Of a stretch of DNA of 64,000 bases, positions 1-64,000 are shown piece after piece; within the stretch, counting starts at the first letter, position 1; every line of letters starts with the position of its first letter. The DNA lies in assembly GCA_965218585.1 (NCBI GenBank), contig CBDCLE010000026.1, positions 32,001 to 96,000 of the forward strand, given 5' to 3'. The position numbers and the translations under genes were made by a program. Source of the DNA: Terriglobia bacterium. Lineage in GTDB: Bacteria > Acidobacteriota > Terriglobia > 20CM-2-55-15. The notes under the pieces were generated by a model, which was not told the DNA's origin, made no database searches, and was given only the letters and a program-made list of their open reading frames with translations.

Positions 1-2
1 CC

Positions 3-518
3 ACCGGCCCGGGAAGCGTCAACGCGAGAGACCGTATCGGTGCAGGCCCCTGGTATAGCTACGCCGGCCTTCAAATCGCGGCAAACGTCGCCGACCTACA
101 CTCGGAGAACAACAACCTCGACAAGGGGACGGCGCTCAGCGAAAAGGGCGAGATCACCAGCGGACGGGGCGACACGCCCAACCGGCATGACATTCTGACC
201 GGTTCCAACCTTGACGGCACAGCGTTGGTCATACTCGCACCGGAAACCGAAGGTCGAGGTCGGGGCCGAGGCGACGTTGGTCGCGGACGGGGCGGTCGGG
301 GAGGTCGTCCACCGAGACCGGAGCTGGTGGACCGAACGTGCCGCGACTGGACCAGTAACCAAGCGGATGGAGGCGCCGAGGTGGGACACTTCGACCGCGA
401 GGGTGGGGGAACTAATCCGACTTCGTGGAATTCGGCGCACACCTCCAATGGCTGCGGTTCCGACAACCTTCAGGCCACCGGTGGAGACGGCCTGTTCTAC
501 TGCTTTGCTATCGATTGA
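3..518 (+). CDS. Endostatin/C-type-lectin-fold domain protein, 5' partial (runs off window)
   Basis: Frame 3 is open from base 3: NARDRIGAGPWY..DLH..HDILTGS..TCRDWTS..GH.D..SWNSAHTSNGC..LFYCFAID*. Confidence 0.75.
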   Translation, partial: TGPGSVNARDRIGAGPWYSYAGLQIAANVADLHSENNNLDKGTALSEKGEITSGRGDTPNRHDILTGSNLDGTALVILAPETEGRGRGRGDVGRGRGGRGGRPPRPELVDRTCRDWTSNQADGGAEVGHFDREGGGTNPTSWNSAHTSNGCGSDNLQATGGDGLFYCFAID

Positions 519-566
519 CTGCCTGATCGAAAACGATTCAGGCGCGTGCCCGGCCTTCGGTTTTTG

Positions 567-1325
567 CTACTCCGCTTCGCAAGTGGATGCCACCGAATCC
601 ATCGTGAGCACGTTCAAGTATTCGCCGTCGAACTGGCGAACGAGTACGCCTTTCACCTCGACCTTGCGGCTGTTTAACGTCGCTGCATCCTCGAAATTCT
701 GCAGAAAATAAGTGCCCGGGCCAGGCGGCATTTCCCTTGCGGCCGCCAGTTGTTCGCCGGTGGAAGGTGTCCTCGCGCCTCTGATCCGAACGGCGCTGGC
801 GTCGGCAAGCGTCCAGCCCTCACCCGAGGGCACGACGCAGCCCACCACACGGAGCAGTGCCAGGTTTGGAAAAAGCTCGGGTCCGTCGAGACCGACGAGT
901 TGGATATAGCGGGTCCCGTCCGGGGTCAGTTCCTCTCGGCCAAAGGGCAGACCCTGCTCCCACAGAATGTAGGACAAGATATCTATATAGGTGCTCTCGC
1001 CGAGAGAGCCCGGTGCGTGGGCCGGCATGCGGGTTCTCATATGGTCGAACAACGGCCCGAGCTTCGCTTCACGCCAACGGTCCAGGAAGTCGATGTCCAA
1101 AAGCGGCGGGGCGGCGTCATCGGGTTCTCCATAGACGTGACATCCTTCGCAGTTGGCGACGAACGCCTCTTCACCTCGAAATGCCTGACCCTCGGTGTAC
1201 ACACCGTCGAGGACGGTTATTTCGAATTCCCCCTGCATCCGGGCCTTGGCGGACGAGAAGCCCAACCCGACCGCCACCATCAATGTCGCGGGCAACGATG
1301 CCCGCACGATTCTCCACATGTTCAT
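567..1325 (-). CDS. Exported monoheme cytochrome c with C-terminal beta domain
   Basis: Signal peptide, GVYTEGQA.RG, CEGCH heme motif, distal MP. Confidence 0.8.
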   Translation of the reverse strand: MNMWRIVRASLPATLMVAVGLGFSSAKARMQGEFEITVLDGVYTEGQAFRGEEAFVANCEGCHVYGEPDDAAPPLLDIDFLDRWREAKLGPLFDHMRTRMPAHAPGSLGESTYIDILSYILWEQGLPFGREELTPDGTRYIQLVGLDGPELFPNLALLRVVGCVVPSGEGWTLADASAVRIRGARTPSTGEQLAAAREMPPGPGTYFLQNFEDAATLNSRKVEVKGVLVRQFDGEYLNVLTMDSVASTCEAE

Positions 1326-1523
1326 AGTCCTCGGCTCGGAACGGCCCCCGAAAGCGTCAACGAAACCCGGACGCTACTCCCCTCTGCCCCGTGTCGCCAG
1401 CTTGTCGGCTTTGTGATAGATTATGCGGCGATAATTCGTTTTGCGGCAAGCTGACTGTGTCCATGGACGTTCGAAACGCCGTTTCAGACCGTCCGTTTGA
1501 ACACGACGTAAAGGAGAGTGACG

Positions 1524-2330
1524 ATGGTTCGCGTGAGCCGGTTCTGCCTATTGCTCGTGGCGCTGGGTGTCTGGGTTCAGCCGATCGAGGCCCGTCCAGA
1601 ATTTTATCAAATCTTTCTGCAGGACCCGTTCCGAGCCGAGGACCGAGAAGGGTGTGTCACCTGTCACGTCGATCCCAACGGTGGCGGACCGCGAAACGAA
1701 TTCGGGCTCGCCTTTAACGCGGAAGGCCGGGTGATCACGCCGATGCTGCGCTCGGACTGGCCCGACCGCTTCGACGTTTTCACGATGGAGGTTGCCGGCG
1801 CTACGATCTATTTCGCCGATCCGGAAAGCCGACTGCTGGTGACCGAAGTTGACGGAGAGAAAACCCTCGTAGATCTCCTCGAGGGTGGCTACGCGGGCAT
1901 GGCAACCGAGGACGAAATTCCCGAGCGGGTCAGCAAGTTCAACTTCTTCATCACGAGCACCGGGTCCGGGAACGGAGGCGACCTCGGTGGCCTGATCGGG
2001 GCTGACCGGCATTGCCAATCGCTGGCCGAATCGGTCGGCTTTGGCGACAAGACCTGGCGCGCATACCTGAGCACTAGCGTAGACGGGGGGCCCGCTCTCA
2101 ACGCCGGCGACCGGATCGGGAGCGGCCCTTGGTACAACTCCAGGGAAGTCATGGTCGGTTGGGGCGTCTCTGACTTGCACGGGGCAGACAACCGCCTCAG
2201 CAAGGAGCTGGCGTTGAACGAAAGAGGAGAGGTGATCAACGGCGTCGGGGACACGCCGAACCAGCACGACATCCTCACCGGAACGCTGGGGGACGGGACC
2301 GCAGGCCATGGGTTCCGAAACCATCTATAA
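1524..2330 (+). pseudogene. Exported CxxCH + endostatin-like domain protein, C-terminally truncated
   Basis: AAGGAG RBS at 1511-1516; signal peptide; CVTCH; GGDLGGLIGADRHCQSLA, WRAYLS, DRIGSGPWY, HDILTG; lacks the C-terminal CxxW/SWNSAH/FYCFA part seen in the paralog at 3-518. Confidence 0.65.
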
Positions 2331-4149
2331 GGAAACGGGATACCGTACCAAAGGGGACGCCTCGCAGTCGGACCGCGTCGACGGTCTGCCGTTCGGCACC
2401 CGTGGCGGCATGCTGATTCGCCACTACTTTCCGGTTGACGGGGAGTACGACATCGTCTTTCAGCCCGTGCGCGACAATGTCGGCCGCATCGTGGGTGGGC
2501 CGGACGGCGAATGGTTGGAGATCACGATCGACGGCGAGCGAGTCCGGCTGTGGGATTTCAACACTGATCTTCTCACGTCGACTCAGACGGTAGAAGGCGA
2601 TTCCAATGCCGTTCGCGTCTTCGTGAAGGCCGGCACACACGAAGTCGGGGCCTCATTCCTGGCTCGGCGCTACGCCCCGACTACCGACTATCTGCGCCTC
2701 TGGGCCAACACCTCGCTTGCGGGTGAGTCCCTGGACTTCTACACGCAATTCCCCCATGTCAGCCAGATCCAGATCATCGGGCCCTTCAACCCGATGGGCG
2801 TTGCAGACAGCGCGAGCCGACGCACGATTCTGGTGTGCGAACCCGCCAGTGTTTCCGAAGAACTTGCCTGCGCGGAACAGATCATAGCCAACCTGGCAAG
2901 CCGGGCGTTCCGGCGGCCGTCCACCGACGAAGACATGGAGGCGTTGATCGGGTTCTTTACAGAAGGACGCGACAGAGGCGACTTCGAGGACGGCATCGAA
3001 CTTGCGCTGCAGCGCATCCTGTCGGACCCGGAATTTGTATACCGGACCGAAATCGATCCCCACGACGCCGCCCCCGGAGAAACCTATCCGATCACGGACC
3101 TGGAACTGGCGTCCCGGTTGTCTTTCTTTCTCTGGAGCAGCGTTCCCGACGAGGAGTTAATCCAGGTGGGGGCCGAAGGGAGACTTTCAGACCCCGATGT
3201 GCTCGAGCGGCAGGTGCGCCGCATGCTGGCCGACTCCCAGGCCGAGTCGCTGTCGACGAACTTCGGGGCCCAGTGGCTAAACCTGCGGGCCCTGCCGGGG
3301 GGCAAGGCCGCGCTGGTCTATCCGGACTTCGATGACACACTCCGTACAGCGCTTCGGACGGAAACAGAGATGTTTTTCGACAGCATTGTGCGTGAGGACC
3401 GAAGCGTGCTCGACCTGATGACGGCGGACTACACGTTTGTGAACGAACGTCTGGCCCGCCACTACGGAATCCCCGGTGTTTACGGTCCCGAGTTTCAGCG
3501 CGTCACGCTGGGTGAGGAGTTCGACGCGCGCCGCGGTTTACTGGGCAAAGGGAGCATTCTTTTAACGACCAGCGACGCGGGGCGTACTTCGCCCGTCATC
3601 CGGGGCAAGTGGATCCTGATGAATATCCTCGGCACGCTTCCGCCCGAACCTCCTCCGAACGTTCCGCTACTGGAAGAAGAAGTCGAAAACGGCCAGGTCG
3701 TCACGTCCACCCAATCCATGCGCTCGCGCATGGAGCAACACCGGGCAAATCCGGCCTGCGCCTCGTGCCACATGATCATGGACCCGATTGGTTTCGGCCT
3801 GGAAAACTTCGATGGTATCGGAATGTGGCGGAGCCGTGAGGGAGAGGAACCGGTAAACGCAACCGGCACGTTCGTCGATGGAACCCGGTTCGAAGGCCCT
3901 TCCCAGTTGCGGGCCGTGCTGATGAAGTATTCCGACCAGTTCGTCCGGACTCTGACCGAGAAGCTTCTGATATTTGCCGTCGGCCGATCGGTCGACTACA
4001 ACGACATGCCGGCCCTGCGGTCGATCGTGCGGGAAGCGGAGGCAGAAGATTACCGCTTTTCTGCGATCGTGCTGGGGATTATCAACAGTGATCTTTTCCG
4101 GCTGAACACGAAACTGGAACAGACCGAAGAGGTCGCCCTCGAGGAATAG
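2308..4149 (+). CDS. DUF1592/DUF1588/DUF1595/DUF1585 (PSD/PSCyt) protein, N-terminus apparently missing
   Basis: GLPFGTRGG, LASRLSFFLWSSVPD, TSPVIRGKW, CASCH, DPIGFGLENFD; no signal peptide or N-terminal cytochrome domain. Confidence 0.85.
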   Translation: MGSETIYKETGYRTKGDASQSDRVDGLPFGTRGGMLIRHYFPVDGEYDIVFQPVRDNVGRIVGGPDGEWLEITIDGERVRLWDFNTDLLTSTQTVEGDSNAVRVFVKAGTHEVGASFLARRYAPTTDYLRLWANTSLAGESLDFYTQFPHVSQIQIIGPFNPMGVADSASRRTILVCEPASVSEELACAEQIIANLASRAFRRPSTDEDMEALIGFFTEGRDRGDFEDGIELALQRILSDPEFVYRTEIDPHDAAPGETYPITDLELASRLSFFLWSSVPDEELIQVGAEGRLSDPDVLERQVRRMLADSQAESLSTNFGAQWLNLRALPGGKAALVYPDFDDTLRTALRTETEMFFDSIVREDRSVLDLMTADYTFVNERLARHYGIPGVYGPEFQRVTLGEEFDARRGLLGKGSILLTTSDAGRTSPVIRGKWILMNILGTLPPEPPPNVPLLEEEVENGQVVTSTQSMRSRMEQHRANPACASCHMIMDPIGFGLENFDGIGMWRSREGEEPVNATGTFVDGTRFEGPSQLRAVLMKYSDQFVRTLTEKLLIFAVGRSVDYNDMPALRSIVREAEAEDYRFSAIVLGIINSDLFRLNTKLEQTEEVALEE

Positions 4150-4229
4150 CCGTAGCGGGTTGTTTCACAAAGAACTTGACTGATCTACGAAGATCAGGTG
4201 TTGTTCACAGTTAGGAGCAATAGAGAGCC

Positions 4230-5648
4230 ATGTTCATCACCAAGAAACACATTCCCCGCCGGACGTTTTTAAGGGGTGCCGGTGTGACCCTTGCACTGCC
4301 GTTGCTCGAAGCGATGCTTCCCGCACAGACTCCATCGAGGGAAACGGCGCTGGGCTCTCCGAACACGCGGTTCGTCGGGATCTTCAATCCACACGGTTGG
4401 ACTCCCTCGTACTGGGCGCCGTATACGGAAGAAGAAGCGGCGAACAAAGTCCACTACTCCGGAAACGTGACTGGCGAGAGTGGACCTTTGGTCGAGATGC
4501 CCTTCATTCACACGTCGCTGGAACCGTTCAAAGATCAGCTGTCTATTATCGCCGGGCTCGACGCCCGTTCTTCGTTTGCCCCGCTCGGCGGTAACGGTGG
4601 CTTCCACTCCCGGGCTGCGGGGTTCATGACCGGGTACCGACTGAAGAAGACGGCGGGTTCCGATGTGGACGTCGGCATGGCAACGATCGATCAGCAGATC
4701 GCTCAGAAGATCGGCCAGGAAACGTTGCTGCCGTCGATGCAGTTCGGCATCGAGGATCCCGGTGGCCAGGCGGGTATCTGTGGCTGGGGCTACGCGTGCG
4801 CCTACACGAACACGATCTCGTGGTCAGACCGCCATTCGCCGATGCCCATGGAGATCAGCCCTCAGGTGATGTTCGAGCGGATGTTCGGAGCGGGCAGCAC
4901 TCCCGAAGAGCGCGCTCTCCGACGTGCAAATCAGACCAGCGTTCTGGATTCGGTCACCCGCAAGGTGACCCGCCTGAAAGCGGACCTTACCGCCTCGGAC
5001 CGGAACAATCTGGACAGCTTCCTGGACAACGTTCGTGAGATCGAACGGCGTCTCGACATCGCAGCCAAGACCTCGGCAGCAGTGCCGACCATGGATGTGC
5101 CTTACGGTGTCCCCGAGTCTTACGACGAACACGTCAAGCTGCACTGGGACCTGATGATCGCCGCCTTCCAGGGAGACATCTCGCGGGTCAGTTCGATCAT
5201 GCTCGCGCGCGACACCAGCCCCCGGACCTACCCCGAAAGCGGCGTCCTATCGAGCAATCACGGCTCGTCGCATCACGGTGAAAACGACGAGCGGCGACTC
5301 GTGCACGCCACACTCACCCGGTATCTGTCGTCAACGGTCGCTTACTTCGTTGACAAGCTGGGGAGCACACCCGATTTGGACGGCAGCAGCCTCCTGGATA
5401 ATACCCTGATCATGTGGGGGAGCAACATGGGCAAGGCTGCAGCGCACAACCACTTCAATGCGCCCCATATGTTGATCGGTGGTGCATCGGGCCAGCACAA
5501 GGGTGGCCGTTACCTCATCCATAGAGATGGCGGACCCAGTGCGGTAAACGGCTCGAACGTCGACCTGCTGTTGACCGTCCTGGACATGTACGGAACTCAC
5601 CACGAGCGACTGCCCGAAAGCTCGAACACGACGCGCGTGGCGCTCTGA
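4230..5648 (+). CDS. DUF1552 (HXXSHH) Tat-exported protein
   Basis: MFITKKHIPRRTFLRGAG twin-Arg signal, GYACAY, HGSSHH. Confidence 0.9.
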   Translation: MFITKKHIPRRTFLRGAGVTLALPLLEAMLPAQTPSRETALGSPNTRFVGIFNPHGWTPSYWAPYTEEEAANKVHYSGNVTGESGPLVEMPFIHTSLEPFKDQLSIIAGLDARSSFAPLGGNGGFHSRAAGFMTGYRLKKTAGSDVDVGMATIDQQIAQKIGQETLLPSMQFGIEDPGGQAGICGWGYACAYTNTISWSDRHSPMPMEISPQVMFERMFGAGSTPEERALRRANQTSVLDSVTRKVTRLKADLTASDRNNLDSFLDNVREIERRLDIAAKTSAAVPTMDVPYGVPESYDEHVKLHWDLMIAAFQGDISRVSSIMLARDTSPRTYPESGVLSSNHGSSHHGENDERRLVHATLTRYLSSTVAYFVDKLGSTPDLDGSSLLDNTLIMWGSNMGKAAAHNHFNAPHMLIGGASGQHKGGRYLIHRDGGPSAVNGSNVDLLLTVLDMYGTHHERLPESSNTTRVAL

Positions 5649-5751
5649 GGATTCGATAGAGAGCGGCCCTTGCATCGTGGGTCAAGGCGTTCAGTATGTC
5701 GCTGCCCAACCTGACTTGCCCGAGGCTCTCGGCCGACTCGGTATCAGTCGA

Positions 5752-7962
5752 CTAGAACCGGAACGTGTAGTTGAACTTGACGCTGATATCCGCAAGCTCG
5801 GACCTGAACGAGTTGTCCTTATCCCTATCCTGCAGGCTGTGATTCAAAACAATAAAGCCTTCCTGTCCTGCAGTCGGTATCCATATGAGCCGCGTGTTGA
5901 CGCCCAGAACCTCCGAGACGTCGTCGTACTGAGTCAGGGTGATCCATGAGAGCGATGACGAAAAGTTAACCTCTGAAGTAACCGACATCAGGCGGGTAAT
6001 GAAGTCCCCCTGGGGAAGGTCGATGTCGTTCATGTCGTAGCTGAGTTCGAGGATGAAGTTCCTGGACTGGTTCCAGGTGAACTCGCCGGCGATGTTCCTG
6101 CGTGCGCCGCTGAAGAAATCCCCCCATCCATAGGTCAACCCTCCAACGAACGTACGTTGTCCTCCGGTCTCGGCGCTGAGGATCGTTTCACCGAACGAGT
6201 ACGTTCCGGTTGGAATAACGACGGCTCGGGCCGGCTCTCTGTAGATTTCAAAAGGTCGGGCGACGACTTCCTTAGTCCGGCTGTAGTGAACCTGGAACTC
6301 GTCTCCACCGGTGGTTTCAAGCTCGACGATGCGACCAAGGATGACCTGGGACTCGAGTCCGCCCCCATCCAGAAACGTCACGCGTTGTGCGTCCACTCCG
6401 GCGAAGATCGATTGCAGTGGGCCTCCACTTGTAAAGTGTGTGTATCCCGCGTCGGCGGTGATGTCCCGAATATTGGATCGGCTTACGAACCCGAGAGCTG
6501 GATTGAAGTTCGCGTCTACCTGTTTGAGATTGAACCCGCCGGCCCACTCCGAATTGTTGGGCATTCGAACCCCCAGGCCGAAGGCCGAGTCCTCGCCCTC
6601 AAGTCCCTCTGTGTCCGATTGCTGGTACCAGGCCTCGGCCTCCAGGACCCGGCCGCCTGATATGCGTGTATTCAGATAACGAAAATCGAAACCGACGACC
6701 GAGTTGTCGAGATTCGAGTTCGGATCGCCCGTCGTGACGATCGCCCCCAACGTGGATTCAGCGAGAACATTTGCCGAAACCCGTCCGACAAACACGTTGG
6801 TCGGATTTACAGACTCGAACTCACCCTGACGGATGGCGAGCGCACCAATGTTCCACCGCCCGATCCGGCCGCTGAGCTTGCCGCCAACCTCCAGGTCCAC
6901 TGGAGTGCCCCCGGGACCTAAACCAAGTCGGCGGGAGAAAAACGGCCGCGCGTTGTTCTCGCTGGAACCGGAGCTGGCCTGATTGCCATTGCCGACCCTC
7001 CCGAATTCGAACAAGTCGGCATCGTTAAGGAAGAAGTTACGCTTTTCCGGAAAAAACAGGTTGAAGCGCGTGAGGTTGACCTGCCGGTCGTCCACCTCCG
7101 TGGCCGAGAAGTCCGTATTGACTGTCAGCGAAGCGTTCAGCGAAGGCGTGACACGGTAGAAGAGATCCAAAGACGGATCGAGGTTTGACTCGCTTGTCCC
7201 CGAAGCAAAGTTTTTCAGCTCGCTCGAGGAAACCGACGGCACGATGTCCAGACCCGCCCCCTGGTCCATCCCTTCGAATCCGGTCGCGGTTCCCAGAATG
7301 CTGGGGTTGTAGGTGCGATTGCGGGAGACCCAGGCCATCTCTTCGCCCCGTCGGCGGATACCTCTTCCGAAGTTGAATCCCCAGGTGTCGATCGACGGAT
7401 CGAATGGCAGCGTCTTGAAAGGTATCTCCAACTCGGCTATCCAGCCGCTTTCAAAAACCGAGGCGGCGACATCCCAGATAACGGTCCACTCACTCTCAAA
7501 CGAGTCTACCTGTTCGTAGAGCGCGTCGTGGCGGATGCCGTTGGCATTGGTCTCGAATCGATAGCCGCCCCGGCGCGTGTTGAAGGGATCCAGGATGACG
7601 ACGAGTCGGTCGTCGCTCCCTAAGCCCTGGCCGTGTCTCATGGTGGGTGCTGCAATCCGTTCCGGTTCGCTGTCATACATTCGAGCCCCGATATAAAGGG
7701 CATCGTCGTCATAGATCAGGTAGACCTCGGTCCTCTCCGAAGGTTCGGCGCCGTCGCCGGGTCGGATCTGATGAAAGTCGTTGATAACTTCAGCCTCGTC
7801 CCAGACAGGATCGTCCAGCAGGCCGTCGATGGCGGGTGGGGAGGCAACCCTTACCACCTGGACGGATTTCCGAGCTTCGTCAGACCCAACCTGGGCAGGA
7901 CCGGAATCTGGGAACGTCAGCATGATCAGAGAGATACAAATCAAGTATGAGGTCGGTCGCAT
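5752..7962 (-). CDS. CBM9-like + DUF5916 outer-membrane protein
   Basis: PPAIDGLLDDPVW, EIPFKTL, NTDFSATEVD, FNLFFPEKRNFF; C-terminal beta-signal YTFRF. Confidence 0.85.
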   Translation of the reverse strand: MRPTSYLICISLIMLTFPDSGPAQVGSDEARKSVQVVRVASPPAIDGLLDDPVWDEAEVINDFHQIRPGDGAEPSERTEVYLIYDDDALYIGARMYDSEPERIAAPTMRHGQGLGSDDRLVVILDPFNTRRGGYRFETNANGIRHDALYEQVDSFESEWTVIWDVAASVFESGWIAELEIPFKTLPFDPSIDTWGFNFGRGIRRRGEEMAWVSRNRTYNPSILGTATGFEGMDQGAGLDIVPSVSSSELKNFASGTSESNLDPSLDLFYRVTPSLNASLTVNTDFSATEVDDRQVNLTRFNLFFPEKRNFFLNDADLFEFGRVGNGNQASSGSSENNARPFFSRRLGLGPGGTPVDLEVGGKLSGRIGRWNIGALAIRQGEFESVNPTNVFVGRVSANVLAESTLGAIVTTGDPNSNLDNSVVGFDFRYLNTRISGGRVLEAEAWYQQSDTEGLEGEDSAFGLGVRMPNNSEWAGGFNLKQVDANFNPALGFVSRSNIRDITADAGYTHFTSGGPLQSIFAGVDAQRVTFLDGGGLESQVILGRIVELETTGGDEFQVHYSRTKEVVARPFEIYREPARAVVIPTGTYSFGETILSAETGGQRTFVGGLTYGWGDFFSGARRNIAGEFTWNQSRNFILELSYDMNDIDLPQGDFITRLMSVTSEVNFSSSLSWITLTQYDDVSEVLGVNTRLIWIPTAGQEGFIVLNHSLQDRDKDNSFRSELADISVKFNYTFRF

Positions 7963-8081
7963 GACGGAAAGTATAGGGGGAGAGGCGCGAGGTTTGCCAT
8001 GGCTGAAATCTGGCGGTCCACGGCAAAGGACGGACATCTTTAACCGTATCCGGTTATTCTAGTGTCCTGTAACAGTTCTAG

Positions 8082-9818
8082 CCCGCATGTTTCACCAGTC
8101 CGGCGATCAGGGGGATTTGGGCAGTAAGAATCGGATTCGGGAGGATCTGGGTTCGAATTGGGCATGTGTGGCGTGACTCGGCGGTGTCGACAAGCGGGAG
8201 TTGCTGCGTTTTCGGGTTCAGAAGAGGGTGACGAAACGCACTGAGACAAACCTCGGCGGAGCCGAAAAGAGCGAGTCGATTTTGGCGCAGGGGATCGGGT
8301 CGGTTCTCAGCAGCGCAGAGGAAGCGCCTGCAGGTTTCGATGGACGAGGGCAAAGACCTCGGCGTAGGGATAGGCTTCCGACATGGAGATCCAGATGTTG
8401 CGAACCGTCAGACGGACTTGAGCTCCGATCTTGAGGAGCTTCAAGCGGATCGTCTGGCACTGAGCGCGGGCCAGATCGGTATTCTTCAGTCCCAGACGGC
8501 GTAACGCGTGCAGGAGCATGTAGGCGGCCGAGGACAGATAGAGCCGGAGTTGATTGGCGCGCATGGTTGCCGCGCTGGTCCGGTCGGCGAATAGATCCAA
8601 CTGCTGTTCCTTGATGCGATTTTCCATGTCGCCCCGCGCACAGTAAAAGTCTTCATAGAGGGCGCGGGCGTCCAGGCGTTCCGGCGACAGTGAGGTCACA
8701 ACGAATCGAGGATTGGCGCCTTTCTCCAGGAACTCGGCCTTGCCGATGACGCGTCGGGTGCAGGTCCAGCTCTTCCGAGTGCGATACCGGAAATCGTTAA
8801 ACACCCGCGCCGGTTTCCCGGTGTCGTTAAACTCGGCTTCGGCCTGACTCATCGATTCAGCGATCTCGCGCTTGAGCCGATCGTTCTTGGCCAGACCCAC
8901 CACGTAATCGACCTGGTGGGCCTCGCACCAACTCAGCAATTCATCCCGGCAAAAGCCCGAGTCGGCCCGGATGATAATCGACACCTCCGGCCAGCTCTGC
9001 CGGATCTGGCCGATGATGCGGTTCAATTCCTCGACGGCGCCGTCCGCACCGTCGACATTGGAGCACCGCAACCGGGCGCATAGCAGATGCTCTCCCGAAA
9101 AGATGTAGAGCGGCAGATAACAGTAGTTGCCGTAGTAGCCGTGAAAGAACCGTCCTTCCTGATGGCCATGGATCGGATCATCGGTCGCATCCAGGTCCAG
9201 AACAATCTCCTCGGGCGCCGATCCGTGAGCCGCCACAAATGCATCCACCATCCAGCGGTCGATCTTGTCCGGGTCCATGGCAATCTTCTTGTACCGCTCC
9301 TTCCCATCGACTTGCTCCCCGGTCAGTTCCAACCGGTTCAGCGTACACTTGCCCGCCAACGCTTTTCCCCGGTCTCGGGCCTGCCGCCGCTTCTCCCCCA
9401 GTGGATCGGCCTTATCCACCGCCACGGCCAGCATCGGATCGGTCCGCAGTTGGTCATGATCGTTCAGATCCTCGTAGCCCAGACAGAGTCCGTAGACGCG
9501 CTGCCCCAATAACTCGCTCACCGTGTGTTCGATCAACCTCGCGTCCCGGTAATCCCTGAAACACTCGGCCAGTCCGGCGATCAGACCCGTTCGCTTTTCC
9601 ACTTCCCTCAACAGCAGAACCCCAGCGTCGGAGGTGATCTTTCCGCCGTCAAAACGCGCCTTCACTTTTCGTTGAAGAAGTCCGTGAAATTCGAACGTCG
9701 TTTGGTTACACTCTGTTCTCATAAGGGCCGTCTCCGTTTGGCTTGTTAAACGTTTATTTCAAAACGCTTTATGCCAGACAGGGCGGCCTTTTCTGGTCCT
9801 ATCGGTGAAATATGCGGG
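8082..9818 (-). mobile_element. IS1380-family insertion sequence, apparently complete
   Basis: Terminal IRs CCCGCATGTTTCACC (8082) and GGTGAAATATGCGGG (ends 9818), 1 mismatch; CTAG on both flanks (8078-8081, 9819-9822). Confidence 0.9.
8307..9722 (-). CDS. IS1380-family DDE transposase
   Basis: FDGGKITSDAG, LDLDATDD, HGYY, RADSGF, YCARGDMENRIKE. Confidence 0.95.
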   Translation of the reverse strand: MRTECNQTTFEFHGLLQRKVKARFDGGKITSDAGVLLLREVEKRTGLIAGLAECFRDYRDARLIEHTVSELLGQRVYGLCLGYEDLNDHDQLRTDPMLAVAVDKADPLGEKRRQARDRGKALAGKCTLNRLELTGEQVDGKERYKKIAMDPDKIDRWMVDAFVAAHGSAPEEIVLDLDATDDPIHGHQEGRFFHGYYGNYCYLPLYIFSGEHLLCARLRCSNVDGADGAVEELNRIIGQIRQSWPEVSIIIRADSGFCRDELLSWCEAHQVDYVVGLAKNDRLKREIAESMSQAEAEFNDTGKPARVFNDFRYRTRKSWTCTRRVIGKAEFLEKGANPRFVVTSLSPERLDARALYEDFYCARGDMENRIKEQQLDLFADRTSAATMRANQLRLYLSSAAYMLLHALRRLGLKNTDLARAQCQTIRLKLLKIGAQVRLTVRNIWISMSEAYPYAEVFALVHRNLQALPLRC

Positions 9819-9865
9819 CTAGTGTTAACCCAACAGAGAGTTAAGAGTTGAGGCGTAGCGATCCA

Positions 9866-10327
9866 ATGAAAGAAATGCGAATGATATTGAGACATTTTCT
9901 GGCCGGTCTGTCATATCGAACACGGAAAGCTCTCCGCGATGCCCCGGAGGACTTCGGCTCCTTCAGTGCAGGCAATGGCAGTCGAACTCCGGTCGAGCTC
10001 ATGAACCATATGAACGGTGTGATCGGATGGGCCCGCACGTTCCTGATCGGCGGCAATTACGAGCCCGAACCCGCAAGCGACCTCAAGACCGAAACCGCCC
10101 GTTTCGACGAGTTGCTCTACAGCCTGTCCAGCGATCTTGAGACCGACTTGCCGTTGCGAAACATTACGCACGAGCAACTCCTCCATGGACCGCTCTCCGA
10201 TGCGATGACGCACGCAGGTCAGCTGGCCTTCCTCAGGCGACTTGCCGGGAACCCGATCGAACCGGAGAACTTCGTCAAGGCCAATATCCAGACACGTAAC
10301 CTCGGCGCCGGCCAAACCTCAGGCTGA
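9866..10327 (+). CDS. DinB/YfiT-like four-helix-bundle protein
   Basis: RTPVELMNHM, DAMTHAGQLAFLRRLAG. Confidence 0.7.
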   Translation: MKEMRMILRHFLAGLSYRTRKALRDAPEDFGSFSAGNGSRTPVELMNHMNGVIGWARTFLIGGNYEPEPASDLKTETARFDELLYSLSSDLETDLPLRNITHEQLLHGPLSDAMTHAGQLAFLRRLAGNPIEPENFVKANIQTRNLGAGQTSG

Positions 10328-10452
10328 GGCCATCGTCAGCCAGCGTATCCCTCCCAGCGTACGGCGGGATCGAGCCGTGCTAGTATCAATTACTCACGAA
10401 CAAACTTATGAGCGTCGCGGTTTTCTCCCGGGCGCCGGAACCGAGTGCGAAC

Positions 10453-12876
10453 ATGATAGGCCAGACCATATCCCACTACGACATCGTTGAGCAGATTGGC
10501 GGAGGGGGCATGGGTGTCATCTACCGTGCCCAGGATCGACTGCTTGGCCGTGAAGTCGCCTTGAAGTTCTTGCCTGACAGTGTTTCCCGCAATCCTGACA
10601 CCGTCGAGCGGTTCAAGCTGGAGGCCCGGGCGGCGGCAGCTCTGAACCACCCCAACATTTATTCGATCTATGAAATCGGGGACTACGATGGGCAGCCTTT
10701 CATAGCTATGGAATTGTTGAAGGGACAGACTCTGGAGGAGCTCATCGGAGCAGGCACGAGCCCCACACCCGGAGACGTCGAAGCCGCAAGCGAAGTCGCC
10801 AGGGATCTCCCGCCCGACATCGCAGCTCTAGTCCAGGACTTCACCGGCGAACCAGAACCGGAAACCACTCGCTCGGATCCCAAACCCCTCAAGAATTCCC
10901 TGCTCCTCAAGCTCGCGGTTCAGATCGTGGACGCCCTGGACGCGGCACACGTCGAAGGAATCACACACCGGGACATCAAGCCCGCAAACATCTTCGTGAC
11001 GTCACGAGAGCAGGCAAAGATCCTGGATTTCGGACTGGCAAAGCTGACGCGTCCCGGAGACGACAGTGACCCCGGAGCCACACTGGTGGGTCTGACCCAG
11101 GAGGGTTCTGTTCTGGGCACGATCGCCTACATGTCACCGGAACAGGCCCTGGGAAACCGTTTGGACGAACGAACCGACCTTTTTTCCACCGGCGCAGTCC
11201 TCTACGAAATGGCGACAGGGACCCGTGCCTTTGCGAAGAACACCGAAGCCGCCACGTTCGACGCGATCTTGAACGGACAGCCTGACGATCCGGCCCTGCT
11301 CAACCCGGGTCTGCCCACCGGACTTTCCCAGATCATTTACAGAGCTCTGGAAAAGACTCCGACGGCCCGTTACCAGACGGCGAGGGAACTGTGGGCGGAC
11401 CTGGATAAGGTGGTTCAGGAATCATCCGGATCCATCTTTGTCACTCCGCAGCCGGCGGCTCCTGAAAATGAAGGCCAGCGTTCCATTGCTGTACTTCCGT
11501 TCGTGAATTTGAGCAGGGATCCGGACAACGAATACTTCGGCGATGGTCTGGCCGAAGAACTGATCAACGCGATGACCCAGATGAATGGACTGAGGGTTGC
11601 TTCAAGGACTTCCGCGTTTCGTTTCAGAGGCAAGGAAGAGGATGCCCGTACGATCGGTGAATCCCTCAACGTTGACACCCTGCTCGAGGGAAGCGTCCGA
11701 AACGCAGGCGATCGGGTCCGCGTGAGCGCCCAGTTGATCAATGTTGCCGACGGGTATCACATCTGGTCGGAACGCTACGACCGGAAGATGGAGGACATAT
11801 TCGCCCTGCAGGACGATATCACCCAAAATATCGTGGACCGTCTCAAGGTCCAGCTCACGGGCAAACCCATTGAACCGCAAATCCGGCGACATAGCGACAA
11901 CGTCGAAGCCTATAACCACTATCTGAAAGGCCGTTACCATTTGAACCAGCGTACCGAGGACGACATCCTTTCAGGAATTGCATGTTTTGAGGAGGCGGCG
12001 CGATTGGACGCCGGATACTCCCTGGCCTACGCAGGCCTTGCCGAAGCCTACATCCTGTTGAATATGGATTGTCCTCAACTCTTCTGCCAGAGCGGTCCCA
12101 TCAACGTTGTCTCAAAGGCCAAGGATGCAGCTGCAAAGGCCGTAGAACTCGACAGTTCGGCGGCCGAAGCACATGTAGCTTCGGCTCTGGTTCATTACCG
12201 GCTCGACTGGAACTGGGCGAAGGCGGAAGATGAATTCCGGATTGCCCTCTCACTCCGCGAGGATCTGGCAACGGCCCGTCACAACTACGCAATGTTTCTG
12301 GCCTCGATCAACCGATCGGACCAGGCCGTCGAAGAAATCAAGCTGGCCCATCGATTGGATCCCCTGTCACCCATTATCAGTACCGCTGTTGGAAGAATCC
12401 TGCACTTTGCCCACAGGTATGAGGAAGCCATTCAACAGTATCGGACCACGCTTGAGATCAATCCGAAGTTTTCCGGCGCCTACTTCGATCTGGGAATGAC
12501 GTATCTGGTTCAGGGCAGGCACGCTGAGGCTCTTGAAACATTCAGGACACTTTACGAAGTGGCTGAAAAACAGAAGATGGGATTGATGGAACTGGCATGG
12601 ACGCACGCTCTGATGGGAGAAAAAGAGAAGGCACTCGAAACTCTGGAGGAACTGAACGAATCGGTCGAGCCTGACGACCTCCCGCGCACGTCGTTGGCGT
12701 TCCTTTACGTTGCTCTCGACAATCTGGACAAATCGTTCGAACTCCTCGAACAAGCGTACCTGCGGAGAGATACCAATCTTGTCTACCTGCTGGCTGAACC
12801 GGCCTTCGACCCGCTCCGTTCAGATCCACGTTTCGAATCCGTTCTTCAACGAATGAATCTGGCAGGCTATCAGTAG
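10453..12876 (+). CDS. Hanks-type Ser/Thr kinase with TolB-N-like and TPR domains
   Basis: [26 protein letters not shown]; SIAVLPF; TPR-like repeats. Confidence 0.93.
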
Positions 12877-13006
12877 TGACCTGTACCACCCATATTGGGT
12901 GATACAGGCCAATAGCAACAACTCTCTTGCCCAACCCACAGGTCACAGGTCCAAAGATCTTTCAATTGCGCACGATGCTCCTTGTCAGGATCGGAAGTGA
13001 TTCGTC

Positions 13007-13897
13007 ATGAGTCGATCAGGAACCAATGTGGCTGTCAACGCGGCCACGCTTGGAGCACTCGCGATGATCGCCCACCAGGTTGGAATCAAGGCCACCCGTG
13101 ACACTCTTTTCCTGTCGAGTCTTGGAGTCGAGGCTCTTCCTGCAATGATCGCCGCAGCAGCGGTATTTTCGATTCTCTCCGTCCTCGTCGCGTCCCGGCT
13201 CGTGGCCACCTACGGGCCTCGAAAAGTCGTTCCGGCAACGTTTCTCGTCAGCGCGATCCTGCTGCTGGGGGAATGGGCATTGTGGTACCAGACTGCACCC
13301 ATCGGTTCGGTCGTCGTCTACCTGCATGTTGCTGCTCTGGGATCCTTCGTCATTTCAGGCTTCTGGTCGATGATCAACGAGCGATTCGATCCCAGGACCG
13401 GAAAAGCGAAGATTGGAGCTATCGGACGCGGTGCCACAGTGGGTGGCCTGCTCGGGGGAATCATTGCCGAGCGCGTGGCCGCATCTCTGTCGTCAGTCAC
13501 GATGCTGCCGATTCTGTCAGTAATGCACGTCGGCTGCGCTCTGGCTCTGTACTTCGTTGGAAGAGCTCCTTCCAGGCAGAAGCGAACGGACTCACCGCAG
13601 TCGGGGGGAGAATCCGGCATACGTTACATTGCCCGGGTGCCATACCTTCGCAACATTGCTGTCCTGGTTGCGCTGGCAGCGTGTTCGGGAACGCTCCTCG
13701 ATTATGTTTTCAAATCTCGAGCGGTTGCCAGTTACGGTCAGGGTGAAGATCTGATGCGCTTCTTCGCAATCTTCTACACAGTGGTCGGGATCGCGACACT
13801 GATTTCGCAGAGTTTTCTCACCCGGCCGGTCCTGGAAAAGTTTGGCCTGTCCCGGTCGATCGGCGTCCTGCCGCTGGTAATCTCGTTCCCGCGGTAA
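13007..13897 (+). pseudogene. Npt1/TLC-type (MFS-like) nucleotide transporter, N-terminal part only
   Basis: KATRDTLFLS, FWSMINERFDPR, LLDYVFK; ends abruptly in the second half of the membrane domain. Confidence 0.65.
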
Positions 13898-13981
13898 TCG
13901 GAGTAGTCGGATTGATGGCCTTGAAATTCTTCCGGCTTGGTGGCGCGGGAATGGGCGTTGATTAATCCGACTGCCCCAACC

Positions 13982-14698
13982 TCAAGACGTAATCACTTCC
14001 CCATCGGGTCCACAGCACATGCTGTCTTCAGGTTCTTCTCTTCGATCGATGGCAATCCCAGCCTTCTCTAAGCGATCCTCGAACCCTTCCCGCCAGCCGG
14101 GCGACAAGGCTCGTATCTGAATCGCCTTCTTGCAGTCTTCCAGGTTCTGGCGGTCGAAGTAATACAGGTGACATATATCCCGAATGCTAATTCCGGATGG
14201 GTCCCGTGTCAGGAGTTCGAATGTGTCCCCAGCACCAACCTCACCTTCTTCGAGCACCCTCAAATAGAATCCCACGCGGCAACTCTGAAGAAACATTTTT
14301 GGAAATTGAACGTTGTCCATCTTGATACCAAGCCTATAACAGGGAACCCTTGGCTGTGTGACCTCGACCCGGGCACCTCCGATTCTGAAGACGTCTCCAA
14401 CCTGTATCTCGTCTTCCGGCATTCCTTCGACGGTGAAATTTTCTCCGAACTGCGGACGTCTGAAATCGTCGCGGTCGAGTTCTCGTGACCAGTGGTCATA
14501 GTTTTCTATCGTGTACACACAGACTGCCTTGTAAATTCCCCCGTGGCCTTTCAAATCCACCTGCTGGTCGCCGTCCAGATTCAGGGTTCGAAGCATCACC
14601 CGGCTACCGACCGGTTCTTTGAAGATTCCTGTGGCAACCGTCTTGCCTTGATAGCTCATTTCTTTCCTCAGTGACACGCTTACAGTGAGAAGCTTCAT
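13982..14698 (-). CDS. MOSC-domain protein, YiiM-like with 3-alpha domain
   Basis: TGIFKEPV, GDQQVD..HGG..KAV, FGENFT, QPRVPCYRL, GFYLRVLEEG. Confidence 0.9.
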   Translation of the reverse strand: MKLLTVSVSLRKEMSYQGKTVATGIFKEPVGSRVMLRTLNLDGDQQVDLKGHGGIYKAVCVYTIENYDHWSRELDRDDFRRPQFGENFTVEGMPEDEIQVGDVFRIGGARVEVTQPRVPCYRLGIKMDNVQFPKMFLQSCRVGFYLRVLEEGEVGAGDTFELLTRDPSGISIRDICHLYYFDRQNLEDCKKAIQIRALSPGWREGFEDRLEKAGIAIDRREEPEDSMCCGPDGEVITS

Positions 14699-14813
14699 AG
14701 CGTTCGTTCCTTTCGACGGGCGCTGGTGGCCATTGGATGGTTGTCATCGCCGCAACAGCCCGTGTTTCAGTTCCTGGGTAGACTGCTCTTTTGCAGTGCC
14801 AAAACTCGTTTCG

Positions 14814-15119
14814 TCACTCCGCTTTTTCACGCGCATACAGATAAGCGGGTAAAGCGCAGCACAAACCAACAAGAAGATTGAGGACGATAAACACGTAAGG
14901 TTTCGGGCCGTTCGAGTTCTTGATCTCCTGAAACATGAATAACCAGAAGATAAAGGGCGCCAGGAAGAGATCTGCGCTAAAACCACCGGCAGCGCCATTA
15001 ACAAAAAGCGCAGAAATGAACCGAGCTACGTTCACTCCCTCAGCCGCGAAAAATTGGAGAAAAAACACGTACGGAACGATCGCGCCGACGACGGCCAGCG
15101 AAAGATACAGTTTCTTCAT
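14814..15119 (-). CDS. Small membrane protein, DUF2834-like
   Basis: Three hydrophobic segments; ALFVNGAAGGFSADL, VGLCCALPAYLYARE. Confidence 0.7.
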   Translation of the reverse strand: MKKLYLSLAVVGAIVPYVFFLQFFAAEGVNVARFISALFVNGAAGGFSADLFLAPFIFWLFMFQEIKNSNGPKPYVFIVLNLLVGLCCALPAYLYAREKAE

Positions 15120-15194
15120 TTTTTCCTCCGGGTTCAGAGCAGTCTGCCCGATATCTGGAGGCCAAGAACACTTTTCTGTAGTAAGCCCTTTGAA

Positions 15195-16952
15195 CTATAG
15201 GCCGGCCTCGGCGGCGATCTAGGCGTCGACTCCCTGCTCCAATACCGTGAGTGGAACGACGCCTAGATTAAGAACGACATTGTGAAACTCGCGGATAGAA
15301 AAACGATCGCCAAGCTCTTGACGGGCTCGCTCCCGAAGCTCCACGATCTTAAGCTGTCCGATCATGTACGAGCATGCCTGGCCAGGAAAGACGACATAGC
15401 GCTTGACCTCGCTGGCCTCAATACCGAAGTCGATGGCCTGTTGACGCGTCCAACCCATGGCGTGCAGACCCGTATCTACAACCAGTCTCCGGGCGCGGAA
15501 CAACGCACTGCTCAGTTGTCCCACCCGACCCGCGGTATCGCCCTCATACCACCCGTCTTCAGCGGCAAAGCGTTCCGCGTACAGGGCCCAGCCTTCGCTG
15601 CTGGCAGATAGGCCTCCCAACGCGCGAATCTGTCGAAAGGCTGGCAGGTCCTCGTTCTCGGTCGCGAGAGCGATCTGGAAGTGATGACCCGGCACGGTTT
15701 CATGGTAGACCAGTGATCGAAGTTCAAACTCTGTAAGACGGCTCGGACGTAACGGCATTTGAAAGATCCCCGGTCGCGACCCATCCGGCGGAGGCGCGGT
15801 ATAGCTGGCCGCAGCATTCGCCCATCGGAACTCGGGATAGGGTTGTGCGATCACGGGTGTCTCCGGTCGCACGTCGAATGTTCCGGCGGTCCGTTCGAGG
15901 GCATCAGCCAGGATGCCATCGATCTCCACCATGATGCGTTGGCGACCCTCGTCCGAATCGGGATAACTGAGATCACGTGTCAGCTGCGCCTCTCGCTGGG
16001 CGATAGAACCATCGGCGTACCCGAGATCCCGAAGCAACATGTCCATTTCCGCTTCAATGCGTTCGACTTCACCCAGACCGATCTCATGAATCTCGGCTGC
16101 GGTGAAGTCGGTGGTGGTGAACGCCCGTAGCCGCCCTGCGTACAGGGCACCCCCGCCTTCAAAGCGCCAGAGCCCGGCATCGTCGGTGGCATCGGCCCGC
16201 TGCGATTCCAGGACCGTGATGGCCGCTCTCCACGAGGGGTAGACCTGGGCTTCGACTATCGCTGTGGCTTCAGCGAGCAGTGCCTCCCGACGAGGGGGTT
16301 CGAGCTCGTCCACGGCATCCATCTTGGTGGCCAACGCGGTGACCAGTGGATTCTCCGGCGGGGCGGGGCTGACAAACAGCTCCATCTGCGCAATCGTCGA
16401 GTCCAGAATGAATCGTGGCGGAATGTTGCCCAGGGCAGCCAATCGTGCGCTCTCGGTTGCCGCCTCGGCCATACGCTCATCGACCTGTCCGAGACGAGCG
16501 ACATAGTTCTCGGCATCGCGCTCAGTCCGGACAGGATGGACGATGGCCAGCGCATTGGGCAGATTCACGTTGACGCCGTTCATCTGCTGCAACGGAAAGT
16601 CGTAATCAAGGAACGGCTCACTATCGAGGGCACTCTGTAACTGAAACTGCATAACATCCGCCGAGACCCGCTGGTTCGGCGACCTGGCAGCACGATCAAA
16701 GGTGGCGAGTTCAGCGAGCCCCTCCCGGGCCTGGCGAATCATGTCGAGCCGCCACGCCCTGATGACGGGCGTCAACTGGCGGCTGAGACGGTCCTGTTCC
16801 TCTCCATCGAAGTACTGGGCACGAACAGCCAGATTCGGGTTCTGGCGCACCCACTCGTCGGTAAACTCGAGAAAGAAGTCGTCAACCGACGGGGCCGGTG
16901 ACGGCGCCTCACGACAACCGGCTACGAGGCCGACGAGAACAAACAGAACTAG
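15195..16952 (-). pseudogene. DUF885 family lipoprotein, disrupted
   Basis: HETVPGHHFQ, EGWALYAE, PGQACSYMIG; lipobox LVAGC; start removed at the IS5 end; premature TAG at 15219-15221, eight codons before a second TAG. Confidence 0.85.
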
Positions 16953-17130
16953 GGTGTGTTAACACTAACGTAGTGCCTCGACGATGAGTGCGAAGTGAAG
17001 GAAGGCGAGGAACATGACGTCGAGTTTATCGAAACGGGAGAAGATACGCCGAAAACCCTTGAGTCGGCGGAAGAGCCTCTCGACTTCGTTCCTGCGGCGG
17101 TAGAGCACGCGGTCGAAGTCCAAGTCATGT
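16952..17130 (-). mobile_element. IS5-family remnant (transposase 3' end plus one terminal IR)
   Basis: YRRRNEVERLFRRLKGFRRIFSRFDK; terminus TAGTGTTAACACACCC next to CTAG at 16949-16952. Confidence 0.8.
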
Positions 17131-17186
17131 GTATTTCCCCATTTTGGTTGGGCGGATGCTCTTTCCGCCTCGCGTTTCACGTGTCT

Positions 17187-18692
17187 TTAGAGCTGGGCGC
17201 ACACCGCCTTCACCTCGGTGTACAGCCGAAGAGAGTCATGCCCCATTTCACGGCCCCACCCCGATTGCTTATATCCTCCGAAGGGAAGCGCTGCATCGAA
17301 GATATTGTGACAATTGATCCATACTGTCCCAGCCCTGAGCTGGGTCGCGATGCGATGTGCCTTGCTGATATCCCTCGTCCAGACCGCAGCGGCTAATCCG
17401 TAAACGCTGTCATTGGCCTTTGTGATGACGTCTTCAAGATCTGTGAAGGGTTCGGCGCACACAACCGGCCCAAAGATTTCTTCCTGAACGACTTTCATGT
17501 TCTGGTCGGTATCGACCAGAACGGTGGGTTCGACGAAGTATCCTCTGTCGCCCAGCCGGTTGCCTCCGACGACAGCCTTTGCCCCTTCGCTCATCCCCGA
17601 CTCCAGGTAACCCAACACACGCTGCTGCTGTTCATCAGAGACCAACGGGCCCATCTGTGTGCTGGTGTCCATCCCTGGGCCAACCTTGATCTGTTTCGCT
17701 TGATCGACCACACCCGACACGACCGTATCGAAAATGGCCTTTTCAACATACAGGCGCGATCCGGCACAGCAACACTGTCCGTGATTGAAGAAGATCGCAT
17801 TGGCCACGCCTGGAATGCTGGAATCCAGATCTGCATCGGGCAACACTAGGCTTGGAGATTTTCCACCCAGTTCGAGTGAAACTTTCTTCAAGTTTCCAGA
17901 AGCCGCATTCACGATGAGTTTGCCGACTTCGGTGGAACCAGTGAAGGCCACTTTGTCAACATCCGGATGTTCAGCTAAGGCAGCTCCGGCAGTCTCCCCG
18001 AACCCCGTAACAATGTTCAGAACGCCCGGCGGGAAACCCGCTTCACAGAAAAGTTCACCGAGCAGAAGTGCAGACAACGGCGTCTGTTCAGCTGGTTTCA
18101 ACACAACCGTACACCCGGCAGCGAGAGCTGGCCCCAACTTCCAGGCCGCCATCAGAAGGGGGAAATTCCAGGGAATGATCTGGCCCACCACGCCGACAGG
18201 TTCACGCACGGTGTAGGCATGAAATTGTGCTCCGGGTGCATACGGAACAGAAATGGGGATTGTGTTTCCCTCGATCTTCGTCGCCCAACCGGCCATGTAA
18301 CGAAACAGATCAGCCGCCAAGGGCACATCGGCGACGCGGGCTACACCGACTGGTTTTCCGTTATCCAACGACTCAAGCTGAGCGAGTTCATCTGTTTTGC
18401 CCTCGATCAAATCAGCCAGCTTCCAGAGGAGTTTTCCGCGTTCAGAGGGGGTCATCGTCCGCCACGGGCCTGTTTCAAACGCAGTCCGAGCGACCTTCAC
18501 CGCCTCGTTGATGTCTCCCTTCTGTCCATCGGGGATCTGGCACATGGCCTCCCCGGTGGCAGGATTAAAAGCTGGAAATGTTTTCTCGGAAATGGCATCA
18601 ACCCACTTTCCATTAATCAGCATCTTGCGAGGAGAAGAAAGAAACTGTTGGACGTCTTCGGTCACTACCGTTTCAGTGGTCGCAACACTCAT
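17187..18692 (-). CDS. NAD-dependent aldehyde dehydrogenase (phenylacetaldehyde DH-like)
   Basis: IIPWNFP, FTGSTEVG, LELGGKSP, GQCCCAG, EEIFGPV, PFGGYKQSG. Confidence 0.95.
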   Translation of the reverse strand: MSVATTETVVTEDVQQFLSSPRKMLINGKWVDAISEKTFPAFNPATGEAMCQIPDGQKGDINEAVKVARTAFETGPWRTMTPSERGKLLWKLADLIEGKTDELAQLESLDNGKPVGVARVADVPLAADLFRYMAGWATKIEGNTIPISVPYAPGAQFHAYTVREPVGVVGQIIPWNFPLLMAAWKLGPALAAGCTVVLKPAEQTPLSALLLGELFCEAGFPPGVLNIVTGFGETAGAALAEHPDVDKVAFTGSTEVGKLIVNAASGNLKKVSLELGGKSPSLVLPDADLDSSIPGVANAIFFNHGQCCCAGSRLYVEKAIFDTVVSGVVDQAKQIKVGPGMDTSTQMGPLVSDEQQQRVLGYLESGMSEGAKAVVGGNRLGDRGYFVEPTVLVDTDQNMKVVQEEIFGPVVCAEPFTDLEDVITKANDSVYGLAAAVWTRDISKAHRIATQLRAGTVWINCHNIFDAALPFGGYKQSGWGREMGHDSLRLYTEVKAVCAQL

Positions 18693-18974
18693 GGCAAACC
18701 TCCAGATTCATCATTTAGCATTCAAGAGCACACGCATTTAACTATGGGGTGGAATTATGCCGCGGTTGCGCTTCTGACTCAATCAACTCCGTCATTCGGT
18801 GAGGACCGCGAAACGAAGTTCCGCCTGAACACTCAACGAATAGAATTCCAAATAACTGAAAACTAAAGATCGGGCAAAATCGTCCAGATCGGGCGAAGGC
18901 GTACGCTTACCCGAGAAGTGCCCGATTCCCTTCTGCCACAAAAAGAAAAAGTTCCGCCGCCAGCAAAATTTCTG

Positions 18975-19003
18975 TTGACAGGAAGAGTAATTGTATATAC
19001 AAG
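18975..19003 (+). promoter_or_regulatory. marR promoter overlapped by palindromic operator
   Basis: TTGACA (18975-18980), 17 nt, TACAAG; palindrome TTGTATATACAA at 18991-19002. Confidence 0.7.
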
Positions 19004-19013
19004 TAATTGCACA

Positions 19014-19463
19014 ATGAATTTACCGAAGAACAAAACCACTCCAAAGACCATCGCTCGAGACTGTATTGCCGTTCGCGTACGGATTCTCAGCCGCGTGATC
19101 ACGAAGATCTATGACGACGCCCTGCGACCTCTAGGGCTCAAGACGAGCCAGATGAACATCATGGTGGCGACGGCCCGGCTGGGCACGGCTCGCTCCGCAG
19201 ATATCTGCTCCCGCCTCAAGATGGATATGTCGACCCTGAGCCGAAACATCGACCGGATGAAGGTCAAAGGTTGGCTTGAAGTCGTAGCGGATGCAGAGGA
19301 CGCGCGCGCCCGGCAAATCCGCCTTAGCAGGAAAGGCTCCGCGCTCCTCGAAAAGGCGGCGCCAGCCTGGGGCCAGGCCCAGGAAAGGGCGATAGAACTT
19401 CTCGGCCAGTCGGGCGTCGAGAGCCTTCTGGGAGCGATCGAAAGAGTTCGGAGAGCCGCGTGA
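19014..19463 (+). CDS. MarR-family regulator
   Basis: CIAVRVRILSRVITKIYDDALRPLGL, STLSRNI, DARAR wing. Confidence 0.9.
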   Translation: MNLPKNKTTPKTIARDCIAVRVRILSRVITKIYDDALRPLGLKTSQMNIMVATARLGTARSADICSRLKMDMSTLSRNIDRMKVKGWLEVVADAEDARARQIRLSRKGSALLEKAAPAWGQAQERAIELLGQSGVESLLGAIERVRRAA

Positions 19464-19497
19464 ACACACGCGGAAGAAATATTTTTTGCCCATATAG

Positions 19498-19509
19498 TTG
19501 TATATACAT
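19498..19509. promoter_or_regulatory. Second copy of putative MarR operator
   Basis: TTGTATATACAT, 11/12 match to 18991-19002, just upstream of the 19523 start. Confidence 0.7.
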
Positions 19510-19522
19510 GCAGTGAGGACCC

Positions 19523-20863
19523 ATGAAACTTGCAGAACACCCCACAGTGCAGCGTCATCGAAAAAGAGAAACAAGTGACCCCAAACCCGCAGGCCCTGCC
19601 CAACTCGACGCGGACCGGCTCCGAGATCTGTGTTTACAGTTTGGTGCAGACGATGTGGGTTTCGTCGAAATCGATCGTCCAGAAATTGACGATCAACGCG
19701 AGGATATTCTCGGCTACTTCCCTCACGCACGAACGTTGATCAGTTTCGTCTGCCGCACGAATCGGGAACCTATTCGAAGCACTGCCCGTTCGCTCGCCAA
19801 TCTGGGGTTCCACCATACGGGAGATCAGGTCAACGAGGTAGCGCGCAGCGTTGTCCGTGAACTGGAAAAGGAAGGGATCCGGGCCATCAATCCGTCTATG
19901 GGATTCCCGATGGAAATGGATCAATTCCCCGGCAAGGTCTGGGTCGTTTCCCACAAACCTGTGGCGGCCGCTGCGGGCCTGGGGAAGATTGGGCTTCACC
20001 GCAACCTGATCCATCCCAAGTTCGGCAACTTCGTCCTCCTCGGAACGGTTCTCACCGACGCGGAAGTCACCAAAACCAGTCAACCCATCGATTACAACCC
20101 TTGCCTGGAGTGCAAACTCTGTGTCGCGGCCTGCCCCGTTGGGGCGATTTCGCCGGACGGACGTTTCGATTTCTCGGCCTGCTACACGCACAACTACCGG
20201 GAATTCATGGGTGGCTTCACAGATTGGGTTGGGCAGGTGGCTGGAAGCCGGGATGCCCGGGATTACCGGAAGAAAGTGACTGATGACGAGTCGGCCTCGA
20301 TGTGGCAGAGCCTTTCTTTTGGAGCCAACTACAAGGCCGCCTATTGCATGGCGGTCTGCCCGGCGGGTGAGGACGTGATCACTCCTTTCCTGGATGACCG
20401 AAAGGGTTTCCTCGACGACGTCGTCAAACCGCTTCAGGAAAAGAAGGAAAAACTATACGTGATGGCCGGCTCCGAAGCTGAGGAGCATGCTGCCCGGCGT
20501 TTTCCCCACAAGGAGCTCAGACGTGTCGGAGGGAGCCTCCGTCCCCGCTCGGTCGACCAATTTCTCACAGGTCTGCCCCTGGTGTTTCAAAGGGAACGTT
20601 CAAAAGGCCTCGACGCCACGTATCACTTCACGTTCACCGGCAAAGAAGAACGCAAGGCCACCGTCGTGATTCGAAACAAGAGTCTCCGGATAGAGGACGG
20701 TCACAGAGGAAAGGCGGACCTCCAACTTACGGCTGACGGCGAAACCTGGCTCGGCTTTCTGGCAAAAGAACGAAACCTCGGATGGGCTTTGCTGAGGCTG
20801 AAAATCCGATTCCGGGGATCGCCGAAGTTTCTATTGGCATTCGGAAAATGCTTTCCGTCGTAA
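19523..20863 (+). CDS. QueG/reductive-dehalogenase-like FeS protein fused to SCP2 domain
   Basis: GADDVG, SHKPVAAAAGLG..G..IHPKFG, CLECKLCVAACP, CMAVCP; C-terminal SCP2-like segment (ATYHFTFTG..ADLQLTAD..W). Confidence 0.8.
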   Translation: MKLAEHPTVQRHRKRETSDPKPAGPAQLDADRLRDLCLQFGADDVGFVEIDRPEIDDQREDILGYFPHARTLISFVCRTNREPIRSTARSLANLGFHHTGDQVNEVARSVVRELEKEGIRAINPSMGFPMEMDQFPGKVWVVSHKPVAAAAGLGKIGLHRNLIHPKFGNFVLLGTVLTDAEVTKTSQPIDYNPCLECKLCVAACPVGAISPDGRFDFSACYTHNYREFMGGFTDWVGQVAGSRDARDYRKKVTDDESASMWQSLSFGANYKAAYCMAVCPAGEDVITPFLDDRKGFLDDVVKPLQEKKEKLYVMAGSEAEEHAARRFPHKELRRVGGSLRPRSVDQFLTGLPLVFQRERSKGLDATYHFTFTGKEERKATVVIRNKSLRIEDGHRGKADLQLTADGETWLGFLAKERNLGWALLRLKIRFRGSPKFLLAFGKCFPS

Positions 20864-20934
20864 TTGATCAAAGCCATGCGCTTAACCATCGAAACAAATC
20901 GACCTATCTCACACTTCAACTAAAGGAGACCGTT

Positions 20935-22029
20935 ATGACTAGACCCAAGATTCTCGTAACCTCAGCCGCCGGACGTACTGGCACTGCTGCCGTTTTGCAA
21001 TTCCTGGAAAAGGGATTCCGTGTTCGCGCCTTCGTTCGCCGACCTGATGCCCGAAGTGATGCTTTGGAGGCAGCAGGGGCCGAAGTATTCGTCGGTGATC
21101 TGTTCGACCTTCGCGACCTTCGAAAAGCAATGTCTGGCGTTCAGAGGGCATATCATTGCCCGCCTTTCGCGCCCACTCTCCTGAACGGCGCCATGGTGTT
21201 TGCACTGGCCGCGGAAGAAGCAAAACTCGAAGTGGTCGCGCTGATGAGCGGGTGGAATCCCCATCCGACACATCCTTCGATCGTGAGTCGCGAGCACTGG
21301 ATGGTCAACCAGTTGTACCGCTGGATGCCTTCGGTGGATGTGGTGCATATCAATCCCGGCATATTCGCTTACATATACCTGCTCGGTCTGCCAGCCATCA
21401 TGCACCTGGGAATCCTTTCCGCTCCCTTCGGAGACGGCAGGAACGCGCCTCCTTCCAACGAGGACATCGCCCGCGTCGCCGTAGGCGTACTGACCAACCC
21501 TGGCCCGCACATCGGTAAAAGTTATCGCCCTACGGGTCCAGAACTGCTCTCTCCGGGCGACATGGCCGACATCCTGACCGATGTGGTGGGAAGGAAAGTG
21601 AAATATCAGGATACGCCTTTCAAGATGTTCGCCAAGGCGGCGAAGGCGCTCGACTTCCCTGATTTCGAGGTCGCGCAGTTGCGTTATTACACCGAAGAGA
21701 TACGGAATGGCGCTTATGAGGTTGGCGCGCCTACAGATCACATCGAATCCGTCACCGGGCAGAAGCCGGAGTCCTTCAAGAGCATCGCGCAACGCTATTT
21801 GAAAGACCCGTCGCTGATCCATCCCAAATTGGCCAAGGGAACTAAGGCCGGAGCCCTTGCCTTCGCAGTGCGGATGATGCTGACCCGCCCACCGGACTTC
21901 GAACAGTGGGAACGTGAGCGAGGCTATCCGATACTTAGGGAACCCCTGCTCGCGCATGACAGCAATGAATGGCGATCAGCAGCCCAGAACAAGCAACTTC
22001 TCCTTACGCCGACCTCTCTTGCCGGCTGA
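20935..22029 (+). CDS. NmrA-like atypical SDR NAD(P)-binding protein
   Basis: AAGGAG RBS; ILVTSAAGRTG, VGDLFD, EDIARVA, GPELLS. Confidence 0.85.
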   Translation: MTRPKILVTSAAGRTGTAAVLQFLEKGFRVRAFVRRPDARSDALEAAGAEVFVGDLFDLRDLRKAMSGVQRAYHCPPFAPTLLNGAMVFALAAEEAKLEVVALMSGWNPHPTHPSIVSREHWMVNQLYRWMPSVDVVHINPGIFAYIYLLGLPAIMHLGILSAPFGDGRNAPPSNEDIARVAVGVLTNPGPHIGKSYRPTGPELLSPGDMADILTDVVGRKVKYQDTPFKMFAKAAKALDFPDFEVAQLRYYTEEIRNGAYEVGAPTDHIESVTGQKPESFKSIAQRYLKDPSLIHPKLAKGTKAGALAFAVRMMLTRPPDFEQWERERGYPILREPLLAHDSNEWRSAAQNKQLLLTPTSLAG

Positions 22030-22082
22030 TCGCGTGGGCGGCTATTTGTCGCACTAATTCAAAACGTGAGATATTGCTCACG

Positions 22083-23018
22083 ATGACAGCGGAGCCCTAC
22101 GTCAAGCAGGATCCCGATCCCGCACCTCTTGTCTTTGCGATGCCGGAAGGGGCGATCGATGCCCACATGCATGTGATCGGACCATTCGAACGGTTTCCGC
22201 TTTCGGAGGGATCGAAATATGAGCCCTTTCCTGCCCCCTGGGAGGAACAGAGATCGATTCTCATAAACCAACTGGGATTCTGGGGGTTCGTCGTAGTCCA
22301 GGCTACCTGCCACGGGACAGACAATGATGTGGTCGTCGACGCGCTCGAGCACATGGGAGGACAGGCCGCGGGCGTTGTCAGCGTCGGTGCGGATGTGACG
22401 CCCGAGGAGATCGAACGCCTCCACCGAGCCGGCGTGCGGGGTGTACGCTTCGCTTTCCTGCCGCACATTGTAAGCGATGCGACGACGCCGGATATGATCG
22501 GGCACATCGCGAAAGAGATCCAACCCTTCGGCTGGCACACAGACCTCTACTTCTTACCGAAGAATTTCGATGTGATGGAACCTTTGATACGATCTTTACC
22601 CACTCCCGTCATCATTGATCACATGGGGCGGCCGGATGTGAATATCCCGGTCGGAGAAAACGACTATTTCAAGCGCCTGGTCGAACTGGGTCACAGTCGT
22701 GACGGAATCTTCTGGAAGCTGACGTCCCCGGACCGGTATACGCGCTCCGCACGCCCCGCAGACTGGTCTACAGCGCTCCCGTTCGCACATGAATTACTCC
22801 GGCAGTTTCCGGGCAACGTTATGAGCGGCACGGACCGGCCACGCCCGAACATGAACACCGTCATTGTGACACCCAGAGGTGATCCTCCGAACAAGATGCC
22901 CAACGACGGAGACATCGCGAATCACTGGATCTGGCCTGTCGCGCATGAGGATCCCGAAGTGTTGCGCCAGATACTCGTCGTCAATCCACGCAAGCTCTAC
23001 GATTTCAAGGATCACTGA
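22083..23018 (+). CDS. Amidohydrolase_2 lactonase, LigI (2-pyrone-4,6-dicarboxylate hydrolase)-like
   Basis: DAHMHV, VQATCHGTDN, RGVRF, DHMGRPD, PDR, GTD.P.PN, NPRKLY. Confidence 0.8.
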   Translation: MTAEPYVKQDPDPAPLVFAMPEGAIDAHMHVIGPFERFPLSEGSKYEPFPAPWEEQRSILINQLGFWGFVVVQATCHGTDNDVVVDALEHMGGQAAGVVSVGADVTPEEIERLHRAGVRGVRFAFLPHIVSDATTPDMIGHIAKEIQPFGWHTDLYFLPKNFDVMEPLIRSLPTPVIIDHMGRPDVNIPVGENDYFKRLVELGHSRDGIFWKLTSPDRYTRSARPADWSTALPFAHELLRQFPGNVMSGTDRPRPNMNTVIVTPRGDPPNKMPNDGDIANHWIWPVAHEDPEVLRQILVVNPRKLYDFKDH

Positions 23019-23464
23019 TGCCGCATTTGAGACTGGAAGTCCCTGAAGAATGGCTGGAGGAGGATTTCATCGAGACTACGAGTTTCGATGCCCGCAGGCT
23101 ACTGGATGATCTGGTTGACGTTGTTGCCGAGCTTGAGATGGAAGACACCGAGAGCGGTGAAATGATCCAGATGATTAACAAACCCAACCTCAAACACGCC
23201 ATCATCCCCATTCGCCACTCCGGGGTCGGAGGAAATCGAACCCGGGGTTTTCTCCACCTCACCTTCTCCGCCGGCAACGACAAGCCGGGACGCACGGCCG
23301 CAGTCCGTCGGCGTGCGGCCCAAATCCTGGGGAATGCGATCGATGAATTCGCTGGAAACCTGCCGGATCTGGCATCGGTGACGGTTCACGTTAAGGACAT
23401 CGACAGGGATCGTGGCTATTCCACGACTGCAGAACGGAAGAGGAAGCGCGAACAGGATTCCTAA
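23018..23464 (+). CDS. Tautomerase-superfamily protein, CHMI (HpaF/HpcD)-like
   Basis: N-terminal MPHLRLE (Pro-1), FLHLT...GR; TGATG overlap with the upstream gene. Confidence 0.6.
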   Translation: MPHLRLEVPEEWLEEDFIETTSFDARRLLDDLVDVVAELEMEDTESGEMIQMINKPNLKHAIIPIRHSGVGGNRTRGFLHLTFSAGNDKPGRTAAVRRRAAQILGNAIDEFAGNLPDLASVTVHVKDIDRDRGYSTTAERKRKREQDS

Positions 23465-23465
23465 A

Positions 23466-23500
23466 GAAAAGGCCTTCCGGCAACTCCGGAAGGCCTTTTC
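23466..23500. terminator. Bidirectional intrinsic terminator
   Basis: GAAAAGGCCTTCCGG-CAACT-CCGGAAGGCCTTTTC between convergent genes. Confidence 0.85.
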
Positions 23501-23539
23501 ACATACGGCGTGTCTTTTCTCGCAATGTATCGCTGTCCG

Positions 23540-24442
23540 TTACGCGGCAGCCTCCTGGGCGGCCTCAGACTCGATCAGTCGGCGCGCAAACCGGATGAAG
23601 ATCAACGCCGTTGCGGGCATGATCGCGGCGTAGATTAGCGCCGCGACCGCAAGCGCCGGATTCTGGAGAATATTGAACGTAATGGCAAAGGCCAACGCGA
23701 GATTCTGCACGCCTACCTCATAGGTGATCGTCACCACCTGGGGTGCTGGCAGACCAAACAACTTTGCAAGCCCGAAGCCCAGGCCCATCGTGAGCAGGTT
23801 CATCGTGATGACCAGAGGTCCGACGCTCGTGATTTCCGCCAGGATGATGTCCCAACTGGAAAGCACACCAAGACCCAGCACCAGGTACAGAAGGTAGAGA
23901 ACCATCTTTCGAATCGGTTCCTCGGCCTTCTTGGCCATCTCCGGCTGCAGGTAGCGAATGAACATACCCAGCGCCACGGGTAACAATGTCAACAGGATCA
24001 AATCCTGAAGCATGTTGAGTACCGGCAGTACGGGTCTCTCATCGGAACCCATGAAAGTCTGAAGTGCCAGAAACGTGAGGAAGGGGATCGTAAACACGGT
24101 GATCATGCTGGTCACGGCGGCCAGTGTGACGCACAGCGGGACGTCACCGCGTGCGGCGAACGTGTAGGCGTTCGACGTCACACCGCTCGGACAGATGGCC
24201 AGGATCACGAGGCCCACGGCCACCGTCGGCGCCGGACCAAAGATCCATGCAAAAGCGAACGCCGTCAGCGGGAGACCGATTAACTGGGCTGTCAGGCCGA
24301 TCGCTGCCGCCTTCGGAAATGTGATTACGCGTTTGAAGTCAGCCAGGGTCAGCGACAGTCCCAGGCCCAGCATGACCAGACGCAGCACCCAGGGGATCAC
24401 TGTAGCGTTGATTAACTGACTCTGTTCAGCAAGAAAATCCAT
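23540..24442 (-). CDS. Bile acid:sodium symporter (BASS) family transporter
   Basis: MLGLGLSLT..DF, CPSGVTSN, GDVPL, EVGVQN. Confidence 0.9.
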   Translation of the reverse strand: MDFLAEQSQLINATVIPWVLRLVMLGLGLSLTLADFKRVITFPKAAAIGLTAQLIGLPLTAFAFAWIFGPAPTVAVGLVILAICPSGVTSNAYTFAARGDVPLCVTLAAVTSMITVFTIPFLTFLALQTFMGSDERPVLPVLNMLQDLILLTLLPVALGMFIRYLQPEMAKKAEEPIRKMVLYLLYLVLGLGVLSSWDIILAEITSVGPLVITMNLLTMGLGFGLAKLFGLPAPQVVTITYEVGVQNLALAFAITFNILQNPALAVAALIYAAIMPATALIFIRFARRLIESEAAQEAAA

Positions 24443-24579
24443 AGTCTCTTTAACTCCCCAGGAAGAAGTGCACGTGGCCCGAAACCTCTCATTCCGAAGA
24501 TCCAAATCCGTCCGGTCGGGAAAACCACGTGAAGTCTATAAAATTGTGAGAGTTAACGTCAATGAAAGCCTTCGATGAT

Positions 24580-24641
24580 CTGTAGGTGCGTTCTATGAAC
24601 CCACAAACATGAAGACGTGCGCTCATAGAGCGCACCTACAG
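24580..24641. repeat. Inverted doublet of GTAG-type REP-like sequences
   Basis: CTGTAGGTGCGTTCTATGAACCCAC and GTGCGCTCATAGAGCGCACCTACAG, 25-bp arms with 3 mismatches. Confidence 0.7.
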
Positions 24642-24690
24642 AAGAGGATCGGGATTTATTTGAAAAGGACCCGGAGCACAACGTGGGAGA

Positions 24691-27126
24691 ATGGAGTCGC
24701 TGGTCATGTCTTTAACAAGCCCATTCAAGAAAGGCACCAAGGCGCTCACATGGAACGGTGAAGCCGTCCTGCGCGACTACCGGGTCGGCATCCGAAGCCG
24801 CCACGCAAGCGTCGTCGGACGCATGGAGGTTTTTTCGGGCAAAGCAAAGTTCGGGATCTTTGGTGCCGGCAAGGAAGTCGCGCAGATGGCCATGGCCTAC
24901 GCCTTTCAGAAGGGGGATTTCCGTTCCGGCTACTACCGGGACCAGACGCTCATGTTTGCGCTGGATATGCTGAGCCTAGAACAGTTCTTTGCCCAGCTCT
25001 ACGCACACGCGGATCTGGAGGCCGAACCGGCTTTTGGCGGTCGTTCGATGACTGGCCACTTCGCGACGCGGCTCCTGGACGAGGACGGCAACTTCAAGCC
25101 TCAGGTTGACCGGTATAACTCAACGGCCGATCTCTCTCCCACAGGCGCCCAGATGCCCCGACTCGTGGGACTTGCCTATGCTTCAAAGCTTTACCGGGAT
25201 CTGGAGAGTCTGAAAGAGGTCCGAGGGCCGTTTTCGGACAACGGCAACGAAATAGCTTTTGGCACGATCGGAAACGCCAGTTGCGCGGAAGGCATCTTCT
25301 GGGAATCGGTGAACGCCGTGGGTGTCCTCCAGGTACCCATGCTTTGCTCGATCTGGGATGACGGTTTTGGAATATCCGTTCCGAACGAATTCCAGATGAC
25401 GAAGGGAGATATCGGCCGCATTCTGGAAGGCTTCGGCCGTCGTCCGGGTGGTCGGCCCGGAATCGGCATCTATGTCGTCAAGGGATGGGACTATCCCGAG
25501 CTCTGTGCCACTTACCTGGAAGCAACCGAACAGATGCGGATCGACCACACACCCGCAATCATTCATGTGACAGAACTCACCCAGCCGCTGGGTCATTCCA
25601 CCTCTGGAAACCACGAGCGGTACAAGTCGCCCGAACGGCTGGAATGGGAAAAGGAACATGATTGCCTGTCGAGGATGAGGGAATGGATCATCGAGAAGGG
25701 TTTCGCTGGTCCGGAAGAATTGGACGACCTTGAAGCGACGGAAAAGCAGGAGGTCCTGGCGGCCAGAGACCGGGCATGGTCCGGGTTCCGGACGCCCATC
25801 GAGGACGAACGGCGCTCGGTGATCTCGATGGCCGAAACCATCGAGAAAGAATCCCGTAACCCGGACTCCGTCACCCGACTCCGGCAGTCGCTCGAGAGCC
25901 TGCCAATACCGCATCGCAGGAATATCGTGGCTACGGCTACGGAGATCCTTTTCACGGTGAAGGACCAAGGATTGAACACCGCTGCCTTACGCGAGTGGAA
26001 GCAGGAACAGGAAAAGATCAATCGGGAACGTTATGGCTCGGATCTGTATAGCGAATCCACCAGGTCGGCATTGGCGGTACCCGCAGTTGCTGCCCGTTAC
26101 TCTGAAGGTCCTCCGATCTTCAAGGGATTCGAGATCATCCAGGCCTGCATGGACGAAGCTTTTTCACGATTCCCTAACCTGGTCGCGATTGGAGAAGACG
26201 TCGGTCTGCTGGGCGGCGTCAATCAGGGGTGGGCTCACCTTCAGGAAAGATTCGGTTCGCAAAGAATTTCAGACACCGGAATCCGGGAGGCGACGATCGT
26301 GGGACAGGCGATCGGAATGGCTCTTCGAGGACTCCGTCCCATCGCAGAGATTCAATACCTGGACTATGTCCTCTACGCGCTCCAGATCATCTCCGACGAT
26401 CTGGCGTCGCTGCGCTGGCGTACACGGGGAGGACAGAAGGCGCCGGTCATCATCAAGACACGAGGGCACCGGCTTGAGGGCATATGGCATTCCGGTTCGC
26501 CGATGTCGGGAATCATCAATCTCGTCCGTGGTATCTACGTGTGTGTCCCAAGGAATTCTGTCCAGGCTGCGGGTTTCTACAACACCCTCCTCCGATCCGA
26601 TGACGCCGCGTTGATCGTCGAAGTCCTGAACAGCTATCGCAAGAAGGAAGCGCTGCCGGAAAACATCGGCGACTATACGCTGCCTCTCGGGATCCCAGAG
26701 ATTCTGCGGGAAGGTGCTGACGTTACGCTCGTCACTTATGGCGCGTGCTGTGCTGTTGCCGAAGAAGCTGCAACTATGCTCGACACGACCGGTATCGATG
26801 TAGAGATCATCGACGTCGGCACATTGCTCCCGTTCGATCTCGAAGGAGTCATCCTTGAATCGCTCAAGAAAACCAATCGGATTCTCTTCCTCGACGAGGA
26901 TGGTCCCGGCGGAGCAACCGCATACATGATGCGGGAAGTGATCGAGCGCCAGGGCGGCTTCGAGTGGCTGGACGGAGCCCCCAGAACACTGACGGCGCCC
27001 CCGCATCGCCCCGCCTACGGTTCAGACGGGGACTACTTTTCAAAGCCGAATAGAGAACAAGTGGTCGAGACGATTTACGAGATGATGGGGAGGTCGGACC
27101 CGGCGAAGTTTCCACCGTTCTTGTGA
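24691..27126 (+). CDS. Fused alpha/beta E1 of a 2-oxoacid (probably branched-chain) dehydrogenase
   Basis: YYRDQ, GNASCAEG..WDDGFG TPP region, GHSTSG, GEDVG, DTGIRE, EIQYLDY. Confidence 0.85.
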   Translation: MESLVMSLTSPFKKGTKALTWNGEAVLRDYRVGIRSRHASVVGRMEVFSGKAKFGIFGAGKEVAQMAMAYAFQKGDFRSGYYRDQTLMFALDMLSLEQFFAQLYAHADLEAEPAFGGRSMTGHFATRLLDEDGNFKPQVDRYNSTADLSPTGAQMPRLVGLAYASKLYRDLESLKEVRGPFSDNGNEIAFGTIGNASCAEGIFWESVNAVGVLQVPMLCSIWDDGFGISVPNEFQMTKGDIGRILEGFGRRPGGRPGIGIYVVKGWDYPELCATYLEATEQMRIDHTPAIIHVTELTQPLGHSTSGNHERYKSPERLEWEKEHDCLSRMREWIIEKGFAGPEELDDLEATEKQEVLAARDRAWSGFRTPIEDERRSVISMAETIEKESRNPDSVTRLRQSLESLPIPHRRNIVATATEILFTVKDQGLNTAALREWKQEQEKINRERYGSDLYSESTRSALAVPAVAARYSEGPPIFKGFEIIQACMDEAFSRFPNLVAIGEDVGLLGGVNQGWAHLQERFGSQRISDTGIREATIVGQAIGMALRGLRPIAEIQYLDYVLYALQIISDDLASLRWRTRGGQKAPVIIKTRGHRLEGIWHSGSPMSGIINLVRGIYVCVPRNSVQAAGFYNTLLRSDDAALIVEVLNSYRKKEALPENIGDYTLPLGIPEILREGADVTLVTYGACCAVAEEAATMLDTTGIDVEIIDVGTLLPFDLEGVILESLKKTNRILFLDEDGPGGATAYMMREVIERQGGFEWLDGAPRTLTAPPHRPAYGSDGDYFSKPNREQVVETIYEMMGRSDPAKFPPFL

Positions 27127-27352
27127 TTGTGGTCTCTTGAATATCCAGAACCACCGCAGAAGATTTCGCTCCCTCGTTCATTCGGACATCCTGTCCGAAC
27201 GAGGGTCGACCCTCGCCATCATCCTGATGGCGAGGCCTTTAGGGATCAAGAGAATCCCGAAACGAGCCCAGGCGTCAGTGTCAGAATTTGATCAGACCTG
27301 AAAGAAACTGTAAAGCAAGGAACTTCGGACTATGACTGCCCGGGTAGGAACG

Positions 27353-28627
27353 CTACAACGCACACGTCCGAAACCCGGCCACGATGTTTCGTCGGTGGCG
27401 CATGAAGAAGTTCCGCCAGGTGTTGCGGACCAACTTGGAGCGCGAAGCAAATCCACCGCCACGAAGGACCGGCTTTTGCCCGAAGTAGGGCTGGGAATAC
27501 TCTGCATAGACGTCTGGTGTGAATCCGGGATAGGGTTCCAACAGGCCGTCGGTCCACTCCCAGATGTTGCCGATCATCTGACGGCAGCCGAAAACGCTGT
27601 CCCCCTCCGGGTAAGCGCTGACGTCTACGACACCCAGGTGGCTCCAGTCAAGGTTAGCGCGCTCCGCGGTCGGAAGTTCCTGGCCCCAGGGAAAGGGTCG
27701 CTTTTCATAACCTGAAGCAGCCAGCTCCCACTCGGCCTCGGTCGGGAGCCTGCGGCCGGCCCACCGGCAATACGCCCGGGCCTCATACCAGTTGATGTGA
27801 ACAACGGGGTCGTCAGGTCTCAATCGAAACTCTCCGTCGAAGAGTTTCTGCATCCAGGCCCCGTGCGATTTCCGCCAGAACAGGGGATGGGTCGCGCCTT
27901 CGCGGCGGCGCCATTCGAAACCGCTCTTCCGCCAGAACCGCCTCACCCCGTATCCCCCATCTTCGACGAATTCGAGAAACTCGGCGTTTGTCACAGGTGA
28001 GTTGGCGATGCGGAATGGCTTGATATCGACATCGTGCGCCCACTTTTCGTTGTCCAGGACAAAGGAACCATCTTTCCCCGCACCGAGAGAATACGTTCCG
28101 CCTGGAATCTCCACGTCTCTCCGTATAAACGACGGGTCCGGTGAAACCGGCCTCTCTTCGAACTCGGGTTTCGCGTATCCCAAGGTCTGCCGAAGCATGC
28201 ACAGGTTTTCCGAGTGCATATATTCATGCTGCGCAGCCAGCCAGTAGAGATGTCTCTCAACTTCGTCCGGTTCCCGTCCTGCCAACCTGTCGATCGAACG
28301 ATCAAGGACTGTCTGCAGATAATTCAGGGTTTCGTCACGCGACAGAAAGTCGTGATCCCAGCGAACCTTGTAGGACACGTTGAACGCATCGTAGATGCCG
28401 TCACCATCAGCGATGATAGCTTTCGCCTGTTCGAGATTCCGAAGGATCCAGTACTCCTGGAACCAGCCGACGTGTCCGGCCTCCCAGATTGGTGGTTCGA
28501 GGAAATGGCCCTTCGAACCCAGCAACTGCTCACCGGAAAGATCAGAGAACAGTGCAAGCTGGCTCTCGCGGGCATCACGAAGATCTTCTATAAGATCTTC
28601 GGCGGTCTTTCCTACATCGGTGGACAT
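27353..28627 (-). CDS. EgtB/SenA-like non-heme iron sulfoxide/selenoxide synthase (DinB_2 + FGE-sulfatase fold)
   Basis: PPIWEAGHVGWFQE, HEYMH, RLPTEAEWE, GNIWEW, YAEYSQPYFG, RNFF..AGFR. Confidence 0.85.
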   Translation of the reverse strand: MSTDVGKTAEDLIEDLRDARESQLALFSDLSGEQLLGSKGHFLEPPIWEAGHVGWFQEYWILRNLEQAKAIIADGDGIYDAFNVSYKVRWDHDFLSRDETLNYLQTVLDRSIDRLAGREPDEVERHLYWLAAQHEYMHSENLCMLRQTLGYAKPEFEERPVSPDPSFIRRDVEIPGGTYSLGAGKDGSFVLDNEKWAHDVDIKPFRIANSPVTNAEFLEFVEDGGYGVRRFWRKSGFEWRRREGATHPLFWRKSHGAWMQKLFDGEFRLRPDDPVVHINWYEARAYCRWAGRRLPTEAEWELAASGYEKRPFPWGQELPTAERANLDWSHLGVVDVSAYPEGDSVFGCRQMIGNIWEWTDGLLEPYPGFTPDVYAEYSQPYFGQKPVLRGGGFASRSKLVRNTWRNFFMRHRRNIVAGFRTCAL

Positions 28628-28846
28628 CAACCAGATATTACAGGTTTCGAGGCATCTAGTGGAATAGCCTGCCGAGCCCGTGGGTCCATCGAAGAACATT
28701 TTGTTGACAGTGCCAGCAAGCGGCTCGATCATGACTACTCGTAGAAGATCAGCTCATGCGGGCAGGAGGTGAGACAGGCTCGGGCAAAGTTGACCGAGAG
28801 CATGTCTTATCCCATGCCTCAACGATGCCTTAACAAGGGAATCTTC

Positions 28847-30646
28847 ATGTCGAGACGTTTACTTTCGAAGGCTGTCATTCTTGCCCTCTGCCTGGTCCCC
28901 TTACCCGCCAGAGCTCAACTGAACCTGCCGACTCCACCCGACCATTACGAAAATTTCAACGTTGACCTGGCTGGCATCAGTCTGCTGAACACTCTGCTGC
29001 CGCAATTGGACGTGGAATCTCAGAGGATGGTCCAGCAGATGCTCGGTCCGCGGTCGGCCCGAACGCCTCCTCCAGTGCCTCGCTCCGCGGCCTTGAGCCT
29101 TCTACGCTCGCTCGACCTTGAACCGTTCCGTGGAGAGATTCTGGAATTACTGATACATCATTCCAGCGTTCTCGACGTTGTTCCCGATGGCGCCTCGGAC
29201 TGGATTCCGGTTGTCCACGATTCACTCCTGTTTTTTCTGGACCGATCGGGGAACGAACGGCTGTTTGAGCGCGTTCTGAACTTCGTCTACCTGCCTTCCG
29301 GTGCGAGCAGGGGGGAACGCCTGCTGACATTCACTGACAGAACGCCATCGTTGCAAAAAATAGGCCAGATTCTGGCTCGCAACCCGGACCTCCCAACAGA
29401 TCTCCGTGGGGCACTACAAACTCTCGAAAACGATATCGATACAGCTGATCCTGATGAAATAGTGAGCCTCATCAAGGAGGACATCGGGCAAGAGCCAATC
29501 GACACGTTTCGAGTCCGGTTTGCCGAAGACATCCTGGCTGAAGCCAGCATGGGAGCGGTTATGCGTGCCAGGGTAGTCCGGGCGGATGAAGAAGGAGAAG
29601 AGGATATCGTTTTCAAGGTCGTCAAACCTTATGTCCTGCGGTCGCTGCCTCGGGAACTCGAAATACTCGACGAACTCTCCCTGTTCTTCGAGGAGCATAG
29701 TAGCGACTACGGCCTCGGTGATGTCCCGCTTTCCGACACGTTTCGGGATGTGGAAGCGGCACTTTCGAGCGAGATCCGTATCTCGGATGAACAGATCAAC
29801 CTGGCTTCAGCTGAAACCTACTACGCCGACAACCCCAGAATCCGCGTACCTCACCTTCATCCGCTTTCGACTCCGAACGTTACGGCAATGGAATTTGTAG
29901 TCGGGGACAAGATCACCGATGCGCACCTGGGCCGTCCGGATGACCGGAGGGAGATGGCCCGCCGGCTGAGCGACGTTCTCACGATCGATGTAATATTCGC
30001 CTCCCAAGAAGAAGCAATATTCCACGGTGATCCTCACGCCGGCAACGTCTTTCATATTTCAGAAGACGCAACCGATCCCTACCAGATTGCGCTATTGGAT
30101 TGGGGGCTCTACGGTAGTTTTGGGCGCGAGCAACGCGAACAACTTGTCCAACTGGTACTCGGCGTCCATCTGGGAAACACCAAGCGGGTCGAGAACAATG
30201 TGGGGGCGCTGATTGAAGAATGGCCGCCGGCTTCGGCCGCCGAATACGACACGATAAAGGATATCGTCAACCAGACCGTGTAGCAACGGCAGGACATATT
30301 CCCCACGCTCCAGAATCTTATAGTTCAGCTTGCCACAGCTGGATTTCAGACTCGCTTCAACGTCGCGCTCTTCGTCAAGTCACAGATAACGATCGCAGGA
30401 ATACTGCTGGAACTCGACCCGGACTTTGATCAGGATGCTTACATGTTGGATCGCGCAACCGGTCTGGTCTGGAAGGAATTCCCCAAGCATCTGCTCAATG
30501 TTCTCTGGTTTCCATCATGGAACTCGCACGATTACCGAAGCATGCTTTCCAACGAAGACATCCGTGACATGTGGACTCAGCAGGTCGGACGATTTTTCAA
30601 GAGCGTGGGTAGCGGATTCGCACGGGTTGTAACCGCACCTTTCTAG
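28847..30646 (+). CDS. ABC1/UbiB atypical kinase with signal peptide; interrupted by in-frame TAG at 30281-30283
   Basis: QKIGQ, EASMGAV, VFKV, HGDPHAGN, LDWG; same frame continues 120 codons past the TAG (LFVKSQITIAGILLELDPDF). Confidence 0.8.
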
Positions 30647-30679
30647 ACATGTCGTAATTGGAGGATCGCGCTCGCTTGC

Positions 30680-32077
30680 CTACGCACGATCCATGGACAT
30701 GAACAGGTTATTCAACGACTCGGCGAGCGTCGGGTGTGCGAACACACCGTCACGGATAGTCGTGTAGGGCACCTCACCCATCATCGCCATCTGCAGTACC
30801 GACATCACTTCGCCGCCCTCAACCCCGAGAACCGCGCATCCGAGAATCTGATCCGTATGTCGGTCAACGATGGCCTTCATGAACCCGCGCGTCTCGTCCA
30901 TCTCAATGGCTCGCACCACATGGGTCATGGGTAACTTGGCTACTCGAATGTCGCGTCCCTCCAGGCGGGCTTCGGTTTCGGTAAGACCTACTCTGCCGAG
31001 TTGAGGATCCGTGAAGGCGGTGTAGGGGACGAGCCGTCCCTCGGTCGTCGCCGAACCATCGTTGAGCAGGTTTTGCTCGACGATTCGGTAGTCATCATAG
31101 GAGATGTGGGTAAACGCCGGGCCGCCTTTCACATCGCCCAGTGCATACACGCCGGCGACATTCGACTCGAGGCGCTCATTGACGGTGATGAATCCCCGAG
31201 CATCTGTTTCGATGCCTGCGGCCTCTAAATTGAGACGATCACTGTTGGGGACACGTCCGGCAGCCGCGAGGAGGTGGGAACCGGACTTTACCGAATCCCC
31301 ATCCGGCGTATGCACGGCCAACTCAATCTGTCCGTCATCTCCCCGGGTCCCACTCACGGCTTCGGAATCGAGCAGGATTTCGATTCCCTCTCCTCGGAGA
31401 ATTTCCACGATTTCCCCGGCAACGTCCGGGTCCTCGCGCGACAGCAACTGCTTCCCGCGCTGAATGATGGTGACCTGGCTACCGAACCGGCGAAACATCT
31501 GCCCGAATTCCAGCCCGATATAACCGCCCCCGAGAACAAGGAGATGATCAGGAACTTCTCCTAGTTCCATGATCGAAGCGTTGTCTAGCGCGGCTACTTC
31601 AGGAGTATCGACGTAAGGTGGGATCACTGGGCGGGTGCCCGTGTTGATGAAGATCTTTTCCGCATTCAGCGTTCGTGTGTCACCTTCCGGTGTCGTCACT
31701 TCTACCGAATTGGGTCCCTGGAAACGCGCCTCTCCGCGAACCAGTTCCAGGCCCTTGGTTCGCTCCAGACCCTTCTCGCTACCTGTTCGAAAGCTTGTCA
31801 CGACGTCCTGCTTCCGTTGACGCACACGGCCCAGGTCCATCGTCAGGGGTCCTGTAATGACGCCATAGTCCGCGCCCCGGCGAGTGAGGTGCGCCACCCG
31901 GGCGCTGGCAACCATTGTCTTGGTCGGGGTACAACCCACGTTAATACAAGAGCCGCCGACCGCATCCCGTTCTACAACCGCCGTCTTCCACCCGGCCTTC
32001 GCAAGACTGACCGCCAGTGGCTTCCCGGCCTGACCTGTACCTATGACAACTGCGTCGTGTGTGTTGTTATTGGGCAT
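30680..32077 (-). CDS. Flavoprotein disulfide reductase, MerA/RclA-like without metal-binding extensions
   Basis: [33 protein letters not shown]. Confidence 0.9.
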
Positions 32078-32218
32078 CTGCCTCGTCCGGCCTTCGGCCA
32101 GCCTCTCAAGTGGCGGTACTTCCTGACTTCTTGCCTAGTGGCCTAGAATCCGGTGCCGTTCCGCCCGAACGCCGCTAGCGATACCTCTGTTACAGGTCAC
32201 TAATGAGTTACTGGAAAG

Positions 32219-33031
32219 CTACCAGTATTTTTCGACGTGGACCTGGCCGGGTTCCTTCTTCTTATGTTCCTTGAACCCTCCTGTTGCCAAAATCTCCTCC
32301 ATGTCCGTGATCATGGCCGGATTACCACAGACAAAGACATGTGTATCTTCGGGGGAGGGTCTGAATCCCCAGGCATCGGTTAGAGGTGTCCCCGTCCAGA
32401 GATCCTGAACATAGCCAGTCGCGCCAGGCCAGACGGCGGCTTCTTCCTTCGGGCGGCTGATGATGGGAATGTAGTCGAAGTTGGGACACATCCTGTCCAG
32501 GGTCATCAGCTCACTTCGGTAACCCAGATCCCACGAGTGACGAACACCGTGGAGAACGGCAAACCTTCGCCCGTCACCGCAGGGGAGTTGGGTTCGAAGC
32601 ATACTGAGGTATGGAGCAAGTCCGGTACCCGTGGAAATGAGTACAACGTGTTTATCGGATGGCGTGTTCTGGAGCGTGAACGCGCCCGTGGCCTTCGGAG
32701 AAAGCCACAGACGATCTCCGTTAGAGAGCGCGAACAAACGAGGAGTGAGGGCGCCAGCAGGAACCAGGACGATATAGAACTCCATGTATTCTTTCGTTAA
32801 CGACGATGAAGCGATCGAGAACGCACGCCTGATCAGTTTGTCGGGATCGACATCTTCTTCCTCAGGATCAGAGTCCTCACAACGTTGGGCGCTGCCGGGA
32901 AGTCCCAGGACTCCGAACTGCCCGGGCGTAAAATCAGGCAGGTCCCAGCCATCGGGTACAACGCGCATGATTGCCAGCCCCGGAGAAACCTCTATATTTT
33001 GAATAAGAATGGCGTTCGGTTCGTTGCCCAT
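32219..33031 (-). CDS. fpr: Ferredoxin/flavodoxin-NADP+ reductase
   Basis: RAFSIAS, GALTP, TGTGLAPY, CGNPAM, C-terminal EKYW. Confidence 0.88.
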   Translation of the reverse strand: MGNEPNAILIQNIEVSPGLAIMRVVPDGWDLPDFTPGQFGVLGLPGSAQRCEDSDPEEEDVDPDKLIRRAFSIASSSLTKEYMEFYIVLVPAGALTPRLFALSNGDRLWLSPKATGAFTLQNTPSDKHVVLISTGTGLAPYLSMLRTQLPCGDGRRFAVLHGVRHSWDLGYRSELMTLDRMCPNFDYIPIISRPKEEAAVWPGATGYVQDLWTGTPLTDAWGFRPSPEDTHVFVCGNPAMITDMEEILATGGFKEHKKKEPGQVHVEKYW

Positions 33032-33103
33032 CTGGTACCACCTCTTCCTCACACTGAAGTGTGCACTTTCAAGGCGTCCATGTGCAACATGGTGGGCCTT
33101 CAT

Positions 33104-34096
33104 CTATCGAAACGCCAGCAAAAGTACCATCGCAAGGATGTAGCTCCCCAGAATTCCCCAGGACGTGTATGAAAGTCTCAAAACTCGGAGGCGCCCCAGC
33201 GGAGTCAATCCCAACAGTACCAAGACTGTCATGAGGAGGGCGGCGCCGGAGGAGATCAAGTGGTTTCCCGATACCGCTTCCAGCAGAGCCCCGCTGGTGT
33301 ACGCAAAATCTTCGAGGGCAAGGATGACGACGTTGAACAGATTGCTCCCCACTATGTTAGCGACGGCCAGGTCAGCAGCTCCGATTCTCAACGCTGCCAC
33401 CGCAACGACGACCTCCGGTAGTGAAGTGGAGATTCCGACGAAGATGCTTCCGACAAATGTCTGACCCAACCCGGTCACTTCAGCGATCTGCTCGCCAAGT
33501 CTCGGCAAGTACGACGCTGCCCCCACTGTGATCAGGGCGTTCAAAGAAAACATTGCAATGACCCGCCGAAGTGATTCTTCAGGATACTTCTCGTGGGGAA
33601 TACCCCCGGCGAATTCGAGATGACCACTCGAAGCGGACCGACGAACCAGATCCAATCCGATAAACCAGACCGGCACAACGATCACGCTGCTCGGGCCGAA
33701 CCACAGGATCGAAGGCAGGAGGCCTCGAGTCGCTACTTCTGCCGTGACGAGGCCGATCAACGCCACGTTGAACGTCGCTCCAAGCTTCTGAGAACGCCGT
33801 ACCGTAGACAGAACTGGTTCGTCTGAGGCAAGGTCCAGCAACACCAGTATCAGAAGGTTGAACATGCAACTGCCCAGGACGTTCCCAACCGCTATTTCGG
33901 GCAGATCGTAAATCATGACTGACGCCATCCCGGTCATTAGCTCCGGCAGCGACGTAACCCAGGAAAGCAGGGCCAGACCGATCAGCGTCCGTCCAAGACC
34001 GGTCTTCTCGGCAATCGCATCTGCGTAACGGGAGAGGTGGGAACCCGCGTAGAAGATCACGGCCGCAGTAACAACGAATTGGAGCCAGATAAGCAT
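33104..34096 (-). CDS. Sodium/calcium exchanger (CaCA) family
   Basis: Two alpha repeats TSLPE..GNVLGS / TSLPE..ANIVGSN. Confidence 0.9.
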   Translation of the reverse strand: MLIWLQFVVTAAVIFYAGSHLSRYADAIAEKTGLGRTLIGLALLSWVTSLPELMTGMASVMIYDLPEIAVGNVLGSCMFNLLILVLLDLASDEPVLSTVRRSQKLGATFNVALIGLVTAEVATRGLLPSILWFGPSSVIVVPVWFIGLDLVRRSASSGHLEFAGGIPHEKYPEESLRRVIAMFSLNALITVGAASYLPRLGEQIAEVTGLGQTFVGSIFVGISTSLPEVVVAVAALRIGAADLAVANIVGSNLFNVVILALEDFAYTSGALLEAVSGNHLISSGAALLMTVLVLLGLTPLGRLRVLRLSYTSWGILGSYILAMVLLLAFR

Positions 34097-34209
34097 ACGA
34101 ACGGGTGCAGGATGTCCTCATTATGGACCCTCAGCTCAAATATGTTTTCACATCCGAACGAAGAGGGTATTCTTGTGCGTCACGAATAGTGTCGAGATGG
34201 GAGGAACTG

Positions 34210-35988
34210 ATGGGAGTCAGGAAATGGAAAGAGTCCGGACGGAAATGGGAACCCGATCACTCGTTGTTGGATGAAGGTCAGATCGCACAATGCGCCCGGG
34301 CGGATGGGGAGGCCGTGCTCCGCTCTCCGATTCCTACACAGATGGTTTCAAACGGTGAGTACATGCCGGCGCCACAGACCAAGAAACAGAAACAGGTCGA
34401 AGAGCGCATTAAAGAGCTTTCTGAACATGCCAGCAGGAGACTGGGAATGGATCGAAGACGTTTTCTTCGAACGACCGGTGGAATGGCCGCATCCCTGCTG
34501 GCAATGAACGAAGTCTTCGGACATTTCTTCGACGTCTCTCCCATCGAGATGTTCGAACCGACGGCGTACGCTCAGAGCGGTGCCCCGCGCGATATGTTTG
34601 TCTTCGACGATCAACTTCACCTGGTCCGTGGAAGTGCGGGCAACACAGGCGGCGCTCTCCGGGCAATCGCCGAGGGCCCGTCATCGCCCGGGTTTGAATC
34701 GAACCCCTTCAACCGTAGCGGCGCGGGCGACGAGCGTGGGGAAGCCTGGGGTGTATGGAATCCAGAACTCGTCGGCCTGCCGATCACACCCGACAGTTTC
34801 CGCATCGTCCAGTTCATCAAAGACGTCTACCTCGACAGCCAGGTCAACGTCGGACTCCTGAGCAACGTCACTGCATCAGTCATCACAGACGAGGCCGGAG
34901 ACCGGCGTGCCCCGAGGAACGTGACCGAGGCACTGGATGGCGAAATGCTGACGGCTGCGCAAACCGCCGCCGCACGGAACTTCATCAACGAAATCTCCGG
35001 GTCGACACGAATGTTGGCGCACGGCCTGCTTTACGTCGGGAGGGGTAACCTCGAGTACATCCAACAGCAGATCGAAGAGAACGAACCGGATTCCTGGAAG
35101 GGCTACAACATCTCCAATGCAGCCAAGGTCGACCTCGATCCCAACAGCTTGATGCGGCAATGGCGGCATGACGATGAGGAGGTCGCGTATCCGACCTTCG
35201 AACTGATAGAGAGAAACTATCAACTCCTTCGGACGGCAAAGCTCGGATTCAACAACATCTGCGTCCACAAAGGGCTGGCACCTGGACCGCCCGACCCGGA
35301 ACGTGGACATCCCGCAGACATTCCCAAGGCCGCCGGAGACTGGCCCAATCTCAACTTCATCGCCTACCACGCCTGCATCCAACCGGCGTTCTTCATGTAT
35401 GAGGCGCTGGACGAGATTCGGTCCGGAAACCTTCGCGACGGCGTGCCGAACATCAGCTGGACCACAGAGTACGCTTCGCTCGTGTCCCCCTTCCCGAACA
35501 CCTACGCGGAGCTGGGCACGACGTGGGCATCATCGGTCATCACCTTTCCGACGGTAACCGCACACCTCATGGGTCAGTTGTTGAAGTTCATGGGTGAGGA
35601 CCGGATCGTGTTCGGGTCCGACTCGGTATGGTACGGATCGCCACAGTGGCAGATCGACGCCATGTGGCGCTTCCAGATCCCTGAAGAACTCCGCGAACGG
35701 TATGGCTATCCAGAACTGACCGAAGAGGCAAAACGAAAGATTCTCGGACTCAATTCCGCCAGGCTGTATGGGATTGAAGGTGTGGAATCCACGACCCTCG
35801 CCGACCTCAACGCGCGTTTCCGTCCGGTGCCGGAAGATTACGAAGACCGGATCAGCGACGAGTTAAAAACGACCATGGAGCTTCCGGGATTCACGGCCGA
35901 CAACATGTCGAAGTTCAAGGAAAGGTACATCGCAATGGGTGTGGAGCCCGACCACGTCCAGTACGGCTGGGTCCGGAAGAAGGTTTAA
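34210..35988 (+). CDS. Amidohydrolase-superfamily protein with internal twin-Arg-like segment
   Basis: GGAGG RBS; SPIPTQMVSNGEY, RRRFL, DDQLH, CVHKG, YH, FGSDSVWYGSPQWQI. Confidence 0.8.
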   Translation: MGVRKWKESGRKWEPDHSLLDEGQIAQCARADGEAVLRSPIPTQMVSNGEYMPAPQTKKQKQVEERIKELSEHASRRLGMDRRRFLRTTGGMAASLLAMNEVFGHFFDVSPIEMFEPTAYAQSGAPRDMFVFDDQLHLVRGSAGNTGGALRAIAEGPSSPGFESNPFNRSGAGDERGEAWGVWNPELVGLPITPDSFRIVQFIKDVYLDSQVNVGLLSNVTASVITDEAGDRRAPRNVTEALDGEMLTAAQTAAARNFINEISGSTRMLAHGLLYVGRGNLEYIQQQIEENEPDSWKGYNISNAAKVDLDPNSLMRQWRHDDEEVAYPTFELIERNYQLLRTAKLGFNNICVHKGLAPGPPDPERGHPADIPKAAGDWPNLNFIAYHACIQPAFFMYEALDEIRSGNLRDGVPNISWTTEYASLVSPFPNTYAELGTTWASSVITFPTVTAHLMGQLLKFMGEDRIVFGSDSVWYGSPQWQIDAMWRFQIPEELRERYGYPELTEEAKRKILGLNSARLYGIEGVESTTLADLNARFRPVPEDYEDRISDELKTTMELPGFTADNMSKFKERYIAMGVEPDHVQYGWVRKKV

Positions 35989-36002
35989 CGGGCTCTTAGC
36001 TC

Positions 36003-36590
36003 TCAGGCATCAACTGCGAAATATTGTGGCGCGTTGCCTTCGATCCATTTGATGTTACAGCCGGCACTCGGTACCTGCTCGGCACCAATCCCTCGTCCAG
36101 CCAGAGCGGCATCGACGGCAGATCGGAGATCCTCACCGGTGACCGGAATGTCGTTACCCGGGCGACTCCCGTCGAACTGACCTCTGTAGACGAGCCGCCG
36201 ATCCGAATCAAAGAGAAACAAATCCGGGGTGCACGCGGCATGATAGGCCTTGGCAACTGACTGCGTCTCGTCAAACAGGTAGGGAAAGACGTAGCCGGCG
36301 TCCTCTACTTCTTCTTTCATGTGCGCCAGGTCGTCTTCAGGAAACGCAACAGTGTCGTTGGAACTGATCCCGACAACGGCAAGCTCTGTTTTTTCGTAAT
36401 CACGCGCGAACTGCGCAAGCCCGGAACGGATATGTTTGACGAACGGGCAGTGGTTACAGATGAACATCACCAGAAGCGCTTTTTGATCCGCAAAGTCGTC
36501 GGAAGAAACCACATCTCCGCTGGTTGCCGGCAGACTGAACGCCGGCGCCTCGGTGCCCAGGGAAAGCATGGTAGATGGTGTCAATGGCAT
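36003..36590 (-). CDS. Thioredoxin-fold (AhpC/TSA-like) protein
   Basis: FICNHCPFV, AACTPD, YRGQFD, GCNIKW. Confidence 0.9.
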   Translation of the reverse strand: MPLTPSTMLSLGTEAPAFSLPATSGDVVSSDDFADQKALLVMFICNHCPFVKHIRSGLAQFARDYEKTELAVVGISSNDTVAFPEDDLAHMKEEVEDAGYVFPYLFDETQSVAKAYHAACTPDLFLFDSDRRLVYRGQFDGSRPGNDIPVTGEDLRSAVDAALAGRGIGAEQVPSAGCNIKWIEGNAPQYFAVDA

Positions 36591-36720
36591 AGGTTTTCAC
36601 CCCTTTCGTCGTTGTGCGGTTGTGCGCTCGGGCATGGGGAACCATCTAAAGGACGGTGGGGGCCATGCGAAGAGATGCCATAGCCGCCGCTTCCTTGCGC
36701 CCCCAGCGCACCTACAGGTC

Positions 36721-37620
36721 CTACGGCAGACCGCTGCGAACGACTTCTCGGATCGTGGCAATGCGGAGGGGATACGTCCCGATGACTTTCACCGTTGGCG
36801 TTCCCTGTTTCAACTGAGCGATCGCTTCCTTGACCGCTCGACTCTCCATGGTGCCGATGAAATCCACATGATAGACCGATTCGGAATGCGATCCACGAAC
36901 GGGACGCGACAGCACGTTCGTCAGGGGAATTCCGCATTCAACAAACGGGGCGAGCACACCCGACTCTCGCCGCGCCAAATGAGGCACCTGAAAGCATATG
37001 CTCGTCTTCAACGAATCGCTTTGGGGCTTCGCGGCTCGAGGATTGTCAGGCGCGGACAGGAGCAAAAACCGGGTGTAGTTTTCCGGGTGGTCCTGAATGC
37101 CTGACCTCAGAATCTCCCCACCGTAGACCTCCGCACTCCGGGCACTTCCGATCGCACCGGTGTGGGGCGTTTTTTCCCGGACGACGAGTTCAACGGCACC
37201 GGCGGTATCGAAAGCAGGCACAGGTTCCATCTTCAGATTGGTTCGAAGTGATCCCGCGCACTGGGCCAACGCGACGGGGTGAGAGAGTACCCGGTAAACG
37301 TCTTCGATACGTGTCCCTTTGGGAACGATCAGACAGTGCGAGATCGTCTGGACGGTCTCGTCGATGATGACGAGGTCGTTCTCGGCGAGCAGATCGTATG
37401 TTTCGTCGATCGGTCCGGCAAGCGTGTTCTCGACCGGAATGACGGCGTAAGGAGCCTGGCCCCCCTCGACGCTGTCGAACACTTCCTGAAGCGTCCGCAA
37501 CCCCAGGAGTCGGGATTCTTTAGGTACGAAATCGAAAGCGGCATCCTCGCTGAACGCACCCGGCTGTCCCTGGTATACGACGTCGTATTCGGATGTGCTT
37601 GTCGCTTCAGATATTGGCAT
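36721..37620 (-). CDS. pheA: Prephenate dehydratase
   Basis: YQGQPGAFSE, PVENT, SHPVALAQC, NYTRF; C-terminal ACT domain divergent. Confidence 0.88.
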   Translation of the reverse strand: MPISEATSTSEYDVVYQGQPGAFSEDAAFDFVPKESRLLGLRTLQEVFDSVEGGQAPYAVIPVENTLAGPIDETYDLLAENDLVIIDETVQTISHCLIVPKGTRIEDVYRVLSHPVALAQCAGSLRTNLKMEPVPAFDTAGAVELVVREKTPHTGAIGSARSAEVYGGEILRSGIQDHPENYTRFLLLSAPDNPRAAKPQSDSLKTSICFQVPHLARRESGVLAPFVECGIPLTNVLSRPVRGSHSESVYHVDFIGTMESRAVKEAIAQLKQGTPTVKVIGTYPLRIATIREVVRSGLP

Positions 37621-38788
37621 GTGCAGCAGCTGCCTTTGCGAGGGTCTGTCTTCCCTCTTCGCGCGTCCTCCTAATAATATCTCGAAAAACCTCTTCGACG
37701 GTCTCGTCCGGCAAATCGGCAACGCCTGCCCTCTGTCCGATGAGCCGAAGAATGACCCTGTCCAGGTTTCGGGTCCGGTTCCACCGAGCTCCGACGCTTC
37801 GTTTTTGGGAGGCCAGAACCAGAGCCAGAGATTCCATCATCCGTTCAAAGTCATCCAGAGTCAGAGACTGGGCTCCATCGCATAAGGCTGATTCCGGTTC
37901 CGGATGGACTTCAACGATCAGACCCGCTACGCCGGCGGCAGCGGCAGCCTTGGACAGGGGTTCGACAAGATTCCGATGTCCGGTTGCATGGCTTGGATCC
38001 ACAAATACGGGCAGGTGTGTGCGTTCTTTCAGCAGGACGGCAGATCCCAAATCCAGTGTGTTTCGTGTGGCCGTTTCGAAAGTGCGTATTCCCCTCTCGC
38101 AGAGAATGATGTTCAGGTTTCCCTGAAGCGCGATGTACTCGGCAGCCAGGAGCCACTCTTCTACGGTTGCCGACAGGCCGCGCTTCAAGAGCACGGGCTT
38201 GGCCGCCTTCCCCGCTGCTTCGAGCAGACTGAAGTTCTGCATGTTGCGTGCACCGATCTGAAGAACGTCGGCATGCTCAGCGACCAGGGGCACGTCTTCG
38301 GTGTTGAGCACCTCGGTAACAACCGCCAAACCAAGCGCTCGACCGGCTCGGGCCAGCAGCTCCAACCCCTTCTTTTCCAGTCCTCTGAAGGAGTACGGCG
38401 AAGTCCGGGGTTTAAACGCTCCGCCGCGAAGAATGCGGGCGCCGGCAGTGGCCACAGCACCTGCGGTGGCCATGACCTGTGCTTCGCTTTCAACGGCACA
38501 CGGCCCAGCCGCGACGACGAATTCGGAACCGCCGATTTCGATATCGCCGACACGGACTCGCGTACCTTCGGGACGAAGCGACCGATGGACAAGTTTGTAT
38601 GGAGTGTCGATCTTCTCCACCCGGGCGACGCCCGGCAGGGAACCGAAACGTCCGGGATCGTTGTTCTTGGCTGTGGAAACGACGATCGTATTGTCGATGA
38701 CCTGTGCCCTCTGAGTGTCAGGGTCCAGGACCGCCTGAACCCCTTCGATATCTGCCGGACTTGCGTCGGCCTGCATTCGAACTAACAT
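37607..38788 (-). CDS. aroF: DAHP synthase type I-beta with C-terminal chorismate-mutase-like remnant
   Basis: AAGGAGG RBS; AGPCAVES, GGAFKPRTSPY, IGARNMQN, CERG, DPSHA. Confidence 0.92.
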   Translation of the reverse strand: MLVRMQADASPADIEGVQAVLDPDTQRAQVIDNTIVVSTAKNNDPGRFGSLPGVARVEKIDTPYKLVHRSLRPEGTRVRVGDIEIGGSEFVVAAGPCAVESEAQVMATAGAVATAGARILRGGAFKPRTSPYSFRGLEKKGLELLARAGRALGLAVVTEVLNTEDVPLVAEHADVLQIGARNMQNFSLLEAAGKAAKPVLLKRGLSATVEEWLLAAEYIALQGNLNIILCERGIRTFETATRNTLDLGSAVLLKERTHLPVFVDPSHATGHRNLVEPLSKAAAAAGVAGLIVEVHPEPESALCDGAQSLTLDDFERMMESLALVLASQKRSVGARWNRTRNLDRVILRLIGQRAGVADLPDETVEEVFRDIIRRTREEGRQTLAKAAAAHANI

Positions 38789-38802
38789 TGTGAAACCTCC
38801 TT

Positions 38803-38850
38803 AAACGAAAAAAGGCCCGTTCCCCGTTGGTTCCGGAGAGCGGGCCTTTC
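38803..38850 (-). terminator. Attenuator terminator upstream of aroF
   Basis: Minus strand AAAGGCCCG..CGGGCCTTT followed by TTTCGTTT. Confidence 0.85.
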
Positions 38851-38870
38851 GGCTCTAAATGGTATCGGTA

Positions 38871-38978
38871 TTACGCCGTTACCCACCCCCCAGGGGACCA
38901 AAACCAAAAATAGCCCTCATACGAATAGAGAGATCCCGCAGCTGCGGAGCTATTCAGAGTTGTGGGTACGCAGTTCAT
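38871..38978 (-). CDS. Aromatic-rich leader peptide, 35 aa
   Basis: MNCVPTTLNSSAAAGSLYSYEGYFWFWSPGGWVTA*; preceded by AGGGAAG, followed by terminator. Confidence 0.85.
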   Translation of the reverse strand: MNCVPTTLNSSAAAGSLYSYEGYFWFWSPGGWVTA

Positions 38979-38996
38979 TTCTTCCCTAAAGAATTG

Positions 38997-39025
38997 AGTA
39001 TGCGGATCGGACCACAGTGTGTCAA
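38997..39025 (-). promoter_or_regulatory. Sigma70-type promoter of aro leader
   Basis: TTGACA-N17-CATACT on minus strand. Confidence 0.7.
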
Positions 39026-39038
39026 CAAGTTAAGAAAT

Positions 39039-39115
39039 GGGGTCAGAGCCCTATTTCCCTATTTAATAACGGAAATAGATGTAGGGGGAAAATGGGGAAA
39101 TAGGGCTCTGACCCC
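39039..39115. repeat. 21-bp perfect inverted repeat, REP-like, directly after ilvA stop
   Basis: GGGGTCAGAGCCCTATTTCCC ... GGGAAATAGGGCTCTGACCCC. Confidence 0.8.
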
Positions 39116-40390
39116 TTAAACCAGATAGCGGAGGAGGTCGGGACGGTCGTTCAAGTATTCTCCGAAGAAACCAAGTTCTTTCATTCGGCTGATGAGGGGT
39201 TCGAGGTCTTCCTTGTTTCTCAGCTCTATGCCGACAACAGCAGGGCCCCTCTCCCGGTCGGTCTTCTTGGAATACGCGAAGTGCGTGATGTCGTCGCCTG
39301 GCCCAAGGACGTCGACGACAAACTGACGGAGCGCTCCGGCACGTTGAGGAAAACGCACTATGAAGTAATGCTTCACGCCCTCGTAGATCAGCGCACGCTC
39401 CCGGATCTCTTCGATTCGACGAAAGTCGTTATTGCCACCACTGACCAGACAGGCCACCGTCTTCCCTTTCACCTGGTCCCGGAAGTCTTCCAGTGCGGAA
39501 ATAGCCAAGGCCCCGGCGGGTTCGACGATGATGCCATGATCGTTATAGAGCCTGAGGATCGTGGCGCACAGACGTCCTTCCGGAACAGTCACGACCTTAT
39601 CGAGGACATCGCGGCAGATCTGGAAGGTCAACTCGCCCACACGCTGCACGGCCGCACCATCGGTGAAAGCGTCAATTGTTTCGAGCGTCACCGGATGACC
39701 AGCCTGAAACGCTTCCATCATCGATGGAGCGCCTTCGGGTTGTACTCCGATGATTTCGGTTTCGGGAGATATCGCCTTGACCCAACTTCCGACGCCGGAA
39801 GCCAGACCCCCGCCGCCAACGGGCAAAAACATAATGTCGATCGTGTCACTGGCGTCATCGAGCATCTCGATACCGAGCGTGCCCTGGCCTTCAATCACAA
39901 CCGGATCATCGAAAGGATGGACATAGATGGATCCGTCGGCAGCGGTTCGACCGACGGCTTCGGCTTCGGCGTCGTCAAAAACATCGCCCACCAGTTCAAT
40001 GTCCACCAGCGATCCGCCGATCGCGCGCACACGTTCGATCTTCTGACTCGGCGTCGTCAAGGGCATGTAGATAGTCGCGTGGATTCCCAGCTTACTGGCA
40101 GCGTAGGCGACGCCCTGGGCATGGTTACCCGCACTTGCACATGAAACTCCCTTCCGGAGTTCCTCGTCCGAATAGCTGCGGATCTTGTTGTAGGCGCCTC
40201 GAATCTTGTAGGACCGGACAACCTGCAGATCTTCCCGCTTGAGCAGGATGTTGGCCTCGTAATCTTCCGAGAGGTGATCGTCGCGCTCCATCGGCGTCCG
40301 AACGGCGACGTTTTTTAAACGGCTCGCAGCCCTCCCGATGGCGTCCGTCGCCGGACGCCATGTCAGTTCGGGAGTTTCCTGCCGTGTCAC
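39116..40390 (-). CDS. ilvA: Threonine dehydratase, short biosynthetic form
   Basis: KREDLQVVRSYKIRG, SAGNHAQG, GGGGL, single ACT (FPQRAGALRQF). Confidence 0.95.
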   Translation of the reverse strand: MTRQETPELTWRPATDAIGRAASRLKNVAVRTPMERDDHLSEDYEANILLKREDLQVVRSYKIRGAYNKIRSYSDEELRKGVSCASAGNHAQGVAYAASKLGIHATIYMPLTTPSQKIERVRAIGGSLVDIELVGDVFDDAEAEAVGRTAADGSIYVHPFDDPVVIEGQGTLGIEMLDDASDTIDIMFLPVGGGGLASGVGSWVKAISPETEIIGVQPEGAPSMMEAFQAGHPVTLETIDAFTDGAAVQRVGELTFQICRDVLDKVVTVPEGRLCATILRLYNDHGIIVEPAGALAISALEDFRDQVKGKTVACLVSGGNNDFRRIEEIRERALIYEGVKHYFIVRFPQRAGALRQFVVDVLGPGDDITHFAYSKKTDRERGPAVVGIELRNKEDLEPLISRMKELGFFGEYLNDRPDLLRYLV

Positions 40391-41496
40391 TTGGCTACTT
40401 TTGCTTCCTTTGCGCTCGCCGCTCCGGTTGTTTCCTTTACCGGACGATCGGTCTTGGATTCGGGTCGCAACTGCCGCACCTGCTTCCCGGTACGCCAGAT
40501 CTCTTCACCGCCCAACTCGTCGAGTTCCGCCTCGAGACGGTCCCGGTAATCGTCCCTACCACAGGATTCGATGACGATTCCCGCTTCCTTTCCTGAGCGG
40601 ACACTTTCGTAGAGCTCTTCGTACACCGGAGTCACGGCTTCACGGAACTTATGCCGCCAGTCCAGAGCGCCTCTCTGAGCCGTCGTGGAACAGTTGGCAT
40701 ACATCCAGTCCATTCCGTTCTCAGCTACCAGCGGCATCAAGCTCTGGGTCAGTTCTTCAACGGTCTCGTTGAAAGCCTCCGAAGGCGAATGACCGTTCTT
40801 TCGGAGTACGTTGAACTGTGCTTCGAAAACGCCGGCAATCGCGCCCATCAGAACGCCGCGCTCACCGGTCAAATCCGAATAGACTTCCTTCTGGAAGTCG
40901 GTCTCGAACAGGTAACCGGAACCGACGCCGATACCGAGCGACATGACGCGCTCGGTGGCGCGCCCGGTCGCATCTTGAAAGATCGCGTAGCTCGAGTTCA
41001 ATCCCTTCCCTGCAACAAAGAGCCGCCGTAGGGACGTTCCGGAACCCTTGGGAGCAATCAACACGACATCGACGTCATCGGGTGGGATGACACCGGTCTG
41101 ATCCTTGAACGTAATCGCAAAACCATGAGAAAAATAGAGGCACTTGCCGGCCGTCAGATGCTGCTTGACCTTCTCCCACTGAGCGATCTGGCCGGCGTCG
41201 GAGAGCAGATACTGGACGATCGTTCCGCGTTTGGCCGCCTCTTCAATCTCAAAAAGATTCTCGCCTTCGACCCATCCGTCGCCAACGGCCTTGTCCCAAG
41301 AGCGTGAGCCTTTCCGCTGTCCCACGGTAACGTTGAAACCATTGTCCTTCAGGTTGAGCGCCTGTCCCGGCCCCTGTACGCCATAACCGAGGACCGCAAT
41401 CGTTTCATCCTTCATGCAGTCTCGGGCCTTATCGAGGGGCCATTCTTCGCGCGTTGTCACATTCTCCTCGACATCGCCAAAACGTATTTTCGCCAT
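40387..41496 (-). CDS. ilvC: Ketol-acid reductoisomerase, Bacteroidota/fungal Ilv5-like
   Basis: GYGVQGPGQ, LLSDAGQ, APKGSG, SDLTGERG, NCSTTAQRGALDW. Confidence 0.95.
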   Translation of the reverse strand: MAKIRFGDVEENVTTREEWPLDKARDCMKDETIAVLGYGVQGPGQALNLKDNGFNVTVGQRKGSRSWDKAVGDGWVEGENLFEIEEAAKRGTIVQYLLSDAGQIAQWEKVKQHLTAGKCLYFSHGFAITFKDQTGVIPPDDVDVVLIAPKGSGTSLRRLFVAGKGLNSSYAIFQDATGRATERVMSLGIGVGSGYLFETDFQKEVYSDLTGERGVLMGAIAGVFEAQFNVLRKNGHSPSEAFNETVEELTQSLMPLVAENGMDWMYANCSTTAQRGALDWRHKFREAVTPVYEELYESVRSGKEAGIVIESCGRDDYRDRLEAELDELGGEEIWRTGKQVRQLRPESKTDRPVKETTGAASAKEAKVAK

Positions 41497-41541
41497 GCTG
41501 TAGATAACCTCCGCTTTGGGGATGGAGCGACCGCCCCCAAT

Positions 41542-42048
41542 TTATTTTCCGTCGATCTGGGCAAGGACGGGCTTGGTAACCATTACTCTTCCCGACCTGA
41601 CAAACTCCATTACGCCAAAAGGCTCTAAACGACCAAACAGTTCTTCAATTTCATCCTGCGACCCGGTTTTTTCAACTACGACGTAACCCGCACCCGCGAC
41701 AAGGATCCGTGCGCGAGACGTCCTTACAATCTTTGAGAGCGAATTCCTAACGGACGCTGCATCGAGCGAAAGTTTAAACAACGCCACTTCACGGTCGTGG
41801 GTTTCGACGTCGCGATGGTAGCTCACCTCGATCACGCCAACTAACGCGCCAATCTGCTTGACGGCACGCCGTATCCGATCCGGGGCCGCGCGGACAGCAA
41901 TACTGTGCTGATAAACATTTGACGCTTCGCCATTCGTACAGGTGAAGCTTTCGATCTTTATGCGGTGCCGTCCCAAACAGGCCGCCAGGCGCAGAAGAGA
42001 ACTCGAGTCGTTCTCCGTACGCGCCGAAACTGTGAATTGCGGATCCAA
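41542..42048 (-). CDS. ilvN: Acetolactate synthase regulatory subunit, divergent
   Basis: TTG start after AAGAGG; ACT-like N-terminus, REVALFK, EKTG, EFVRSGRV; lies between ilvB and ilvC. Confidence 0.8.
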   Translation of the reverse strand: MDPQFTVSARTENDSSSLLRLAACLGRHRIKIESFTCTNGEASNVYQHSIAVRAAPDRIRRAVKQIGALVGVIEVSYHRDVETHDREVALFKLSLDAASVRNSLSKIVRTSRARILVAGAGYVVVEKTGSQDEIEELFGRLEPFGVMEFVRSGRVMVTKPVLAQIDGK

Positions 42049-42085
42049 TGATTGCCTCTTAGTGGCCTCCAGGAGGCCAGCCAGC

Positions 42086-43852
42086 CTATTCCAGGCGGAT
42101 CTCCGAGCAGGGTGAACCTGCAGGGACCATCGGGAATATGTTGTCTTCCCGTTCCACCACCACTTCCAGAAGGAAAGACGATTCCGATTGAAGCATCGCG
42201 TCAATCGCGTCACCAAGTTCTTCTCTTTGAACCACCTGTTTTCCTTCCATACCGTATGCCGCGGCGATTCCCACGAAATCCGGATTCATCAATTCGGTCG
42301 CCGAGTAACGCCGCGAAAAGAACAACTGTTGCCACTGACGCACCATTCCCAGGTACTCGTTGTTCAGAATCATCATCTTGACCGGAATCTTCGCCTGGAA
42401 GATCGTACCCAACTCCTGGAGGGTCATCTGAAAACCACCGTCGCCGATGATGGCGACGATGGGTCGATCCTGGCGGGCAACAGCTGCACCAATGGCCGCC
42501 GGCAGGGCAAAACCCATCGTCCCCAGACCACCGGAAGTTATCGTGCCACTACCTTCGTCGAACTTGTAATAGCGGGCTGCAGACATCTGATGTTGCCCGA
42601 CATCGGTCACAATGATGGCTTTGCCTTCGCTGCGTTCGGATAACTGATGAACGACCTCCGCCATGCGGAGTCCAGAAGAATCCGGATGAATGTCCTTCCG
42701 AATAACCCGGTTGATCTCGATCTGATCGCAAGCTCGAAACTCCGCAAGCCACTCGTGGTGGGACCGAGACCCGACAGCTTCGGCAAGGGCACCCAGGGCT
42801 TCGGCGGCGTCGGCGACGATCGCCACGTCTGTCTTGACGTTCTTGTCGATCTCCGAGGGATCGATATCAATGTGGATGATCTTTGCCTGCTTGGCGTACT
42901 TGGAAAGATCACCGGTCACACGGTCATCGAATCGCATCCCGACCGCGATCAGGACATCGCATTCATTGGTCTTGATGTTCGGCCCGTAGTTGCCGTGCAT
43001 ACCCAACATGCCGGTGTGCAGCCGATGGCGACTCGGCAGTGCGGACAACCCGAGCAACGTACACGCGAACGGAAGATCGGCTTTCTCAACCAAAGCTTGA
43101 AGTTCGGCCTGGGCTTTGGACAGCAGGACACCCTGCCCCACCAGAACAAACGGTTTTCTTGACCGATCGATCAACCGCGCACCGGCCTCAACACTCGCCG
43201 GGTCCAGCGTGGGCCGGGGCCTGTATCCTCTGACTTCGGACACAGTGGCCGGATGATAGTCGAAGGTCTCTATCTGAGCGTCTTTTGTTATATCTATCAA
43301 GACCGGTCCGGGACGTCCCGAGCGCGCTATGTACAATGCCTTGGCCACCACCTCGGGAACCTCTTCGGCCCGCGTGATTTGGTAGTTCCACTTCGTCACT
43401 GGGGCGCTGACCGAAATGATGTCGGTTTCCTGAAACGCGTCCGAACCCAGCATCTTCGAAGGCACCTGTCCAGTGATACATACCACTGGTGTGCTGTCGA
43501 TTTTGGCGTCCGCAATACCGGTGATCAGGTTCGTCGCGCCGGGCCCGGATGTGGCAATGCAAACGCCCGGCCTTCCCGAGGCGCGCGCGTAACCCTGAGC
43601 GGCATGAACCGATCCCTGTTCGTGGCGGACAAGGATATGCCGGATTTGATGGTCGTATTCAAACAGGGCGTCGTATACCGGCATGATCGCGCCGCCGGGG
43701 TACCCAAAAATTGTTCGGACACCTTCCTGCAACAACGAAAGCACAACCGCCTCCGCTCCCGAAACCGTCTGCGGCGGTTGGACTAAGGCTTCCGGTGTTC
43801 GGAGGTTGCCGGTTTCCTCTTCCCTGCTTACCGTTGTTTTGCTCTGTGACAT
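42086..43852 (-). CDS. ilvB: Acetolactate synthase large subunit
   Basis: FGYPGGA, RHEQG, TSGPGATN, RFDDRVTG, GDGGFQM, LGMVRQWQ. Confidence 0.96.
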   Translation of the reverse strand: MSQSKTTVSREEETGNLRTPEALVQPPQTVSGAEAVVLSLLQEGVRTIFGYPGGAIMPVYDALFEYDHQIRHILVRHEQGSVHAAQGYARASGRPGVCIATSGPGATNLITGIADAKIDSTPVVCITGQVPSKMLGSDAFQETDIISVSAPVTKWNYQITRAEEVPEVVAKALYIARSGRPGPVLIDITKDAQIETFDYHPATVSEVRGYRPRPTLDPASVEAGARLIDRSRKPFVLVGQGVLLSKAQAELQALVEKADLPFACTLLGLSALPSRHRLHTGMLGMHGNYGPNIKTNECDVLIAVGMRFDDRVTGDLSKYAKQAKIIHIDIDPSEIDKNVKTDVAIVADAAEALGALAEAVGSRSHHEWLAEFRACDQIEINRVIRKDIHPDSSGLRMAEVVHQLSERSEGKAIIVTDVGQHQMSAARYYKFDEGSGTITSGGLGTMGFALPAAIGAAVARQDRPIVAIIGDGGFQMTLQELGTIFQAKIPVKMMILNNEYLGMVRQWQQLFFSRRYSATELMNPDFVGIAAAYGMEGKQVVQREELGDAIDAMLQSESSFLLEVVVEREDNIFPMVPAGSPCSEIRLE

Positions 43853-43853
43853 C

Positions 43854-45539
43854 TCACGCTCCGTCTGTCGTACATCCTTCTGAGGCGGGTGATACTGCCT
43901 TGGCATACTTGTAGAGGGCACCCGAAGTTACACGTAGTGGCGGCGCCGTCCACCCTGCCCGGCGCGCGGCCACTTCATCCGATGGCAATTCCACTTCGAT
44001 CGTGTTTCGAACGGCGTCAATCCGTATGCGGTCGCCGTCTCTGATGAGCGCAATGAGACCGCCATCCTGGGCTTCCGGAGTGATATGGCCAACGACAAAA
44101 CCGCGTGTTCCACCTGAAAAACGACCGTCTGTAATCAACGCGACGTCATTTCCCAATCCGGCACCCATGATCATCGAAGTAGGGGTCAGCATTTCCGGCA
44201 TCCCGGGTCCACCCCGTGGACCTTCGTAGCGAATCACGACAACGTCGCCGGCCTTCACCGCTCCCCGAGCGATGCTCGCATTCGCATCTACCTCGCTGTC
44301 AAAAACACGTGCGGGTCCTTCGAAGATCTCACCTTCCTTACCGGTGATCTTTGCGACCGCACTCTGCTCGGCAAGGTTTCCGTACAGGATTCTCAAGTGA
44401 CCGCGCGCGCTGATCGGGTCGCCCGGGTCATGCACGATCTTCTGGCCACTCTCGAGAGACGGTAAATCGGCTACGTTCTCAGCAAGAGTCGATCCGGTAA
44501 CGGTCATGCAGTCCCCATCGAGCAGTCCATGCTCTAAAAGCATCTTGATGACCGCGGGCGTTCCACCGATGTTATGGAGGTCCTCCATTACGTAAGACCC
44601 GCTCGGGCGAAAGTCTGCAAGGAGCGGGACCCGGCCGCTGATTTCCTGAAAATCGTCGACCGTAAGATCGAGCTGAAGGGTTCGGGCAATGGCCAGCAGG
44701 TGCAGCACAACGTTCGTCGATCCACCCAGAACGATTGCCAGCGTGATGGCGTTCTCAAAGGACTTGCGCGTCAGAATGTCCCTCGGCCGCAGGTTCTTTT
44801 CCAGAAGCGAGCGGAGCGACGCGCCGGCGTTGAGGCATTCAGCAACCTTCTCACTGCTTTCAGCGGGATTGGAGGAACTGTAAGGCAGGCTCATACCCAT
44901 GACTTCGATAGCACTCGCCATCGTGTTGGCCGTAAACATGCCGCCGCAGGCACCCGCACCCGGACAGCTCTTCTGGACGACTTCCTGGAACTTTTCGAGG
45001 GTGATCCTTCCGGCCAGGTGCTGGCCCAGAGCCTCGAACGACGAGATCACATCCAGCTTGTCGCCGTTCAGGTGTCCGGGAGCAATCGTCCCTCCGTAGA
45101 TCATGAGTGCCGGACGGTTGAGTCGCGCCATGGCGATCATCGCGCCCGGCATGTTCTTGTCACACCCCATGATCGTGATCAGGCCGTCGTAGTGCTGGGC
45201 CGAAGCGATCGTCTCGATGGAATCGGCAATCAGGTCGCGCGACGGCAGCGAATAGCGCATCCCGAGTGTCCCCATAGAGATGCCGTCGCTGACACCGATG
45301 GTGTTGGAAACAAAACCCACCAGATCCGATGCCTCGGTGCCTGCCTTGGCCTCCGCCGCCAGGCCGTTCAAGTGCATGTTGCAGGGGTTGCCCTCATATC
45401 CCGTGCTGATGATGCCCACCTGAGCCAGTTCGAGGTCGGACTCAGACAAACCGGCACCAAACAACATCGCGCGGGCCGCCGGTCGGTCATACGACTGGGT
45501 CAGCTCCTTGCTGATCCGGTTCAATTCCCTTGTTTCCAT
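43854..45539 (-). CDS. ilvD: Dihydroxy-acid dehydratase
   Basis: [39 protein letters not shown]. Confidence 0.96.
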
Positions 45540-45569
45540 GCTTTCCTTCATTCGTTTCAATTTCAGAGC

Positions 45570-45605
45570 AAAAAAAATCCCCTCGCCGCGTGTCGCGGGA
45601 GGGGC
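45570..45605 (-). terminator. Attenuator terminator upstream of ilvD
   Basis: Minus strand CCCCTC-CCGCG-ACA-CGCGG-CGAGGGG-A-T8. Confidence 0.85.
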
Positions 45606-45628
45606 GGTGGATTCGCTTTTTACAGCGA

Positions 45629-45709
45629 CTAACCCGGCCCCCCTCGCGTAAGGGAGCTAATCCCTACACCTACGATTACGATGGGGGTCCCACAGTTGGT
45701 CGGTCGCAT
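45629..45709 (-). CDS. ilvL: Ile/Val/Leu leader peptide, 26 aa
   Basis: [26 protein letters not shown]; followed by terminator. Confidence 0.85.
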
Positions 45710-45715
45710 GACAAA

Positions 45716-45745
45716 AACGTAACAGCAATGTCTGCGGCCTGTCAA
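45716..45745 (-). promoter_or_regulatory. Promoter of ilv leader
   Basis: TTGACA-N18-TACGTT with extended TG, 6 nt before the leader ATG. Confidence 0.65.
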
Positions 45746-45778
45746 TCATCGTCTGAATGTCCTTCGGGTCTACCCATC

Positions 45779-46852
45779 TCAACTCGCTTTAGAGGCTGCT
45801 AACGATCCCACGACGAACTCACCCATCTCAGATGTTGAAACCGACTTCCCTCCGTCAGTGGCAAGGTCTGCCGTCCGGTAACCCTCCCGCAGCGCACGGC
45901 CCACACCCTCACGGATCGCCTCAGCTTCCTCAGATAACTTGAAAGACAGCTCGAGCATCATGGCGACAGAAAGAATGGCTCCGGTCGGATTGGCAATGCC
46001 CTTCCCTGCAATGTCGGGCGCGGTTCCATGCACCGGTTCGTACAGTCCGATCGTTGCCCCGATGCTGGCCGAGGGCAGCATCCCGAGGCTTCCGGCCAGA
46101 ACCGACGCTTCGTCGCTCAGGATGTCTCCGAACATGTTGTTCGTCAGGATGACGTCGAACTGGCGCGGATTGGCGATGAGCTGCATCGCGCAGTTATCAA
46201 CCAGCATGTTGCTGAATTCGACGTCGGAATACTCGCGGGCGACGTCGGTTGCAACTCTCCGCCACAGAACGGAGGATTCCAGGACGTTCGATTTATCGAT
46301 GGAAACCACCTTCTTGCGGCGCTGTCGAGCTATCTCGAACGCCATCTTGGCAATCCTGCGGACCTCTTCTTCGGTGTACACCTCGGTGTTATGAGCGATC
46401 CCATGTTCAATGCCTCGAGGCAGTCCGAAATAAATGCCGCCCAACAACTCGCGCACCACCACCAAATCCACACCACGGATGTGTTCCGCCCGAAACGGAG
46501 ACCGATCGACAATCGCATCAGGAACGGCGACCGGGCGAATATTGGCATAGTTTCCGAGGAGTTTCCGAAGATCCAACAGACCTTTCGCAGCATCAGGACG
46601 ATTGGGATCCGTTGCAGGTGCGGGCAGGCCGACTGCTCCGAGGAGAACCGCGTCGACTCCAACGACGAGTTTCCGAGTCGCTTCCGGAAGCGGATCTCCA
46701 AAGGCGTCTATGGCGCCAGAGCCCATCGCGCCTTCGACAATCTCAAAGCGGTGACCATAAGCCTCTCCGATCGCTTCCAAAACGTGCCGCGCTTCGACTA
46801 AAACCTCTGGACCGATGCCGTCTCCCGGCAGAAACGCAATACGCCCTTCCAT
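45779..46852 (-). CDS. leuB: 3-isopropylmalate dehydrogenase
   Basis: [46 protein letters not shown]. Confidence 0.95.
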
Positions 46853-46855
46853 TCG

Positions 46856-48385
46856 TTACTCTCCCGCCGCCTTGTCCATCCCGGTCCACAAGGCTTTGTT
46901 AATTGCATCCAGATAAGCCCGTGTCGCAGCGATGTTCAAATCGGTACTGGCCGCCCGACCGGCGATCGTCCTACCCTCGACGTCAACCTGCATGAAAACT
47001 TCCCCAACGGCTTCGCTACCTTCGGTGACAGATTTCGCCGAATACCCCAGAACCTTTCCCTTACAGCCGGTGATCTGATTGACCGCGCGAACGGTGGCAT
47101 CGACTGGGCCGTCCCCAGTGGCCGTATCCGTGTACATGGAACCGTCCTTCTCCAGACTCAGGGTTACGGTCGAGACCGCGTCGCTCTTGCCCACGATGTG
47201 GAAATGCTTCAGGGCAAACGCAGCCGGCACATTCGTGAGCCCATCGTTGATGATGACGATCAAGTCATCGTCGTAGATGGTCTTCTTACGGTCGGCCAGC
47301 TTGGTAAAGAGCATGTACGCCCGCGCCAGATCGGATTCGCTAAGCTGGTAGCCCAGTTCACGGTAACGGGCAGCGAGGCCGTGTCGGCCGGAGTGCTTTC
47401 CAAGAACAATCTGGTTCTGAGGCACACCCACCGAGTCCGGTGTCATGATTTCGTAGGTAAGCGTTTTTTTAAGGACGCCGTCCTGGTGAATGCCGGCCTC
47501 ATGTGCAAACGCATTCTTTCCGACAATGGCTTTGTTCGCCTGAACTTCCATTCCCGTCAGGCTCGAAAGAACCTGGCTCGTCCTGTAGATCTCCTGCGTG
47601 TTGACGCCGGTCTCCATGTCGAGCAAACTTCGATGGACCTCGATTGTCATCACGATCTCCTCGAGAGATGCGTTGCCGGCACGCTCGCCGATCCCGTTGA
47701 TTGCACACTCGACCTGACGGGCACCGTTCTGCACTCCGATAAGAGAGTTCGCCACAGCCAGACCCAGGTCGTTATGGCAATGTGTACTGATGGTGACGTC
47801 TTCGATTCCCTTGACCTTCGCGAGGCCCTTGATCAGCGCCCCGTATTCCGATGGCAGGCAATAGCCCACCGTATCGGGAATGTTGACAACTTTGGCACCG
47901 GCCTCGATCGCCGCTTCAACGACGGCATACAGGTATTCGGGATCGGAACGGCCGGCATCTTCTGCGGAAAACTCGACGTCGTCACAGAGAGAACACGCCA
48001 ACTCGACCGACTTCACGGCCATTTCCAAGGCCTCTTCACGCGTCTTGAGCAACTTGTGCTTTAGATGGATATCGCTCGTAGCAAGAAAGGTGTGAATTCG
48101 CGGCCGGGCGGCACCTTCAAGCGCCTCCCAGCACCGCCGGATGTCTCCTTCCGCCGCGCGCGCAAGACCGGCGATCGAGGCTTCCCGGATCTCACTGGCA
48201 ATACGTTTGACGGCCTCGAAATCTCCGTCCGATGCAATGGGAAAACCCGCCTCGATGACATCCACTCGCAAACGTTCCAGTTGGCGTGCGAGCCGGAGTT
48301 TGTCGTCAATATTCATGCTGAAACCGGGAGCCTGCTCCCCGTCTCTCAGCGTTGTGTCGAAAATCGCGATCCGATTCATGGCCAT
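46856..48385 (-). CDS. leuA: 2-isopropylmalate synthase
   Basis: DTTLRDGEQ, HCHNDLG, GERAGNA, HEAGIHQDG, regulatory GDGPVDA. Confidence 0.96.
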   Translation of the reverse strand: MAMNRIAIFDTTLRDGEQAPGFSMNIDDKLRLARQLERLRVDVIEAGFPIASDGDFEAVKRIASEIREASIAGLARAAEGDIRRCWEALEGAARPRIHTFLATSDIHLKHKLLKTREEALEMAVKSVELACSLCDDVEFSAEDAGRSDPEYLYAVVEAAIEAGAKVVNIPDTVGYCLPSEYGALIKGLAKVKGIEDVTISTHCHNDLGLAVANSLIGVQNGARQVECAINGIGERAGNASLEEIVMTIEVHRSLLDMETGVNTQEIYRTSQVLSSLTGMEVQANKAIVGKNAFAHEAGIHQDGVLKKTLTYEIMTPDSVGVPQNQIVLGKHSGRHGLAARYRELGYQLSESDLARAYMLFTKLADRKKTIYDDDLIVIINDGLTNVPAAFALKHFHIVGKSDAVSTVTLSLEKDGSMYTDTATGDGPVDATVRAVNQITGCKGKVLGYSAKSVTEGSEAVGEVFMQVDVEGRTIAGRAASTDLNIAATRAYLDAINKALWTGMDKAAGE

Positions 48386-48475
48386 TCCCTAGACCCTCTG
48401 TTTCGGCTAACGAAAAGTTCATCGACGTCCAGCCTCTTCTGAGCCCTGAACCGTCGGTCCCCTAGGCCTCTTCCT

Positions 48476-49129
48476 TCAAGTCGCGGACGCCTTCTTCAAA
48501 TCCTGAACGCCCAAATCCTCGGCGCCAAGAACGCCGTGGATGAACAAATCCTGAAACTCTCGCACAACCTCATCGGGCTTGACCGAGCCCGACGGCTTGT
48601 ACCATTGGTAAGTCCAGTTCAGCATTCCAAGCAATGCCAGTGCGGCCACCTTGGGATTCGCCGCTCTGCAATTCGACTTCTCCATCACATCACTCACAAG
48701 GTCGGTGACGAGTTGGACATACTTCTTTTTCCGGCGGTTGATCTTGGTCTTATCCTGTCTCGACAGGCCCTGGCATTCGTGCAAAAGTCCGGTCACCGCC
48801 AACTTTCTCCCCTCCAGAATCAGCTTTAGATGCAGTTCGATCATCGTCTTCAAACGGCGCACGGGATCGGCCACCGATTCCAACGGCTTGACAACGTACG
48901 CCTCGGTCATGTCCATGCCGTAGTCGAGAATCGTAAAAAGCAGGCTCTCCTTGCTGGAGACGTGGTGATACAGGCCGGCCTTGGTGAGGCCGACCGCCTC
49001 GGCGATGTCTTTCATCGAGGTGTTGTCGTAACCCTGCCGATGAAACACCTCCGCCGCGATCTCGTATACTTTGTCCCGTGGCGCGGTTGACTTCTGTTTG
49101 ATCTTTGAAGTAGCGTTCCGATTTGCCAT
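48476..49129 (-). CDS. TetR-family regulator (KstR2/PaaR-like C-terminal domain)
   Basis: F..QGYDNTSMKDIAEAVGLTKAGLYHH.SSKE; GMLNWTYQWY.P.G. Confidence 0.92.
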   Translation of the reverse strand: MANRNATSKIKQKSTAPRDKVYEIAAEVFHRQGYDNTSMKDIAEAVGLTKAGLYHHVSSKESLLFTILDYGMDMTEAYVVKPLESVADPVRRLKTMIELHLKLILEGRKLAVTGLLHECQGLSRQDKTKINRRKKKYVQLVTDLVSDVMEKSNCRAANPKVAALALLGMLNWTYQWYKPSGSVKPDEVVREFQDLFIHGVLGAEDLGVQDLKKASAT

Positions 49130-49158
49130 AATCTACCTACCGATCGGTAGGTAGATTA
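49129..49158. promoter_or_regulatory. 30-bp perfect palindrome, putative TetR operator
   Basis: TAATCTACCTACCGA|TCGGTAGGTAGATTA in the 67-bp divergent gap. Confidence 0.85.
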
Positions 49159-49196
49159 ACAAGAAGACACTCCAAAGTGCAATATAATTAGGTGCT

Positions 49197-50615
49197 ATGA
49201 CAAACCCACCAGCCAGGACTCTATACGACAAAATATGGGACAGCCACGTTGTTGTGGAAGGTCGGGAGACGCCATCGATCCTCTATATCGATCTCCATTT
49301 GATTCACGAAGTTACATCTCCTCAAGCATTTGCGGGGATACGCCAGAGGGGTATAGGAGTCCGCCGGCCTGACCGAACCCTGGCCACGGCCGACCACGTT
49401 ACCCCGACCATCAGCACCGACATCGCCGACGCGGGTGAGCTGGCCGTCAAGCAGCTACGAAGCCTGGAAGACAGTTGCTCCGACTTCGGTGTGCGCCTCT
49501 ATACAATTGGCGACAGCCGGCGCGGCATAGTCCATGTGATCGGTCCCGAACTCGGATTGACCCAGCCCGGACTGACTCTGGTTTGCGGTGACAGCCACAC
49601 CTCGACACACGGTGCTTTCGGCACGCTGGCTTTCGGTATTGGAACGACCGAGGTGGAGCATGTTCTGGCATCTCAATGCCTGCTCGAACGCAAAGTGGGC
49701 AACTTCAAGGTGGATTTCCAGGGTCAGCTTTCTCCCGGCGTCACCAGCAAAGACATGATTCTCGCGTTGATCGCAAAGATCGGTATCGGAGGCGGGACCG
49801 GGCACGTCCTCGAATATACGGGCTCAGCCATCGAAGCTCTCACTATGGAAGCCCGGATGACGATCTGCAACATGTCCATCGAAGCCGGTGCGCGCGCTGG
49901 TTTGGTCGCCCCGGATGATACGACCTATCAGTACATGTCGGGTCGCGAGTTCGCTCCGAAGGGAGCCGACTGGGACCAGGCTCTGGAGGGATGGAAGCAG
50001 TTGCCCAGTGATGCGGACGCGCCATACGACAAGACGGTCACGATCGACGCTTCGACGTTGGATCCGTTCATCAGCTTTGGCACCAACCCGTCCATGTGTG
50101 CGCCAATCGGGGAACAGGTACCGGACCCGGCAGACGTGGACAACCCGGTAGAGCGGGATCAGCTTGCGGGGGCACTCAAATACATGGACCTGGAGGCCGG
50201 GACACCTTTGATCGGCCAGAAGGTGGACGTGGTCTTCATCGGCAGCTGCACGAACTCGAGAATCTCGGACATGCGGGATGCAGCAAGAATCCTCAAGGGC
50301 CGGAAAGTGAGCGAAGATGTCCGTGCGCTGATCGTTCCAGGATCGGAGCAGGTACGTGCCGAGGCCGAAGGCGAGGGTTTGGACAAGATCTTCACCGAAG
50401 CCGGTGCCGAATGGCGTCTGCCCGGTTGCAGCATGTGTCTGGCGATGAATGGGGATAACCTCGAACCGGGCCAGCGTTCAGTCAGTACAAGCAATCGGAA
50501 CTTCGAAGGCCGGCAGGGACAGGGGGGGCGGACCATGCTGGGTTCTCCGCTTACCGCGGCGGCGGCAGCCGTTGCCGGCAAGGTCGCAGACCCAAGAGAG
50601 TTCATTTCCAACTAA
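49197..50615 (+). CDS. leuC: 3-isopropylmalate dehydratase large subunit
   Basis: [45 protein letters not shown]; TATAAT at 49183-49188. Confidence 0.97.
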
Positions 50616-50628
50616 GAAGGTTCCAACG

Positions 50629-51204
50629 ATGAAGAAATTCGAAAAGGTAATCTCCCACGCCGTATGTCTTCCACTTGAAGACATCGACACGGACCAGATC
50701 ATTCCGGCCCGTTACCTGAGAACAACGGAGAAAACGGGACTGGGAGAGCATCTGTTCCATGACTGGCGATATACGGCCAACGGTCAGCCCAAGAAAGGCT
50801 TCGTGCTGAACGAGACGGGAGCAAAGGACGCCAGTTTACTGATTACCGGCAAGAACTTCGGCTGTGGAAGCTCCAGAGAGCATGCGGTCTGGGCCATCAT
50901 GGACCACGGCATCGAGGCCGTAATCGCACCGGAATTCGCAGACATCTTTCACAAGAATTCGCTCAAAAATGGCCTGCTACCGATCACCGTTGATCAGTCC
51001 ACGCTCGACGCTTGTCTGAAGGCAGCCGAAGCAGGCGCCAGCTTCACCGTAGACCTCGAGTCGAACACCGTCAGCGCCGATTCCCTTTCGTTCAGCTTCG
51101 AGGTCGATCCCTTCGCTCGCAACTGCCTGCTCGAGGGTATCGATGACCTGGAATTCATCCTGAAGCACGAGGACGAAATCGCCGCCTTCGAAGCCAACCA
51201 TTAA
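50629..51204 (+). CDS. leuD: 3-isopropylmalate dehydratase small subunit
   Basis: DTDQIIPA, NFGCGSSREHA, FADIF. Confidence 0.96.
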   Translation: MKKFEKVISHAVCLPLEDIDTDQIIPARYLRTTEKTGLGEHLFHDWRYTANGQPKKGFVLNETGAKDASLLITGKNFGCGSSREHAVWAIMDHGIEAVIAPEFADIFHKNSLKNGLLPITVDQSTLDACLKAAEAGASFTVDLESNTVSADSLSFSFEVDPFARNCLLEGIDDLEFILKHEDEIAAFEANH

Positions 51205-51234
51205 ATAGGGTCAAATACCTCTGTCCCTATTTTT
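51203..51234 (+). terminator. Hairpin/terminator after leuD
   Basis: AAATAGGG..CCCTATTT followed by T run. Confidence 0.55.
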
Positions 51235-51400
51235 GCGGATCATCTCCAGGATTCGGCGTAGTATCGGTAGGGTCGCCACAACCTTGTCCGAGCCCAATTG
51301 CTCCTTAACGTCAATCAGTGTCTCCAGATTGAGGATACGGACCCTCAGATTCTGGTCTCCATCGACCGGGATCTGTTCGAAAATCATCCTGGCTACATTA
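51211..51400 (-). pseudogene. C-terminal fragment of a putative nucleotidyltransferase-family gene
   Basis: VRILNLETLIDVKEQLGSDK...LPILRR resembles the LxxxKxxxGRxKD tail; no N-terminal domain. Confidence 0.4.
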
Positions 51401-51464
51401 CTCCAGGGAAAAGGATGAGATGGGTGAGAAGGAAAGGATGACCTCCAGCAGAGTGGAGATCGTT

Positions 51465-51773
51465 CTATCCGCCGATCAGGGCACCGATAATTGACAGCAG
51501 AATTGCCACCTGAATTCCGACGAGCCACGTAAAATGGCGGGAAACCTTCTGATCCAGTGAGTCAATTCGGAAGTCCAACTTCTGGTCCAGCGAGTTGATT
51601 CGGAAGTCCAACTTTTGACCCAGCGAGTCGATTCGGGAGTCGAACTTCCGGTCCATGGCGCCAATGCGGCCGTTGAGCTCAACCAGGAGTTCGCGAATCT
51701 CTCCAAACCCTCGCGAGTGTTCTTCCACCTTACCTTCCAAATAAGCCACCCGTTCCTCTACCGATCCCGTCAT
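51465..51773 (-). CDS. Coiled-coil repeat protein with C-terminal membrane anchor (Bdr/DUF1640-like)
   Basis: 11-aa repeats (K[FL]D[SF]RI[DN]SL[DG]Q) then a hydrophobic tail. Confidence 0.7.
   Translation of the reverse strand: MTGSVEERVAYLEGKVEEHSRGFGEIRELLVELNGRIGAMDRKFDSRIDSLGQKLDFRINSLDQKLDFRIDSLDQKVSRHFTWLVGIQVAILLSIIGALIGG
51546..51655. repeat. 33-bp coding tandem repeat, about 3.3 copies
   Basis: Units start at 51546, 51579, 51612, 51645 (consensus CTTCTGGTCCAGCGAGTCGATTCGGAAGTCCAA). Confidence 0.9.
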
Positions 51774-51992
51774 CTCGAACGTCCGTTCCGATTATATCGC
51801 GCGATTCTCTGTTTCATGCCCTGTTATGAGCACGCAGCATGCCATGGGAGAACGAGGCGCTTAGCTTCGGGAGGCTCCACAGGGTGGAGTAACTTGCGGC
51901 GTGCTTTTCCCCAACAAACGCGAATTTTGTCTCACAGAAACCCGGATTACTCCGACGACCACAGACCCTACTGATACTCTGGGAGTTCCGTG

Positions 51993-53309
51993 TTATTTCT
52001 GGTGCAAAAACGGTTTGGCCTTCTCGCCAACGTAGGTGGCCACGACCTGTCCGTCCCCGCGGAGGACGTACTTGTAAATCGTCAGGCCTTCGACGCCCAC
52101 CGGACCACGGGCGTGGGTCTTGAGGGTGCTGATGCCGACTTCGGCGCCGAGTCCGAAACGGAAACCGTCGGCGAACCGTGTAGACGTGTTTGAAACGACC
52201 GTCGCCGAATCTACCATCTGGATGAACCTTTCGCGGGACTCGATATCTTCGGTCATGATCGCGTCGGTATGATGGGAACCATAGCGATTGATGTGAGCCA
52301 CGGCTTCATCGAGGCCATCGACAACACGCAGGGACAAGGTCAGATCTCCATATTCTGTCGTCCAGTCTTCTTCTGTCGCTCCTGATAACTCGGACAAGAC
52401 TCCGCGTGTGCGCTCACAACCCCTGAGTTCGATGCCGGCTTCGGAAGCCTTACCGGCAAAAGCCGGTAAGAACGCATCCGCAACTTTCCTATCCACCAGC
52501 AGAGTCTCGATCGCGTTACATACAGCGGGATACTGCGCCTTGGCGTCGATTGCCACTTCGACGGCCTTTTCCAAATCGGCCTTGTCATGAACGTAGATGT
52601 GGCAGATGCCCTCTGCGTGCCCAAGGACAGGGATCTTGGTCGAGTCCATGATGTGGCTGACCAGTTCGTTGGATCCGCGCGGAATGACAAGATCCACAAG
52701 CTCGGGATAGGACAGCAATTCGTGGAAGTCTTCGCGGGTGTCCACGAGCTGGGCCCAACCGGAAGGCAATTCAGGAATCTGTTCCGCCAACCTGGAGGCA
52801 ATAGCCATGAAAGCGTGGTTCGAGTTGATCGCCTCGCGGCCACCTTTCAGAACAACTGCGTTGCCGCTTTTCAAAGCCAATGACAGGATCTGGGGGATCA
52901 CATCTGGACGGGACTCGAAGACGATGGCAATCACGCCGACAGGCACCGACACCTTCTCAAGTTCCAACCCGGAATCCAGCTTGGTCGTCTCAAGGACGCG
53001 GCCGACCGGATCGGGAAGCGCGGCAACGTCACGGATTCCCTGAACAACCTGAGCGAGTTTTCCCGGATCGAGTTCGAGCCTCTTATGGAGACTCTCCTTG
53101 ATCTTGCCCCGGGCAGCATCGAGGTCTCTCCGGTTCTCGGCCAGGAGAAAACCCCTGGATTCCTCGATAAGCCGCGCAAAGGTTTCAAGAGCCTCGTTGC
53201 GAATCTCTTCGGCAATCGTACTGACCTTGTAGAACGCATTCTTGGACTGCTTGAGAAGCGTTTCGGTGTCGACGATGCCGGGTGTTCTGGATTCGATTCC
53301 GGTACTCAT
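51993..53309 (-). CDS. proA: Gamma-glutamyl phosphate reductase
   Basis: FESRPDV, LKGGRE, IPRGS, VCNAIET, STRFADG, HARGPVG. Confidence 0.96.
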   Translation of the reverse strand: MSTGIESRTPGIVDTETLLKQSKNAFYKVSTIAEEIRNEALETFARLIEESRGFLLAENRRDLDAARGKIKESLHKRLELDPGKLAQVVQGIRDVAALPDPVGRVLETTKLDSGLELEKVSVPVGVIAIVFESRPDVIPQILSLALKSGNAVVLKGGREAINSNHAFMAIASRLAEQIPELPSGWAQLVDTREDFHELLSYPELVDLVIPRGSNELVSHIMDSTKIPVLGHAEGICHIYVHDKADLEKAVEVAIDAKAQYPAVCNAIETLLVDRKVADAFLPAFAGKASEAGIELRGCERTRGVLSELSGATEEDWTTEYGDLTLSLRVVDGLDEAVAHINRYGSHHTDAIMTEDIESRERFIQMVDSATVVSNTSTRFADGFRFGLGAEVGISTLKTHARGPVGVEGLTIYKYVLRGDGQVVATYVGEKAKPFLHQK

Positions 53310-54436
53310 CAATTCTCTCCGAAGATCACCAGGTGATCCCTGTGGATGATTTCCTCGTGGTCAGTCTCTCCCAGTTTCTCAGAGATTTCCCGACTATGAC
53401 AGCCCTGAATCTCAGCGATCTGATCCGAAGAAAAGTAAACGATGCCGCGTCCGATCTCCCTTCCCTGTTCGGTTTCGACGCTGACGACCTCGCTCGCCTT
53501 GAAAGAGCCACGCACTCCGACAACGCCGCTCGGCAACAGGCTGGCTTTTTTCTTCACCAAAGCTTCAGCAACCCCCTGGTTAACCTCGACCACGCCGCCA
53601 AAGCCAGACGATAGGCCGATCCATCGCTGACGGCCTTTGAGCTTCAATCTGGGCGTCACAAGCGTTCCCTCGCACTTGAGGATGGCGTCCTTCTTGAAGC
53701 CCGAAGAGATGACGGTGCTCACGCCGCCAAATGATGCCAATCGGGCGGCTTCGATCTTTGAAGTGACGCCTCCGCGACCGTAAGCCGACTGCCCTTTCAA
53801 CCCGAGTTTCTTGAGGTCATCGAAATCATCAAGTTTACCGATTCGTTTCGCTTCGACGTTCATCTTCGGGTGACTGTCATAGATGCCATCGACATTCGTA
53901 AGTATGAGCAACAGGTCCGCACCAAGCTTGGTAGCCACCAGTGCGGAAAGCAGATCGTTGTCGCCAAAACTGTGGGTCCGCGTGTCTTCCTGCAATTCCA
54001 TCGTCGAAACAGAATCGTTTTCGTTGACGATGGGAATCACGTCATAAGAAAGCAGGCGTTCAAAGGTCTCCCGAAGGTTCAGATACCGCCTTCGGTCGGA
54101 AAAATCGTCCGCGGTCACCAGGAGCTGCGCCGTCATCAGACCGTACCGGGCAAAGTGTTTCTGGTATTGCTGCATCAACAAACCCTGACCTACCGCGGCG
54201 CATGCCTGCTTTGTCGAGAGATCCGCCAGCTTGTCGATTCCAAGGGAGATCCGGCCCATGCCCACAGCTCCGGAAGACACAAGGATGATCTTCTTTTTGT
54301 CTTCCTGAACCAGATGGGCACACTGCGCCACAAGCTTCCCCAGGCGGGAACGGGCTACGGCTCCGTCTTCCTTGGTCAGCAGATGTGTTCCCAGCTTGAT
54401 AACGATTCGCTGGGCCTTTTCCATCTCTGTGCGCAT
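53309..54436 (-). CDS. proB: Glutamate 5-kinase with PUA domain
   Basis: IKLGT, SSGAV, AAVGQ, NEND, FGDND, IHRD. Confidence 0.96.
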   Translation of the reverse strand: MRTEMEKAQRIVIKLGTHLLTKEDGAVARSRLGKLVAQCAHLVQEDKKKIILVSSGAVGMGRISLGIDKLADLSTKQACAAVGQGLLMQQYQKHFARYGLMTAQLLVTADDFSDRRRYLNLRETFERLLSYDVIPIVNENDSVSTMELQEDTRTHSFGDNDLLSALVATKLGADLLLILTNVDGIYDSHPKMNVEAKRIGKLDDFDDLKKLGLKGQSAYGRGGVTSKIEAARLASFGGVSTVISSGFKKDAILKCEGTLVTPRLKLKGRQRWIGLSSGFGGVVEVNQGVAEALVKKKASLLPSGVVGVRGSFKASEVVSVETEQGREIGRGIVYFSSDQIAEIQGCHSREISEKLGETDHEEIIHRDHLVIFGEN

Positions 54437-54799
54437 TGGTTATCTATCCATTACGGGTAGCCGCATCTACAGGCAACCGCATCCGCCCGCACACAATCCT
54501 GGCGATTACGGAACAAGTAAATATAACACCCGATAGCTTTTATTGATGGTCAGGACGCGGCAGGGAGGGACTACTTCTTCATCTGTGGGCTGGCAGGACA
54601 TGGGAAGTGCTAAGTCCTTGTAATGCAAAGACAAAGGAGCTATCCCACGAGTCGGAGAATCCAGCCAAATCGGCTCCAAATACCTTTGTGGCTGAAGACA
54701 CATCCGAGGCACGGCTGATTAGGGCAAACTGTCCTCGAATGATACCGTTAGGTGAGGCAAAGCTGGGCGCCCGACCCCATGCTACAATCGCCAAAACCC

Positions 54800-55747
54800 A
54801 TGAGTAGTGTGACCCAGACCGCCCACCAGAAGACAGTTGACCTCTGCCGCTCGATCAGCAAGGTAATCAAAGGAAAACAGGAAACGATCGAACTGGCCGT
54901 CGTGGCGCTCCTGGCTGAAGGGCATTTGCTTATCGAGGATGTTCCGGGCGTCGGCAAAACAACGCTGGGTCATACCATGGCGATGGCTCTGGGATCGACG
55001 TTTCATCGTCTCCAGTTCACAAGCGACCTTCTTCCATCCGACGTGCTGGGTGTGGCGGTATACAACCCGAACGTCCATGAATTCGAGTTCAAGCGGGGCC
55101 CCATTTTCGCCAACATCGTCCTGGCGGACGAAATCAATCGAACGACCCCCAAGACACAGAGCGCGCTACTTGAAGCGATGAACGAGAATCAGGTGACGAT
55201 TGACAACGTCACACACGCATTGCCCAGTCCGTTTATGGTTCTTGCAACCCAGAACCCGGTCGAACATCACGGGACATATCCGCTCCCGGAGTCACAGTTG
55301 GACCGATTCCTGATGAAGATCGAGATTGGCTATCCGAACGCGTCCGCCGAGCGAGAAATCCTCGGCCGATACAGCAACGGAAACCGGGGGAACGCTCTAG
55401 AGGCCGTCCTCAATCCCGAAGAAGTTCTGGAACTGCAGAATGAAAGCCGAAGGGTCCACGTCGGAGACGCTCTCATCGATTACATGATCGAGGTCGTCAA
55501 CCAGACCCGGACTCATTCTGAAATCGAACTCGGAATCAGCCCCCGGGGAACGGCCGCCCTGTTCCGCGCTTCGCAGGCGCGGGCACTCGTCGAAGGCCGC
55601 GACTACGTTCTCCCTGACGATGTAAAAACCCTGATTCAACCCGTATTCGGGCACAGGCTCGTCCTGTCTCATTCGGGAACTCGACGGCAGCAGGACTCTA
55701 AGACTCTCCTCGGAGACATCCTCGACAACGTCGCTGTTCCCGCCTGA
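54800..55747 (+). CDS. moxR: MoxR-family AAA+ ATPase
   Basis: EDVPGVGKT, QFTSDLLPSD, DEINR, ATQNP, QLDRF; TGcTACAAT at 54780-54788. Confidence 0.95.
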   Translation: MSSVTQTAHQKTVDLCRSISKVIKGKQETIELAVVALLAEGHLLIEDVPGVGKTTLGHTMAMALGSTFHRLQFTSDLLPSDVLGVAVYNPNVHEFEFKRGPIFANIVLADEINRTTPKTQSALLEAMNENQVTIDNVTHALPSPFMVLATQNPVEHHGTYPLPESQLDRFLMKIEIGYPNASAEREILGRYSNGNRGNALEAVLNPEEVLELQNESRRVHVGDALIDYMIEVVNQTRTHSEIELGISPRGTAALFRASQARALVEGRDYVLPDDVKTLIQPVFGHRLVLSHSGTRRQQDSKTLLGDILDNVAVPA

Positions 55748-55759
55748 CGTCTCTCCTGT

Positions 55760-57073
55760 ATGGCGAGAAAAACCAGCATTCGCCGAAAACCGATCCGGGA
55801 CCAACTCCGCGCCCTCGCTGAAGAATTCCGCGCTGAGCGTCGGGAGCACCGCGAGTATGCCCGGAACTTCTTCAAATCGATGCTATTGCTCGGCATCGCG
55901 ATGCTGGCGGCACTCTATTCCAACAGTTCGGCACGCGACGGGCAGATTGTTTCTGCCGGAATCGGTGCCTTCATTGCGATGTCGATAGCCATATGGGTGG
56001 GTGTCCGCTTTGTGCCCCGGCTCGCGGCGGGTGTCGACTGGGACTGGCTCCCCTTCTTCACGCAGTACCGTTTGACCCGGGACGGATGGATCTACATAAC
56101 TACAACCATCATTGTGCTCTCGGCTGCGATCAACACGAGCAACAACCTGCTCTACATGATCCTCTCGGCGTTGTTGGCGGTCATGCTTCTGTCCGGATTC
56201 CTTTCAGGTCTCAACTTCCGTTTCTTGCGTGTTGCCGCCCGTCTGCCCGAACACTGCTTCGCCCGGCAACCATTTCGCATGACGCTAACGGTCCGGAACC
56301 CAAAACGGATCTTCCCCACTTTCTCGCTGGGCGTCGGTGCCGTTGACCGAAGTCCTTTCGATTTCGAACCCTATTACGTTCCTCTGGTCCAAACCCGTGA
56401 CCAGGACCACCGGACCCTCGATGCTGTTCTCCCCAAAAGAGGCCGCTACAGCCTCGAAGAGATTCATCTGAAGTCGCGCTATCCGTTCGGTTTCATAGTC
56501 AAAGGACGGCCGCTTCCTGTCGAAGCTGAATGTGTCGCCTTCCCGGAGATACTGCCCAAGGAAACGCTCGACATCGCGATTCACGATATCCTGGGATCGT
56601 CGGAAAGATTTGAACGGGGACAAGGAATGGACCTGTACCTGATCCGGGACTACCAGTCCTCCGACAGCGCACGCCACGTTGACTGGAAGGCGTCAGCGAA
56701 GACAACTACGCTCAAGACACGCGAGTTTGCAGCTGAAGAAAGCCGGAGGGTCCAGCTGGTCTTTGACCGGTATGGGCAGGCGGGAGACGAAGATCGATTC
56801 GAAAACCTGGTCTCCCAGGCAGCATCTCTGGCCTTATACCTTTCCGAAGACGGAGCGGAAGTCACGCTTGTGTCGGACGACTGGTGCTCACCCTCTGGAC
56901 TCTCAGACAACCTGTTACAATCAATACTTTACTATCTGGCGCTGGTCGAAATGGCACCAGGTGCGGAACTCGCAGGTTCAGCTGGGAGCGGGACGGCCGT
57001 TTTTTCACTGCGCAGCCCGTCGAACACGCACGCACTATGGAAAGATACTTCCAAATCTCATTCCATGCGCTGA
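55760..57073 (+). CDS. DUF58 membrane protein
   Basis: AAINTSNNLLY, RGRY, YPFG, IRDY..DSARHVDWKASA. Confidence 0.92.
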   Translation: MARKTSIRRKPIRDQLRALAEEFRAERREHREYARNFFKSMLLLGIAMLAALYSNSSARDGQIVSAGIGAFIAMSIAIWVGVRFVPRLAAGVDWDWLPFFTQYRLTRDGWIYITTTIIVLSAAINTSNNLLYMILSALLAVMLLSGFLSGLNFRFLRVAARLPEHCFARQPFRMTLTVRNPKRIFPTFSLGVGAVDRSPFDFEPYYVPLVQTRDQDHRTLDAVLPKRGRYSLEEIHLKSRYPFGFIVKGRPLPVEAECVAFPEILPKETLDIAIHDILGSSERFERGQGMDLYLIRDYQSSDSARHVDWKASAKTTTLKTREFAAEESRRVQLVFDRYGQAGDEDRFENLVSQAASLALYLSEDGAEVTLVSDDWCSPSGLSDNLLQSILYYLALVEMAPGAELAGSAGSGTAVFSLRSPSNTHALWKDTSKSHSMR

Positions 57074-59136
57074 TCCTCACAGCGTTCATAGCCCTGGTGG
57101 AAACCGGGAGACTGGATGTCGGATCAATCCTGTTGTTTCTGGTCTTTTTCGCAGTCACGGCAAATCGAGCTCTAAAGGGAAGGCCACCTCTGCTGACGGC
57201 CCGCGGCGCTTTCTTCCTCTCGCTCGGCTACATCTTCTTCTTCGCATTGGACAGCCTGATTCTCTCGGGCTCATTCATCAGTGCAATCATCCACCTTGTC
57301 CTTTTCCTGGAAATCGCGAAGCTGGCCCAGAAGAAAGAAGACAAAGACTATCTGTACCTGATTCTTCTTTCCTTTCTTCAGATCCTTGCGGCCTCATCCC
57401 TGACCATCGACATGTCTTTCGTGTTCACTCTGTTCTTCTTCCTCATAGCTTTGGTTTCGACACTGATGAGTTTCGATATCTACCGTTCTCAGAGAGAAAC
57501 GTCTGACCGGGGGCTCGTTCCGATCGACGGGCCACTGGGCGGAATGAGCGTGTGGGCAACCGTTTGGATCATCATCGTCGGAGTAGCACTTTTCTTTGCC
57601 ATGCCCAGGATTGGAACAGGATACTTCAGTCGCGCGGCGACCCAGGCCCTGCTACTCTCCGGTTTTACCGACACGGTCGAGTTGGGAACGATCGGAGAGG
57701 TCAAACTGAGTTCCGCTCTGGTCATGCGCACGCGCGTTATCGACGGGTCGCCTTCTGCGGTACCAAAATGGCGCGGGCTCGCACTGGACACGTTTGATGG
57801 CCGGACATGGTCGAAATCCCGACGGCGGCGTCAAGCGGTGCGGGGATCGCGAAACGATCAGTATCTGATCCAATCTCCGACCGGAACCGGCGAACAGGTC
57901 CGGTTCGAAGTCTTCCTTGAGCCGCTGGCCACGCCCACACTATTTGGGCCTCATATCATCCGTTCGATCACAGGGGACTTCCGGGGGCTGGAACGCGACA
58001 ACGCCGACGGCGTCTATCAAAGAATTCGGGCCGTCCGGAGGACACAATACGAAGTTCTTTCCGAAATCCCTTTGAGGAATACGACTTCTGAGATCGACGA
58101 TGAGACGGACGTGCTGCCCGACAACGCGGACCGTTATCTGCAGTTGCCCCTTGAACTCGACCCGCGGACCGTCGATCTGGCTGAAACAGTCACTACGGGA
58201 GGAGACACAGTCCTCGAAAAGGCCTCTCTGGTGGAAACTTACCTGCGGACGAATCACGCCTACTCTCTCGAACTGACCTGGGATCCGGGAGAGCAACCAC
58301 TGAGCACGTTTCTTTTCGAAGCCCGTGCCGGTCACTGCGAATACTTCGCGTCGTCAATGGCAATCTTGCTACGGACGGTTGGCATTCCAACCCGGATGGT
58401 CAACGGCTTTCTTGCGGGCGAATACAACTCGATTGGAAATTCCTACATCGTCCGGCAATCCGACGCACATAGCTGGGTCGAGGTCTTCGTGCCCGGACAA
58501 GGATGGATAGACTTCGACCCGACACCTCCCGACCCCAACCGGAACGAGATAAGCATGCTGGTCCTGTTCTCGCACTATCTGGACGCGGCCGAATTGTTCT
58601 GGAACGCATACATCCTGACCTACGACACAGGGACGCAACTGCAGCTGTTCCGAAACGCCCAGGACACGATCCAGTCGGCACGAAGCTCTCTGCAGAGCAG
58701 ATCCGAGTCGTGGGCGGCCATGAGCCAGGCGGTGTCCGATCGCGTTTCCGCACGCATACGCGAGGTTGTCGAAACCCGATGGTTCTGGTCGCTTGTGCTG
58801 GTCGGCGTTTTGCTGGGACTCGGCGTAAAGTACCGATCAACGATTCGAACGAACTGGAAAATCTGGAACCTTCGGTTTGGACGGGGTGATGCAGACCGCG
58901 ACGTCGTGACCCAGCTGTTCTATCGGGTTGCGGCCCTGGGAGGAAGGCGATCCGGAGCCCGCTTACCTCACCAGACCTGGAGGGGATGGCTGGCCGAACT
59001 CCCGGATGAGCGCCCCAAACGCCTGATAGGCGTGGCACTCAAGGTGTTCGAAAAAGCCCGTTACGGCAGCTCTCCTGTAACAGCCGAGGAATACGCGCAC
59101 CTGGAAGAAACGATCCAGCAACTCAAGAGTGCGTGA
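57037..59136 (+). CDS. TgpA-like membrane transglutaminase (DUF3488 + TGase + DUF4129)
   Basis: GHCEYFAS, AHSWVE, FDPTP catalytic triad; N-terminal TM block. Confidence 0.92.
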   Translation: MERYFQISFHALILTAFIALVETGRLDVGSILLFLVFFAVTANRALKGRPPLLTARGAFFLSLGYIFFFALDSLILSGSFISAIIHLVLFLEIAKLAQKKEDKDYLYLILLSFLQILAASSLTIDMSFVFTLFFFLIALVSTLMSFDIYRSQRETSDRGLVPIDGPLGGMSVWATVWIIIVGVALFFAMPRIGTGYFSRAATQALLLSGFTDTVELGTIGEVKLSSALVMRTRVIDGSPSAVPKWRGLALDTFDGRTWSKSRRRRQAVRGSRNDQYLIQSPTGTGEQVRFEVFLEPLATPTLFGPHIIRSITGDFRGLERDNADGVYQRIRAVRRTQYEVLSEIPLRNTTSEIDDETDVLPDNADRYLQLPLELDPRTVDLAETVTTGGDTVLEKASLVETYLRTNHAYSLELTWDPGEQPLSTFLFEARAGHCEYFASSMAILLRTVGIPTRMVNGFLAGEYNSIGNSYIVRQSDAHSWVEVFVPGQGWIDFDPTPPDPNRNEISMLVLFSHYLDAAELFWNAYILTYDTGTQLQLFRNAQDTIQSARSSLQSRSESWAAMSQAVSDRVSARIREVVETRWFWSLVLVGVLLGLGVKYRSTIRTNWKIWNLRFGRGDADRDVVTQLFYRVAALGGRRSGARLPHQTWRGWLAELPDERPKRLIGVALKVFEKARYGSSPVTAEEYAHLEETIQQLKSA

Positions 59137-59150
59137 TCCCGTTGACCCTG

Positions 59151-60539
59151 ATGTCAAAAGACAATTCCAACAAAACAACGCGAGTGGGTTTCGTAAGCCT
59201 TGGATGCCCTAAGAACCTTGTTGACAGCGAGGTGATGCTCGGGACCCTGTCCCAACAAGGTTATGAGATCACCGCGGACCAGGCATCAGCCGATGTGATC
59301 GTTGTCAACACGTGTGGTTTCATCGACAGCGCGAAGGAAGAGTCCGTCGATACGATCCTGGAAATGGCCCGCCTGAAGGAAGAAGGGCGTTGCCAGAAGC
59401 TGGTTGTTGCAGGGTGTCTGGCCGAAAGATACCGCGAGGACATACAGAAAGAGATTCCCGAAATCGATTTCGTATTCGGTCCGGACGAACTGGGAAGCAT
59501 CCTCGAGGCTGTAGCAATCAACGGCGATGAACCTGCCGAATCTCTGACGATCGATTCACTCTACACGTCCGGGCAGGTACCAACAATTCCCAGAATACTG
59601 ACGACACCGTCGCACATGGCTTACCTCAAGATCTCTGAAGGCTGTGATCACACGTGTTCCTTCTGTGCGATCCCCGGCTTCAGAGGGCGTTTTCGAAGCA
59701 GATCCCTTGAAGATTTGACCCTGGAAGCCCAGCGGTTGGTCGAGGGGGGTGTCTCCGAGATCGTCATCGTTTCCCAGGACACGCTCGCATACGGCCAGGA
59801 TCTCGGTATGAGGGACGGCATTCTCGATCTGCTGGAAGGCCTGCTTGGGGTCGAAGGCCTCGCATGGATACGACTGCTCTACTGCTATCCGAATCTCCTC
59901 CGGGAATCGATGGTCCGGTTGATCGGAAGCGAGGACAGGCTGTGCAGTTACTTCGACATCCCATACCAGCACGCAAGTCCACAGGTTCTTGAACGAATGC
60001 GGCGCGGCGGCGGACGGGCGACTTTCCAGCGGCAGATTGAATGGATCCGCGAACTGGTCCCGGGAGCTGGCTTGAGAACTTCTTTCATAGTGGGGTTCCC
60101 GGGCGAAACGGAATCGAACTTCCAGGAACTTGTCCGATTCGTTGACAGTGCACGCTTCGACAACATGGGCGTCTTTGTCTACTCGGACGAAGAGGGAACG
60201 TTTGCTGAAAATCTCGATGCCAAAGTGCCACGGGAGGTTGCCGTTCAGAGACGGGAAATGTTGATGGAGACCCAGGCCGCAATCTCGCAAAAAGAGTTGC
60301 GCCGATTCATCGGCCGTCAGGTGCCGGTGTTGCTCGAAGGGATCTCAACGGAGTCGGACCTACTACTGGAAGGACGGATGGAGACCCAGGCGCCGGAGAT
60401 CGACGGGAAGATCCTGATCAACGACACGGACGAAGAAAAACCCGAAAGTGGCCGGTTCTATCTGACGGAAATCACGGACAGTATGGAATACGACCTCCTG
60501 GGCCGAATCATAGGCCCCTGGAACGGATTTGATTCCTAA
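59151..60539 (+). CDS. rimO: Ribosomal protein S12 methylthiotransferase
   Basis: [31 protein letters not shown]. Confidence 0.96.
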
Positions 60540-60544
60540 ATACG

Positions 60545-60736
60545 ATGCCAGCCACTTGCCCTACATGCGGAAAGAAAGCACCTTACAGGAAAAATCCGTT
60601 TCGTCCGTTCTGCTCTCGACGATGCAAGCTCATCGACCTGGGCAAGTGGGCCTCGGGGGTCTATCGCTTTCCGTCCGCGGAGAAAGCACCCGGAGAAACC
60701 GATAACTCCAATGGAAACGTCGCCGCAAACGACTGA
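60545..60736 (+). CDS. yacG: DNA gyrase inhibitor
   Basis: [20 protein letters not shown]. Confidence 0.92.
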
Positions 60737-61236
60737 ACCGGTCCCTTCAGTCCAGTCTCGAACTCCGCTTGACCAGGTGGCGGTTGCCGTCGCAACTGCA
60801 GGCGGAGCCGGTTTTGTACCGGAAGCTGCCGGGGACGATCGGATCACTTGTAGGGGTCGGACTATATCTCGCCATCGATTTCTTTGGGTGGTATAGCTTG
60901 TACCTCCCGATACTCGGGGCAATCTCTATTGTGGGGATCTGGTCGGCCAACCACGTCGAGGGAATCTACGGTCACGATGCATCGAAGATAATCGTCGACG
61001 AAGTCATCGGACAGATGATCACGCTTGGATTCGTGATTCGATCGGGGACTTCCTCTGTCCTGACAGCAGCGATTCTCGGCTTTTTGCTTTTCAGGTTTTT
61101 CGATATCCTAAAGCCCTTTCCGCTTCGGCGACTCGAACAGCTGCCGGGTGGATTCGGAGTAGTTGCGGACGACGTAGGAGCTGGAGTGTACGGTCTTATA
61201 GCCCTGACATTGATAGAGTCCCTGGTAATCTCGTGA
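60711..61236 (+). CDS. pgpA: Phosphatidylglycerophosphatase A, +1 frameshift near 60821
   Basis: [10 protein letters not shown] / KLPGTIGS split across frames; [20 protein letters not shown]. Confidence 0.88.
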
Positions 61237-62258
61237 GCGACATCAAAATCAAACGCGTGCTTCCCCAGGCTGCTCTCCCGGGCGGTGAAGTCATGATCGA
61301 GTACGGCGGCGTCGAACTTCAGGGAGATCATCAGCCGGAAGTGCGCTTTGGCGACTACGCGGCACAGGTCACAATCGCCTCCAACGAGGTTATTGTCGCG
61401 AAAGTACCTGAGTCTTTGTCGGAAACGGGCACCTCGGAGCTATCTGTAGCCAACAACGGCGATTCGAGCGGTCCGTTTCCTTATCAGGTTGGCAAACGCC
61501 TCGCGACAAACCTGCATCCGGTTGCCAATCCCGCAGTCGATAGCGAAGACAATATCTACGCAACTTACAGTGGCCGAAGAGGCCAGAAGACACCCGTCTC
61601 GATATACAAAGTCACGGCCAGTGGTGCCGTCACACCTCATACCGTCGAAATCATCAATGCCACCGGTCTGGCCTTCGGCCTGGAAGGCGAGCTCTTTGTG
61701 TCGAGCCGTCATGAGGGCAGCGTCTATAAAGTCGATCCGAGTGGAAAGGCGGAAACCTATATCGAAGGCATGGGAATCGCGACCGGTCTGGCATTCGACC
61801 GAAAGAACAACCTTTATGTCGGCGACCGGAGCGGCAGCGTCTTCAAGATCAGTCCGAGTAAAGAAATCTTCGTCTTCGCTACGCTCGAACCCAGCATGGC
61901 CGCATACCATATGGCTTACGGCATGGACGACTACCTATACCTTACGGGACCTACAACCTCCAGCTTCGATTCAATCCACAGGATTTCCCCAACAGGCGAG
62001 GTCGAAAAGTTTTTCACGGGTTTGGGCCGGCCGCAGGGCATCGCTTTTGACATCGAAAACAACGTGTACGTTGTTGCCTCCTTCAGGGGCAGGCGGGGAA
62101 TCTTCCGTTTCCCCAATGGCAAAAGGACGCCTGAGCTTTTCGTGTCAGGGCTGGGTCTGGTCGGCCTGGCCTTCGATTACTCCGAGAACATGGTCGTAGC
62201 GGATGGCTCTTCGGTGTACAGAGTTCACGCCGGAATCATGGGAAGACCTCTTCCCTAA
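61233..62258 (+). CDS. IPT/TIG-like + SMP-30/NHL beta-propeller protein
   Basis: Ig-like N-terminus then repeated GLAF/GIAFD..N.YV blades. Confidence 0.75.
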   Translation: MSDIKIKRVLPQAALPGGEVMIEYGGVELQGDHQPEVRFGDYAAQVTIASNEVIVAKVPESLSETGTSELSVANNGDSSGPFPYQVGKRLATNLHPVANPAVDSEDNIYATYSGRRGQKTPVSIYKVTASGAVTPHTVEIINATGLAFGLEGELFVSSRHEGSVYKVDPSGKAETYIEGMGIATGLAFDRKNNLYVGDRSGSVFKISPSKEIFVFATLEPSMAAYHMAYGMDDYLYLTGPTTSSFDSIHRISPTGEVEKFFTGLGRPQGIAFDIENNVYVVASFRGRRGIFRFPNGKRTPELFVSGLGLVGLAFDYSENMVVADGSSVYRVHAGIMGRPLP

Positions 62259-62304
62259 TTGAGTTCGGGGACTGAAACCGAATTCCCTTCTCCTACCTCT
62301 TGCT

Positions 62305-63547
62305 ATGCTGACGGCAGAAATTATCGCGATCGGTTCGGAACTTCTGACTCCCCGATTCCATGACACCAACTCCTCGTTTCTAACTGAACAACTCAACCGA
62401 ATGGGAATATCGGTAGCGATGTGCACGGTCGCTGGAGACCATGAAGACAGCCTCGAACACGCGCTGAAATCTGCGATGGAGCGAACGCCTGTCATCATCA
62501 CGACGGGCGGTCTCGGCCCGACCGAAGACGACATCACCCGAAAGGCCGTCGCACAGGCGACGCTTCGTCAGCTGGTCCTAGACGATGTCGTGCTGGAAAA
62601 GATCAAAGCACGTTTCGTTCGGGCGGCCAGGGCGATGCCACCAAACAACGAACGTCAAGCCCTGGTCCCGTCTGGCGCTGAGGTGTTGGACAACCCTAAC
62701 GGCACGGCGCCCCGGTCTTTGGCTCTCCGAGGGAAGGAACACTCTGATCCTGCTTCCTGGACCACCGCGGGAACTCGAACCGATGTTTGAGCGACTCTGT
62801 TACCCACGCCTTGCAAAGATGGCCGGATCACTGGCAATGTCCCGTCGTATCTATCGAACGACCGGACTGCCCGAATCTACGCTCGACGCCCGCATTGCAC
62901 CCATCTACATCAAGTATAAGAACACGGAAACAACCGTGCTTTCAAAACCGGGACAGGTCGACATCCACCTCATCGCACGTGCGAAGACCATCCAGGAAGC
63001 GGACCAATTACTGGAAGAGCTCGGGCATCAAATCGATCAGGAACTCGGAGACTCTGTGTTTGCACGCACTGACCAGGGGCTCGAAGAAGTTGTGGGGATG
63101 TACCTGGTTATGAAGGGCGCCACAATCTCGGTTGCTGAATCCTGCACGGGAGGACTGATGGCCGAACGCCTGACATCCATTCCGGGAAGCTCACGCTATT
63201 TTGCCTCCGGAATGGTGACCTACAGCAACGAATCCAAGATCGAGCTCGCCGGCATTCCACCACTGGTGCTGGAAATGCAAGGCGCCGTCAGCAAGGAAAT
63301 TGCTGTCGGACTCGCCGAGAGCGTGCGAGAAAAGGTTGGCTCGACGATCGGCGTGGGTATAACCGGCATAGCGGGTCCGGGCGGTGGGACGCCGGAGAAA
63401 CCGGTGGGCACGGTGCACGCAGCTGTTTCGGGACCGACTGGCACACGGCACCTCCAATTCGTGTTTCCAGGCGCGCGTGACAGAATCCGCTGGCAGTCCT
63501 CACAGGCGGCTCTCGACATGGTGCGGCGTTACCTTGAAACCATCTGA
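62305..63547 (+). CDS. cinA: CinA-like (MocF + NMN deamidase PncC), +1 frameshift near 62712
   Basis: IGSELL, DTNS, GGLGPTEDD, GTAP/GLW split at C4 run, AESCTGG, TGIAGP. Confidence 0.92.
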
Positions 63548-63549
63548 AC

Positions 63550-64000
63550 GTGCGCTTGTTCGTCGCAATGGATTTGACACAATCTGTCATCGAGTCCTTC
63601 GAGGAACTGCGACGACACTTGGAACTACTGGCGGGTAACGCACGATGGGTTCGCCCTGAATCGATGCATCTGACCTTGAAGTTTCTTGGCGACGTATCTA
63701 CAACACGGTTGGACAGCGTTAAAGAACGACTCGCCACGATTCAGCGGTCCGCTTTTAAAGTCACCGTTTCCGGTGTAGGCTTTTTTCCGATGCGGGCCCC
63801 CCGGGTTTTTTGGGTGGGTGCTCTGTCGGAGGATCTGGAACAACTGGCCCGAGACGTCGAAAAGCAGATGATCGAACTGGATTTTCCACGTGAACGTCGC
63901 AATTTACGCCTCACCTGACGTTGGCCCGTAGCAGACGGGACGGGCGAATGAATCGCAATATGGTTCGGGCAGCGGAAAAGTTTCGGAACCATGATTTTGG
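63550..64000 (+). CDS. thpR: RNA 2',3'-cyclic phosphodiesterase, -1 frameshift near 63902, 3' partial
   Basis: MRLFVA, HLTLKFLG, PRVFW; second motif PHLTLAR in shifted frame. Confidence 0.88.

Follow-up and report, generated by a model that had tools for sequence, protein, structure and literature searches.

How the aroF-pheA operon is controlled, and whether one short leader could answer to tyrosine, phenylalanine, and tryptophan together, is the question raised by positions 38803-39025 of the window, by which we mean the whole 64-kb stretch of DNA that was analyzed. The operon combines the first common step of aromatic amino acid biosynthesis with the phenylalanine branch and contains no trp gene. 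A sequence-only reading of the segment had proposed an attenuator in which a single leader peptide senses all three end products and serves as the one control at shikimate entry, in place of several isozymes. The full anatomy of an attenuator of aroF-pheA is present, so that part of the proposal stood; the notion of a single entry control that replaces isozymes did not. In our assessment, a ribosome-mediated leader-peptide transcription attenuator very likely controls the operon. This reading is well supported by the anatomy of the leader, its uniqueness in the genome, its conservation, and the co-variation of its pairing segments, and from these sequence features we infer that leader translation governs read-through and to which amino acids the leader responds.

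Anatomy and alternative folds of the leader

All elements of the aroF-pheA leader at 38803-39025 lie on the minus strand. The features of the leader and of the genes around it are as follows:

39123-39033, no strand assigned: long perfect palindromic hairpin just past the ilvA stop, delimiting the leader unit on its upstream side
39025-39020, minus strand: -35 hexamer TTGACA (consensus scan)
39002-38997, minus strand: -10 hexamer CATACT (consensus scan), separated from the -35 hexamer by a 17-nt spacer
38987-38981, minus strand: weak Shine-Dalgarno (SD)-like sequence AGGGAAG preceding the leader ATG
38978 (ATG) to 38873-38871 (TAA), minus strand: leader ORF MNCVPTTLNSSAAAGSLYSYEGYFWFWSPGGWVTA, 35 codons plus TAA
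38970-38962, minus strand: possible region 1, CGUACCCAC, which in the MFE structure of the full leader forms a helix with the 3' half of region 2
38927-38898, minus strand: regulatory codon cluster Y18 UAU, Y20 UAU, Y23 UAU, F24 UUU, W25 UGG, F26 UUU, W27 UGG
38893-38881, minus strand: region 2, the G-rich 5' strand of the antiterminator, CUGGGGGGUGGGU, covering codons P29-V33 and including W32
38846-38834, minus strand: region 3, the terminator 5' arm GGCCCGCUCUCCG, shared by terminator and antiterminator
38826-38814, minus strand: region 4, the terminator 3' arm CGGGGAACGGGCC, followed by a U6 tract at 38813-38808
38802-38796, minus strand: strong aroF SD, AAGGAGG
38788-37607, minus strand: aroF, type I-beta DAHP synthase (PF00793, 2e-80; NF006421, TIGR01361)
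37620-36721, minus strand: pheA, prephenate dehydratase (PF00800)

Along the minus strand, the order is therefore ilvA (ending at 39116), palindrome, promoter, leader ORF, terminator, SD, aroF, and pheA, and the aroF ATG lies 82 nt beyond the leader stop. The palindrome gave only spurious miRNA-model matches in an Rfam scan, has copies dispersed in the genome, and is conserved after ilvA in four congeners. The promoter matches 10 of 12 consensus positions, is sigma-70-like in the consensus scan, and is the sole promoter-like site across 38500-39400, a stretch in which shuffled sequences are expected to yield 0.4. The same TTGACA-17-CATACT layout occurs in L002 and L003, two of the closest relatives of this locus, and a third (L004) has TTGACT. 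The promoter, ribosome-binding site, and 35-residue ORF reported from the letters alone were thus all recovered on the minus strand, the ORF with its 3 Tyr, 2 Phe, and 3 Trp, and the SD-like motif being weak and weaker than that of aroF.

Seven of the ten residues at codons 18-27 of the leader are aromatic. All five Tyr and Phe codons of this cluster are of the minor, U-ending form (genome usage, UAU 36% and UUU 32%), which would happen by chance with a probability of ~0.005 if codons were independent; this bias is weak evidence because both synonymous codons occur in the leaders of relatives. A six-frame survey of the whole genome (4.55 Mb) returned seven ATG-initiated ORFs of no more than 60 aa that have 6 or more aromatic residues within a 10-residue stretch, and only the aroF leader has a terminator within 120 nt downstream.

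The terminator at 38846-38808 reads GGCCCGCUCUCCG-GAACCAA-CGGGGAACGGGCC followed by UUUUUU, and its predicted fold of -29.8 kcal/mol compares with an average of -16.3 for shuffled sequences (z = -4.59; 0 of 200 shuffles as good). It was not listed by a simple consensus terminator scan, probably on account of a C.A mismatch within the stem. The further claim that a segment at the end of the leader can pair with the terminator 5' arm instead was borne out by the calculated energies: GGGGGGUGGG(U) pairs with (G)CCCGCUCUCC, and the duplex of region 2 with the 5' arm reaches -21.5 kcal/mol against a mean of -13.6 for shuffled tails (z = -2.76), an energy matched by 1.7% of 300 shuffled tails. Region 2 lies inside the leader ORF, 7 nt short of the stop codon.

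To model the effect of a ribosome, transcripts extending up to the terminator loop, i.e., before synthesis of the 3' arm, were folded with a 27-nt mask. For A sites at Y18, Y20, Y23, F24, W25, or F26, 11-12 nt of the arm pair with region 2; at W25, the antiterminator is wholly free and 12 nt are paired. Placing the A site at W27 leaves 8 of the 13 arm nucleotides paired with region 2, and placing the mask on the stop codon leaves only 3. The fold without any ribosome also forms the antiterminator at this stage. Once the 3' arm is present, every modeled state has the terminator as its equilibrium structure, and therefore the decision to read through must be a kinetic one, as in classical attenuators.

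A possible region 1 (38970-38962) pairs with 38886-38877 in the full-length MFE structure of the leader (z = -2.08; 9 of 200 shuffles as good) and is missing from the fold made before the 3' arm. A ribosome stalled at Y18 would be 20 nt past it, and a similar C-rich upstream segment is found in L002 and L003. It could act as an anti-antiterminator in this model, a role that is uncertain because the short leaders found in relatives could not accommodate an equivalent.

A promoter with a short ORF, a cluster of end-product codons, an intrinsic terminator, and a mutually exclusive antiterminator with the right geometry, which together characterize an attenuator, were all found at this locus. In the mechanism that we propose, transcription would begin near 38990, some 12 nt ahead of the leader start codon. 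With full charging of the Tyr-, Phe-, and Trp-tRNAs, the ribosome would reach the UAA codon and cover region 2 (38893-38881), the terminator at 38846-38808 would fold, and transcription would end before aroF. When any one of the charged tRNAs is scarce, the ribosome would stall within the Y18-W27 cluster, leaving region 2 exposed to pair with the terminator 5' arm as this arm emerges; with the antiterminator formed, RNA polymerase would read through into aroF and pheA.

Elsewhere in the same window, a leader rich in Ile and Val was found by eye before ilvD; its tail is G-rich, and a terminator with a U8 tract follows. The design of this leader is identical and therefore supports the use of attenuation by this organism. 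A genome-wide leader search at strict thresholds gave no other convincing case; the search says little about the number of attenuators because its ILV threshold missed this known ilv leader.

Recurrence of the leader and co-variation of its arms

Aromatic-rich small ORFs (sORFs) upstream of aroF homologues had been suggested as a check on the proposal, and these were found. We examined 105 I-beta loci, comprising a first set from an AroF search of 40 related genomes and the best 80 loci of a scan of one genome per species, which together form a non-random sample. Counting sense-strand ATG-initiated sORFs of 8-60 aa that have 5 or more aromatic residues in 8, an aromatic sORF lies upstream of the I-beta gene at 32 of the 105 loci, compared with 6 of 105 in the antisense control, and was not found by this definition at the other 73. 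An earlier definition of the upstream region, misplaced for proteins without the N-terminal domain, had given 29 sense, 3 antisense, and 0 downstream control hits. Judged by record titles, the carriers belong to at least six phyla and include Planctomycetaceae, Pirellulaceae, Thermoguttaceae, Lacipirellula, Terriglobia, Bryobacterales, and Solibacteraceae, as well as Geobacter, Geomonas, Syntrophaceae, Clostridia, Actinobacteria, and Methylomirabilis. One of them, the cultured Geomonas propionica Red259 (L076), has MINTGYFTFTNFYFWYGFYFRPSPRVEV upstream of its DAHP synthase gene.

The four closest AroF homologues (L002 to L005; 60-69% identity) all have an aromatic leader and a terminator at the same position, and in all of them aroF is followed by pheA; ilvA is kept upstream in L003. 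Their leaders read:

L002: ...CLYSFTYYFTFTLTGGWVVA
L003: ...SLAWFSGYYWFPPPGRCVKV
L004: MSNYFFAFNPYFYFPPRGWVK
L005: MSRRIGFAFSFYFYFFPGGERA

Each is then followed by a GGCCCGCUC...GAGCGGGCC terminator. Aromatic leaders are also present in the more distant class members L006, L015, L016, and L017, and none was found at six other loci of the same family whose I-beta enzymes are 50-54% identical.

The pairing potential of these leaders is conserved through sequence change. In 10 related leaders of planctomycete type, 90% of the cells of the terminator helix are paired and 9 of its 13 pairs have changed on both sides, with a score that 0 of 500 shuffles reached; when the partner is shifted by one column, pairing falls to 55-63%. 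Column co-variation was counted for the terminator helix only because MAFFT split region 2, which is of two sequence types, across columns. The antiterminator was instead assessed by duplexes calculated for each sequence and by a matrix of own versus other pairings. A terminator was called in 32 of 37 candidate leaders, and 32 of the 37 have a U-tract after the hairpin. Against tails shuffled with their composition preserved, the tail/arm duplex has a modest median z of -1.5, with no more than 5% of shuffles as good at 11 of 32 loci. In the 32 x 32 matrix, tails pair with the arm of their own locus at a mean of -13.4 kcal/mol and with the arms of other loci at -10.5 kcal/mol, and this preference, after double-centring, was reached in 0 of 10,000 permutations. 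Individual pairs illustrate the point: the arm GGCCCGCUCUCC with the tail GGGGGGUGGGU in the aroF leader described here, the arm GGCCCCGAGACC with the tail GGUCGCGGGGUC in L068 (Thermoguttaceae), GCCGUCUGCCCGG with CCGGGGCAGAC in a Geobacter MAG, and GCGGUCGU with GCGACCG in a Clostridia MAG, the tail tracking the change in the arm in the last three.

The place of aroF in the genome and the amino acids sensed

The coding sequences of aroF and pheA share 14 nt, pheA beginning with an ATG at 37620, and the two genes therefore form one operon. The pheA product scored below both NCBIfam cutoffs for its family (NF008866, 202.1 bits against a cutoff of 359; NF008865, 192.7 bits against a cutoff of 219). 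AroF consists of an N-terminal ferredoxin-like domain, the synthase, and a C-terminal remnant of a chorismate mutase, of which the last helix alone matches CM_2 (E = 0.002); it is ~33 residues short of the full CM_2 domains of L002, L004, and L005. By its sequence, the chorismate mutase domain of AroF is decaying, the CM_2 domain of L003 has likewise decayed at its C-terminal end, and a separate CM_2 gene lies elsewhere in the genome.

The genome has three PF00793 genes, namely aroF, a KDO8P-synthase-like gene, and an AroG-type I-alpha DAHP synthase (NF006723, 580 bits). No type II DAHP synthase was found in the genome, and no aromatic leader was found among the ORFs of the region upstream of the I-alpha gene. 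The I-alpha enzyme is common to all four congeners, at 83-84% identity, and a search of 25 genomes found it in 14. In the same four congeners, pheA (80-84% identity) directly follows ilvA and the palindrome, with neither the leader nor aroF in between. Because the leader-aroF unit is missing from congeners that share the I-alpha enzyme, it is an accessory isozyme unit; based on the synteny with L003, the module was probably inherited, with a later loss in the congeners. The element thus controls an accessory DAHP synthase isozyme and not the sole one of the cell. It follows that two expectations raised from the sequence alone did not hold: the leader does not replace isozyme and repressor logic at shikimate entry in this genome, since a second, leaderless DAHP synthase exists, and it is not a single control point for that step, since congeners lacking leader-aroF share the I-alpha enzyme. 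As for tryptophan, trpE lies within a hisF-hisI-trpE-trpG run, and a trp-specific leader was looked for there and rejected, as none occurs in the 600 nt examined.

Which of the three amino acids the leader answers to can be approached from the composition of the clusters. Phe, Tyr, and Trp all occur in the cluster window of 23 of 32 leaders, Phe and Tyr only in 8, and Phe and Trp in 1. The 380 residues of these windows include 100 Phe, 73 Tyr, and 38 Trp. Trp accounts for 1.3% of codons in the long ORFs of the genome, which makes for an enrichment of about eight-fold; Trp is therefore under selection in the clusters generally. The presence of a codon is no proof of sensing because the Phe-Tyr-Phe leader of Corynebacterium glutamicum answered to Phe and not to Tyr. 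On these grounds, it is likely that the attenuator responds to Phe and/or Tyr, and a physiological response to Trp as well is somewhat favored. Sensing of all three amino acids by one leader, as the sequence-only reading had it, is plausible: the comparative data favor it, and the absence of Trp from the clusters of three of the four closest relatives, which have it only in the structural tail (L002, L004, and L005), speaks against it.

The main competing explanation accepts a leader-peptide attenuator and holds that it is effectively a sensor of Phe, or of Phe and Tyr, with Trp codons that are tolerated or structural like W32. The composition of the operon fits this, as it pairs a DAHP synthase with PheA of the Phe branch and has no trp gene, as do the clusters without Trp (YSFTYYFTF in L002, YFFAFNPYFYF in L004, and FSFYFYFF in L005) and the folding model, in which a stall at W27 leaves just 8 of the 13 arm nucleotides paired. 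A precedent exists in C. glutamicum aroR, which, as described in PMC11802643, answered to Phe limitation only. Set against it are the roughly eight-fold enrichment of Trp over its background and the co-occurrence of all three residues in most of the 32 leaders, together with the modeled stall at W25, which frees the antiterminator fully. Trp is also made through the same DAHP-synthase-fed pathway, and trpE of this genome lacks a separate leader. We consider a leader without a Trp response of this kind unlikely.

The other explanations dispense with leader translation, with intrinsic termination, or with regulation itself. Stalling could act through Rho-dependent termination, which is known from leaders of other systems, or through translational coupling with sequestration of the SD, and the terminator flanks do pair with the aroF SD region in the full-length MFE structure; the canonical GC-rich hairpin with its U6 tract, conserved with co-variation and with a U-tract in most candidate leaders, makes this quite improbable. 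The weak SD of the leader would suit a switch set by a protein, by tRNA in a T-box-like manner, or by a small-molecule riboswitch, beside which the aromatic ORF would be incidental. An Rfam search of 36000-42500 at E up to 1 matched no T-box, riboswitch, Phe_leader, Trp_leader, or other known leader family, only spurious miRNA and sRNA models; what is conserved across phyla is the in-frame aromatic content with a start and a stop, not the nucleotides; sORFs are far more frequent in the sense than in the antisense orientation; and region 2 lies in the ORF, 7 nt before the stop, where a terminating ribosome would cover it. Such a switch is accordingly very hard to credit. Finally, short ORFs are common in any sequence and the peptide is hydrophobic and aromatic, so that it might be a chance ORF beside the terminator of the upstream ilv operon, or a small functional protein rich in aromatic residues. 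Yet a separate hairpin follows ilvA ahead of the leader promoter, the terminator stands downstream of that promoter and immediately before the aroF SD, only one of the seven aromatic-dense sORFs of the genome has a terminator, composition and not peptide sequence is conserved, and the tail co-varies with the terminator, which leaves this explanation with next to no probability. We therefore regard an attenuator governed by translation of its leader as highly probable on the sequence evidence.

Meaning of the leader and comparison with known systems

The leader is an unannotated regulatory gene and, with it, a control mechanism for aromatic biosynthesis, none having been described for this lineage in the literature searched. 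It indicates that a single multivalent sensor, read by translation, can govern the shared entry enzyme of the shikimate pathway in place of a repressor for each product. The design recurs in many phyla (32 of the 105 loci sampled), which offers a cheap annotation rule for the regulation of DAHP synthases, and such leaders are natural, compact parts for biosensors of aromatic amino acids. The breadth of the tri-aromatic leaders is more interesting than the copy at 38803-39025, which drives an accessory isozyme missing from close relatives and may therefore be of modest physiological weight. Tentatively, we propose that a large, uncatalogued class of tri-aromatic (Phe, Tyr, and Trp) attenuators guards type I-beta DAHP synthase genes and integrates the charging of all three tRNAs where the pathway begins, a generalization that we hold to be slightly more doubtful than probable. 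By record titles, the class would extend over Planctomycetota, Acidobacteriota, deltaproteobacteria of Geobacter/Syntrophus type, Clostridia, Actinomycetota, and Methylomirabilota. In leaders of planctomycete type, a Pro-Pro-Gly/Arg stretch after the cluster (L003, L004, L068, and L085) may slow the ribosome in a programmed way and so park it on the strand of the antiterminator.

In mechanism, the element is a classical Yanofsky-type attenuator and not a new kind of regulator. The pheL-pheA and trpL-trp attenuators of Escherichia coli, catalogued in Rfam as Phe_leader and Trp_leader, each sense one amino acid. They share with the aroF leader a short ORF with end-product codons, alternative hairpins, and a U-tract; unlike in those systems, where region 2 follows the ORF, here it lies within it, and the role of a 1:2 hairpin is uncertain. 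Multivalent leaders are classical as well, being known from the enterobacterial thr operon (Thr and Ile) and ilvGMEDA (Leu, Val, and Ile). The likeness consists in one leader serving several amino acids whose regulated enzymes are shared. The differences are that the set is aromatic here, that the target is a common entry enzyme together with one branch enzyme, and that the sequence families are unrelated.

No leader combining Phe, Tyr, and Trp at a DAHP synthase gene was described in the full-text literature searched, to which subscription papers and supplements could add one. Deinococcus deserti has 14 leader peptides in table S9 of PMC4007540. Attenuators have been predicted before aroA(I-beta) operons of Thermus thermophilus, Thermoanaerobacter, and Bacteroides thetaiotaomicron (Merino database; PMC1173090, Table 7). 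These share pairs of terminators and antiterminators with the leader reported here; the predictions are purely structural, and the account in that source describes neither a leader peptide nor its codon content. In Acholeplasma, uORFC-13-1 occurs exclusively upstream of aroF, beside an intrinsic terminator, and is proposed to sense an aromatic amino acid through the speed of translation; it encodes at least one Phe from a U-run and is limited to Acholeplasma and environmental sequences (PMC8632094). The arrangement of a uORF and a terminator before aroF is thus shared, and the account in that source describes no Tyr/Trp cluster for it.

For C. glutamicum, an aroR leader with the residues Phe-Tyr-Phe precedes the aroF operon (Neshat et al. 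2014, as reported in PMC11802643). According to the same report, stalling of the ribosome under Phe limitation raises read-through, and Tyr availability has no effect. The two systems are alike in placing a leader of mixed aromatic codons before a DAHP synthase gene. They differ in that the leader described here belongs to another phylum and has seven regulatory codons, which specify Tyr, Phe, and Trp, and, as compared by description, in that its target is an I-beta enzyme with a chorismate mutase remnant that is coupled to pheA.

A second predicted leader between leuB and ilvD

The window carries a second predicted leader-peptide attenuator, located between leuB and ilvD, with the following features:

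45745-45570, minus strand: predicted attenuator as a whole
45745-45740, minus strand: TTGACA
45709 (ATG) to 45629, minus strand: short ORF of 26 residues, rich in Ile and Val
about 45604-45579, minus strand: terminator, 3' of a G-rich tail and followed by U8

Because the -10-like hexamer ends only 7 nt 5' of the ATG of this ORF, the ilvD leader mRNA may be nearly leaderless.

Prolines following the aromatic cluster

In the leader ORFs of two of the closest AroF homologue loci (L003 and L004) and of three further leader loci (L055, L068, and L085), Pro-Pro immediately follows the aromatic cluster, in the contexts FPPPGR, FPPRGW, YPPI, and SPPGRG. This could be attributed to either of two reasons: (i) the prolines may merely reflect the CCN-CCN-GGN sequence of the antiterminator strand or, alternatively, (ii) they may act as a polyproline slow-down that keeps the ribosome on that strand.

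The aroF-pheA junction and the palindrome after ilvA

Three features lie at the aroF-pheA junction and downstream of ilvA:

37610-37852, minus strand: remnant of a type II chorismate mutase (CM_2), forming the C-terminal extension of AroF
37607-37620, minus strand: overlap of the aroF end (stop codon 37609-37607) and the pheA start (start codon 37620)
39033-39123: near-perfect palindrome of roughly 90 nt, GGGGTCAGAGCCCTATTTCCCC...GGGAAATAGGGCTCTGACCCC, directly after ilvA

The CM_2 match in the AroF extension is confined to the last helix (E 0.002). Compared to the full domains of the homologue loci L002, L004, and L005, the extension lacks about 33 residues, among them the mid-domain part. 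Elsewhere in the genome, CM_2 is also encoded by a separate gene (G000:C19:164094-164333). The start codon of pheA sits 14 nt within the end of aroF, which suggests that the two genes are translationally coupled.

The same palindromic element occurs 3' of ilvA in the four congeners, where pheA stands alone 3' of it. The source genome (G000) contains 14 copies of the 17-mer arm, and the palindrome resembles a dispersed, REP-like palindromic element. The Rfam miRNA matches at 39033-39123 are false, being produced by the palindrome.

Aromatic pathway genes elsewhere in the genome

Among tyrosine-route genes, neither the prephenate/arogenate dehydrogenase N-domain (PF02153, which was matched in all 14 control genomes) nor phenylalanine hydroxylase (PF00351) was found in the whole 95%-complete assembly. 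At the trpE locus (L111, G000:C25:85577-89341), the order is a hisF-like sequence, a hisI-like gene that trpE overlaps, trpE itself and then trpG; no Trp leader was found within the 600 nt examined.

Outside the window, the genome encodes a second DAHP synthase, of the AroG I-alpha type (NF006723; minus strand, G000:C26:317397-318461, equivalent to L113 898-1962), and no aromatic leader was found among the ORFs of its upstream region. The I-alpha enzyme is common to G000 and all four congeners. Across the family, most other sampled genomes showed either the I-alpha or the I-beta type; G000 has both.
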